A stretch of DNA of 64,000 nucleotides, taken from contig OX597818.1 in the NCBI GenBank assembly GCA_951406725.2, forward strand, positions 71,238,001-71,302,000, in the 5' to 3' direction. The notes beneath the pieces are model-generated. The model saw only the letters and a program-made list of their open reading frames with translations, did not search any database and was not told the origin of the DNA. Within the stretch, counting starts at the first letter, position 1. Every line of letters begins with the position of its first letter. This stretch comes from Octopus vulgaris. Lineage: Eukaryota. A program made the translations under genes and the position numbers. This document shows, piece by piece, positions 1 through 64,000 of the stretch.

Positions 1-483
1 ATATCGTTAATATTTTTATTGGGTGACGAAATTCATCGATTTAAGAGATATAGCTGTTATTTCTAGCACATGCAGAAGACAGAAGACAGAAGAGAGAAGG
101 ATGAATATGTGTGTGTGTGAGTTTTTAGACGCAGCAAATGATTTGAGCTCAAATGCTAGGATTTCATTGGTTAAAATTCGAAGAATTAAACTACGTTAAA
201 CTTACAAATTACAATTTTGTTTTCAATATTGTTTACAATAACGTTTTCTTTTGACACATTCTACCAGTATACGAAGTTTCAAATTGTTTAGTTAACTAGA
301 AAATTCCATCCATCAAAAGGAAAAGATCCGTATTATATATACATACATATATATATTATATATACATATATATATGTATTATATATACATACATATATAT
401 ATATTATATATACACACACACACACACACACATATATATATTATATATATACACATATATATATTATATATATATACACACAA

Positions 484-542
<59 letters not shown>

Positions 543-554
543 AATATATGAATA

Positions 555-1025
555 AATGAAAGAATGGAGTTGAACGACAAATTAACAAATTTCCTTTATT
601 TTCGACATATGTTTCGAAGGCTGCATATTCCTAATTCCGAAGGAATAAGGAGTACATTATGCAGATTACTCATTATCACCATGGGCTCCTTGAGAGCAGT
701 CAGTTAAAAGTTTTTGTGAATCTTGATGTTGACATAAATTCCTTGTTTTTCCTGATGAGAAAGTGGCATAATGGACTCCTTATTCCTTCACAATTAGGAA
801 TATGCAGCCTTCGAAACATATGTCGAAAATAAAGGAAATTTGTTAATTTGTCGTTCAACTCCATTCTTTCATAAATTTTATAAAAACACACACAAATTTC
901 CACACGAAAACACGTAGTCTCTGCCCTAGGCACGTAACTTCAACCGTGTTATTTCTGATATGAATTTGCTACCCAGGTATCAGTTAAACGAATTATCCAT
1001 AAAAAGATATTTCATTTTTCTACTC
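555..1025 (+). mobile_element. Non-autonomous palindromic Penelope-like element derivative carrying a hammerhead motif
   Basis: About 557-665 is the inverted repeat of about 775-872; near-identical copy at 46758-47232; 3' part (caaccgtgtt...gctacccaggtatc) matches the end of the GIY-YIG-bearing element at 45011-46107; flanked by (AT)n. Confidence 0.75.
747..829 (+). ncRNA. Type I hammerhead ribozyme motif with extended stem II
   Basis: TTTTC-CTGATGA-GAAAGTGGCATA...TATGCAGCCTTC-GAAAC-ATAT-GTC-GAAAA: stem I TTTTC/GAAAA, intact core, GUC cleavage triplet. Confidence 0.75.
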
Positions 1026-1035
1026 AAATATATAC

Positions 1036-1087
<52 letters not shown>

Positions 1088-1171
1088 TACATATATATAT
1101 ATATATATATAAATGAGTAGCTGGAAACTGTGCATTCCACTGGACAGGCTGTTCCTGTACATGGGTGGTCT

Positions 1172-1715
1172 ATCATCATCATCATCATCATCATTTAGCG
1201 TCCGTTTTCCATGCTAGCATGGGTTGGACGGTTCAACTGGGGTCTGGGGAGCCCGAAGGCTGCACCAGGCCAGTCAGATCTGGCAGTGTTTCTACAGCTG
1301 GATGCCCTTCCTAACGCCAACCACTCCGAGAGTGTAGTGGGTGATTTTATGTGCCACCGACACAGGTGCCAGACGAGGCTGGCGAACGGCCACGCTCGGA
1401 TGGTGTTTTTATGTGCCACCGACACAGGTGCCAGACGAGGCTGGCAGACGGCCACGCTCGGATGGTGTTTTTATGTGCCACCGACACAGGTGCCAGATGA
1501 GGCTGGCGGACGGCCACGATCGGATGGTGTTTGTTACGTCCCCAAAGCACGGAGGCCAGTCTATGCGGTACTGGCTACGGCCACGTTCGGATGATTTTCT
1601 TGTGTGCCACCGGCACTGGTACCACAAAGATACAAATTCCATTGATGTTCATCTATTTTGATTTGTTTTGATTTGATTTGATTTGATTTTCACTTGCCTC
1701 AACAGGTCTTCACAA
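1172..1715 (-). mobile_element. 3' end of RTE-type LINE/SINE with (GAT)n tail and internal ~62-bp tandem repeats
   Basis: (CAT)n followed by tttagcgtccgttttccatgctagcatggg; same sequence forms the 3' end of the RTE copy at 10905-12256; many copies in the window. Confidence 0.75.
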
Positions 1716-1803
1716 GTATATATATATATACATGTGTGTGTGTATTATATATATATATGTGTGTGTATATTACATATATATATATATATATATGTATTAT
1801 ATA

Positions 1804-4684
1804 CAGTGGGGGGAAATAAATATTCGTACATGTCAAAATTCTTTATTTATTTAATTTCTAATGAACATAAATGGGATATGCCACTATTATATATTTGCAT
1901 ACACATGCATAAACTAAGAATATGCAAAAGAAACTAATAAATTATAGTAACTAATGAATTTATATACAATTGTAAATATTTAGGGGTGAAAAAAGTATTC
2001 GTACAGAACATAACTGATAATTCTGATTTAATACTTCGTAGCATAACCATTATTCAGTTCCACTTCAACCAATATCTTCTTGTAGTTCTTCACCAATGAC
2101 TCGCATGTTTCTTTAGGAATTTTTTCCCATTCTTCTTGACAAATTTTCTTCAAATCTGCAATGCACTTTGGGACTCTTCAATGAATTGTAATTTTCAAAT
2201 AACGCCACAAATTTCCAATGGAGTTCAAGTCAGGAGTCTGGCTTGGCCATTCTAATAATTTTATATTGTGATCGACAATCCATTTTTTGATAGACTTCGC
2301 CGTGTGCATAGGATTGTTACGAGGGGTGTTCAATAAGTAATGCCCCTGACCCACTTCCCATAGCAGTAGAGCAACGAAACTTGGCACAGTTATTAGACTT
2401 TTTCTACATAGGAACCACCCAGAGTTACGCATTTCTCCCATCGTTTGATGCGGCTCTGGAGACCATTTTTGTAGAAGAACCCAGCTTGGTCCTCCAACCT
2501 CAACGTGACTTCAGAAATCAAGGCTGCATCATCTAAGAAACGCTTTCCTTTCAAAAACAACTTCATGATTGGGAAGAGGTGAAAATCAGAGGGTGCAAGG
2601 CCAGGAAAGTAGGGGGATGGGGAGGAGTTCATAGCCATACGCCTGTGCTTCTGATCTGGCGACAAGCGAGTTGTGGACCGGAGCGTTGTCCTGCAGGAGG
2701 AGGATGCCTTTGCTGATCTTGCCCCGCCTCTTGATTTTGATAACTTCTCTTAATTTCCTCAAAAAGTGAAGCATAATAGGCTCCTGCAATTGTGGTACCC
2801 TTTGCCAGGAAATCTGTCATCACTACTCCGTCCTGGTCCCAGAAGTCTGTGAGCATGACCTTGCCAGCGGAGGACTGCACCCTTGCCTTCTTTGAGGGGG
2901 TGAGTCACGGTGCTTCCACTGCATTGACTGGGCTTTGGTCTCTGGATCATCGTGATGGACCCAGGTTTCATCCTGTGTAATCAGTCTTTTGAAAAATTTT
3001 GACTCATCTTCTTGGCACATCTCCAAATTCACCCTCGAGCACTCGACGCGTTCTTGCTTCTGGAAAGGTGTGAGCAACCTGGGAATCCATCTGGCAGACA
3101 CCTTTTGCATATGCAAATGGTCATGAATGATAGTTTCCACAGACACGGTACTAATCTTGACTTCATGGGCTATTTGGCGAATAATTATGCGTCAATCTTC
3201 CAAAATGGCAGCCTCAACTTGACGGACAGATGCCTCGTCAATGGCAGAAGGGGGCGACCAGATCTGGGAGCTGTTTCCACAGAGTTCCGACCATGTTTGA
3301 ATTCACGATGCCAGCGTTTTACAAGGTCATATGATGGGGCATCATCACCATAAGTTACTTTCATTTCATCAAAAGTCTCCCGTGGTGTGCGTCCTTTCAA
3401 ATACAAAAACCGGATCACTGCTCGACACTCAACAGGCTCCATTTCACACTTGAATCGGTTCAAACACCTGTAAATCAGAAACCACAATTAATTCAGAGCT
3501 GTAATTTGCCACTTACTCTATAGAGATATAAATGATTGCACATGCAAAATTTCAGCTAGATCAAACAACTGCAAGTAGGTCAGAGGCATTACTTATTGAA
3601 CGTCCCTCGTATCTTGTTGTAAAACCTACCCTTCATAATGCTGGAGCTTTTCTACAGAGTCCCATAAATTATTGTTCAAAATATTTTGGTACATCTCTGC
3701 ATTCATTCTACCATCTATCACATGTAAATTGCCAGTACCATTTGCAGAGAAACACCCCCACGCCATGATGTCGCCACCTCCAAACAGTAGGAATTGTGTT
3801 TTTCGGCGAATAGGTTGTACCATCTTTCCTCCAAACATGGCTACGCGAATTTTGTCCAAACAATTCAATTTTCGACTCTCTGTCTATAGAACATTTTCCC
3901 AGAATGTATCAGATTTATCTTTATGTTCATAAACAAATTTTAAATGGGCATCTCTATGCCTTTTAGTCAACAGTGGAGTTTTTCTAGGAGAGCGTGACTT
4001 CAGTTCATTGCTGATTGTTCGTAGTGTAACATTAGTCCCTGAAGCTAACAAATCTTCTTGCAACTCCTTTCTGATGATCATTGGGGTTTTTTTCGATTCT
4101 TGGCTTCATTTTTCTTAAAGATCAGGGGAAATCTTGCACCAGATCTTATTCTGTTTTCAACAGTTCCTGATTTTTTTTATATCTTTGAATAAATGAAGAT
4201 ATGGTAGAAAATGGAATACAAAGGGTCTCTGATATTTTCCTGTAACTTTTACCTGCTTTCCACTGTTCAATAATTAAGTTTTTCACTGAATTTGTGAGTT
4301 CTTTACTTTTTGCTATTATTACGATACTACTGTATGTTGTCTCAGTGCTGAATGAAGAAGCAAGCGTTTTGACACTTAAAAATGACAACTGATAAGATTA
4401 TTGGAGCAAACGAGTAAGTTCTAGTAAAAAAAAATTTAAATATTTTAACAGTATTTTGTGGCATAGAAAATCATAAATTTATTCTGTACGAATACTTTTT
4501 TCACCCCTAAATATTTACAATTGTATATAAATTCATTAGTTACTATAATTTATTAGTTTCTTTTGCATATTCTTAGTTTATGCATCTGTATGCAAATATA
4601 GTATTGGTGTATCCCATTTATGTTCAGTAGAAATTAAATAAATAAAGAATTTTGACATGTACGAATATTTATTTCCCCCCACTG
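1804..4684 (-). mobile_element. Tc1-like DNA transposon (degenerate), ~220-bp TIRs, TA target
   Basis: TA|CAGTGGGGGGAAATAAATATTCG ... CGAATATTTATTTCCCCCCACTG|TA; transposase fragments [47 protein letters not shown]. Confidence 0.92.
2320..3609 (-). mobile_element. Mariner element (1290 bp, frameshifted) nested in the Tc1 element
   Basis: TIRs CGAGGGGTGTTCAATAAGTAATGCC / GGCATTACTTATTGAACGTCCCTCG, TA duplication; motifs WIPRLL, ITQDETW, LQDNAPVH, LAPSDFHLF. Confidence 0.93.
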
Positions 4685-4714
4685 TATATAAATATGTGTG
4701 TATTATATATATAT

Positions 4715-5090
4715 ATATAAAACCGAGAATGTGTGTCTGTATGTCTGTCTGTCTGTGTGTTTCCCTAAAACTTGAGAACTACACAACAAATCTCATTCAA
4801 ATTTTACACATGCCTTACTTAGGGTCCATGTAGTTTCATGGGCAAAAAAAATGTTCAACTTCTTGCCTAGAGCGAGCCCATAGCAATATCATATCTTCTC
4901 CACTATTTCAGTATTACATGTTAAAAGTGAAACAAAAACGTTTCTCTATTTTATGTCAGATACTTTCACTTTAACAATAAAAATAATAATAACAATTGAA
5001 TTATATGTAGTAAGTAATAATTAAAATCAAACTAAAGTATAATATAATCGTAACATAACAAAAGTAAAAATAGCAATTGGTATAAAATTG
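4715..5090 (+). mobile_element. Probable Helitron/Helentron-like non-autonomous fragment
   Basis: AT-rich start followed by (GTCT)n tract, like the start of the Helitron at 57547-57929. Confidence 0.4.
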
Positions 5091-5669
5091 CATCAATGAC
5101 TTGAACTTGAATAAGTGGTTTCACATGAATGGGAATAAATTAAAAACAAAATTAGCATGCAGAAATGGAATAATCCAGATGGATAATAGAAAATTAAATT
5201 AAAGAAAAGACTATTGTCTATAAAGTATACAATGTAGAGAAAAAAGAAGATTTGAACACCTGGAGGAAAGCACCATCGAAAAGTGTCTTGGTGCAACTAT
5301 GAAAGATATCTAACCAGAGGCGGTAAATTCGCCACAATAGAAGCAAGATTCGAGTCAATGGAGCGTGCAAGGGAGTACTCGACTCAAACTTGCAAAGTGG
5401 AAATATTTTATTTTTACCTTTATATCTGGGACGTAGGACGTGCCGGATAAAAATTTAAAATGTCCCCCCCCCCCCCCAGAAATTGAGGTAGGCTGGATTG
5501 TAGCCACACTTCTATACAAGAGGGAGGAAAGATACAATTGAGCGAAATTGCAAGAGACAGGCTTACAATTCCAGTCTGTTATATATTTTGAGTATTGTTA
5601 TCACTAGCGATATGAAGATATAACTTTGTATTTTGTATTTTATGTGTAGATGTATATATATAGATGTGT

Positions 5670-6055
5670 GGAGGCGCAATGGCCCAGTGGTTAGGGCAGC
5701 GGACTTGCGGTCATAGGATAGCGGTTTCGATTCCCAGACCGGGCGTTGTGAGTGTTTATTGAGCGAAAACACCTAAAAGCTCCACGAGGCTCCGGCAGGG
5801 GATGGTGGTGATCCCTGCTGTACTCTTTCACCACAACTTTCTCTCACTCTTACTTCCTGTTTCTGTTGTACCTGTATTTCAAGGGGCCGGCCTTGTCACT
5901 CTCTGTGTCACGCTGAATATCCCCGAGAACTACGTTAAGGGTGCACGTGTCTGTGGAGTGCTCAGCCACTTACATGTTAATTTCACGAGCAGGCTGTTCC
6001 GTTAATTCGGATCAACCGGAACTCTCATCGTCGTAACCGACAGAGTGCTTCCAAA
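5670..6055 (+). mobile_element. tRNA-derived SINE
   Basis: A box TGGCCCAGTGG, B box GGTTTCGATTCC, ~385-bp body, possible agatgt target duplication. Confidence 0.8.
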
Positions 6056-7318
6056 CAGATGTACATGTAATATGTACACATATATATATACACATATATA
6101 TACACACATATATACATGCACTAGCACTATGACCCGGCAACAACGGGTCATAATGCTAATATATATATATATATATATATGAGTAGCTGTGCAGTCCACT
6201 GGGTAGGCTGTTCCTGTTCTTGAGTGGTCTGTTGATCTAACATCATCATCTGGTCTTTAAATACTGTCAGTGAAATCCATTTTGACCAAGCTTTAGGTTG
6301 GAGTGATGTCCTTCCTCTAGTGACTTATATTTTATCTGAAATTTATGTATTTCTGTCATTCATCTCCTGCTCTGATAATAAGGTACAACATATAAATAAA
6401 TTACTGGTATTTTCTTTTATGTTTTGTATAAAGAATAAATCCAGAATGCAATTATTGATTAAGAGTTTTGATGCCTGTCTCATAAAATGAAGAAGATATC
6501 AAAAATAACTAAGAGCAATATCAACCAAAATATTAACAAAGATATATATGAGAATAAAGAACTGATATGTAATGACTGAAAGCATTGATTCCAAAGTTTG
6601 GCACAAGGCCAGCAAGTTCTGGGGAGGAGTAAGTTAATTACATCAACCCCAGTGTTTAACTGGTACTTACTTTATCAACCCCAAAAGGATGACAGGCAAA
6701 GTCAGTCTCAGCAGAACTTGAACTCAGAATGCAAAGACAGGCATTTTGCCCCACATGCTAACAATTCTGCCAGTTTGCCACCTGACTGAACATATTGGTT
6801 TGCATATGCACATGCCTGCATACATGCACAAACACAATCTCTTACAACAATTATAGACATTAAATAAACATTTTGCTGAAAACGAAATAAAAAGCAATCT
6901 AAGTTTCAAATCAACAGTAAATAAAAAAAATAAATGCAAGAAAGAATTGCAGTGTAACTGGAATTATACAACTTCAATTTCATAGAAAGCCTTGAAAGAA
7001 TTTAAGCAACTGATACATCAAATTGCATGCAATAATTATGATTTAACAACACACAGTTCAGGGTGAATTAATATCATAACTCTTTCAAGTCATTAAGTAA
7101 GTGTCTGGAAAACTTAATTAGAAAACTTAAGATAAAGATTTTACAAGGGAAAATTAAATAAGTTATCCTTTCAGGCAGATGACAAAGGGTTAAAAATATT
7201 TGAGTTTTTCTAGGTTATTTTGTCTCTCTTCAGTCCCCAACCCCCTCATGATTATAGACAGGTTCTGACAATAATTAAATAGTCTGTTTGTTTTTTTAAT
7301 GCATAAAAAAAATCAATC

Positions 7319-7717
7319 TTACTCTGATTTTATTGTTTTGTGAGTCACAGAATATTCATGATCATAATTTTGTTTCTCTGGACAATTGAGATCGATATTG
7401 CAATGACCTTCTTCCATTGAGCTATTGTGTCCTACAAATAAGTCCCTTAAGAAACTCAGTTCTTTATTAAGGGTCTGTATTTTTTGTTGCAGATCTTGGT
7501 TTTCTTTGCGCAATCGTGTCACTCTGTCAATAGTTTCTTTTGCCTTCAAACGATTTTTGCTGCGACATTTGCGTACTGCAATATTGTTACGTAAGCGTCG
7601 TTTCTTGTACATATCACCAGATTTTTCATCCTGTATTGAACTTGTAATACTGGCATCTCCATTGCCATTCTTCAAATCCTCCATTGAATTATCCATCACA
7701 GTTTGTTTCTTAGGCAT
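7319..7717 (-). CDS. CEBPG: CCAAT/enhancer-binding protein gamma-like bZIP factor, 132 aa, single coding exon
   Basis: YKKRRLRNNIAVRKCRSKNRLKAKETIDRVTRLRKENQDLQQKIQTLNKELSFLRDLF matches the C/EBP-gamma basic region and zipper; short with no activation domain; splice acceptor TTATTTTTCAG just upstream (exon starts 7749). Confidence 0.92.
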   Translation of the reverse strand: MPKKQTVMDNSMEDLKNGNGDASITSSIQDEKSGDMYKKRRLRNNIAVRKCRSKNRLKAKETIDRVTRLRKENQDLQQKIQTLNKELSFLRDLFVGHNSSMEEGHCNIDLNCPEKQNYDHEYSVTHKTIKSE

Positions 7718-7929
7718 TTTTGGTGAAAAAGATTTGATACACTATTGCTCTGAAAAATAAGAAAAACTTTATCAAAAGTTTGGAATTCGAAGACTCAACT
7801 AATTGAATTAAATAAAATATGCTCAAAGCACTTTGTACCCCAGAGAGTAGGCAAATAGAAATACATCTTAATATTTTTGCACACACAAAAATAATATTAC
7901 CCTGTACACTAACTACTATATAACAATTG

Positions 7930-8065
7930 CACTGTAGAAGGTGTTTATAAGCCATTTAAGAAAAACACAAAATCCATTAGATTCACTTCAACATTTAAGT
8001 TTAGTTTGTCAAAATATTTTCGTTGCTTTGAGACCGTGACCTGTTCGCTGACAAAATTCCAGGCT
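7930..8065 (-). mobile_element. Repeat family copy containing G3-C8 hammerhead variant (8005-8055)
   Basis: Homologous to both arms of 58096-58355; reverse strand TTTGTCA-GCGAACA-G-GTCAC..GCAAC-GAAAATATTT-TGACAAA. Confidence 0.65.
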
Positions 8066-8099
8066 GCATCTGAGAAAGTAACAGTTCATGATATATATG

Positions 8100-8139
<40 letters not shown>

Positions 8140-8849
8140 TGTGTGTACATGTGTGTATGTATATATGTATTTGTGTGCGTATGTATGTGGACATGTATGT
8201 GCGTATGCATTTGTGTACATGCATATGCATGTGTGCATGCCTATACTCATGTATGTATGTGACTATTTAGGAGAGAGTGTAGACGTGGCTGTGTGTGTGT
8301 ACATGTGTATGTACATGTGAATGTACGTTTATGTACTGATGTGTGTCTGTTCAAGTTGTATACATGACTGTTACTTTGTGATGGTTGTATACACACACAT
8401 ATACATGTATATAGACATGCATATACACACACGTGTGTGTGTGTGTTTGTCTCTCTCACCACTGTCTAACGGTGAATGGATACAATGTCTTAGACACATA
8501 TATGCACATATAACCTTACATATATATAAGTACACACAATCATAGACACTAACACACACTCACAAATATACGTGTATTCTTATAGTATACACATATATAT
8601 GCTTATCCATGTCTACATATGTATATGACAGTATTTACAATATAAAATTTGTCTCACGTTTTTCTACTACATGCTGTTGGTATGTATAAAATATTCAGTA
8701 AGTATTTAATCAAGCCACTGACTGATACACAATATGTCCAACCAATTAGCCAATTTCAGCTTTGCTCCTGGTTTCTGTCTGATTTCAACAACAAGTACTA
8801 TCAGGTCTTTAAGAATGAAATATCTGATTTTGAACTGAAAGTTTATTTT

Positions 8850-10007
8850 ACTTTATCTCAACAAAAAGCAATGCAGTTAATCAAAGAATGCACTTAAATT
8901 ATCAACACAATTTTGCCATTTTATTGGTACCTTATTTATGCTGGCAGTGAAGAATTCTGGAGAGCAAGGGGCGATGAAGTCGCAAAAGGTTGCTTTTGCA
9001 TTTTCTTCAGATTTAAAGATTTTACCTTGTAAAAAGTCGTCTAATGCCTGGAAAACCTGATAGTCAGTTGGTGTAAGGTCTGTTGAATATGGTGGATAAC
9101 AGAGTATTTCCAAGTTCAGTTCCTGTGACTTGAGTAGTGTTCTTTGTGCATGTGGTCGAGCACTGTCTTGCAAGAGAACTGGCCTGTCTCTCTTGACCAA
9201 TCTCAGTTGTTTTAAGTTCACTCATTATTTCATCCAGTTGGTTGATGTATACATCTGCTGTAATTGACTTACCATATCTCACGAAGCTGTAGTTGATGAC
9301 ACCAGCACTGGACCATCAAACAGACACCATTAACTTTTTTTGTTGAATATTCTTTTTTGTTTTGTGTTTGGGCACTACATCTCTATCCAACAACTATGTA
9401 GAACGCTTGAAAAGAAGCCATTTTTCATCACACGTAACAATATGATGCAAAAATGGTTCGCTTTAATGATATGACAGCAAAGAATAGCAAGTTTCAAGCC
9501 GATGTGTCATTTGATGCTTGTTCAGTTTGTGTGGTACTCACTTGTCCAGCTTCTTTACTATGCTGATTTGTTTCAGATGGTCCAATACAGTTGGAATTAA
9601 AACAGCTCATCATTATCCACCTTGGTCTCAGGTCTACTTAGGGGTTGATTTTCAAGAGTAAAGTCACCAGACCAGAACTTCTCAAACCATCGATATACAG
9701 TGCGCTCATTTGCCACATCTTCACCAAAAACCTCATTGATGTTTCGAGATGTCTGGAATGCATTGGTTCCATGATGGAACTCATTTTCATAAACAATACA
9801 AAGTTTTGATTTATCCTTGGGTTCACAAAAACTGATTTTCAAGAGAAATCTCACAATAGAATCAGAGGCCATGAATTGCATTTCGTAAAGTGATGATGTA
9901 ACTCTTCAGTGTTGTAAAACAAAGAATTGTCAGGATGAAACATTAGAGTTAACAAGTGTTAAATTTGTGCATAAGAATATTGGACATTTCATATTAACAA
10001 CCTGATA
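8850..10007 (-). mobile_element. Degenerate mariner transposon
   Basis: LLQDSARPH, YPPYSTDLTPTDY, ERTVYRWFEKF fragments. Confidence 0.85.
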
Positions 10008-10169
10008 TCAAGTTCTCATTGTAGTCACAAGAGTAATGGGCACAGTCAAGATAGTACTACTATATTTATAGCTACAAGAGAGCAGTCAGGATAGAACTAC
10101 TGCTCAAGACACTTTGTATGACAGGTTAATGCCTTGCCGTTTCGAGAGTCAATCAAACTTTCAAAAAAC

Positions 10170-10600
10170 TTCATCAGACTGTATGCAGAAAGCCACCTTT
10201 GTGTCCATGAAGTACTGTGATTATGATGGCCAAAGGTTCCTGCACTCCAGGTTTATGCTGATACAAGACTTCAGTCTTTTTCATATATAGTGATAAGCTA
10301 AAAGCAGTCACTACACTTTCAAAATGATGTGTAATTTTCTGGATATCTTCTAAGGAATAAATCACCAGTAAAAAAAAATTCCAAATACATGTAAATAATG
10401 ATGGGGCAAGTACACAAACCTGCTTTATTCCCAAGGCAAATAGAAAGGCAGCTAGATGTCATTCCAAAAAGAGAATGTGACATACCTACTTGATGGAACT
10501 GCCTGACAATATCCAAATCTTTTGAGCAGAGACCTTAAAATAAGCCATCTCTTCTTACACAGTTGAAAGCCTTCATAGTTGATGAATATGAAAAATAAAT
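10170..10600 (-). mobile_element. Old RTE-type reverse transcriptase relic
   Basis: GIKQVCVLAPSLF resembles the GVKQGCVLAP motif; KKTEVLYQ. Confidence 0.55.
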
Positions 10601-10904
10601 GCAAGGCTTACTATTTGATAGACTTTATCTGAGCATAATCTTGACATACCGATGACCACTATACTTAAGTTACAAGTATGTATCTTCTAGTTAGCAGCTT
10701 CTAGCTTTTCAAGCCTGCCACCTTCATAATACTGCCTTTACTAGTAGTGGAGGTGTCTTATTTAATTTTGACCTTCATGCCTTGATCCTGTAGAACATCA
10801 AAAATTTAACAGCTGGAGAGAGGGAGAGAGAGCAAGAGAGGAGACAGAAGTATGGTTTATCTGAAGGTGCACCTTTATCCATCTTGTTGCAGAGCATCAT
10901 TATT

Positions 10905-12256
10905 GAGTATGTACCCAGTGTAAGCTATGGACACATAAGATGTGCAGTAATATCAAAAGAAGGCTAACTGGGAAGATATTTTTTATATGTGGCAAATGCT
11001 CAGGAGCAATAAACATTGAAAATGAGCAAAGAACAACTTCTCTCACATTCCAGGGAGAAAAACTACAAGTAGTTGATGGCTTCCATTACGTAGGTGACCA
11101 AGTCAGTAGTGAGGGTGGATGCTCTAAAAGTGTAGCTGCTAGAATAAGAATAGCCTGGGCAAAGTTCAGAGAGCTCATACATTTTCTGGTGACAAAGGAC
11201 TTCTCGATCAGAGTAAAAGGTAGACCGTATGACACATGTGTACGAACAACCACGCTAAATGGCAGTGAAACATGGCCCGTGACTGGTGAGGACTTGCGCA
11301 AACTTGCAAGGAATGAAGCCAGTATGCACCGCTGGATGTGTAATGTCAGTGTGCATACACAACAGAGTGTAAGTGCCTTGAGAGAAAAGTTAGACTTAAG
11401 AAACATCAGATGTGGTGTGCAAGAGAGACGACTGAGCTGGTATGGTCATGTGTTGCAAATGGTTGAGGATAGCTGTATGAAAAAGTATCACACCCTAGAA
11501 GTTGAGGGAACCTGTGGAAGAGATAGACCCAGGAAGACTTGGGATGAGGTGGTCAAGCATGACCTTCAAACATTGGGCCTCACCGAGGCAATGACTAGTG
11601 ACCGAGACCTTTGGAGATATGCTATGCTTGAGAAGACCCAGCAAGCCAAGTGAGACCATAACCTGTGGCCTATGCCAGTGGTGTATAACCAGCCCACTTA
11701 TCAGTACCCTTCATTCATTGAACAATAAACTTTGCTTGCGAAGAATAGTTGAGGCAAGTGAAATCAAAATCAAAGTCGCTGACATGGCCAACTACAGTAC
11801 CGCCTGATTAGCACTCATGCCAGTGGGACGTTAAAAGCACCATCCAAGTGTGATCACTGCCAGGGCCATTGACTGGCTCCCGTGCTGGTGGCATGTAAAA
11901 AGCACCATTCGAGCGTGAGTGCTGCAAGCACCGCCTTACTGGCACTTGTGCATGTGAAAAATAACATTCGAGCATGGTGGTTGCCAGTGCCACCAGACTG
12001 GCACATAAAAAAAACACCTTTTGAGCCAGTACCACCAGAGTGTGCCAGTACCATCTGACTGGCCCTCATGCCAGTGGCACATAAAAGCACCCATTACACT
12101 CTCAGAGTGGTTGGTGTTAGGAAGGGCATCCTGCTGTAGAAACTTTGCCAGATCACATTGGAGCCTGATGCAGCCTTCTGGCTTGCCAGTCCTCAGTCAA
12201 ACTGTCCAGCCCATGCCAGCACAGAAAGCGGACGTTAAACGATGATGATGATGATG
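10905..12256 (+). mobile_element. 5'-truncated RTE-clade LINE with 3' UTR repeats and (GAT)n tail
   Basis: ORF 10940-11653: RIRIAWAKFREL, NGSETW, RRLSWYGHVLQM, GRDRPRKTW; ends in gatgatgat. Confidence 0.9.
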
Positions 12257-12736
12257 TACAGTTTGTAATAGTTCTTACACTGCCAATGGTTGGAGTTACA
12301 GCATCCCGGTGAATACTGCTACTGTTAGTTGATGATTTTATTAGCTACAAAACAAATTTCTATATCTAAAGACTTTTACATTAGCTGCCACTTGTGGTTT
12401 GCCCTTTAACAGTACAGTTCATATCTTGAGATTATGCTGTTCACATTTAAAACTTGGCTATATACAACGGACCATTCAGGTATTAAACACACATCCAGTC
12501 TCAGAGGCCTCATAAAGGATCATAGACACTACCTTTCCTCCTGTTTAAAGGTATAAAAAATATTACCAAGAGTTAAGGAAGTAATTAAATAATAAATGTC
12601 TTACCTCAAAGTTTAATTTATTAACTGAAGCCAAAGTTTATAATGAAATTTAAAATAAGAAAATCAGTAAGCATATGACCAGATGAATGAAAAAGTTTAC
12701 TATGACACAAAGGCAGACAGAGGAAACAATAAATAA

Positions 12737-13099
12737 AGTGATGGTATGTTGCCAACTTAATGGGGCAGTCCCATGAAAGGGAAGAATGTTATTGCTATTT
12801 AGCCCTATGAAACACTGTTTCCAGTTGGTCATAACACATTTTCTGTGTCATGTTTCCAAAGGGGAGATAAGCACCTCCACCCAGCAAAGCCAGCATCCAG
12901 AGACTAGTTTCAGAGTCATTGCTTATCATCAGTCTGGAGTAGCATGGCCTGCTATCTGTCGATGCTTATGCGCCTTTGAAAACCTATAGATTTCAAGTGA
13001 AATGCATTCAGTGAGTTTGAGAATAGAAATACAGTAGCAGCATGACATAGTGATGGTATGTTGCCAACTTAATGTGGCAGTCCCATGAAGGGAAGAATG
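12737..13099 (-). mobile_element. Retrozyme-like unit: 312-bp period bounded by a ~51-bp direct repeat, containing a hammerhead
   Basis: agtgatggtatgttgccaacttaatg...gaagaatg at 12737-12788 and 13049-13099; HHR between them. Confidence 0.65.
12896..12938 (-). ncRNA. Canonical type I hammerhead ribozyme motif
   Basis: Reverse strand TCCAGA-CTGATGA-TAAGCAATGACTCT-GAAAC-TA-GTC-TCTGGA: perfect 6-bp stem I, intact core, GUC triplet; stem II eroded. Confidence 0.8.
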
Positions 13100-14127
13100 C
13101 AAAGAGAATTATAAAGTTATCAAGTGAAGAAAAAGTAAACTGTAACTATGATCAAAGAGTATTAAAACAAAAAAAAATCATGATCAGACATGGATGAACA
13201 TTTAGCCAAGTACCTAAGTACATTAGTGGAACAAGCTGGATCCAAAAAATCAGACTCAGATATGTATCATAACTGCACAAAGGACGTTAATAACAGTATT
13301 ATCGCCTTTAATGCCAACCTGCTTGCCATCCTTAGCTCCTAAAGACAAACCCAATGTTTGAAAGTGATCTAAATTAAACTTTCATCAAAATTTTGTTCCA
13401 AACACTAGCTTAACATTGACAAGTTATTTTAGAACATCTTTCATTTCTTCAAAATTCATTGAAATAAAGGAAATAAATTTCATCAAAAATATGGCAAAAA
13501 ACAATGTTAAAAGGACAATGGGCTGGTAATTGATGCAGAAGCCAAGTAGTGGTTGAGAAGAGAAACTACTAAGATGAGGATTAGGTGAAGATAGAGCGAA
13601 AGTAATGAGGAAGGATGACCAAAGGCATGATTCAACATATAAAAAAAATGCTAACTGAACAATACTGTTACCATTTTGTTTCTGCCTTCCAAGTAAGATC
13701 CTCAATGATATATCATCCATGTTTGCATTCTGAGTTCAAATACTGCTGCTGGGGTCGACTCAGCATTTCATTCTTTCAGAATTGATAAAATAAGAACCAG
13801 CTGAGCACAAGGGTTGATGTAATCCACGTACCTCCTCCACCAGAATTGCTGGCTTTGAACCAAAATCGGAAACCATTATTATCATTATTGTCTATACAGT
13901 ATTTGTATGAGAAAATATATAGTTTATTTAAAGTGTGTATGACAAAAATGTACAATGGTTATTACTGAACAATGTATGGCCTGTATATAGTATTTGCATG
14001 ACAAGAACATTGCATGGTCTACACATCATTTGTATGATGATACCATCATCTATACAACAACTGTATGACAATAGTCTGAGAAATAATACACTTGTATGAT
14101 ATAATGATGCCACTGACAATAATAATG

Positions 14128-14981
14128 TACAAGGCAGTATCAAAAGTTTCCTGGACGAGTTATGTTTAATAAAAAACAACTTATTTACCTAAGTTTTAAC
14201 ATCATCTCCTTCCAAATAGTCACCTTGCACAGCAATACACAAGTCCCAGCATTCCTGCCACTTTTGGAATCTGTCCTGGAAGTCATTTTCCATAAGGGAG
14301 TTGAGGATCTTCTATGATTCGCTGTGGATCTCGACAACTATGTTAAAATGGCAGCCTTTGAGCTGCATTTTCATCTTGGGGAAGAGATGGAAGTCTGCAG
14401 GTACTGAACCTGACAAATAGGGTGGGTGTGGAAGTGATACTATGTTGTTTTTGATGAGAAACTCAGTTCATTAAAAAATCCAATTCATCAGATCCAGTCA
14501 CTTTTGCTGAATGTCCTCCCTCAAACACTTGAAAATGTTGCAGTAAAACTCTTGATTGATGCTCTGGTTCTGGGGAATGAATTACCACATTTCAGGGGAC
14601 AACACTCATGGTAGGTCTTCAAGATCACACACCATCTTTCAGGGATGTTCTTCTGTTTTTGAAGCACCCATGTCACTCAAAACATTGTGTAAGACCCATT
14701 ACCTCGTTGCTGTAAGCTAGCTGAAGCATGCTCAATGTTTCTGTAGCCACAAGTTTAACACAAAATTTTATATCAGCTCTTTGTTCCTGTCCATGAGAAA
14801 ATCACAGACTACAGCAGACACATAATCACAAATCTCACAACTTGCATAGTAAACAGAGTGATGTCACTCAGCACACTGCCTCAAAAAGCTCACTGTAAGC
14901 TCTCACTGCACATGCAACTGTGTGCTGCCATCTGTTGGTGTGCTACACAACTACTCGAGGAACTTTTTGATACCAACTCAT
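14128..14981 (-). mobile_element. Internally deleted mariner-like element
   Basis: Imperfect TIRs caaggcagtatcaaaagtttcc / ggaactttttgataccaactca next to TA; transposase-like remnants. Confidence 0.55.
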
Positions 14982-15319
14982 ATTGTATCATCATGATGCT
15001 TGATATTATGATAGACATTTGATGAAGTTTTCATTCTTTTACTTTCTGTTTTGATAACGTTTTTCAAGAAAGTACAAGAAATTGTTTTTAAATGTAATAC
15101 ATTTATATTTTAGTAATAGCTATTGAAAATATAAAATTAATGGTACTAAATCTTTTGGAAATCAGCTCTAGACTGATATTTAAATAATTTTCCTTATTTA
15201 CCAAATAAATATAAATAACGGATAACCAACTTGGTGGATAGAGAGTATGGGACAGTCTGCACTCAGGTGCTACTCTCTCTTTGATCAATCTGATCAATTT
15301 TCTATGTGTCACCTACTTT

Positions 15320-15960
15320 CTGCAAGTTTGAAATTCTCAGGATTGATGCCCTGCCTGAGGCCAACAGTTTTGGCCTACTCAGTGTGGACGAGATGTGTAT
15401 TTCCACTGCACTCAGAGTAGCTGATGCCTGTGGGCCACTGTGATGTTGCTGTAGTATACCTAAACTCCGTAGGCCTTCATGGTATGTCTTGCTACCTAAA
15501 TGCTGGTCGTTTTCATGATCATATTGAGCTAAACCTAATCAATAAGTGGGCCCTGACTTGAGTTAATATCCCCATAGCTCTGGAGCCAGTGGGATTATCC
15601 AGAACTGATGGGAAGAGACCAGATGGTGTAACCCTTTGTCTCTAGGCAAGAGGTAGGTACATCATCTGAAACAGCAGTCTCTGACTTTTTTTGCTCTTTC
15701 CCACAACTAGGATGCTGCAGTAAATGGGAGAGTCACTGCTTCAGTAGCTGAAAAGAACAAAATCCTGAAGTGAACCATTTTCCCCAGCCTGTTGTGTTTG
15801 AGATGTTTGAAGGAACTGGGCTGCTGACAGTGAAGTTCTTGTCGTTGTTGACAATTCACTATACCAAGGTGTCAGATGATGTCCATGAGGGTTGGCTGTT
15901 CCAATGCCTCAGCCTCAGTATTACCCAAAATAATGCTAGTGAGTGTTGACTTGCTTCACT
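15320..15960 (+). mobile_element. CRE-type non-LTR retrotransposon 3' relic (zinc knuckle plus restriction-like endonuclease)
   Basis: Manual translation GLHGMSCYLNAGRFHDHIELNLI and LEPVGLSRTDGKRPDGVTL, with stops. Confidence 0.75.
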
Positions 15961-16839
15961 AAGTTCCGTTGAACCTTTTGATGTGCAACCAACTGAGGCA
16001 CTTAAGTGTTGAATTGAGGTTTCTTTATATTTTTATTTCTTCCTTCACTCATGTTTATGTTTAATTCAGCTTTGGATTTGTATTTTAATGTGGTTTTGAA
16101 TTATATATGGATCATATACATACATGTTTTATATGTAATTATAAAAATTTCTAAATTCAAATATATATATATATATATAATCATGTTAAAAAAGCTGCAA
16201 AATCTCTAAAATAAAAAAAGGAAGTGAGCATTGGAGAATGTATTAATATATAGAAAATTTACGAGACAGATCTGCTCCGCCAGTTGTGACATAGAACTAA
16301 ATAACAACACCAATATAGGGATATGAACAATTAGGCCAAAGGAAATTTGAATATAAAGTTAAATATATGCTTGTTAGGTTGTTTTAGACATTTCTGACTC
16401 GGAATTTAGTTAAGTCGATGCTCCACCTACTAGAAATAGCAGCCAAATCTACAGAAAACGAAAGGACACATTAAACAACGAAGTCCTGGACGTAGACTGT
16501 CTTAAGTAAAGTCCGATGGTCGTGGCCGGAATGTATTAGTTATAGGAATCCGAATTAATGCTGACCAGGGGTTAAATAGCATCAACAACAGAAGGCAAGG
16601 ATTAATTACGTAACGAGTCAAAGATACACAGTGGTGGTCATATGAGGAATGTCTTTGATAACAGGTCTGATCAATCAACATTGACCTGAGCATAAACAAC
16701 AACGATTTAGAGTAATTTATTATTTGAAGAAAAGGAATTAAAACAATTCCGGCGAAAAGAATCAACTCGACTCGAAGTTTACGGAAAAGATTAGAAAAAA
16801 CGTGGAGCAAAAAAGAATATTTTAAAGGAACTTTTGGAT

Positions 16840-17250
16840 ATACTCACTGATTTTCACTGATATCAAATTAAATATCAGGTATGAGTGTAAAGAGGAAATA
16901 TTCGGTTCCCAGTCCAACCTTACATGATGAAATTAAATAATAATAAACACCTTTTAATTAATTAATATTTGTTAATTGAGTCAAAACAAGGCAAACACAA
17001 AGTTTTGTGTCGGGAAATTCCAGGCCGTAAATGTTTAAAAAGAGAAATTTTGAAAAATATAAAATAGTTTCACATAGAAGTATTTTTAATAAAATATATT
17101 AATAATTTTAGAGTTAATTTCTCTCTCTGTTCGTCTCCAGAAATTTTACCGACATTTTCTGCCGAACTTATCTCTTCACTTAATTTAACCCTGGGTCGGT
17201 CTTGATGTCCTATCGGTCGTTCAACAGCATCCATTCAAACTCATTCCAAA
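16840..17250 (-). promoter_or_regulatory. Candidate non-coding first exon/promoter of CEBPG
   Basis: Minus-strand donor TCA|GTGAGTA at 16847; non-repetitive, relatively CpG-containing sequence upstream of the CEBPG coding exon, which needs an upstream exon. Confidence 0.4.
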
Positions 17251-18989
17251 CTAGGATATATTTTCTGAAATATATTATCTTCTTCTACACAATTTAACCT
17301 AGTCTAGAATATATTATCCTTTCTATCTTCTGTTCAAAGAGGGTGTGGGTTGAGAAATTTCATTGCTATTTCTAGTAAATCAGCCAGCCTTGTAAAGGTT
17401 CCTCCGTTGATTCGTTCTAAATTTTATTTCCGTTATTGATTTTTGTTCATAATTTCTCTTATGATACATCTTAACATTTTAGAGACAAAGGATGTTTTTT
17501 TTAAATTTATTTTACTCTATATTATTTAAGTTTAAAAGTATTAGTTACAAAAAATTATTTTTTAAATGTGTCGGTCAAAGTGAAAAGATCCCATTTCTTT
17601 TTCAATTTAGTCTATTTTCGACAATTAGAGTGAAAATTAAGGATTAAATTCAAGGATTGCCTTCTAGATTCCCCACGCATTTAATGAAAATCGGAATAAA
17701 TCATATTAAAAAAATCTGCTCCTACACGGTTTTAGTTTTCGTATTTCGCTTGACAGAGTCTTTATTTCGCATTTTGTAAACAACCATCTGTCTGATAATA
17801 ACTACACTTTAGGGCCCATCTTTTTTTTTTCTTTACATCTTTAAATAACCCCCATTTTCGTAACGAAACCTAGCAGATATATACGTTTTCAGAGGTGTAA
17901 GTGACGATTATACTATTGAAGTGAAAACTGTTTTCCCATTTTTTTAAAAATTAGAAACCATTCAACGACTTGCAGGTGACCATTGCACAACATTAAGAAA
18001 TCTTCATCAGGATTTATTTATCAACAAAAACTCAGAAAGTACAAAAAAAAAAAAAAAACTCCACTTTACGTTTAGCATACGACATTTGGAATGTAATTTG
18101 ATAATTTTCAACTTGTCTAGTCATAAGTTAAAATATAAACTGGGAACATTTGAGGGATCCTCTGACGATGTTATAGTGATCATAACGAAATTAACGACTA
18201 GTTTAAAATATACCTTTCTCACCATTTATTGACCGAAGATCTTTTCTTTCTGAAGAAAAAAAAAACATTAAAAAAAGTTTCATCTTCATCTACACACTTT
18301 CGGAAACGTATCTGTAAAATTTCATTTAAACTGCAATATTAAGAAAATTACGAAGAAATAAAGTTGTGGTGGATGAACAGAATTTATTTCGTCTTTGACC
18401 TACATGGCCGTTTGATGTGTTAAAAATAGCTGCAACACCTCCCTCAGATCACACTCTACGTCTTAAATCGAGAAAGTTGCACATTAGATATTGTAGTTAT
18501 GGATACTCATTACCTTTAATCATAAATCTACCTGAATAGAGAGGCGCAGGAGGCTAACAAGAATATGTAAAGAATTTTCAAAATTATTTAATTAAAAAAT
18601 ATGTTGTAAATTAGAGCTACATTCATACTGAACACACAAGTGAAGAAAGGCATTCACTGTACTATTTGTGTCGACGAAAATGTTTTTGTAAACTGATGTC
18701 TTTCCTCCTTTGGACACACAAAGACCTGTTGAGGCAAGCGAAGTCGAAATCGAACCTCATCCGACGACAGGCACCCATGCCAACCCCACTTCATTGGACA
18801 CTAAACTCTGCTTGCGAAGACCTGTTGGGGCAAGTGAAATCGAAATTGAACCAATCCTATGACTGGCACCTGGTGGCAAGTGAAGAAACACCATTTCGAC
18901 CCTGTGCTTGAGGAGATCCATTGAGTCAAGTACACCAACATCAAAATCAATGGAAACTGCAGTTGTGATCCCTGAGCCGGTGGCATGTA

Positions 18990-19565
18990 AACAGCACTAT
19001 CTGAAGGTGGCCGATGCCAGCGTCGCCTCGACTGGCTTCCGTGCCGGTGGTACGTAAAAAGCACTATCCGAATCGTGGCCGATGCCAGCGACGCCTAGAC
19101 TGGCTTCCGTGCCGGTGGTATGTAAAAAGCACCATCCGAATCGTGGCCGATGCCAGCGACGCCTAGCCTGGCTACCGTGCCGGTGGTACGTAAAAAGCAC
19201 TATCCGAATCGTGGCCGATGCCAGCGTCGCCTAGACTGGCTTCCGTGCCGGTGGTACGTAAAAAGCACTATCCGAATTGTGGCCGATGCGAGCGACGCCT
19301 AGCCTGGCTTCCGTGCCGGTGGTACGTAAAAAGCACTATCCGAATCGTGGCCGATGCCAGCATCACCTAGACTGGCTTCTGTGCCGGTGGTATGTAAAAA
19401 GCACTATCTGAATCGTGGCCGATGCCAGTGCCGCCTAGACTGGCTTCCGTGCCGGTGGTACGTAAAAAGCACTATCCGAATCGTGGCCGTTATTAGTGCC
19501 GCCTAGACTGGCTTCTGTGCCGACGGCACGTAAAATGCACCAATCCGATCGTGGCCGTTGCCAGA
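18990..19565. repeat. Minisatellite, ~8.5 copies of a 68-bp unit derived from the RTE 3' UTR repeat
   Basis: gcactatccgaatcgtggccgatgccagc... recurs at 19061, 19129, 19197, 19265 and onward. Confidence 0.9.
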
Positions 19566-19609
19566 CTCGATTTGTCTAGTCATAAGTTAAAATATAAACT
19601 GGGAACATT

Positions 19610-19810
19610 TGAACCTCAATTTCCAGATTACAAGTTCAGGTTTACACCTATAATTTTGGGGGCAGTGGGATATGTAACACACTGCCTAAATACCAATCTT
19701 GAGAAATTAAGCTTCTCAAAAATAGAAAGGAGAAAGCTAAGACAGATCCAATCCATCACTGGAACTGTAAACATCTGTAAAACTTTCCAGAAGTTTATCA
19801 TTTAAATATA
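19610..19810 (+). mobile_element. R4/Dong/NeSL-type LINE 3' fragment (restriction-like endonuclease C-terminus)
   Basis: PIILGAVG...LEKL...IQSITGTVNICKTF resembles the PIVIGALG...IQ..LGT..I end of these elements. Confidence 0.6.
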
Positions 19811-20404
19811 TATGAGCATGTCTATATATGCAACTATATGCATGAGAATACATACATAAAACATACAAATCTGCATGCACATACACACATACATATAAAC
19901 AAAAAAAACAACAAAATACCCTGTTGTTGATGTTGAAATTTCAATGAAGGAGCCTTGGATCTCGGTTAGAAACTGCAGCAAAATACATGCATAATCTGGA
20001 TAAACTGGGATTTTTAGAAAGAGAAACTGACCGGCTGATTCATACACTATAAATCCAATCTGTGAGTGGAACAGTAAAAATACGCAAGACTTTTCTCAAG
20101 TTCCAAATGTGAATTTGCCTGTGTTAACTGCATACCAAAGATGGAGCCTTGGATCTTTGTCGGAAACCAGCTTCCTCCTCAGTGGAAGATTTATAATAAT
20201 TAAAAGCTACAAGTGACATACATACACACACACATGCATGCATGCATGAATGAATGAATGTGGACCAGGGAGTAAGTGATAAGAGACAGTAGCAGGGACT
20301 CAACTGAAGAATAGGAAGATAAAAGTTATCATTTACAACACTTGAGTAAGTCGTAGAACAGTTATAAGATTGATAGAAGTATGGACATTGGATGTGTTAT
20401 TGAG

Positions 20405-21680
20405 GCGGCTTGACAGAACCCTATTTTTACTTGGTCCCTTGTCATCTCCTCTGTGAGGTACAGCATGTTAAAGTTGGTCTTTACTATTTCATCTCACATC
20501 TTCCTGAATCTTTCCACGAGTTCCATATACATTCCGCAAATAGTACTTCCTTATACAGCAGTTCTCATCCATCCACTCACATGACCATACCAGTGCAGTC
20601 TTCTCTTTTGCCCATTACATCTGGTGCCCCCTCATGCCCAATTTCTTTTCAATACATTTGTACTTTTTAACATGCACACTCACATTACACATCAGTGGAG
20701 CATGCTAGCTTCATATCTTCTGCATTTACAGTCCAAGTTTCACAGCCATGTAGCATTGTTGTACATATACAAGCATCTTAAAGTCTGCCTTTTCACACAG
20801 AGATCTTTTGTTACCAACATAGGTTATAACTTTCTGACCTTTCTCCAGCCAGTTCATATTCAAGCAACTATACTTTCAGGACCATCCTCTTTCATTGTTG
20901 ATGTCTCAAGGTAACAGAAATTATCTACCACTTCTAAGGATCACCCTGAGTTTTCCAAAAAATCTATTTCTTGTGTGCTCTTAGTGTTGTTATACCTACA
21001 CAACTGGTACAAAGTCCTTCTCTGTCAACTTTACTCTGATTCTACTACACCTTGCACTGAGTATACAAAATGGAATTTCTACCTACACCTCTTATACGTA
21101 CTGAACAGCTTCCACAATAACCACCTGATAATGGAGTGAGAAACCCTGTTGAAGGAATTTTTCCAGGTTGACAAATGCCAGGTACATTGGTTTATTTTTC
21201 ACGAAATATGTTTGATGTTGCCTTATTATAAGGAAAGCATCATTAGTACTATGATGCCGTGCACCAATCATTTGCTGTACATCCTGATTAACTATAAGGG
21301 TGACAAGGACATATTCCACTATGTCAAATGGTTTGAGTTAATTAGCAGTAATTCTTATAGAGATGTGGCTTTCTCTGTCTTCATATTCCTTAAATGCTTT
21401 GTCTCCACACTGCTGTCAACAACAGCTGGACCCTCTTTCAGTTTCACATTAGGATGACTCTCTTTCCACCTTTCATTCTCCATATGTAGTAGTCTTCCCT
21501 AATAGCCCTTCCATGCCTCTTTTTTATCAGTGTCACTAAGTGCAAGTGTATCATAATTATTCCATACAAACTTCTCTCCTACAGCAACTTGATTTTCTCT
21601 GATACATTACTTTGCAATCCGAAATACCTGAAGCCTCTGTTCCTCACATCACAGGACATTGACAAATAATGATCCTTTCT
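20405..21680 (-). mobile_element. Degenerate RTE LINE
   Basis: KNKPMYLAFVNLEK; similarity to the 28940-30770 copy. Confidence 0.7.
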
Positions 21681-22213
21681 GCTTCTATGTATACACACAC
21701 GAGTGTCTGTGCGTTCATATTTGTCTCCTTTGTCTGACATTGTATGTTAGTTGTCAACAAACTCCACCATCATAGACACAGTATTGTTCATTTGCAATCT
21801 CCCTTGAAGACACATCCAGCTGTTGTGCTGCATATTACCTTGCTTGGAAACAGGTGATGGTTGGCAACAGAAAGAGTTTCTGGTTTCAGAAAATCTGCTT
21901 CAATGATATTTGTTTGAACCATGCAAGTATGTGAAAGTAATTTTTGAAATGTTAATGCTGATTATGATTGAGGGAAATGTAGTTGCAATGTCACTCTGTG
22001 CTTTCGAAGATCAGCAAAACAAAAAGATTTCATACTTGAAATAAAGTAAAAGTTGTTGACAGGAAGGGCATTTGGCCAGAAATGCAGACTCAAATTAATA
22101 TCCATACAACCCATGCCAGCATGGAAAAACATATAAAACAAATGAAATTAAAAATGTAAATAAATCTCTAATACAAATGTTTATAGCATTTATTAAAAAA
22201 AAAAGAAGACACC

Positions 22214-22427
22214 TCAGTCATGTTTATGTAAATCCTTCCATTGATTTTTACCAAGTCTCATATTTGATAGTTTTGACCTATACCATTTTGGATAAGTCAA
22301 AGGAATAGTGTAACTGTTAGGGTATAATGGTCTTGGAGAGGGTGGCTTGAAGGGAGAGGATGTCTTTAACTTTTCCTTTAATATTTCTTCGTTTATACTT
22401 TTACTATCTCTGTATATATCCAAGTAC
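22214..22427 (-). CDS. MRPL38: MRPL38 exon 8 (last)
   Basis: Acceptor TTCAG; YLDIYRDSKSINEEIL...HKHD*; AATAAA at 22189-22194 about 20 nt after the stop. Confidence 0.92.
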
Positions 22428-24223
22428 CTGAATGATAAAAGTACATTATATGTCAGACAATTATTAACCATTTTAGACATTATATTCATACCAGAAGTAA
22501 AAAAAAATGATTAAAATAAACATCATAACTCAACAAGTGATAATTTATCTTTTAATTTTAGGATCTGGCTCATTTTTGTTTCCGATAAAAACAATACAGC
22601 TATTGCAAAATCTTAAAACTCTTTCATAAGTTTTGTCCTTCTTTTAGTACATATGTCCATTGTCCTTCTTATTACATATCACTTTATTATGAAATACAGT
22701 CTTTGAGGCACTACCAAGTCTATTCTAGATCTTAGATTTATACATCATACTGAGAGAAACAAACTATGATGATGTTGAATACTTATTAAATTAAAGAACA
22801 GCAAATTTCTAATTTGTATATTTGAAATATGTTAGGAATAATAATTCTACTTAAATATTATCGGCAGTAGGAAAACTATAACTACATTATCCAAATGACA
22901 ACTCCAATGAAATCAGAGTTATCTGCCTTTGCATGAGTAACTGACATGCAACAATAATTTCAGACTGAATTTCTGATGAGAAAACAAAGAAGGCAAATGA
23001 CAAAAGCAATTTTAGGTGAAAGATATTTTTCATATAGACTTATGGTGTACTAAAGTTACGAAGGCAATGATAAAGGCTAAAAAAATATTGTTTGTAAAGG
23101 GAGAGGCATCCATCATGTAAAAATGTTGTGACATACCGTAGCATGGGAAACAATGGAAAATATGTTCCATATTAAATAATTCCACACAATAGCAAACTTT
23201 TCACAATACCTATAGTTTAAGTCAGTGAAAATGTCTCTTTGAAAACCAAATAGCACAAAATATTTTAAATGTATGTAGTTGTAGATAGAATTTGCTTGAA
23301 AGATGTTTAATAAAAATTAGTATTATATGTCACAACTAGACAGAATTTCATCCTGGCAGCATTCATTTTTCTATGCTAACATGAGTTAGATGAATATAAT
23401 CTTGAGACATTGATTCAGAGCTGGATATTCTTCTTGTCACCAACCCATACTTGTATTTTAAATTAAGGATCTCTTATTTCAAATGTCTTTGAAGGTACAA
23501 AGCAAGTGTAGGTATTTTTTTTTTTGACAGGAGAAATGAAAATATGACTGAGTGTAGCTCAGTAACTCTGGAGAAATGCAAATATAAACACATATGCATG
23601 CACATACACACACAAGCAGATTTCTTTCAGGTTCTGTCTATTACATTTGATAGAATAATTTGAATGATAACTGATCAAAAACAGTGTGCGTCAGACTACA
23701 TTATCCAATATCTCTGCATTTCCTGTACATTAATGTCACACACTACATATCATATGGTGACACAAAAACATTGATTGCAAATAAAGTGACCAAATGCTAA
23801 GGAGTAATTCATTGAAAAGAGGCTGTTAATTCATTAACATCCTCTGTCTCCCTATTATAGTCTCTGGCTGACCAAAGCCTTGTGAGTAGATTTGGTCAAC
23901 AGAACCTGAAAGAAGCTTGAGTGTGTGTGTGAGAGAGAGAGAGAGCTTGTGCCTGCACTTGTTCACTACTACTGCTTGACAACTGGTGTTGGTTTATTTA
24001 CGACCCTGTAACTTAGTGACTTGGCAAAAGAAACTGATAAAATAAGTACCATGCTTAAAAAGGAAAAAAAAAGTGTTGGGGTCAATTTGCTCAACTAAAA
24101 ATTCTTCAAGGCTTCATGGCTGCAGTCTAATGATTGAAACAATTAAAAGATGAAAGACAAAAGATAAAAAACAGAAAATATATTGCTTTCATTATTTATC
24201 AGTAAAATAACTACAACACTTAC

Positions 24224-24311
24224 TTGTTGAAGGGTTTCTTATGTGGCCATTTTTTCTCTTTTGGATGATATCTGACAGGATAAATGAATTCAAATGATGG
24301 TTCGGGCATTT
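24224..24311 (-). CDS. MRPL38: MRPL38 exon 7
   Basis: EMPEPSFEFIYPVRYHPKEKKWPHKKPFN; poly-T AG acceptor, GTAAGT donor. Confidence 0.93.
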
Positions 24312-25964
24312 CTAAAAAAAAAAAAAAGAAAGAGGAATATAGATAAAAGCAGAAAAAAACTGTCAGAATAAATGGATGAAAATAAGTTACAGGCTCTACT
24401 ATTTTATACATAACTTCTTACACTTGCTTGATTTTTGATATTTTTTTTTTCTTCAAAACTGCCCTCCCTCTTTCAAATTACATTTCCCCATATCAAGTTT
24501 AGAAGGTGACAAATGCAGGAAAAGGCTCTAGGCTCAGTTCAGACACCTATGTGAGGCTGCTGGAGATTGTGGTCAAATCCTGGCTGGAGAGGGTTGCTGA
24601 TGAAAGGCCATGTGTTTGACAATAGGATTCAGGTCTTTGTTACATGTCCACAAAGAGTCAGAAGTAGTTGCTGGAGAATTTCTGTAACATCACCAGCTCC
24701 TATTTCTGACAGTCACCCAGACTCACCACCACCACCATCAAGCATCTGCTTTCCATGCTGGCACGGGTAAGATGTTTTGGTTGGAACTGTTAAGCCAGAG
24801 AGCTGCATTGGCTCCAATCTGTTTAGGCTTGCTTTCTATGGCTGGATGCTCTTCCTAATGACAACCACTGCATAAAGTGTACTGGGTGTCTTTTATATGC
24901 CACTGGCAAATGTACCTTTTACATGTCACGGGCACAGGTGTTTTTTACGTGTCATTAGCATGGGTGCTTTTCATGTCTCACCAGTACAGGTGCCTCTCTT
25001 ACATGTCATTGGCACAGGTGAATTTTGTATGTCACCGGCATGAGTACCTTTTACATGTCACCATCATGGATGCCTTCTACATGTCACTGCCACAGGTACA
25101 TTTTATGCGTCACTGGCACTGTGCATGACTACAATTTCATTTGACCTGGTGAGTCTTAAAGCACAGCAAATTGCCAAAACTGTTGGTCACTTGTCATCTC
25201 CTGTGTAAGACTCAACATCCAAAGGTAATTCACCACCTAATCCCATGTCATCCTGCGTCAGTCTTTTCCACAGGCTTCCTCCAGTTAGAGATCTTCTTTA
25301 CACAGCTGTCTTCAGCCATATGCATTACATGACCATACCAGCACATTCTATTCTCTTGCACACTACATCTGATGCCTCACATTGTAATCCAATGATTACT
25401 AGGCATGGGGCAGGGTGGAGAAAGACACCACCTACACAGTTTGCAAAAACAAGGCTGAGCTGGAAGCCAAGATCAAGGAGGTGTTCAAACATTTTATGAA
25501 GGACAGAATGAGAAAAGTATGCAAAAAGTTCTGGAATAAACTTATCTCACAAGTATAATCTAGTTGATACATTTTATAGTGTTTTCTTTACCTTTTAAGC
25601 AAACTGTCAGATTTAGCCCAAATACTCTGTATGTGTCTGTACACACACACTTTGTGTTATGCTAAGAAGCAGTGCATGTTACCAAACTTTTCAACTTGAG
25701 TCAAATATAACAAATTACTCCAAATCATTACGGCATCGGCAGAGGAAGGTCTTATGTAATGGATGCATTTCCTATCATATATTCCACAGACCTGATATCA
25801 TCATTTAATGTCTGCTTTCCATGCTGGCATGGGTTGGATGGTTTGACTGAAAACTGGTAAGCTGGATGGGGGGGGGGATAGCTACACCAGGTTCTGTACA
25901 CATATGTATGTATATATACACTTGTGTATATGTATCTTTGTTTGCCCACAACCCCTGCTAAATA

Positions 25965-26830
25965 TTGGGTCATCCCATAAATAATGTACTTTTTTTCAAT
26001 TACATGAACTAAAAGTTGGATGGGGAATAGGATAAACTACCTGCATCAACTTGATACAAAAGCAGATATTAATTCTATCTTGTACTTATTCTTAGTGCAA
26101 ATTTTGAAGCGTGCACTTCAATTTTAACAGTTAATTTTTCAAAGCTATAATGGAAGTGACAAAGGCAACAATGCAACAGAAAGTGTGAGGAATATTAATG
26201 CAGTTATACTGGGATCAGACAATAAGCATAAGCCAGTGTCCCTTTTTCAGACAAGGACAGAACAGTACTGGAGAAATACTTTTCATTATAGACAAGTGAA
26301 TTTTGGAAGAGGGGCCTTGCAAGTCTACCAGATAGATGGAAGAGCATTGTAGAAAATGAAGGAGAGTATTAGTTATAAAATCTCAAGAAGAGATAGAGTA
26401 GTAACGTATACTAAACAGTAAAGCTTGTCGTCATATCAAGGTGGCTGTTGAATGTCACTACTAGTTTAACCCTAGGCAGATTCTCCACCAGCTGCTTATC
26501 GGTGCAACACTCTGCACCCTGCAAATACAATATATTGCTAGCAGGGGGAGCGAACACCAACTCCCCTCTAGCAGCTAACAGGATCACAAAAGCAGTTAGC
26601 AGTAGCAGATTGTAGCTATTGCTTTGCTGTGCAGGTACTCGTGATCAAAGACGAGCCAAAAGCTTGAAACCGAGTAAGTCTCGCAATCCTGTTAGCTGCT
26701 AGAGGGTAGTAGAGGGGTTCACTCTCTCTCGGCTAGCAATATATTTTAGATTAAAAAAGGAACTTTGTTCATCTCAATTTTGAAAAATAAAAGACGTAAA
26801 AAAAAGTGCATTATTTATGGGATGACCCAA
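25965..26830. mobile_element. Mariner-derived MITE with TA target
   Basis: TIRs TTGGGTCATCCCATAAATAATG / CATTATTTATGGGATGACCCAA flanked by TA. Confidence 0.85.
26529..26745. mobile_element. Palindromic MITE nested in the mariner MITE
   Basis: aatatattgctagc...ctctagcagctaacaggat / atcctgttagctgctagag...gctagcaatatatt. Confidence 0.7.
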
Positions 26831-27580
26831 TAATTTCAAAATATCACTATTAGGCTTGACTTTACAAATACACAAACATACATATTCTAGCAAGCTCAGA
26901 ATGTTGAAAGGTAAAGTAGAGCTGGATAATTTTTGAACTCAGAACATAAATGGGTGTAACAAATTTCTAGCTATTTTGACCTATTCTAGTCATAGCATTT
27001 TGATATAACAGAATGACCTCTTTGGTGGTGCAAAAGTATATAAACATCACCAAATGCCCATCAAATGCTTTAATGGAAAAGCACATTGGATAGTGCAAAT
27101 CCAGACACATTGTCTAGAATGTAGATGGCATTCCCATGATCCAGTCATTCCTCAGACAGTTTTTAGTATGGAATAAACAGCAAAAGCAACAATTCAGAAA
27201 ATATGTAAAGCAAGAAAAAAGCAACCCATTTTCAGAACTCAGAACTAAATGGAACTGATAAATTATGAAGATGTTAACAGAATAGAGATTTCTGATGTTT
27301 ATAACTTTAAGATTTGACGAAAAGAATGAATAAAAACATTCACATAGGTGGATGGAAGAACTGACAGAACATTCAACAAATAAATACTTTATGCTATTTA
27401 GATACATCCATTTATGTTCTTAGTTTAAATGATGACCAGGTTCACTTTATCTTTCATCATTCTGAAATTGCTAGAATAAGTTCAGAGGATGATGCATTCA
27501 ACTGTACTCTAGAAAGAGTGGTGCTCCAGCATGATCATAGTTCATGTGAAATCAATAAAAGAATGAAAGAAAATACTCAC

Positions 27581-27717
27581 CAAGTATATCATGGAAAACC
27601 TGGGTAACACTTTTATCCCATTCACTTTGAAAGAACTGTAAGCCTACAGGAGTCAAATCATCTTCAAATTTTTTGTAGAAATCAAGATTTTTGAATGTTC
27701 TTTCTTCAAGGGACTTG
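27581..27717 (-). CDS. MRPL38: MRPL38 exon 6
   Basis: KSLEERTFKNLDFYKKFEDDLTPVGLQFFQSEWDKSVTQVFHDIL; AG/GTGAGT boundaries. Confidence 0.94.
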
Positions 27718-28939
27718 CTGAAAAACAAAACAAAACAAAGGAACAAGTGAACTCAAAGTACTTTAATACTTTAGGAATTATCATCATTTAACGCCCATCT
27801 TCTATGTTGTGATGGGTTAAACAGTTGGATAGGAGCTGGCAAGTCAGAAGACTGCACCAAGTTCCACTGTCTGATTTGGTATAGTTTTCACAGCTGGCTG
27901 CCTTTTCTAACACCATCCACATTACAGAGTGGACTGGGTGCTTTTAACATGGCACCAGCACTAGCGAGGTCTGTTTTGGCATGGTTTTCATAGCTGGACA
28001 CCCTTCCTAAAGCCAACCACTTTAGGAATGAAGTTACAAAAAAGGACTGACAAATAATTTTTGTATTATTTATGATGCATGGTTATATTTCATTGAAAGT
28101 CTCTCTAGAATAGTTAACGCTTTCTGTTATATAGATAACAACCAATTTGGCAGTGAAAGAGGGTACCTCAAAAGCTTGGTAGACAGAATAAGGAAGAGTT
28201 GTAAAATGTTCAGAATGCTATTACCTCAGCTCGCACTAAAAAGATTCTTCTTCACAGGAAAAAGTAGATTGTGTTATGTGTGTATGAACAGTTATATTGT
28301 GTATCAGTGAAACAAGCAATCAAAATAGAAGATGTGTGAAAACTGGAAAGAAATGAAGGTAGCCTCTTATACCAGATAGGTAATATAAGAGTTCATGAAT
28401 AAAAGAGCGCAAATAAGCTGAGAGTAAAACTGGCTACAGGAGAATCAAATGTCGTGACTCAACTCATATGATATTTGTGAATGATAATAGATGGATAAAG
28501 AAGAGCCAAATGTTGATGTAAGTAGAAGGAACTTGAGGGATATGATGAGTGAGAAAGACAAGGGAGGCAGTAGTGAAGGGTGATTGCAAGAAAGTTAAAC
28601 CTCATCAAGGAGATGACAAAGAACCACAGGTGGTAAGATGCATTGCTGGAGAAACCCAGTCACACCCATGTAAGCATGCAAAATCAAATGTAACAGGATT
28701 TATATTATTTTTATTCCTTCATAATATAACACTGCTTGTAAATCTTCTCTAGAATATTATTTTAAGTAAATTTATTCTAAAATTATTTTCTTTCATGTCT
28801 GTTTTCTATATAACATCCACTCTACACGATTATGATGGCTTTGAAACTACTTTATTTGAAGCTGGTTTCTCTTTCTATTTCTTAGCATGCAATTGTGAAA
28901 TACAATGCTATTTCAAGAAGTGGATGGTATATCATGAAA

Positions 28940-30770
28940 TCATCATCATCATCGTTTAACATCCGCTTTCCATGCTGGCAAGGGTTGGACGGTTTGACTG
29001 AGGACTGGTGAGCCAGATGGCTGCACTAAGTTCCAATCTGATCTGGCAGTTTCTACAGCTGGATGCCCTTCCTAATGCCAACCACTCCCGAGAGTGTAGT
29101 GTGTGTTTTTACATGACATCGGCACGACGGCCAATCAGGTGGTACTGGCAACGGCCATGCTCAAATTGTCTTTTACATGCCACCTTCATAGGAGCCAGTT
29201 CAGTGGCACTGGCAACGACCTCGCTTGAATGTTGTTTTTGCGTACCACCGGCACAAGTGCCAGTAAGGCAATGCTGGTAACGATCACGCTCGAATGGTGC
29301 TTTTTACATGCCACCAGCACAGGAGCCAGTCAGTGGCCCTGGCAACAATTACGCTTGGATGGTGCTCTTAGTGCTCCACTAGCATGGATGCCAGTCATGT
29401 GGTGCTGACACCGAATTTGATTTCAATTTCACTTGCTCAACAGGTCTTTGCAAGCAGAGATTAGTGTCCAAAGAAGGAAAAGGTATGCCTAAGTGGGCTG
29501 GTTACACCACTGGCATAGGCCACGGTTTATGGTCTCACTTGGCTTGCTGAGTCTTCTCAAGCACAGCATATTTCCAAAGGTCTCGGTCATTAGTCATTGC
29601 CTCGGTGAGGCCTAATGTTCAAAGGTTGTGCTTCACCACCTCATCCCAGGTCTTCCTGAGTCTACCTCTTCCACAGGTTCCCTCAACTTCTAGGGTGTGA
29701 CACTTTTCCACACAGCTATCCTCAACCATTTGCAACACATGACCGTACCAGCGCAGTCGTCTCTCTTGCACACCACATCTGATGTTTCTTTAGTCTAACT
29801 TTTCTCTCAGGGCACTTACACTGTTGAGTATGCACACTGACATTACACATCTAGACGAGTATACTGGCTTTGTTCCTTGCAAGCTTACGCATATCCTCAG
29901 CAGTCACAGCCCATGTTTCACTACCATGTAGCATGGCTGTTCGTACACATGCATCATACAGTCTACCTTTCACTCTGAGCGAGAGGCCCTTTGTCACCAG
30001 CAGAAGTAGTTGCTCTCTGAACTTTTCCCAGGCTCTTCTTATTCTAGCAGCTACACTTTCAGTGCACCCTCCCCTGCTACTGACTTAATCACCTAGGTAA
30101 CAGGAGCTATCAATTACTTCTAGTTTTTCTCCCTGGAATGTGGCGGAAGTTGTTCGCTGTACATTTTCTGTGTCTATTGCTCCAGAGCATCTACCACATA
30201 CAAAAACTATCTTCTCAGTTAGCCTTCCTTTGAAATTGCTGCACCTCTTATGTGTCCATAGCTTACACTGGGTACATCTTATGGAGTTTCTACCTACGCT
30301 GTTTCTACAGATCGAGCAGGGCCATCTACCTGAAGGGATTTGTGGTTTGTCTGTCTTCCTACTTATTAGGACTTTGGTTCTAGCTATGTTGACTCTAAGG
30401 CCCTTTGATTCTAATCTTTTTTTCCACACTTGAAACTTCTCCTCTAGTTCTGAGTGACATAGCAATTAGAGCAAGGTCAACAGCACAGAGGAGCTCCCAG
30501 TGGCATCCTGTCTTGAATTCCTTTGTTATTGCCTGGAGGACTATGATAAATAGGAGGGGGCTGAGGACTGAACCTTGGTGAACCCCTACCTCTACCTGGA
30601 ATTCTCGCTGCCAACCCTCACCTTACTGACAGCGTCCCTGTATATGGCTCGCACAGCTCTCACTAACCATTCTTCTATCCCTAGTTTCCTCATTGACCAC
30701 TAGATAAGAGATTGGGGGACCCTGTCAAAGGCTTTCTCCATGACAATGAAAGCCAGATACAGAGGTTTAT
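28940..30770 (-). mobile_element. RTE-clade LINE, 5'-truncated, with (GAT)n tail
   Basis: GVHQGSVLSPLLF, LESKGLRVNIARTK, PCSICRNSVGRNSIRCTQCKLWTHKRCS zinc finger. Confidence 0.9.
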
Positions 30771-32212
30771 CTCAACCACTATTATGAAGGTGTCAGTAGA
30801 ATTTTCTGATATTTGATACCATTTAAAAAATAATACTATAATAGAGTAACTTGACAGGAAACCCAAATCCAAGAGGTAAGAGGAGAGACAGGTGAAGATT
30901 ATGCTGATGTGGGCACTATTTTCACTGAATTTGTGACGTGTGAGAGATTACTGATGTATAATGCAATATAAATATCAATCTCCATTGGCTCTGTTTGGTA
31001 TCTCAAGAGAGAAAGAGATTGTGGTGGTCATTTACCATTGTTTTTTTATCAGTAATATGTAGCTGGAAGCGAAGATAGAGTCAGAGAAGTTGCCCTTTTC
31101 TGAAAATGAACCCACTGACTGACTCATTAACACAATAACTTAAAAATACAAGTTTAAAGTGTGTAAAATCAAAACAATAATATTTTACATTAATTTGATA
31201 GTAACTTAGTTCAGAAATTCTGATATGCAATGAGAGCAACAGAAATGATACAATTTAATGGATAGCTCTGCTCTACCCCCATTCTCACTATCCCATCAGG
31301 CTCCCACACATCTTATTCCCTACATTTGTCACAGTTGTCTCTGATATTATTTGCCTACCATAATTACCTGAAAGCAGAATAGGCACATCCTATGCACACA
31401 TCCTTTCTTTCATTACCTTCCTGTTTTCTCCCTCTCCCCATAACCATTTCCATTCTTCAGTGTCTATCAAACTCCAACCTTAGAACCACTTCCATTCCAC
31501 ATTATCTTCCTTTCAGCAATGCTCTCTCTCTCCTCCAGACTGTACTGCATCCATCCTTACACCAATTTCTCCTGATGCCTTCACATATCTAACATAACAC
31601 CTCTCCCTATTAGTCACTCTAATACCCGCCATCTTCAATTACTACAGCCACTGCTATATTATCTAACCAGCTCTCCTCACATTCTAATGAAATTTTCCCC
31701 CATCACTTCACCTCTATTTCCCAACAACACCTACAGTGCTCTGAGGGTATATCCTGACATATCCACCACAATCTCTCTCACTCACTCCATCACAATCTTT
31801 CCTCTCTCAAACTCTTTCTTTTTTCCATCTTCAACTGGGATAAAAGCACCCATCTCTATCCCTCTATTATTTTTTTAACTTCACATAAACGGGCACAAAG
31901 CCACCTCCCTCAGTACCACTTCCCCCCAGTCAAGGGGACTTTGTCTTGTCTTGCAAGTTACTTGATGACCCTGCTGGTATCGGTGCCACATATAAAGAAC
32001 CCATTCTACTCTGTAAAGTGGTTGTCATTAGGAAGGGAATTCAATCACAGAAACTATGCCAAAACAGATAATAGTGCTTGGCATACCCTCCAGCTTGCCA
32101 GATCCTGTCAAATTGTCCAATCCATGCCAGCATGGAAAATGGACATTAAATGATGATGATTTTTTTTTTAATATAACAACACATACAAAATATATTAAAA
32201 TTAAATACATAC

Positions 32213-32371
32213 CAGTTAGGTGGTCTCAATTCTGATGAGAAATCTAATTTTTTATTTTGCTTATACAAAAGGAACACATATCTATGAAATCCTGTGCCCT
32301 TGAGAGGAAATGGGGGCAAATAATTACAGATAACTTCACCATTTTCAATTTGGTCATTTGGAATATTACCT
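32213..32371 (-). CDS. MRPL38: MRPL38 exon 5 (PEBP-like domain)
   Basis: Manual translation GNIPNDQIENGEVICNYLPPFPLKGTGFHRYVFLLYKQNKKLDFSSELRPPNC; CAG/GTATGT boundaries. Confidence 0.94.
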
Positions 32372-33260
32372 CTGTTGGAAAATTAGATCAAAAAATTATT
32401 TGAAAGATTAAGAACTTATTTAGTAGGAAGATTATAAAATGATTTGAAATAAGAAAATTAAACAAAATTACATTAGTATAATAAATTTAAACAGAATGGT
32501 TAAAATATATTTTATACCACTTGGTTGCAAAGTCATTTTGATAATGTAAAAAAGAGAAGTTTAAACAAGATTAATGACTACAAAATCAATTCTGTCAATT
32601 TTAAAAATCTGAATACAGAATATAAACATTAAATAAACTAAAGAATGTAAATCAATTTTTCATCACAGAAAGATTAAGCTACTAATCTATTTAAACCAGG
32701 ATGAGATCTTACTGTGAAAAACCATTTTACTTGTTTTTTTAAAAACTTTACTCTATGCCCATCAAATGTATGGATGCAGGGAAGACTATATTGGATAAAC
32801 TAAACTCACTTTAAGAATGAGATTAAATATTCATCATCAACAAATACATGATCCCAAAACTAAACAAATTCCGCTTATTGAACATCTGAACATCATCATC
32901 ATCATCATCATCATCATCGTTTAACGTCCGTTTTCCATGCTAGCATGGGTTGGACGGTTCAACCGGGGTCTGGGAAGCCAGAAGGCTGCACCAGGCTCCA
33001 GTCTGATCTGGCAGTGTTTCTACGGCTGGATGCCCTTCCTAACGCCAACCACTCTGTGAGTGTAGTTATTATTATTATTATTATTGTTATTATTATTATT
33101 CATTTTGTTCAACGTGTACAAGTACGTATGTGTTCAATATTGTTTTATTCAATTTTAGAAAAACTGAAACATGTCATGGACAATTCTAGAACATATTGAA
33201 TTTTGTGCATGACTTTTGGCTCATCCAGTATGTATGTATATGTATGTATGTATGTGTGTG

Positions 33261-33303
<43 letters not shown>

Positions 33304-33799
33304 GTATGTATTTTGGCCTGCTGACTTAGTCAGTAGGGTGGCCTCATTAGAAAGCTAAAACGATGCAAAGTGCATTGTGACTAGCGATGTATAACAGCAT
33401 TCAACAGCCTGCTCAATCACATGATCATGTGATATATATATGTGTATGGGACACTGCCTTTGTGTGTGTGTGCATGTATGTGTGTGTGGTGGGAGGAAGA
33501 AGGAGCACACGGTTTAGGTGTATATATGCAGGGTTTTTTGGGGAACAAGAATGAAAACGTGTTTGCATGATTAAGTACGCACGTACGTGCATGCGTGTGT
33601 GCATGTAGTTGTGGGTGTGGGTGTGTTAGTCCATATTGATTGTCATGGGGTGGTTTATGTGAGTGTGTAGGTGTTAATGTGTATGTGTAAGGGCATGTGC
33701 TTGTTTGTGTATACATGCCTCTACATGAAACTGTGTGCAGAGACTGTGTGTATGCAGAGACTGAGAGAGAGAGAGAAGAAGAGGAAGAAGCAATATGTC

Positions 33800-34300
33800 T
33801 TAGTTCTTGGTGTCATCTCCATTCTTTTGTTGATTATATTGGCGGTGCCACTCCATGTTGGTCTTTGACACTCCTTCGCCCCGTTTTGCAGCCTGTCTCC
33901 CGCTGTACATCACAATGATGCAAAGGACAATGGTGACAGCAACCATGCAGAGGCTGACATAGACACGGCTCAAGTCTTTGGCTTTGTTGATCACTGATAT
34001 CGAAATGTATTCGGGGACATCTTCAACAGATTTATATTTCTTATGCCAAACCAAAACGCATTTATCAAAATTAGTTGCTCTCTTAAGGTTGGCAGGAGTT
34101 CCTTGAAGTTGTGAAGAAGTACGGATCCCAGGAGTGAATTGCAATAACGACTTGAAGCGATTGCCGACGAAAGAATTAGAGCATCGAAGAGAATGTGACA
34201 ACCGAAGGAGCCGACAACAGAACAGAGATGCACAAAAACCAGATCTCCCAAATTTCTTGTCTTGCAACTCTATCAATGTGCAGACAATACTCCAGACCAA
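33800..34300 (-). pseudogene. FAM162: Intronless FAM162/UPF0389 (DUF1075)-like ORF nested in MRPL38 intron 4; probable retrocopy, no upstream in-frame ATG
   Basis: ATNFDKCVLVWHKKYKSVEDVPEYIS...AKDLSRV...MVAVTIVLCIIVMYSGRQAAKRGE...NMEWH is the FAM162 signature; ORF track start is TTG; I found no in-frame ATG back to the stop at 34445-34447. Confidence 0.75.
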
Positions 34301-34315
34301 ATAAGAATTACAGGC

Positions 34316-34490
34316 ATATTTAAGGCATGAGGAATTATGTACATTATTTACATTTGACAGATATTTGTCCTCATCTTGTTTGTTGATGACACAACGTTTT
34401 GGCTGATATACCCTCCAGTCTTCATCAGGTGTCTTGGGGAAATTTCAAACCTGGGTTCTCATTCCTAAGGTATTTTTCGATGTTATTATT
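34316..34490 (-). mobile_element. Headless copy of the HHR-bearing SINE
   Basis: Matches 61835-62000; reverse strand GACAC-CTGATGA-A-GACTG..CAGCC-AAAAC-GTT-GTGTC at 34388-34433. Confidence 0.8.
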
Positions 34491-34897
34491 TGCATCAGCT
34501 ATGCTCAAATGGTGCTTTTCACATGCGGCTAGCATGGGTACCAGTCAGGCGGCACTGGCATTAGCCATGACTACAATTTGACTCTGTTAAACAGGTCTTC
34601 ACAAGCACAGCATATTGCACAATGACTGAAGGGAGCTTTTAAACAGGTCAGTTATGCAACACTTGCATAAGCCATGACTACGATCTCATTTGGCTTGCTG
34701 GGTCTTCTCAAGCACGGTGTATTTCTAAAGGTCTTGGCTGCTTGTCATTGCATCTGTGAGGCCCAATGTTTGAAGGTCATGCTTCACCACCTCATCCTAT
34801 GTCTTCCTGGATCTACCTCTTCCACAGGTTCCCTCCACTGTCAGAATGTGACACATTTTCACACAGCTGCCCTCATCCACCTCTTTCTCTCTCTCTA

Positions 34898-34943
<46 letters not shown>

Positions 34944-35299
34944 CATATTTATGTCACAATATTTGGATAATTTGATAGTAATCATAAAAAATGTCCCTTA
35001 ATGTATCATTCTACAAAACATATAGAATTTATAGTATGATACTAAAGAAAAGGATAAGGAGTGTATAGACTTATAAAAGAAATAGTTTGCTGAAATTTTA
35101 TTTAACAATAAGAAAATTAAAATATTATCACAAATTATTTCATAACTTAAAACATGTAGATAATTTATGTTATATTTAATAATAAATAAAATTGCTTACA
35201 TGTCTGCATTAATGGAAAATGCAAAACATCTTTCAAATTAATTCAGAAATTAAGCTATGTCTTCTGCTGAAAGAAAGTAGTATGCAATCAAGCCTTATG

Positions 35300-38170
35300 C
35301 ATAGCACTCACCAAAACACACGTAAAACCTGGCATCACAGATGCATAAATACACATACCAAAGTATGTTGTATTGTGAAGTGACAGAAAAGACAGGAGCC
35401 ACGGTGGACTCGCAAGTTACATCTATGAAAATCTAATGCTCCAGATCCTTTTGCCACACTCAAACACAGTGTGTGACACCCTAATTGTACACATAAGACA
35501 ACTCAATATAGTCAAGTGTACTACATATCGCTTACCAGATGCTCCAAATCAGAGGCCTAGTTGAAGACTGCCTTGGAAGACAAGAAGGCCTTAATCAAAC
35601 TAGAAGAGCACATCAGTGTACTTCACATAGGAGACTTCAATCTGCCTAATGTAGGATAGCCTGAAGGCCTTCTTATCTCAGAAATGATGCTATGTGAGCA
35701 AAGTAATGTGGAATCCCTACTCAACCTCACCAACATAAAATACACCAACCAACTAGGGCAAAACAATATACACTTGATCTCTGCTTCACAAATAATGTGG
35801 ATCTCATCCATAATGTGAAAGTCACAGTGACACTAGTCTCGGATCACAACACAAGAGAGCTCACCATGAATGGAACAAAAGAACCCACAAATATGCAGCC
35901 TATGAGAAGCAGCCAAAATCTATCCAATCTGAACCACCATAAAGTAGGCTGGAAATCAATTGAGAAAGAGATCATCAAACTGAACAGGTCCTAATGTCTC
36001 TCTACACAGGACATAGACATAAAATTGAAAACTTCCATGTCCATAATGCAAGTCAAATGCTACAATTTTGTCCCAGAGAGAAAGGCCACTGTGCATAAAA
36101 CAAGATTTTTATGGAGAGAAAAGTTCTTATGAGACAGTATACAAAGACTGCAAACCTTGACAGAGAACTCAACAGCAGTAAAAAGTCGTGTCTGGAAACA
36201 GCACTGCTGGAGATTAAGACACATCTGAAATGCTCCCAAGAAAATGGAGCAAAGAAGTTGGGTTATAAAAAATATAAAATCAAACCCTAAAGCCTTTTTT
36301 AAGTACACCAAGGAAACTGCCTTTGTGCGTCGCAAGGTAGGGCTGCTCCTTAAAAAGGACAGTTCCCTCATGGGAAACCCAATGATGATAAGTGAAATAC
36401 TGAATAAACAGTTCTAAAGTGTCTTCACCCCAGTCTTACAACACATGCAAGTTAATAAACCTGTAAAATTCTTTCCTACTAGAGAAGCAGAAAGGGAAGC
36501 AATAGATCAATTGATTGCATAAACGTCAAAGGAAGTGGATGTAATACTGGCAATAGATGATGTAGACAAAAACTCAGCTACTGGCCCTGATAAATTCCCA
36601 ACAATCCTTCTCAAGTCATGGGAATGAGCCCTTGCAAAATCACTGCAGTTTGTTTTTCAAAGCTTCCTTGCAAATGGTAAATTCCTGGGCAAATTGATGG
36701 AGGGAATAATATGCTTTATTCACAAAGGAAGCAGAGCAGATGCTAAAAACTATAGGCCTATCTCACTGACCTCACACATTCATCACGGTCATGGAACGAA
36801 TAGTCTGAAGGAAATTAATCGCATTCCTTTAAGAGAATGACTTGCTGACTGACACTCAGCATGGTTTTGGATCAGGTAGAAGCTGCCTGACACAACTCTT
36901 GCAGCACTACAACTGGGTGCTAAAGCAGCAGCTCAACAACTCAAATATGAATGTGATGATATATCTTTACTTTGTAAGAACTTTTGACTAAGTCAAACCT
37001 GGTATGATATGTCACAAGCTATGTAATCTTGACATAGTGGGAAAAACTTGGAGAATGGCTACATGACTTACTATAAGGTAGAAATCAAATAGTGGTGGTC
37101 AACAGGGCTAGCTCAAAGGAAATACAAATAATGAGTGGTGCTCCACAGGGAGGTGTCTTGGGGGCCGTTGTTATTCATAGTGACCTTCTTAGACATGCTC
37201 TCAGCTGCTCAAGTAGCCACCCTTGCTAATTATGCAGATTATACAAAAGACTAAGAAGATACAGAACTTGGAGACATTGCGCATCTGCAACAAGAGTTGG
37301 ATGCAATATACAGATGAGCTGAGGAAAATAATATGCAGTTTAATGCTGGAAAATTCCAAGTCCTGTGCTACCAACACACGAAGCTCAATGAAAAGCAGAT
37401 AGGATACACTGGCTCAGGAGGTACTGCAATCTCTGAATCAAAATTAGTGCACAATCTGGGCAACAACATGAGTATTGATGCATTTTTCCAGGTGCATATT
37501 ACCAAGTTGGCAATAAAATGCAGGTGCTTGGCTGGATGGATCCTTCAAACTTTCAAAACGAGAGAATGGAAAACCATGATGGTCATCTGGAAGACATTTG
37601 TCTTCATCTGTCTGGATTACTGCTCTGAACTACGGTCACCAAACAATGTAAAATTAACGCTGGAACTTGAGGCAATTCAGTGAAGCTACACAAAGATCAT
37701 CTCAATGTGATATGTTAGCTACTGGGAGAGATCAAAAAAGTTAAGAGTCTACTCCCTAGAACGAAGGCAGGAAAGATATGCAGTAATATACATCTGGAAA
37801 ATCCTAGAACTCATACCAAACTTTGACATTATCATTTGCACAAATAGTAGAACAGGGCATCACTGCATAGTATGATAAATCCTAACATTGCCATCAGGAT
37901 ACAAGACCAGATACTGCAACAACTAGGTCTTCAAAGGCCTACAGCTCTTCAATATCCTCCTACATTGAATGCATGTAGGTGTCTTCAAAACCAAATTAGA
38001 TCTTCCCCTGTCAAGAGTTCCAGAGGAACTTACCTCGAAGCAAGAAACACAAATGAGGGCAGCAGCATCGAATTCCCTCATTCACCAAATACCATACATC
38101 AGAGGAGGTTTAGTGAAAGTGTAGCAATGCAAATGGCAGTGCCCCAGCAAGGGCATAGCCCTTGGGTTAT
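35300..38170 (+). mobile_element. Degenerate CR1/L2-like LINE (endonuclease plus RT)
   Basis: GDFNLP, NYRPISLTS, QHGF, MQFNAGKFQVL, LDYCS fragments with many stops. Confidence 0.85.
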
Positions 38171-38186
38171 ATACATATATATATAA

Positions 38187-38762
38187 TTTTTAAATAAATA
38201 AATAAATAACATTAATATTCATGAGAGATATTAATGTTAGTGGCCACAAGATAAAAACAGTATCAGCAAAATTAATAGATATAACAATTATAACAAGAGC
38301 ACTATTAAAGCACCAGCTTTGCTAAAAACAGGAGTCAAAATACTCCGAAGCCACAAAAGTTAACACTATATTTTCACAGGCAAAGTTGGAAAAAAACCCC
38401 GAAGTAAATGAGGATTGCATCTTACCTCTGCAAAATTGCAAGAAAGAATGCTAGTTAACTTTTATCATGATTTTGAATTTAGCGCCAAAAGACACTTGAT
38501 TCGCTTTAGCTAAGTCTACCCATAAGAAATCCATATATCACTTCAACCAATGCCTGTGTTCGTTTCAGTGTACAAGCCGCACTGAGAAAAACGAACTAAG
38601 TGAATAGAATATTTTTTAAATATATAAATAGCATTAATATTCATGAGAGATATTCATGTTAGAGGCCACAAGCTGAAAACCATACAGGCAAAATTAATAG
38701 ATATATATAAGAATAATATATAACAAGATAACTGTCAAAGCACCAGCTTTGCTAAAAATAGG
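38187..38762. repeat. ~150-bp direct repeats (about 38187-38335 and 38613-38762)
   Basis: cattaatattcatgagagatatt...gcaccagctttgctaaaaa occurs twice. Confidence 0.75.
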
Positions 38763-40036
38763 AAGTGTCACATTTACTTTCTTGTAACAGCACTATCTGA
38801 CTGGCACCCATGGAAATTGCACATAAAAAGCTTTTTTCGAGCATTAGGCCTCATGGAGGCTGAGACCTTTGGAGATACACCATGCTTGTGTACACCTGTC
38901 AAGCGAAGTGAGATTGTAGTCATGGCCAATGCCAGTGTCATGTCAAAAACACATGTTCCACTGGCACATAAAAAGTACCCACTATACTCTTGGAGTGTCT
39001 GGCATTAGGAAGATCATCCAGCCATAGAAACCTGGCAAAATTGGACTGGAACCTGGTGCAGCTCCCTGGCTTACCAGTTTTCAGTCAAACCAGCCAACCC
39101 ATGTCAGCATGGAAAGTGGATATTAAACAATGATGATGATGATGATGTAATATATATATATACATACATACAAGTTGTCCTAGAAAGATTTACTCGTGTT
39201 CAAAACTCATGTAATATTATCTACATTTTACATAAAGATTTGCATGCCTTTTGTTTATGTGAGTATTGTTTCATTCATCTATAATAAGTTTGTAAACAAA
39301 CATGACATTGAAAATAAAACCTGACCAAATTGTCACTTTGACAACAGCTGGAGTGAGCAACAAGGACATGAAATAGTTGAATGAATGCCATAAAACAGTG
39401 TTCAATGCCTGGAAATGAAATATGGAGTTTGCTACTACCTCTAGCAAGCCAATTCCTGGTAGGAAATGATCAATTTGTACAAAACCAACCGTTGAAGCTG
39501 TGAAGAAGCAAAGGAACTGAAAGCCCAACAGGAATGCCAGAAAAACTACAAAAGTTCTTGATATTTTGAAATCATGAATGCACAGGATTTTTCAAGAAGT
39601 CTTAAAGCTAACTGCATACAAGAAACAATCCTGGTAATTAATTTCAGCAGCTTCCAAGAAGAAACATCTCAACTGGGGTAAAACCATGTTAGATGAGATG
39701 AAGTGTGTCACTAACAAAGTGTTGTCGACATACATATGTATTTATCTTTGCAATATACTTTTAATGTATACATCTATATATTTGTATACTTTTAATGTAT
39801 TGATTACTCTGTATTTTATAAATCTATATATTTTTGATCTGTTTGATATATTGAATATACTTTCAGAGAAATTCATGCATGTTGGGTATAGGGCTGAATA
39901 AATATAAATGTATATGTGAACTTGATTTACCTAACTTTGATTCTTTCTTCTGCATAATTGTAACACCTTAGGTTTAATATACTGAGCACTTCAAAGTGAA
40001 GTCTATGCATTGGAGGGAATAATTTTCCTTATAATC

Positions 40037-40067
<31 letters not shown>

Positions 40068-40192
40068 TTGAAATATATACACACACACAGTCAATAAAGT
40101 GACCTATACATAGTCTCAGACTAAACACAAATTAAACACCACCACTATATATAAAAAGATAACAAAGAAAGTTGAAATAATATAGTACTTAC

Positions 40193-40323
40193 ACAAACCA
40201 ATGCAAATATTCCATAGTGTTATCTTGGAGATGTTCATCAGGAGAAGTCAATATCAATGACCAGAAAGAAGAATCTTTTTCCTCAGATGGTAAATTCAGC
40301 TTAATGTATGGTACAACAGAAGC
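40193..40323 (-). CDS. MRPL38: MRPL38 exon 4
   Basis: Manual translation ASVVPYIKLNLPSEEKDSSFWSLILTSPDEHLQDNTMEYLHWFV; TAG/GTAAGT boundaries. Confidence 0.94.
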
Positions 40324-42019
40324 CTATTAGATAAGAAGTTACTTGTTAATAATACAAATATCTATCCAACATATCATATCTCAATTTGTCACAAGTTACT
40401 TATCTCCTTTATGAAGTTTTAGCACCCTATGATCAGCATTCACTCATTCTACTGTTGTATTTATAAGTTTTCATCTTCTGCAGATTCCATCCACTTTGAT
40501 CACCTGGAATTTCTTTACTCCAATTGGCATCCTCCATACACACGAGCAAAGTCTTCTCTACATTCACAATACCTTCAATTTCTCTAATACCCAATTTTTC
40601 TCTCAGTTCATTTCTGCTCCATCATTCATGGACACTAACATTAAATATAGAGTGGAGCATGGTAGGTCTTCATTTCTTTCCAAACTTAGAACATCCTTCA
40701 TATTTAATATGTATTTAGACATTGAGCAGCATTACATTCCATTTGAATTGATATAAAAGTTTGTAGTCGATGAGGGTATCATGTACCAACACTTCACTAT
40801 ATATCATTGCAGATCTCCATTACTTTCTCTTGCAGTTGGTTCCCATTATAGCACTTAGGAAATTCATTCATCTTTGCTTGTCCAGCACTGTCCATTGAGA
40901 AATTATCCTGTGTTTAGTTAGAGGTGTAGTTATGTTGAGAATTTTACCTTAGGTGCAGGCATGGCTGTGTAGTAAGAAGTTTGCCTCCCACTGCATGGCA
41001 CCTTGGACAGGCATCATAATTTAGGCCCCAGCTAACCAAAGCTTTGTGAGTGGATTTGGTAGATGGAAACTGAAAAAGCTCATCATATATGCATGTGTGT
41101 GTGTGTACGGTTTGCACATCCCATGCTACACTCCTGCTCTTCATACCTTAGCTGTTGCGCCTCTAAGCAGACATTTCAGAAATGTCTTAGCAAGAAGCCC
41201 AATACTGCATGTTTTGTGGCTGCCCTAAAGAATTTGTTTTTTGCATGTGTAATTTGGGAGATCACTTTCCTAATGTATCTATTTTTCACAGCAATGCCAT
41301 CACAATAACTGGGAATAACAACAATATCCTTTATTTCCTCATATTCAACCAAATTTATTGCTAAATTCCAATTCCTACCATTGCTTCTAAATTTTAATCA
41401 TGGTTCAGATTAGGGTTACCCTTAATTATCCTTAATCTCTAATTACTGATTATCACTAAAAGTATTTTCATTTTTGCAGTAACATTTTTTACCACTAAAA
41501 ACACCATCCGAGTATGGCCGATGCCAGTGCCACGTGACTGGCTCACATGCTGGTGGCACATAAAAAGCACCCACTACACTCTCAGAGTTGTTGGCATTAG
41601 GAAGGGCATCCAGCCATAGAAACATATGCGAAATCCGATTGGAGCCAGGTGCAGCCTCCTGACTTGCAAGTTCTCAGTGAAACCATCCAACCCATGCCAG
41701 CATAGAAAGCAGACATTAAATGATGATGATGATGATGATGATAAACTTTGTTTGGATGACAGACTTTGTGTGGTTTAAACTCAATTATAAGTAATGTTAT
41801 TGATAATATATTTTAAGAATAAACTGTAGAATCATGTTATGTTATAGACACTTAATCTCACTTATAAGAAATGAAACATTTTAAAATTACTAGAGACAGT
41901 AATTTTGTCTCTAACAATGAGGCTAAAAGTCTGAAAAATGATTATCATATCATTAACCTACAAATGTTAGATACTTAAATATAATGAAATGTAAAGATTT
42001 AGCAAGGTGCAGTGTCAAT

Positions 42020-43112
42020 GACAATACATTAGTTTCTAAAGTGTTCGATTCTGTAGATAGGTACAAGATGTTTGAAATCCTTAAGCTCTATGGGATACCA
42101 GACAAAATCATTTCTGCCATCAAGGTCCTCTACTCAGATACGTCTTCAACCATCTTAACCCCTGACGGAGAAACATCATCTTTCTCAATCAAAGCCGGAA
42201 TACTGCAGGGAGACACTCGCCCCATTTCTTTTCATCATTGTTGTTGATTATGTGCTACGTATGTCAGTTGATACCATCTCTGGCAAGGGCTTTGAAATAA
42301 AACCAAGAAGTTCCAGACACCCAGCTGAGTACTTGACAGACACTGACTTTGCTGACAACATCGCTCTTATCAGTGATTCTCTCTCCAATGCCCAGTCTCT
42401 TTCACAATCTCTTGAACAAGCCTCAAATTGTGTAGGTCTTTACCTCAATGAGGCCAAAACTGAATACATAAACAAGTGCCTGTCCAACAGTGATTGCATC
42501 TTCCATACTCTCAACAATGCACCCTTAAATATGGTTTCTGATTATAAATATCTTGGGTCATACATATCATCATCTGGAAAAGACTTTCTAACTAGAAAGG
42601 GTATGGCCTGGTCAGCCTGTAATGACATGCATAAGATCTGGTCATCAAATCTAAGTAGAGACTTCAAACTTGAAATCTTCAAAGCCACAGTCGAACCAAT
42701 TCTACTATATGGCTCAGAAACCTGGACATTATCAAAGTAGCTTGAGAGGCAGTTGGATGGAACCTACACTCGCCTCCTTATGAGAGCTCAAAATCTCTCG
42801 TGGAAGCGCCATCCAACCAAAATGCAAATATATGGGAAACTACCACCTGTGTCATCTCTTGTGAAAGTTAGGAGAGTCCAGTTTGCTGGACATTGTTGTA
42901 GAGCTGAAAAAGAAGTAATTTCTACTCTTCTCCTCTGGAAGCCATCTACTCGCAATACCAGAGGGCGCACACTCTCCTACCCTGATGTAATCTCCAGGGA
43001 TACAGGCATCCAGCAACAGGACCTCCGTAATGCCATGATGGACCGTGAAGTCTGGCGTAGCATGGTAAATTCCATTGTCTCAACCACGGTCGAACAATAA
43101 TAATATAATAAT
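42020..43112 (+). mobile_element. 5'-truncated RTE/RTE-X-like LINE with (TAA)n tail
   Basis: GILQGDT, DFAD, YKYLGS, LLYGSETW, FAGHCCR. Confidence 0.9.
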
Positions 43113-44183
43113 AGTTCTAGATAATTATTAATTTGCAAGACAAAGACACCAATTATAATTGCTTGTTTTGTCTTGCAATTTATTTCACGACCCTGTTGTT
43201 GATGGTGCTATGTAAAAAGCAATTGAGCTTGTTTCACAGAAAAAGCATTGGTGTTGGTGCCACGTAAAAAAAGCCAATACACTCTGCAAAGTGGTTTGTA
43301 TTAGAAAGAGCACACAGCTTTAAAAACCAAGCCAAAATAGATGACTGAAATTTGGTGCAGCTCTCCAACTTGCCAGCTCCTGTCAAACCATCCCATCTAT
43401 ATAAGCATGGAAAACAGATGTTAAATTATGATGACGATGAATTGATGATATGTTTAAATCTATGTGATGGTGTGAGTGTAATGTATATTTACTCTCCTTG
43501 CTCAACAAAATTACATAACTTTCTAATTGTCCAACTTTCCACACTAAACAGGAATTGAAAAATGGATATATGACAGTAGTTTAGGTCATTTTTGTTTCTT
43601 TTTCTTTTTGTTTGTTACTTGCTGAGGTAGGAGGAAGAGGCAGTACCTATATATCCCACATCCCAAGGTAATTCTCCAAATAAAGAAAAACACAAAAAGT
43701 TATAGGGAAAACTGGTTATGTGGAATGTTGACAAAGCTCAATGCACTTCTGGGTTAGAATTTTATACATTTTTGCAACATACCAATTAAAGAATTGTTTA
43801 TATATTACCAAAAATGGTAACATTGAATTATTTCAGTCAGATTTTCCCCCACTACTATTGTTATCCCATGAAAATAACCTCATTTCAAGATTTAACTGTA
43901 TGTTACTAATACCAAAGAGAAATAACATTACTTTGCACACAATCCTTGGAATAGACCTGTTTCATATTCTTACTTTTTTGGTTGGTTTTTATTTAAAATT
44001 TTTTGAACACGTCAGTTGTTTTTTCCTACATCACTTCGTGTGGAGTAGAAAGATATCACTGATGGCTCTTCTTTTGGACATTGAGCCAAATGAAACGGAA
44101 GTTTGTGAAAAGCCAAAACAATGACTGTTTTAGATGAAAGCCTATTTAAACACATTTTGAATACATTAAAAAATATAACTTAC

Positions 44184-44392
44184 TTCAGAAGGGAGAATTT
44201 TGTTTCCATTATAGACTATAGTGGTAAATTCTTCATCATAATCATAAAAAACATTCAGTACTGGTTGAGGGTAGAAATGAGCATTATCAAAAAGATCACG
44301 ATATATACCATAATGTTTGATAATCCTATGTACATTATTTGGCCATTGCTCTTTTATTGATTCTTCTTTCACTTTCTCAGGATCAATTTCCA
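44184..44392 (-). CDS. MRPL38: MRPL38 exon 3
   Basis: LEIDPEKVKEE...HYGIYRDLFDNAHFYPQPVLNV...VYNGNKILPSE; TTTTAG/GTAAGT boundaries. Confidence 0.94.
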
Positions 44393-44985
44393 CTAAAATA
44401 GATGATAAATAATTAAATACAATATTAAACAACATTTGTGCAACTAAAATTTAAAAAGAAAAAAGAGCTATCTGAAGATGATATTACATTTAAAAAAATG
44501 GTGAGGTTAGATTTATAAATATAAGAGTTCATACATGAAATGACATAAGGTTGAAAACAGAAGAATAGATTGTAATATAGACCTGTTCAATTATACAATC
44601 ATGAGGAAAAATTTACAAAATGTTGATTGAAATGATGGAAATAAAACAAAGTTAATGATCAAAATATGTATTCTTTATTCAAACGTAAGATGTTGGGAAA
44701 GGTTCTTATTGAAATAAATATTAACATGATTATCATGTAAAAGAAAAGTTAGTTAGAAGCTGTTGAGTTGATACCATCATGTCAGGCACATCCTACTACA
44801 TTATAAATGCTTGCACTATAAGATAGTGTAGAGGACTATTAGAATAGCGAAATGAAATCTAGAATATTCATTAACTACTGTTAAAATATATTTGTTACAA
44901 GTAGCAGATGGAAATGGACCTTTAAAATCTAAATTAATTCTCTCTACTGAAGGATCTTTTCCCTCAGCTTGTTACTTTATATACG

Positions 44986-45016
<31 letters not shown>

Positions 45017-45224
45017 AAATGGAAAGATGAATTATCTTGTTACGGATTATTCAAAAGTTTAACCGATACCTGGGTAGCAAAAATCACAGCAGAAAAAACA
45101 CGGTTGGAGATATGACCATATGGTGTAGCAACCGTGCATTGGCGCGGATAATTAATGTTTAATATAATTAGTGAATGGAAGAAATGGAGTTGAACGAAGA
45201 TTGTACAGAATTCTTTTTATTACA

Positions 45225-45304
45225 TTCTACACATGTTTCAAAGGCCACAATTTTCCAAATTCTGATTAAATAAGGATACCATATTGCAGCTTTCTCTTCA
45301 GGAA
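45225..45304 (-). ncRNA. Hammerhead motif, left arm of fold-back
   Basis: Mirror of 46565-46644. Confidence 0.6.
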
Positions 45305-46564
45305 AAACCAGGAATTACGTTGTCAGAACAAAACAAAACAAAAGCGCAGCAAAGCAATTCGAACGAGAACGCTCCTTAAGAGCCCATGGGTAAAATGTTT
45401 ATCAATGTACGTTGAAATCGGGGGGTTGGTGGGGGCCGACAAAAAGGTCCGTTGGAATAAATCAAGGTCAGGCCGCAGTCAAATCTAGTAGGTGAGGAAT
45501 TAATGAGAACAAGGGGTGTGGAGATGTTCTGTGTGACCAAAGCTAATGTTCTGAATATTTTAAGAATTCAGGGTGTATTTTTTGGGTGCGAGGCAATACC
45601 TACCTAAAAGCATGTGTGTGTATACTAGCCAATGTGTGCGCTGCCGTATGTTGGCGAGGGGCGCTAGATAATGAGCACTGCTGAAATAATTCTGTGTTCG
45701 TGTGTCCGTCTGTGGCCTGCTTGTCTAAAAATTATCCTCGTCAAAGAATCAGGGGGGTATATAATTCCGGCGCCTGCTTCTAAAAAACCGACCAATCGCC
45801 TAATGGGAGTAATTTCCCCTTGCAAGAGTTATTCAGAGATTTTTTAAAAAGTTTTTTCCAAAAATTATTTTCATTTTAATAGGGTATCAAGGTGTTAATT
45901 GTCTTAGGTATCATTTATATGTAAGAAACGTATGACGCCGCCAATGGGGACATCGAAAAGCAGACTGTAAAAGCCCGTTTACCAAACGGCCTCTGGCGAA
46001 CAATATGTGGAAAAGCTCAGAGTTACAAAGATTACATATCCTTCTGCCTCTATCAAACGGGAGGGCCACCGACAAAATTGACCATTCCAGCCTAAAAACT
46101 GAATTCGCGAATTCAGTTTTTAGGCTGGAATGGTCAATTTTGTCGGTGGCCCTCCCGTTTGATAGAGGCAGAAGGATATGTAATCTTTGTAACTCTGAGC
46201 TTTTCCACATATTGTTCGCCAGAATTATTTCAGCCGCCTGACAGGCTTTTTTCAGCAGTGCTCATTATCTAGCGCCCCTCGCCAACATACGGCGGCGCAC
46301 ACATAGGTTAGTATACACACACATGCTTTTAGGTAGGTATTGATTCGCACCCAAAAAATACACCCTAAATTCTTAAAATATTCAGAACATTAGCTTTGGT
46401 CACACAGAACATCTCCACACCCCTTGTTCTCATTAATTCCTCACCTACTAGATTTGACTGCGGCCTGACCTTGATTTATTCCAACGGACCTTTTTGTCGG
46501 CCTCGTTCGAATTGCTTTGCTGCGCTTTTGTTTTGTTTTGTTCTGACAACGTAATTCCTGGTTT

Positions 46565-46644
46565 TTCCTGAAGAGAAAGCTGCAATATGGTATCCTTATT
46601 TAATCAGAATTTGGAAAATTGTGGCCTTTGAAACATGTGTAGAA
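46565..46644 (+). ncRNA. Hammerhead motif with extended stem II, right arm of fold-back
   Basis: TTC-CTGAAGA-GAAAGCTGCAAT...ATTGTGGCCTTT-GAAAC-ATGT-GTA-GAA. Confidence 0.6.
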
Positions 46645-46698
46645 TGTAATAAAAGGAATTCTGTACAATCTTCGTTCAACTCCATTTCTTCCATTCAC

Positions 46699-46740
<42 letters not shown>

Positions 46741-46757
46741 TTTTTAAAATATAAGTT

Positions 46758-47232
46758 TATGAAAGAATGGAGTTGAACGACAAATTAACAAATTTCCTTT
46801 ATTTTCGACATATGTTTCGAAGGCTGCATATTCCTAATTCCGAAGGAATAAGGAGTACATTATGCAGATTACTCATTATCACCATGGGCTCCTTGAGAGC
46901 AGTCAGTTAAAAGTTTTTCGTGCATTTTGATGTCGACATGAGTTCCTTGCCTTTCCTGGTGAGAAATCTGCATAATGTACTCCTTATTCCTTCGGAATTA
47001 GGAATATGCAGCCTTCGAAACATATGTCGAAAATAAAGGAAATTTGTTAACAAGTCGTTCAACTCCATTCTTTCATATACTTATAATTTTAAAATAAACA
47101 TACAAATTTCCGCACGAAAGCACGTAGTCTATGCCCTAGGGACGTAACTTCAACCGTGTTCTTTCTGATGTGAATTTGCTACCCAGGTATCGGTTATCTT
47201 TCGAATTATCCTTAATAAGATAATTCATTCAA
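46758..47232 (+). mobile_element. Second copy of the palindromic PLE derivative (HHR 46952-47032, core CTGGTGA)
   Basis: Near-identical to 555-1025, including the inversion junction. Confidence 0.8.
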
Positions 47233-47260
47233 ATATATATATATATATATATATATATAG

Positions 47261-47445
47261 TTGGAATTTACAAAAAACAAAAGATGAAGACAGGTGTGTA
47301 AACAACAAACAGGTGTATTAGTTTCACGCTAAGAAAGATGAGAAAATCTTTTGTTTCAAGCCTACGCTCTTCAACAGAAAGGAAATGAGAAAATAAACAG
47401 AAAGAGAATAAAAAAGAAATCTTTAGTAGCTAGTAATCAATCATG
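47261..47445 (-). mobile_element. Short repeat with degenerate minimal hammerhead (CTGTTGA core), probably PLE-derived
   Basis: Reverse strand CTTT-CTGTTGA-A-GAGC-GTAG-GCTT-GAAAC-A-AAAG at 47348-47381; partial inverted copy at about 53490-53555. Confidence 0.5.
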
Positions 47446-47446
47446 G

Positions 47447-47487
<41 letters not shown>

Positions 47488-47489
<2 letters not shown>

Positions 47490-48392
47490 ATCATCATCAT
47501 CACATTTTAACGTCTGGCATAGGTTGGACGGTTCGACTGGACTGGGGTCTGGGAAGCCAGGAGGCTGCACCAGGCTCCAATCTGATCTGGCAGTGTTTTT
47601 ACAGCTGTATGCCCTTCCCAGTGCCAACCACTTCAAGAGTGTAGTAGGTGCTTTTTACGTGCCACCAGCACAGGGGCCAGGGGAGCTGGCATTGGCCACG
47701 ATCGGATAGTGCTATTTATGTGTCACCGGTACAGAAGCCAGTCAAGGCGGCACTGGCATCGGCCACATTTGGATGGTGCTTGTTACTTTCCACTACAATT
47801 TCCATTTGATTGTACACAACTACAATTTCCATTTGATTGTAATTTGATTTGATGTTGATGTACTTGACTCAATAGGTCTCCCCAAGCATGGCATGTTGCC
47901 CTACAATCCAAGGTACTTTTGAGTGGGCTGGTTATGTGACACTGGTGTGGTTACAGCTGTGAACTCACTTTATTTGCCAGGTCTTCTCAGTCACAGCATA
48001 CCTCCAGAGGTCTTGGTCTTTTGTCATTGCCTCTGTGAGACCCAACGTTTGAAGGTCATGCTTCACCACCTTATCCCATGTCTTCCTGGGTCTCCCTCTA
48101 TCCCAGATTCCTTCAACAGTTTGGGAGTGGCACTTCTTCAGTTCTCGTCCATCAACAGTACATGACCATACCAATGCAAACGTCTCTCTTTCACGCCACA
48201 TCTGATGCTTCTTATGTCTAACATTTCTCTCAGAGCGCTCACACTGTGTGCACACTGACATTACACATCCTGCAGATCATGCTAGCTTTATTTCTTTTAA
48301 GCCTACGCATGTCTTCAGCAGTCACGGCACATGTTTCACTGCTGTGAAGCATGGCAGTATGCACACATGCATCATACAATCTACCTTTCACT
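47488..48392 (-). mobile_element. RTE LINE 3' fragment
   Basis: RGRPRKTWDKVVKHDLQTLGLTEAM; (CAT)n tail. Confidence 0.85.
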
Positions 48393-48459
48393 TTTGTACG
48401 ATGCAGTGCTGTTCAGTTCGAAGAATGGTAAAGCTGTAAATTCCAAAATTGGGAGATAA

Positions 48460-51030
48460 AACCCTCAAAGACCTTGCAAATATATATCACCACATATCTT
48501 TCTCATCTTCTCTCCAGGGAATAGAGACTAAACTCCCAGTAGCCTATCTTTTGCATTTAGTCAATCTTCCTTGTGTATTGGTGCTGGATTACTTCGAGTT
48601 CCACAGTTTGTTTCACATTCTCTGGGGACCACAGTTAGGAGCAGTAGTCCAAGTGGCTGAGAATGAATGTCTTCTATAGGGGTAGCAGGGCTTCCCTTTT
48701 CCTAGTTCTGAATGTCCTCAGAATCCAGCCAGCCACTCGCCTGCACAGTGTTGGCATCTTGGTAACATGCACATGGGATGTTGCATCATTGCTCATGTGA
48801 ACCCCCAGGTCACACACCGACTCTGACTCTGGAATCATATTACCTTCTAGATCAGTGTATTCCGATTTTAGCCTGGTGTTGGACCGATAGTGGAGTGCCT
48901 GAAATTTCATAGCATTGAACTGCATGTTATTTTATTGAGGTCTTTCTGCAGTTTTATGATGTCCTCTGCCTGCAATACTTTTGTGTTGTCAGCATAACCG
49001 GTCAGATTGGCTGACTGTACCACGGAGGGCATGTCTGAGAGGGCCACCACAAATAGTAGTGGGACTCCGCTGAGAATTGGTCAGAGTGAGCACCATTGGC
49101 TACAACTGTCTGACTCCTGCCCTTCGGAAAATCATACAAGCCACTCTCCCAGTTTCCCGTTAATACTAAGGTTTTGCAGCTTGTGACTTATCGTGCCATG
49201 ATCAACTTTGTCAAAAGCATTGGCAAAGTCGAGATATATCACGTCTACAGCTGACTGGTTTAGTTGTTGCTTCAGTACCCAGTCAAAGTGCTGCTGCAAC
49301 TGTGTGAGGCAGCACCTCCCTGGATGGAAGCCATGCTGCATTTTTTGTGAGAAGGTTGTTTTCTTCTAGGAATGTGATCAGCCCTTTTCTGACAATGCGT
49401 TCCATTGTGTTGCTAACATGTGAGGTCAAAGAGATGCGCCTGTAGTTTCTAGCATCTGCTCTGCTCCCTCTTTTGGGGACAGGGCATATTATACCTTCTT
49501 TTAGCATGTTGGGAAGTTTGCCACATGCAAGGAAACTCTGAAAGAGTATCTGCTGTGGCTTTGCAATATCCTGTTAATATGTCTTTAAGAGAACAGCTGG
49601 GAATCCATCTGGGCCTGTCGCTGAGTTTGATCTCATCTAATCAATGGCCGATATTACATCCTCTTCTGTTATGTTGATGCAATTGATGGTTGCCTCTTTT
49701 CCGAATAGATTCATTAGATTGAAAAACTCCTTCGGCTTGTTTATTTGCATATTTTCCAGTAGAGAAGTGAAAATACTTCAGAATTGTTTATTTAGTGCTT
49801 CATTTATCTTCCCCGGGTCTGCAGTTAGTGAGTTGTTTTTACCAAATAGTGGCCCTATCTTATAGCGTACTGAGGCAGACTCCTTTGCTAATGTTTAGAA
49901 GGCTTTAGGGTTTCTTTTTATATTTTTGACTGCCTAGGTTTTTCTCTTTCTTTTGCATTGGAGATTTTGAGTTTATTCTCTATCTTGAAGAGTTTCTCCA
50001 TTAGGTGGGATTTCACACTGTCATTAAGATGTTTGTTTAAACGATTCAAAGTCTTTATTCTCTGCCACATGAGTGTTCTCCTGTCTCTGGGAATGATGTG
50101 TTTGTGTGTATTGGCACCCTTCTTTGGGACATAATGTATATTGACATTATTGACATGAATTTATTGCTTCATATCTATGTTTTGCATAGGGAGGCTTTTA
50201 GGCCAGTCCTGCAGGAGTATCTGTCTTTCAAGTGACGTCTAGTCAGCCTTATAGAAATTTAGGCTGGATAGGGTTTCAGCGTCATCTGTGCAGAGTTTAT
50301 CTTTAGTTAATTCCAGGCCATACATTGTCAGTCTATTATGTTATGGTCTGAGAAAATTGTCGGTAATATACTTACATTGTGGATAATTTCCGCATTGTTT
50401 GTAAAACAGAGGTCCAGGATGTTTGGGGAGAGTATGATCCACTCCATGAATATCATTTTCATAAGATCAAGTAGGGTTATTTTGCTCTCAGGCCACCTGA
50501 TGTTGAGGAAGCTGGAGTCACCTATCAGGAACATAGTAGTACATTGATCCAGTTCTGTTAGTACTTCCTTTATCGCACTGAGTCTTTCCTCAAATTTTCC
50601 ATGGGCATCAGGCGGGTGATATAGTGTGCATATCACTATATCAAATTGCTTTAGATGTACTGTGAGTGTCTCATCTCATATATATATTGCAACTCCATCA
50701 TGACTTCTTTTTCTTCTGCCTATACGGAAGATAATATACAATGGCATGTGTATCTCCACATCACCTATGTCTGCAGATAGATGTGGTTCTGTAAGTGCAA
50801 TGCTTGTAGCTTGATTACATGCAGAAAGATTATTCAGGTGCTCAATTTTGCATTTGCTGTTGTTCTGCAGCAGGCTTCTTATATTCATTAGTAGAAATTG
50901 CGCTGATGTTGATGTGTTGGGTGGTTTGGTGGTTAACCGGGGTCCATCAATTGTGGCAGTCTTGTATGCAAGGGTACATAGCTCAGCTTTGTCTGTTGCC
51001 ATGACAACCATTGCACTATTTCCTGTGCCA
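48460..51030 (-). mobile_element. Degenerate CR1/L2-like LINE
   Basis: MNIRSL, LTEPHL, ILDLCFTN, SDHNII, NYRRISLTS, QHGF, YLDFANAFDKVDH, MQFNAMKF. Confidence 0.88.
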
Positions 51031-51599
51031 CACTTAAAAAATGTTGGTCAGCTGCTGCACCTGCAAATGACTTCTGGGTGGCCTCTTTTTTTTTGCAGGT
51101 TTGTGACTAGATATAGATTTTTCTAAGTGTGGTTGTTTCCTTTGTTGGGTGACTGGTGGATTTTGCTCAAGTGCTGGGTGCATGCGCAAAGTGGCAGTTT
51201 CTCCCACTCTCTCTATGCCAGCAGACACACACAAACATATATATATATGTATGTATATTATGTATATATATACACACACACATATACATACATATGTGTA
51301 TGTATATGTGTATATGGATATATATTAAATGTCATCATCGTTTAATGTCTGTTTTCCATGCTAGCAGAGGCCAGAGGAGGCTGGTGAACAGCCATGATCA
51401 GTTGGTGCTTTTTACGTGTCACTGATACGGACGCCAGTCAGGCAGCACTGGCATCGGCCACGTTCTAGGAAGGGCATCCAGCTGTAGAAACACTGCCAGA
51501 TCAGACTGGAGCCTGGTGCAACCTCCTGGCTTCCCAGACACCAGTCAAACTGTCCAACCCATGCTAGCATGGAAAACAGACGTTAAACGATGATGATGA

Positions 51600-52548
51600 T
51601 CATCATCATTGTTGTCATTTCAATGCTGGCATGGGTTGGATGGTCTCACTGAGAGCTGGCAAGCCAGAAGGCTGCACTAGCCTCCAATCCAATCTGGTAG
51701 AGTTTCTACAGCCGGATGCCCTTCATGATGCCAACCACTCCGATAGTGTAGTGGGTGCTTTTTATGCACCACAGGCACAGGAGCCAGTCAGGCAGCACTG
51801 GCATTTACCACACTCGAATGCTGCTCTTTACGTGCCACTGGTATGGGTGCCAATCAGGCGGTACTGTCATCAGCTGCGACAACAATTTCACTTGCCTTAA
51901 CAGGTCTTCACAAGCGCAGTTTATTGCCCAATTATTGAAGGGTACTCTTAAATGGGCTGGTTATGCTGCACTGGCATATGCCATGGTTATGGTCTCACTT
52001 GGCTTGCCAGGTTTTCTCAAGCACAACATATCTCTAAAAGTCTCAGTCACTTGTCATCGCTTTGGTGAGGCCCAACGTTCGAAGGTTATGCTTTATCACC
52101 TCATCCCAGGTTTTCCTGTGTCTACCTCTTCCACAGGTTCACTTTACTGCTAGGGTGTGACACATTTTCACACAGCTGTCCTCATCCATATGCAACACAT
52201 GACCATAACAGCACAGTCATCTCTCTTGCACACCACATCTTCTTAAGTCCAACTTTTTTCTCAGGGCGCTTACACTCTGTTGTGTATGCACACTGACATT
52301 ACACATCTAGCAGAGCATAATGGCTTCATTCTTTGCAAGCTTACGCATGTCCTCAGCAGTCATGGCCCATGTTTCACTGCCATGTAGCATCATCTAGTCT
52401 AACTTCTACTCTGAGTGAGAGGCCCTTTGTCACCAGCAGTGGTAAGAGCTCTCTGAACTTTGCCTAGGCTATTCTTATTCTAGCAGCTACACTCAGAGCA
52501 TACACTCCCACTACTGATTTAGTCACCTAGGTAATGGAAACTATCACA
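51600..52548 (-). mobile_element. RTE LINE 3' fragment
   Basis: Homologous to 28940-30100. Confidence 0.85.
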
Positions 52549-52549
52549 T

Positions 52550-53487
52550 CCCAGCCGAGCTGCAGCAATTTTTGTCTGGTTCCCAAAGAAACATGCAGTT
52601 TTGCATTATCATATTAGGAAACAACACCCTTCCTGTTGGTCAATTCTGGACGTTTCTCTGCAATTGCTGCTTTTAACTCGTCCAGTTGTATGTAGTATTT
52701 CTCAGAATTGTCAGGTTACTTGTGAGAAGCTTATAGTACATAATTCCTTTCCAATGCCACCAGACACAAAGCAAGAGTTTTTAGAGCGAAGACCCGCTTT
52801 TGGGGTGGCTCATGTCGCTTACTCCAGGATCGCTTTCTCTGAACATTTTGGTAAATAATCCATTTCTCATCACCTGTCACAATTTGCTTTAAAAAAGGTG
52901 TGTTTTCATTCCGTTTATAAAGCAAATCACAAATGGAAATGCGATCCAAAAGGTTCTTCTCACTCAACTCATGTGGTAGCCAAACATTGTAGCGATTTGT
53001 GTACCCAAACTTTACCAGGTGCTCATGAATGACGGATTTTGATAGGCTGAGGCTTTCTGCCAATTCTCGCATTGTGCAATGTAGGTTATTCTCAATTAAT
53101 GACTTGATTTGGTCATCATCTGTAGTGGATGTTCTGCCTGATATCTCTTTATCAATAAGGCTACAATCTCCAGCTCGGAACCTTGCAAACCACTTCCGTA
53201 GAGTTCTTTCGGATAAAGAAACATCACAGTAAACTGTGCATATTTCTTTGGTTGCTTGTGAGGCATTTTTCTCTTTTCGGAAAAAGAAAAGCATCTTCTA
53301 TTTTAAAGGGTTACAAAATTGACACAGGTTATAGGAACATAAACCTTTGCACACGAAAAGATAGCTTAAACTGTGCTCTAAATGGACGTGTAGTCAAATC
53401 CTATTTTATGGTCTCAATCATGTTCTAAAATAAGTCGAAAGGTAAGCTACTATAATTCGGCAAGAACTTTCCAGACAACCCAATAAT
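52550..53487 (-). mobile_element. Degenerate mariner transposon
   Basis: ORF 52731-53294: ERTLRKWFARFRAGD, WLPHELSEK, IVTGDEKWI. Confidence 0.88.
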
Positions 53488-53696
53488 ATATCTGTTTGTT
53501 GTTTACACACCCATCTTTGTCTATCGTATTTTTTTTTTTTTGTAAATTCTCACTATATATATGTATACATATATCCCGTCAATGGGGGATCTTAGTACAC
53601 ACAGTATTAAAGCATGATATATATGTAACATATGGTATATGCTATACCACTTGGTATTATTGTAAACAATAATGTCCTTATATATATATAAGGCCT

Positions 53697-54361
53697 ATGA
53701 GGCCAAAACTGAATACATAAACAAGTGCCTGTCCAACAGTGATTGCATCATCCATACTCTCAACAGTGCGCCTTTAAATATGGTCTCTGATTATAAATAT
53801 CTTGGGTCATACATATCATCATCTGGAAAAGACTTTCTAACTAGAAAGGGTATGGCCTGGTCAGCCTGTAATGACATGCATAAGATCTGGTCATCAAATC
53901 TAAGTAGAGACTTCAAACACTTGAAATCTTCAAAGCCACAGTCGAACCAATTCTACTATATGGCTCAGAAACCTGGACATTATCAAAGTAGCTTGAGAGG
54001 CGGTTGGATGGAACCTACACTCGCCTCCTTATGAGAGCTCAAAATCTCTCGTGGAAGCGCCATCCAACCAAAATGCAAATATATGGGAAACTACCACCTG
54101 TGTCATCTCTTGTGAAAGGTAGGAGAGTCCAGTTTGCTGGACATTGTTGTAGAGCTGAAAAAGAAGTAATTTCTACTCTTCTCCTCTGGAAGCCATCTAC
54201 TCGCAATACCAGAGGGCGCACACTCTCCTACCCTGATGTAATCTCCAGGGATACAGGCATCCAGCAACAGGACCTCCGTAATGCTATGATGGACCGTGAA
54301 GTCTGGCGTAACATAGTAAATTCCATTGTCTCGACCACGGTCGAACAATGATGATGATGAT
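53697..54361 (+). mobile_element. Second copy of the RTE/RTE-X-like LINE, (TGA)n tail
   Basis: Near-identical to 42449-43100. Confidence 0.9.
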
Positions 54362-54453
54362 GCAAATATAGTATTGATGTATCCCATTTATGTTCAGTAG
54401 AAATTAAATAAATAAAGAATTTTGACATGTACGAATATTTATTTCCCCCCACT
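54360..54453. mobile_element. Solo fragment of the Tc1 TIR
   Basis: Matches 4590-4683. Confidence 0.8.
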
Positions 54454-54899
54454 TTATATATGTTGGAAAAAAAGAAGCAGTCAGAACTGTAGATAATTCT
54501 TTATTAACGCTTTCGTTCGTTTATTGAACTCGTCAAGGAACAATAAAAATGATTTTAGTTCGATATGTTTGATGAACGAACAAAGATATTCCAAAATTCT
54601 GTTATTCCGTTTTTCTCAATATACAATATCTGCACACCACTTCAAACACTCTATACACACACACATACAAATATCACCCAGGCATGGCCTGAACAGACAA
54701 GAATGCAGTTTCATGATGAAGACCAGTGTTCCATCTGTTATTAATATCTGTGAGTGAAATAGAGTAGACAAAAAAGTTCGTTTGACGGACTGTACCTGTC
54801 ATTAAAAATGACAAGCCTTTTAACACAGTCTCTGATTCGCTCCGAGAGGAATGGCATTTTTTTAAACCTACATAAATGTAATACAATGAAAATACTTAC

Positions 54900-55049
54900 A
54901 TTTCAACAGTCGTGAATCTTGCTCAAGCTTTAATCTTTCAATGTTCCATTGCTTAAATCGGTTCTTATTTTTGCGTGTTGACGAAGGCTTTGGTAAAGGT
55001 AACCCAATATTTATATCGGGGTTTAATACAGGATCTTTTTTGTTAATCT
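54900..55049 (-). CDS. MRPL38: MRPL38 exon 2
   Basis: EINKKDPVLNPDINIGLPLPK...LEQDSRLLK; TTTTGTCAG/GTAAGT boundaries, phase 1 on both sides. Confidence 0.9.
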
Positions 55050-55358
55050 CTGACAAAAGCAGAATTGAAGAGAAAAGAAACCGTAAGCAGCTTCACAGAT
55101 AAATATCTGCTCAAAAGAAATTATCATTAAGTGACACAGCAGTCTCGATTACTGCTCCATTTATAAAGATAATAAGGAATTGTAGAAATCGTAATTGCAA
55201 TAGATCAAATATAAATACTGTATTCTTTATTCTTAAGTGTTATGATTAAGAATAATAAATTATTGAGAGAAATGAAAAATAACCTTTGTTGACATTGTTG
55301 ATTGAAAACATAATAAAGTACTTCTGTAATGTAAGTTCGAGTGAAGTTTTCTATTTAC

Positions 55359-55491
55359 CTTTCATGCGATCTTCAAATGTCAATATTGGTTGTATTGGTC
55401 TTGTATATAAAGACGATATTCTGGTCGCAATCGGTGAAATACGACCAAATAAACGAAGTTTCCCAAAATTCTTCCTCAATGTCGCAGCCAT
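55359..55491 (-). CDS. MRPL38: MRPL38 exon 1 (mitochondrial presequence-like)
   Basis: MAATLRKNFGKLRLFGRISPIATRISSLYTRPIQPILTFEDRMK, Arg-rich; AG|GTAAAT donor, phase 1; full CDS 1221 nt = 406 aa plus stop. Confidence 0.85.
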
Positions 55492-57546
55492 CGTCACTGA
55501 CACAAGAACAGATAACTCCTCCTGGCTTAAAATTATTTTAACTTCTTTCATCAGAAATCTCCATAAGGGAGATAACGTGAGTGCGAATCCTTCCTTGGGG
55601 GCCGCCTACTTTGTAGGAAATGTAATGGTTCAGTTAAAAAGGGGAAGCAGCATTTATGATGTTTTTGCCATTTGCCCGAGTTTAGTGCGGAAAAGGAGAA
55701 AGAAACAACATCAGGAGACTGGACTGCTAAATGTATTAAATAGATAATAGCTGGTGGTGTTAAATAGGACGGACGAGAGGGTTTGTAAATTATGCCTACA
55801 ATTTGCTACTAATAACAGCCGAAACTCTATAGTGTTTTATAAAAAGAAGTAAGCATGAATAGATAGTCCGAAAAAACACGGGATGGTCATAACTGGAACG
55901 TCTTATAGTAGTTTGGTCTGGAACTAAACATCTCACACGTCACAACCGTGTCAACTGGTATTTCGTTATAAAATGTTTTAAATCATTTCTGATTGCACTC
56001 ATTGTTTCGTAGAGAAAAGAATGGTGGCTGTTTAATGGACACATACGACCTATAACATTCTTGATGTCTTGATCTTAAGCATAATAAATAATTGGGCAGT
56101 GCTTTTAGCTTTTTCTTTCTTGATAGTATTTTATGATGTGCCAAAAAACGTTTCAGCACACCATAAAGATCTGGTCACTGACATAATAACAATTCAGTTC
56201 CCAGATAATCGAAATGAGACGAACATTTCTGACACAACCATAGTCCAATTCTAATGTTTTTAATGCAACCAAAAGGCCACCTTTTTGAGCATCTCACAAC
56301 TAACTAGTGAGAACTTTGGTGAAAACAAGGTTCTACTTTATACACTAGTATAGCTATAGTGTATGCCGCCCGGGCCAGCCCTTCTGTTTGCTACCCCCAG
56401 ACCCCACAAAAAACATATTGCCAACAGCAGACCCAAAAATGCTGCCCCTACTGCCCCTTAGCTACGCCAGTGACTTTATAGAAGGAAGCTTTTGACCGTA
56501 TCCCACATATAACTATCCTAACTAAATAGTTAAGTAGTAAGTTTCATTGACTAGATTTTCTCCAAACCCTTCTGGTGTACTTCGTTATTTGATTATGCCT
56601 CTCACAGGCTGTCCCATGCACTTTAGTGACTTTTTCAAACTTCAACGTTTTCTACATCAACCTTAAGGCCAGACCAGCACTTTTTCAATAAACAGACACC
56701 TTGACAGTACTTGCTTATCATGACAAGATACTCAGTATCCTACAACAGTACAAATATATTATCACCATCACTATACATATCAAAGAACTATTATTGTACC
56801 TAACCTCTTATTATTGAAAGTTACAGGTGAGCCTGAATAAATGGAGTTATAAAAGTGAAAGTGCAGTCAAACCTTAGAGGTACATACAGATGACTCTGAC
56901 AGCATGTCTGTCAGAAGACTGGTTTCTTGGCTGCTACCTGACTCTGGGTTAAAGGACTTATTGATTATAAAGAACAGAATATTTTCACGTCAATCACATG
57001 AAGTCATTCTTATCTATTATTAATTCAGCTACGAGCTCCATTTAATTCTGACAACCCTGACAAGCATCAGTAGACTTATGTAAATATTGTGATGAACACA
57101 TGTATAACTAAGTTGGCCTGAAAAGTTTTCGCTAAATCATCAGACAAAATGGATTTTATTTGGTGCCATTCTGGAGACTCAGTGTGGATTTGGAGCTTTT
57201 AATGATTTTCTCAGCCTGCCAGCTAATGAAGAAGTTTGTTGAGCAACGAATGCTGTTGTAATAAGTATCTGTGGACCTTACTAAGGCCTTTGAAACTATA
57301 AATTACAGATTATTGTGGTTCTTATTTGTAAACCAACACTAAACTGTACCTCCTAAACCTTGGCCCTAACTGTAACCTTAATCCACTAATATGTAACCCC
57401 ACCACTAATATGATTTCAGTTAGTTAGCTATTGGAACATATATATATGACAAATTGTGGAATTCCATAATTTCAAGAATGAAGCAATCTGATTGTTAAGA
57501 GTTCAAACAAATAATAATTTTTAAAGATTTGTAACTTTATTAATGA

Positions 57547-57929
57547 CTAGCAGTATCGCTCGGGTTTGTAAGGGAAATAATTATATAAGCATTTTTAGAG
57601 ATGTAAAGTATAATAGCCATCTCAATATGGCTAACCACAAAGGGGGAGGGGTGTTACTGTAGCTTTTTACGTTCAGAGATTTAATAATAAATTTTAGAGA
57701 GTTACTTCCCTTATATATGTCAAAAATGGATTAAAAATGGGAAAAATTGATGGTAAATTTTTTTAAATCGTAGACTCATCGTAGACGCGCGCTAATACCC
57801 AGACGGTCTCGATATGAATCACGACTATAAGATACCCGGTTTTGGTTAAACTGCACCGCAAAATGTGGGAGTAGTTAGGAATCTAAATCGTAGGAGACAG
57901 ACACACAACCTCACTTTTATATATAAAGA
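57547..57929 (-). mobile_element. Non-autonomous Helitron
   Basis: Reverse strand A|TCTTTATATATAAAAG...CTAG|T: TC start, CTAG end, AT insertion site. Confidence 0.75.
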
Positions 57930-58095
57930 TTTCCTCTATTTACATAATATTGAGGTCTCTTTCTTTCTTTTGTTATCTTACTGTTTTTACCAATATACAT
58001 ATATATATATATATATATAAATATATATATAGTTACAGAGATGTACTTGCATAGCAAGTGACTTGATCTGAGATCGTGTGCTGGAACGAAAACAG

Positions 58096-58355
58096 TTGCA
58101 GCGTTGAAGGTGTTTATAAGCCATTTAAGAAACACACAAAAACCGTTAGATTCACTTCAACATTTAAATTTAATTTGTGAAAATATTTTCGTCGCTTTGA
58201 GACCGCGACCTGTTAGCACGATATTTTTGTCAGTGAACAGGTCGCGGTCTGAAAGCGACGAAAATATTTTGGCAAATTAAATTTAAATGTTGAAGTTAAT
58301 GTAACGGTTTTTGTGTGTTTCTTAAATGGCTTTACAAACACCTTCCACGCTGCAA
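58096..58355. mobile_element. Palindromic repeat with ~120-bp arms carrying a G3-C8 hammerhead variant
   Basis: 58096-58214 is inverted relative to 58236-58355; flanked by (AT)n; homolog at 7930-8065. Confidence 0.8.
58226..58276 (+). ncRNA. Hammerhead-like motif with swapped core GUGAACA (G3-C8)
   Basis: TTTGTCA-GTGAACA-G-GTCGC-GGTCTGAAA-GCGAC-GAAAA-TA-TTT-TGGCAAA. Confidence 0.65.
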
Positions 58356-58714
58356 TATATATATACACACATATATATATGTATGTATGTATGTATGTGT
58401 GTATATGTGTATGCATGTATGTGTGTGTGTGTGCGTGTCTGTGCTTGTGATTGTCCTCCACCACTGCTTGACAACGAATGTTGGTTTGTTTACATCCCTG
58501 TCACCTAGTGGTTTGACAAAGGAAACAGATAGAATAAGTACAATGCTTACAAAAATAAAACTGGAGTTGATTCATTAAACTACAATTCTTCAAGGCATTG
58601 CCCCAGCATGGCCACAGACCAATGGCTGGAAAAAGCAGAAGAATAAAAGAATACATTCTCTGCTTTGGTCATATGTTGAAGGCATGAGAAAGCTTGAGTT
58701 TACATGAGAAGGCC

Positions 58715-59092
58715 TAACAGACCTGGTAGAAACAGCAGCCAAATCTCCCTCAAATCACACCTTACTGTCTTATGTATGTATATATATATGAGCCAATGAG
58801 GGGGACCTCTACATGGTAGCTAGACCTGGTAGAAATAGCAGCCAAATTTCCCCCAAATCACACCTTACTGTCTTATCTATGTATATATGTATGTATGAGC
58901 CTATGAGGGAGACCCCTACATGGCAGCTAGACCTGGTAGAAATAGCAGCCAAATTTCCCCCAAATCACACCTTACTGTCTTATCTATGTATATATGTATG
59001 TATGAGCCTATGAGGGAGACCCCTACATGGCAGCTAGACATGGTAGAAATAGCAGCCAAATCTCCCTCAAATCACACCTTACTGTCTTATCT
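58715..59092. repeat. Tandem repeat, ~3.5 copies of a 103-107-bp unit
   Basis: acctggtagaaa(t/c)agcagccaaat at 58721, 58824, 58931 and (one mismatch) 59038; ORFs repeat with period 107. Confidence 0.9.
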
Positions 59093-59119
59093 TTCTGCTA
59101 CTTGGATATAGGTGTTATA

Positions 59120-59586
59120 CTCGTCGTAAAAAAACTTTCCTGTCACACACTCACGCACACACACACACACGCACCCTCACACACGCGCACACCCACACAC
59201 ACCCACTCACACACACGCACGTTAGCTTACAATTTTATTTATATATTTGCGTGTCTGTGTGGAAAGAGGAAGTGGGAGGCAGAGTGAAAGAATCACTCAC
59301 TACAGTAAGTCAATTACTTTCATTTTATTTGTTGCCCACTGTGTGTGTGTGCGTTTGCGTGTGCTGTAAACCAGACTAAGAAAAGCATTTGACACACACA
59401 CCAGAATGTGAGTTTTCTGTAAATTTTGCTCAACTGGAGTTTAAATTTTAAAAACTGGACCTGGCATGACGCGATGCATTGTACTCTTAAAAATGCAAGG
59501 TAAATTGTAATTGAAGAAATCCTATATTGTAGATTTGTATAACTCCCAAAGAGAGGCAGATAAAATCTGCCTTTTATAATAAGAGA
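59120..59586 (-). mobile_element. Helitron-like fragment
   Basis: Reverse strand A|TCTCTTATTATAAAAGGCAG start with GGCAGA...TCTGCC hairpin. Confidence 0.45.
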
Positions 59587-59959
59587 TTTTCTCAGCTTTC
59601 CAGCTAATGGAGAAGTGCATTGAGCAATGGGTGCTGCTGTATTAAGTATGTATCGAGATTACTAGGGCCTTTGAAAGAGTAAATTACAAGACTCCAAATT
59701 TGGTGTGCAAATGTGCTTTAGAACTTTTGGCAAAGTCTTTGACTCTTTGACCTAAGATATTTAGACACCAAGTCTAAAACATTTGGCCCCTTTGTCAGAA
59801 AGTTTCTTTATGCTGATGATGCAACAAGCAAGAACTTATAGTAAAATGTGAGAAAATTTTATTTTGAATCCTAGCTTTGGAAATTGGTAGCTATCTACTA
59901 CATATTTAATGAAAGAAAATGAAATGAAATGCTGAAAACTTTCAATACTAATTCTAGAT

Positions 59960-60105
59960 CCTACCTCTAAAATTAACCTTAAATCCTAACACTAAACCCT
60001 AAATTCTAACCCTAAAATGTAATTGTAAACCAACACTAACCTATACCACCTAAACCCTAACCCTAACTGTAACCTTAATCCTTAGCCTAACCCTAAAACC
60101 CTACC
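59960..60105. repeat. Degenerate (CCCTAA)n telomere-like tract
   Basis: aaaccctaaccctaactgtaaccttaatccttagcctaaccctaaaaccct; related copy at 57330-57400. Confidence 0.6.
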
Positions 60106-61094
60106 AGTAAAATGATTTCAGTTACTTTGCTATGGAAACATATACATATGACAAATCCATAATGTCCATCATTTCAAGAATGAACACATCTAATTGTGAA
60201 AGGTTAAGACAAATATCAATTTTTAAAGATTTGTAAGTTATTTTTATGATAAGTCTCTCCAAATAGGCACAGGTGTGGCAATGTTGTTGGAAGTTTGTTT
60301 CCCAACCACATGGTTCTGTATTCAGTCCCACTGTGTGGTACATTGTGTGTCTTCTACTATAGCCTGGGGCCATCCAAGGCTATAGATTTGTTAGATGGAA
60401 ACTGAAAGAAACCCATATGTGTGTGTGTGTGCACATGCATTTGTCTCCCATCACCACTTGACAACCAATGCTGGTTTGTTAATGCCCCTGTAACTTAGCA
60501 GTTTGGCAAAGGAGATCAAGAGAAAAAGTACCTGGCTTAAAAAAAACGTTATGGGATTCATTCATTTGTCTAAAAATCTTCAAGGCAGTGCCAGAGCATG
60601 GCTGTAGTCCAATGACTGAAACAAGTAAGAGTTAAAAGATGAATAATGGTTGCAGTTTCCATAATTGGTACACAAAAATATGTCTCTACAGAAATTTTCA
60701 AATGTGGGTCATGTTGAAAGGCTCTTTTTTGCTTTGAGAATCAACTTGTAATTATAGAGATGTAGGATAGGATTCATGACAGATGAAGTGTAGACAGATA
60801 CTTTGCTACAGGCTAGCTAGGAAGTTGGTCAGCAGGAAAGAAAAGGACTTCTGGGCAGAAAAGGATAATGGAAGAATGTCAGCAGCGTGTGTAAAACGAA
60901 TCTGTGGGAACTATACAGAAATAACTGACGACTTAAGCCCTATTGTACCTAAAGTAATAAACCTTTAGTAAATGCACACTCGTCTGCACTTGTTTGTTTA
61001 CGTATAGCTTAACAAAGCTATAACTGGTGACCCCGACGATCAAACAACATCTCCCGCTACCAAACAAACATGGCTGGCAACAAAACACCACTGT

Positions 61095-61420
61095 TTTGTT
61101 TCGGCTGATATACCCTCTAGCCAACATCAGGTGTCTTTGGGAAATTTTGAACCTGGGTTCTCATTCCTAAGGTATTTTTCGATGTTGTTGTTGTTGTTAT
61201 TATTATTATTATCATTCAGGTCACTGCCTGGAATCGAACTCAGAATCTTGTGGTTAGTAACCCCTGCTCTTAACCACTATGCCATGTGCCCGTGGGAATG
61301 AGAACCCAGGTTAGAAAATTCCCCAAGACACCTGATGACAGCTGGAGGGTACATCAGCCGAAATGTTGTGTTAAAAACAAACATGATGAGGACAAATATC
61401 CGTCAAATGTAAATAATGTA
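61095..61420. mobile_element. HHR-SINE: minus-strand tRNA-headed copy joined to an inverted headless copy
   Basis: 61095-61291 is the reverse complement of 61741-61920; 61295-61420 is a forward body with HHR at 61327-61372. Confidence 0.8.
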
Positions 61421-61740
61421 AAGGTTTATAAGTATTAACTTATGTCAAAGTTATTTTAATAACAATCGATTAATACGAGGTATGCACTGTATACAACAAT
61501 TTATTCGATATATATAATATTGAAATACCTTCTGAGAGTCGTATTGTCGCTAATCCTCGTCATCTCAGGCCATTCATCATGAGTGGTACTAACCACAGTC
61601 TCTGTGATACTAGCTGACGTACAGCTTCTGTTGATCATCCAGATAACGCTACATGGAACAGTGACCATCTTAACGGTCATTATCATTCCAGCTAGAGTCG
61701 GATAATGTTTTCTGTTACTCGTATCCACTTTCTGCACCAT

Positions 61741-62005
61741 GGGTGTATGGCGCAGTGGTTAAGAGCGAGCGTTACTAACACCTACATTCCGAGTTCGATT
61801 CCAGGCAGTGAACTGAATAATAATAACAACAACATCGAAAAATACCTCATGAATGAGAACCCAGGTTCGAAATTTCCCTAAGACACCTGATGAAGGCTGG
61901 AGGGTAAATCAGCCGAAATGTTGTGTTAACAACAAACAAGATGAGGACAAATATCCGTCAAATATAAATAATGTCCATAATTCCTCATGCCTTAAATATA
62001 GAACA
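61741..62005 (+). mobile_element. tRNA-derived SINE carrying a minimal hammerhead (61882-61927)
   Basis: A box TGGCGCAGTGG, B box GAGTTCGATTCC, (AAT)n(AAC)n linker, then GACAC-CTGATGA-A-GGCTG..CAGCC-GAAA-TG-TT-GTGTT. Confidence 0.8.
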
Positions 62006-63492
62006 TTATAAACATTTATTTGATATTGAATATACAGCTAAACACATGATTAACTTCACTAGTTGATTATGAGAAATTACGAATTGATGGCTAAATATTG
62101 AAGACTATATCTGACCATTAATGATTTGGCCAAAATTTGCTTCTTTGTTTTTATGACGGTTGATAAAGATTTGCTTCAAGGATGTGATTATATGTGTAAA
62201 GAATGGATTTATTATGTGAACTTTCCGACAGACAATAACATTGGAAATATTTCCTCCTGCTACTTTTCTAATAATTATAATTCGGTGTGGTGGGCCACGG
62301 ATGGTCAGAAAACTAATTGACGTGAGAACTGAAAGTGTGAGTGACAAGCAGATAAATATGTAATAACTTTTTAAGGAAGGAGATTTAGCAGCAGCAAAAA
62401 ATGGTTTGAAAACTGCTAGAGGAGGTCGAATTTTGATCGAGTCATATGCATTGTGCTTTATATTAATGCTCTGTGCATAATATAATTCTTATATTAAATG
62501 TTTAGTTCTTACTGCACAATGAATCACATTGTCTGTAAATATAGAAATATGTACATGTGTTGCAGTATAAAAACAAAGGCCGAGGTAAAGGACAGGAACC
62601 ACTTTCGGTTATTATTATTTTTCTTTCTACAGAAACTCACTTTTTTCGGGTCAATATAAAGATCCTCCCCATTAACGAAAAAGAAATAAAACCCTATAGC
62701 CTGCAGGGTGTTAACAACTGTCTACAAAACGAAGATGAAAAACAAAGTTTGAGCAAACGAACCTGGTGGGGTGAGAGGAATTTCGGAAAATTCAAAAGAT
62801 CCGAGTTTTCCCTCATAACTTTCAGGAAAATTTTTATATATATATATTACGAAGTACCACGTCTTTGGCCACGGAAAATCCGATACGGAAGAAAAAAAAA
62901 AGTGTTTGTTAAATTTCAATCAAAAAAAAAAAAAAAAATCAACCTCCTTCAAATTGTACGGCTTTGGCCTTCAAGCAGGCTATCCACATGCTAGAAATAA
63001 CAACCAAATCTCACAAAACTGCGATGACATAATGAAAGAAATATATAATCAATCTGCCAATTTTGAGATCTAAAGCGTTTGACTCGAGCCCCCCCCCCAA
63101 AAAAATAAATAGTGCAATAGGTATAAAACAACATGTAGTAAAATAATCTGAAAAAAAAGTGCGCGCTGGTAAACGGGGCGCAGGGTAGAGAGCTCGGAAA
63201 ATTCACATCGGGAATGTTCCGAATCCTCTCACCATTTCCCCGTTCGTCAGCGAAAATTGTTTTCTTCGCATTCGTTTACTAGACATTATTTTACACTGTT
63301 TTCGTTCATTTTTGTAGCGTTGAGTTTCGCTTTAGTTTAACCGTTTTGCGTTGGTCAAATGATTCTCTTTAATTTCACTTTGTCACAGTATTTCTTTGGT
63401 ATTTTTACTTTTCTTTCTTCAAAAGAGCTTACTGTTATTTATGCGCTCATTTTTTGTAATTTGCAAAGCAAGAAAAAAAAAAAGAACAAAAA

Positions 63493-63570
63493 ATGAACAC
63501 ATTCATTTCACATGAATTACTTTGTCATATTACTGTGGGAAATTACTCTGAAAGAAATCTTTACAGAAAG
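63493..63570 (+). CDS. Candidate first coding exon of a divergently transcribed gene
   Basis: AAAAATG then open frame to a consensus donor AAG|GTGAGT at 63571; CpG-enriched non-repetitive sequence at 63150-63350; alternative ATG at 63512. Confidence 0.4.
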
Positions 63571-64000
63571 GTGAGTAGATTGATTACATATTTCTTTCAT
63601 TATGTTATCGCAGATTTGTGAGATTTGGCTGTTATTTCTAGCATGTGGATAGCCTGCTTGAAGGCCAATGCCTTAGAATTGGGGAGGGGCTGTTGGGTCC
63701 CCCCCCCCCATATATATCCATTTCCCTGAAAGTCATGAGGAAAAAATCGGATCTTGTGAATTTTCCGGAATTCCTCTCCCTGCACCCAGGTTAGTTTGTG
63801 CAAATTTTTTTTTCATATTCGTTTTCTGCATAACTACATATTTCTGCCCTCCACCCCAACTTTGGATGATCATGACTTTCAGAGAAATGGATATTTTTTA
63901 ATGAAATTTTCTACGAATATATGTCAAATCATGTAGATTCTGAATATACAAACTCTTGGGGGAAATGTGTTTTAGGAGGGGGTGGGGAATTTCGGAAAAT

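What the first reader, a model, noticed from the sequence alone, without database searches (positions are those of the whole stretch)
58226..58276. Natural hammerhead candidate with reversed 3-8 core pair (GUGAACA instead of CUGANGA)
Seen: 7-bp stem I, perfect 5-bp stem II (GTCGC/GCGAC), GAAA, palindromic AAUAUU stem III and a UUU triplet, all placed as in a type I HHR, but the core is G3-U-G-A-A-C8-A. Established: C3 and G8 form a tertiary Watson-Crick pair, and engineered C3G/G8C double mutants rescue activity. Standard CUGANGA searches would miss this. It belongs to a multicopy palindromic repeat (also at 7930-8065), so it may define an overlooked ribozyme-bearing family. I cannot confirm that it is undescribed.
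Basis: partly seen in the sequence, partly recalled or inferred. Interest (0 to 1): 0.85.

Follow-up and report, generated by a model that had tools for sequence, protein, structure and literature searches.

The report
Octopus retroelement hammerhead with flipped pair
An octopus Penelope-type jumping gene carries, in over 1,500 copies, a hammerhead-shaped RNA motif whose key core base pair is reversed (G-C instead of the C-G of its closest relatives); the motif likely still cuts itself when two copies pair up, but cutting is untested, and this particular copy is likely an inert passenger.

Summary
The motif lies in the pseudo-LTR of a Penelope-like retrotransposon (RT, CxxC linker, GIY-YIG), 56 nt upstream of the start codon. 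A near-complete copy has two GUGAACA motifs flanking the ORF. At least 1,559 copies exist.

Two sister families in the same genome keep C3-G8 at the same place. One differs in the core at exactly positions 3 and 8 and has a compensatory stem II change. In metagenomic relatives 37 of 38 hits pair at 3-8 (C-G or U-A, never G-C). So G3-C8 is a derived, compensated natural swap; I found it reported only as an engineered rescue.

The palindrome is the usual head-to-head truncated Penelope insertion, here carried inside a non-autonomous Helitron; its long hairpin likely sequesters this copy.

Cleavage is untested. A young sister family tolerates A9C, which argues for weak catalytic constraint. Verdict: new core variant of a known kind; interest 0.5.

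The parts
58226..58276 (+). Type I hammerhead motif with G3-C8 core (G3 58233, C8 58238, extra G 58240, stem II 58241-58245/58255-58259, palindromic helix III 58263-58268, U17 58269; predicted cut 58269/58270)
   Evidence: sequence; fold; descriptor scan with shuffles; covariation
58215..58356 (+). Direct arm: 5'-truncated end of the Penelope pLTR (hammerhead plus first codons of the ORF, ATG at 58326, frameshifted in this copy), ending at the shorter of two 3' termini and followed by (TA)n
   Evidence: 88% identical to both pLTRs of the near-complete element L287; 3' end clusters
58033..58214 (-). Inverted arm: second 5'-truncated pLTR end, cut inside the hammerhead core (lacks G3-U4-G5 and the 5' strand of stem I), with the roughly 58-nt optional tail; pairs with the direct arm into a long hairpin
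   Evidence: hairpin of 58096-58356 at -179.9 kcal/mol
57547..59586 (-). Carrier: about 2-kb non-autonomous Helitron-like element (5'-TC, 3'-CTAG with a subterminal hairpin partly deleted in this copy, inserted at A|T) that amplified the Penelope palindrome as cargo
   Evidence: shared ends in loci L001-L030; 40 scored copies at 98-100% identity incl. a tandem array on C2; Helitron end rules recalled
7922..8485 (-). Second, independent and decayed pLTR fragment of the same family (hammerhead 8005-8055, G3 at 8048, with U4C and stem II mismatches), 5' of a bZIP coding exon on the same strand

Best explanation
The motif is the hammerhead of a Penelope-like retrotransposon family in which the tertiary C3-G8 pair has flipped to G3-C8; it likely self-cleaves weakly, as a dimer and perhaps with help from the element's protein, to process tandem element transcripts, while this window's copy is likely inert. 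Shown: the motif lies in both pseudo-LTRs of an RT / CxxC-linker / GIY-YIG element, just 3' of a branch-point and 3'-splice-site-like sequence and 56 nt 5' of the start codon. Shown: sister families have C3-G8 at the same place, so the flip is derived and keeps Watson-Crick pairing. Inferred: two pLTRs in a tandem transcript pair through the AAUAUU palindrome to build helix III and cut after U17, with the 2'-OH of residue 8 (a C here) still positioned by the 3-8 pair. Inferred: the window copy is a head-to-head truncated insertion in a (TA)n tract of a Helitron; read-through RNA would fold into a long hairpin that buries the motif.
For: Host element: walking upstream from solo copies reaches a GIY-YIG/RT ORF; 17 of 30 endonuclease-hit loci have the motif downstream on the same strand within the 1.5-kb flank; L287 has two motifs 4,261 bp apart flanking the ORF, with pLTRs 1096/1097 identical; the ORF N-terminus matches relatives (E 1e-11 to 1e-17). 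Penelope hallmarks: two 3' ends about 58 nt apart (50 and 37 of 94 copies), (TA)3 after 60 of 91 ends versus 8.6% background, inverted upstream copy in 11 of 30. Covariation: family C has CUGAAGA, differing from GUGAACA only at 3 and 8, with the same stem I 5' strand and an A-U for G-C swap in stem II. Sister family B (54-57% aa; joined at SH-aLRT 99 in a quick tree) has C3-G8. In 76 metagenomic relative loci, 37 of 38 hits pair at 3-8 (16 C-G, 21 U-A), versus 5.3 hits and 1.2 paired in shuffles. Frequent non-CpG variants: 6 in the 9-nt loop 2, 0 in 42 nt of core and stems, 5 in 99 nt of flank (94 copies). Engineered C3G/G8C rescues activity (PMC9901934 passages; PMC11167929 parts 1-2 read).
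Against: No cleavage data of any kind. Sister family B, young and nearly invariant, carries A9C in 45 of 49 parsed copies, and L183 has it too; others show U15.1-A16.1 or G5A (by eye). So the clade tolerates core changes that are expected to hurt catalysis (recalled). Nearest-neighbour energies do not favour the double hammerhead (-24.2 versus -26.4 for two monomers and -33.9 for a non-hammerhead dimer; tertiary contacts not modelled). PLE hammerheads cleave poorly in vitro (PMC4209133) and were dispensable for insertion in vitro (PMC11167929). The metagenomic hits are a few related families, not 37 independent events, and the loop 2 changes may be few events. The alignment behind one search has only 7 rows.
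Confidence: 0.72

Rival explanations
1. The motif descends from the Penelope hammerhead and keeps its fold, but it no longer cuts usefully. It is kept as a structural signal (protein binding, splicing or translation leader), and the G3-C8 flip was kept for the fold alone or arose by drift.
For: A9C is fixed in the active sister family B; atypical cores occur in relatives; the hammerhead was dispensable in vitro and no RNA ends were seen at the cut site in the anole element (PMC11167929); Naiad PLEs thrive without canonical hammerheads (PMC8557442 passages).
Against: The 3-8 pair is a tertiary contact of the catalytic core. Two transversions falling exactly on it, with the other conserved core positions unchanged, is unlikely under relaxed selection (rough post hoc estimate about 1%: 3 of 78 position pairs times 1 in 3 pair-keeping outcomes; inference).
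Confidence: 0.22
2. The hammerhead look is coincidental: a palindromic MITE-like repeat or promoter segment whose stems are mutational by-products.
For: The window locus is a near-perfect 260-bp palindrome; the local fold z-score is only -2.0; no Rfam hit.
Against: The palindrome is an inverted truncated pLTR of an ORF-bearing element. Homologous canonical CUGAnGA hammerheads sit at the same place in sister families. All Cervera consensus features (extra nucleotide after A9, G10.1-C11.1, palindromic helix III, NUH) are met.
Confidence: 0.04

Closest known systems
Minimal / short-palindromic-helix-III type I hammerheads of metazoan Penelope-like elements (Cervera & De la Pena 2014, PMC4209133; parts 1-2 of 4 and supplement parts 1-2 of 3 read)
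   Same: In the pLTR; extra nucleotide between 9 and 10.1; G10.1-C11.1; palindromic 15.2-16.2 region needing a dimer; U17 is common there too; mostly solo truncated copies.
   Different: G3-C8 core. None of the representatives in their Fig. S3 has G3 (C3 throughout, apart from three U3 rows); no cephalopod is listed.
Natural U3-A8 hammerhead variant (Perreault 2011, PMC3088659, section 8 read; Schistosoma Cercyon PLEs in PMC4209133)
   Same: Compensated Watson-Crick swap of the same tertiary pair; also seen in 21 metagenomic relative hits here.
   Different: U3-A8 keeps pyrimidine-purine order and needs two transitions; G3-C8 inverts the order by two transversions and puts a pyrimidine at position 8.
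Engineered C3G/G8C double mutants (anole PAc hammerhead, PMC11167929; deep mutational scan, PMC9901934; Kalweit & Hammann, PMC3884650 passage)
   Same: The same base swap; partial rescue of cleavage, including in a PLE hammerhead that needs the PLE protein.
   Different: Those are laboratory mutants; here the swap is the wild type of a multi-thousand-copy family.
Neptune/Nematis-type EN+ Penelope-like elements (Craig 2021, PMC8557442 passages; Arkhipova 2013, PMC3846280 passages)
   Same: Single ORF RT - CX2-5CxxC linker - C-terminal GIY-YIG; partial tandem pLTRs; inverted 5'-truncated copy; optional tail; (TA)n targets.
   Different: Tail about 58 nt rather than 30-40; pLTR about 1.1 kb and rich in microsatellites; clade placement rests on motifs, as no labelled references were in the tree.

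Membership tests
Type I hammerhead ribozyme | Three-way junction with stems I and II around NUGANNA and GAAA | tested here: met
   7-bp stem I, 5-bp stem II; stem II covaries with sister families
Type I hammerhead ribozyme | Literal C3 and G8 (CUGANGA) | tested here: not met
   G3 in 99 and C8 in 96 of the first 100 listed of 1,559 matches; it is a variant, not the canonical consensus
Type I hammerhead ribozyme | Watson-Crick pair between positions 3 and 8 | tested here: met
   G-C here, C-G in families B and C, C-G or U-A in 37 of 38 relative hits
Type I hammerhead ribozyme | U4 G5 A6 A9, G12 A13 A14, A15.1-U16.1, G10.1-C11.1, NUH cleavage triplet | tested here: met
   all present; each at least 95% conserved in 94 copies except the CpG-forming C11.1 (93%); U17 in 35 of 37 paired relative hits
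Type I hammerhead ribozyme | Self-cleavage after N17 | not testable with these tools
   only contigs of guessed-RNA runs were available; they cannot show RNA ends
PLE dimeric hammerhead | Extra nucleotide after A9 and palindromic short helix III | tested here: met
   G 58240; AATATT 58263-58268
PLE dimeric hammerhead | Double-hammerhead dimer is the favoured fold | tested here: inconclusive
   can be drawn but is 2 kcal/mol above two monomers and 4-10 above the cofold minimum in 3 of 3 copies; no tertiary terms
EN+ Penelope-like element | Single ORF with RT and C-terminal GIY-YIG endonuclease | tested here: met
   839-aa open frame in L169 with YVDD and GTVY...YIG motifs (motif names recalled); Pfam RVT_1 in 4 and GIY-YIG in 3 of 36 homologues at E<=0.01, none for P0001 itself
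EN+ Penelope-like element | Partial-tandem pLTRs that include the ORF start, hammerhead within | tested here: met
   L287
EN+ Penelope-like element | 5' truncation, inverted 5' copy, optional tail, microsatellite targets | tested here: met
EN+ Penelope-like element | Spliceosomal intron in the pLTR | tested here: inconclusive
   branch-point and 3'-splice-site-like sequence ends about 20 nt 5' of G3; no spliced joint among the contigs laid
Neptune/Nematis clade | CX2-5CxxC linker before the endonuclease; phylogenetic placement | tested here: inconclusive
   linker motif present in P0001; no labelled reference sequences in the tree
Non-LTR retrozyme | ORF-less head-to-tail repeats of a few hundred nt, each with a hammerhead | tested here: not met
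   the window copy is an inverted pair; one locus elsewhere (L135) does have 8 such units
Non-autonomous Helitron (carrier) | 5'-TC, 3'-CTAG with subterminal hairpin, A|T insertion, tandem arrays | tested here: met
   ends read in L001-L030, array on C2; the rules are recalled

The most novel reading that the evidence does not exclude
This is the first natural, catalytically active G3-C8 hammerhead, the wild type of a large octopus Penelope family. The double transversion was kept because cleavage matters to these elements in vivo. Its head-to-tail arrays of about 175 nt act as G3-C8 retrozymes, and a hidden layer of such ribozymes is missed by CUGANGA-based searches.
Probability: 0.4. Interest if true: 0.68.

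Novelty: new variant of a known kind. Interest (0 to 1): 0.5.

Why it matters
A natural G3-C8 hammerhead would add the inverted pair to the swaps known from nature (C-G, U-A), and would mean that CUGANGA descriptors miss whole families. It also bears on an open question: whether Penelope hammerheads are selected to cut or merely ride along. Three sister families in one genome (G3-C8; C3-G8; C3-G8 with A9C) are a ready-made natural comparison for a cleavage assay. The surprise is moderate, because U3-A8 is known in nature and the engineered G3-C8 swap is known to work.

Tried and rejected
Rfam scan of the window: no hammerhead match. MITE reading: rejected once the arms proved to be truncated pLTR ends of an ORF-bearing element. 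A C3-G8 subfamily inside family A: rejected. Of 31 genome-wide C3 matches, 7 have G8, but 6 of these belong to the separate family C; within family A 1 of 24 has G8, like the C8G background of 3 in 94. One search used a mis-oriented query and returned an unrelated SINE-like repeat. Convergent pairs 2.8 kb apart were inverted Helitron pairs, not PLE bodies. Expression and cleavage: no RNA holder listed on record; four guessed-RNA contig sets cover the motif but show no splice joint and cannot show ends, so this is no evidence either way. PDB sequence search gave only weak bacterial RT hits. The careful tree did not finish; the quick tree is used only for the 10 well-covered rows, since the 16 distant rows cover under half of the columns. 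No hammerhead was parsed in L182, L186, L187, L197 or L207; L181, L183, L185 and L188 were parsed by eye only. Lunse, Weinberg & Breaker 2017 (about 150,000 PLE hammerhead variants, recalled) is not held and was not seen; it, its supplements, Repbase/Dfam entries and the octopus repeat library of PMC13282606 (supplements not opened) could already hold G3-C8 examples or this family.

Full report
OBSERVATION. One addition: an extra G (58240) sits between A9 and stem II. RNAfold recovers stems I and II (z -2.0). A hammerhead descriptor with positions 3 and 8 free finds this one hit in the window and 0.15 per shuffle. Rfam reports no hammerhead. The copy near 7930-8065 is a single decayed arm on the minus strand, with U4C and stem II mismatches.

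LOCAL CONTEXT. The motif is in the right arm (58215-58356) of a head-to-head pair; the left arm (58033-58214, minus) is cut inside the core. The pair sits in a TA tract inside a 2-kb repeat (57547-59586). On the minus strand this repeat begins TC, ends CTAG after a hairpin, and lies in A|T sites; these are Helitron rules (recalled). The 40 best genome matches to the window arm are 98-100% identical, and the 30 fetched are all copies of this composite, so they are not independent. On the plus strand the two arms fold into a hairpin of -179.9 kcal/mol, which would bury the motif in read-through RNA (inference).

THE FAMILY. The genome is an octopus: a protein with 100% matches in G000 is labelled Octopus vulgaris by its source. 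A 35-place pattern for one subfamily gives 1,559 exact matches, 0 in the reversed control; 83 of the first 100 listed keep the 8-nt core, and changes are spread at 1-5 per 100 over all eight positions (counted by hand). Independent copies have variable 5' ends and two fixed 3' ends about 58 nt apart (50 and 37 of 94 copies). They are followed by (TA)3 in 60 of 91 cases against 8.6% background, and 11 of 30 have an inverted copy directly upstream. Walking upstream reached an endonuclease-like C-terminus and then an 839-aa open frame with RT, a CxxC linker and GIY-YIG motifs. Pfam support is weak: RVT_1 in 4 and GIY-YIG in 3 of 36 homologues, none for P0001 at E<=0.01. Of 30 endonuclease-hit loci, 17 carry the motif downstream on the same strand. 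L287 holds two GUGAACA motifs 4,261 bp apart flanking an ORF broken by frameshifts, with pLTRs identical at 1096 of 1097 aligned sites. The ORF starts 56 nt after the predicted cut (L260, L261), and its N-terminus matches relatives. This is the architecture described for EN+ Penelope-like elements: partial tandems, inverted 5' copy, optional tail (PMC8557442 passages; PMC3846280 passages; PMC11167929 parts 1-2 of 4).

COVARIATION. (i) Family C in the same genome has the same stem I 5' strand, core CUGAAGA, the extra G, and stem II GUCAC/GUGAC. Its core differs from ours only at 3 and 8, and stem II differs by an A-U for G-C swap (6 loci plus L062). (ii) Family B, 54-57% identical in protein and joined to ours at SH-aLRT 99 in a quick tree, has C3-G8 at the same place but A9C in 45 of 49 parsed copies. 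(iii) In 76 metagenomic loci encoding relatives, the relaxed descriptor gave 38 hits; 37 pair at 3-8 (16 C-G, 21 U-A, no G-C), all on the ORF strand, against 5.3 hits and 1.2 paired in shuffles. These are a few related families, most of them distant. (iv) On a 7-row alignment the 3-8 column pair is C-G in 4 and G-C in 2, with one row gapped. (v) Among 94 family A copies (Helitron-borne duplicates and core-selected loci dropped first), non-CpG variants at 10% or more fall 6 in the 9-nt loop 2, 0 in 42 nt of core and stems, 5 in 99 nt of flank. With C3-G8 in the sister and in outgroups L184 and L189, G3-C8 is derived. There is no C3-G8 subfamily within family A (1 of 24 C3 copies has G8).

MECHANISM. 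Shown: position, anatomy, derivation and compensation. Inferred: a tandem transcript brings two motifs together, the AAUAUU palindromes pair to form helix III, and each site cuts after U17 to trim or circularise element RNA. Residue 8 contributes its 2'-OH rather than its base (PMC6155905 passage), which explains why a swap can work. C20G/G25C was the only rescue in the CUGA turn in a full pairwise scan (PMC9901934 passage), and C3G/G8C partly rescued a PLE hammerhead that needs its protein (PMC11167929). Against: nothing here shows cleavage; the drawn double hammerhead is not the predicted minimum; B tolerates A9C and other relatives have odd cores; PLE hammerheads are slow (PMC4209133) and were dispensable in vitro. 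I put hammerhead descent at about 0.95 and useful cleavage by the family motif at about 0.7.

KNOWN VERSUS NEW. Natural U3-A8 is in print (PMC3088659 section 8; PMC4209133). I found no natural G3-C8: the full-text searches returned, in the papers I opened, only engineered mutants, and no row of the 56-representative Fig. S3 in Cervera's supplement has G3 (part 3 of 3 not read). PMC13282606 (passages) has no mention of ribozymes. Lunse 2017 was not available and is the likeliest place for a prior record. Unchecked notes from this scan mention G3-C8-like cores with an insertion beside Penelope elements in two other genomes (e1-7369241, e1-7353390). They are leads only, but suggest the swap may recur.

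VERDICT. A real, compensated core variant of a known ribozyme in a known class of retroelement, with unusually clean sister-family controls, and untested for activity. New variant of a known kind; interest 0.5.

Noticed in passing
L135:1852-3205 (G000 C28, about 5.21 Mb): Eight head-to-tail units of about 170-177 nt, each with the GUGAACA core, separated by TA tracts: a retrozyme-like array and a natural dimer substrate. L055 has a similar array whose stem II is partly decayed.
   Followed up: partly
L324-L326, L294-L323: Sister Penelope family B: about 100% identical copies (150 scored matches at 99-100%), open frames up to 1,312 aa, tandem arrays with 4.6-kb units; its hammerhead has C3-G8 with A9C and an imperfect palindrome in helix III. 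It looks currently active.
   Followed up: partly
L329, L331, L339, L348, L349, L356, L062: Older family C with canonical CUGAAGA core and a wobble-palindromic helix III; its ORF start is 63-76% identical to family B over about 25 aa (3 copies tested).
   Followed up: partly
L181:4973, L183:2497, L185, L188:2358: Close metagenomic relatives with other atypical cores, parsed by eye: U15.1-A16.1 flip; U3-A8 plus A9C; U3-A8; G5A with G15.1-C16.1.
   Followed up: partly
window 57547-59586 (-): A non-autonomous Helitron captured the Penelope palindrome and spread it (at least 40 near-identical copies, a tandem array of 2.18-kb units on C2, and inverted pairs in L098 and L099).
   Followed up: partly
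window 7322-7741 (-): bZIP coding exon (Pfam bZIP_2, E 6e-14; C/EBP-like by recall); the decayed second pLTR copy lies about 180 nt upstream on the same strand.
   Followed up: no
L096, L097, L177: Three unrelated hammerhead-descriptor hits in octopus loci (one C3-G8, two U3-A8), probably other Penelope families.
   Followed up: no
window 52731-53297 (-), 53666-54351 (+), 50328-51047 (-): Fragments that look like a mariner transposase, a LINE RT C-terminus and a LINE endonuclease (names recalled, not scanned).
   Followed up: no
window 45162-46707 and 18939-19618: A 1.5-kb near-perfect palindrome centred at 46107/46108, and a 68-bp tandem repeat.
   Followed up: no
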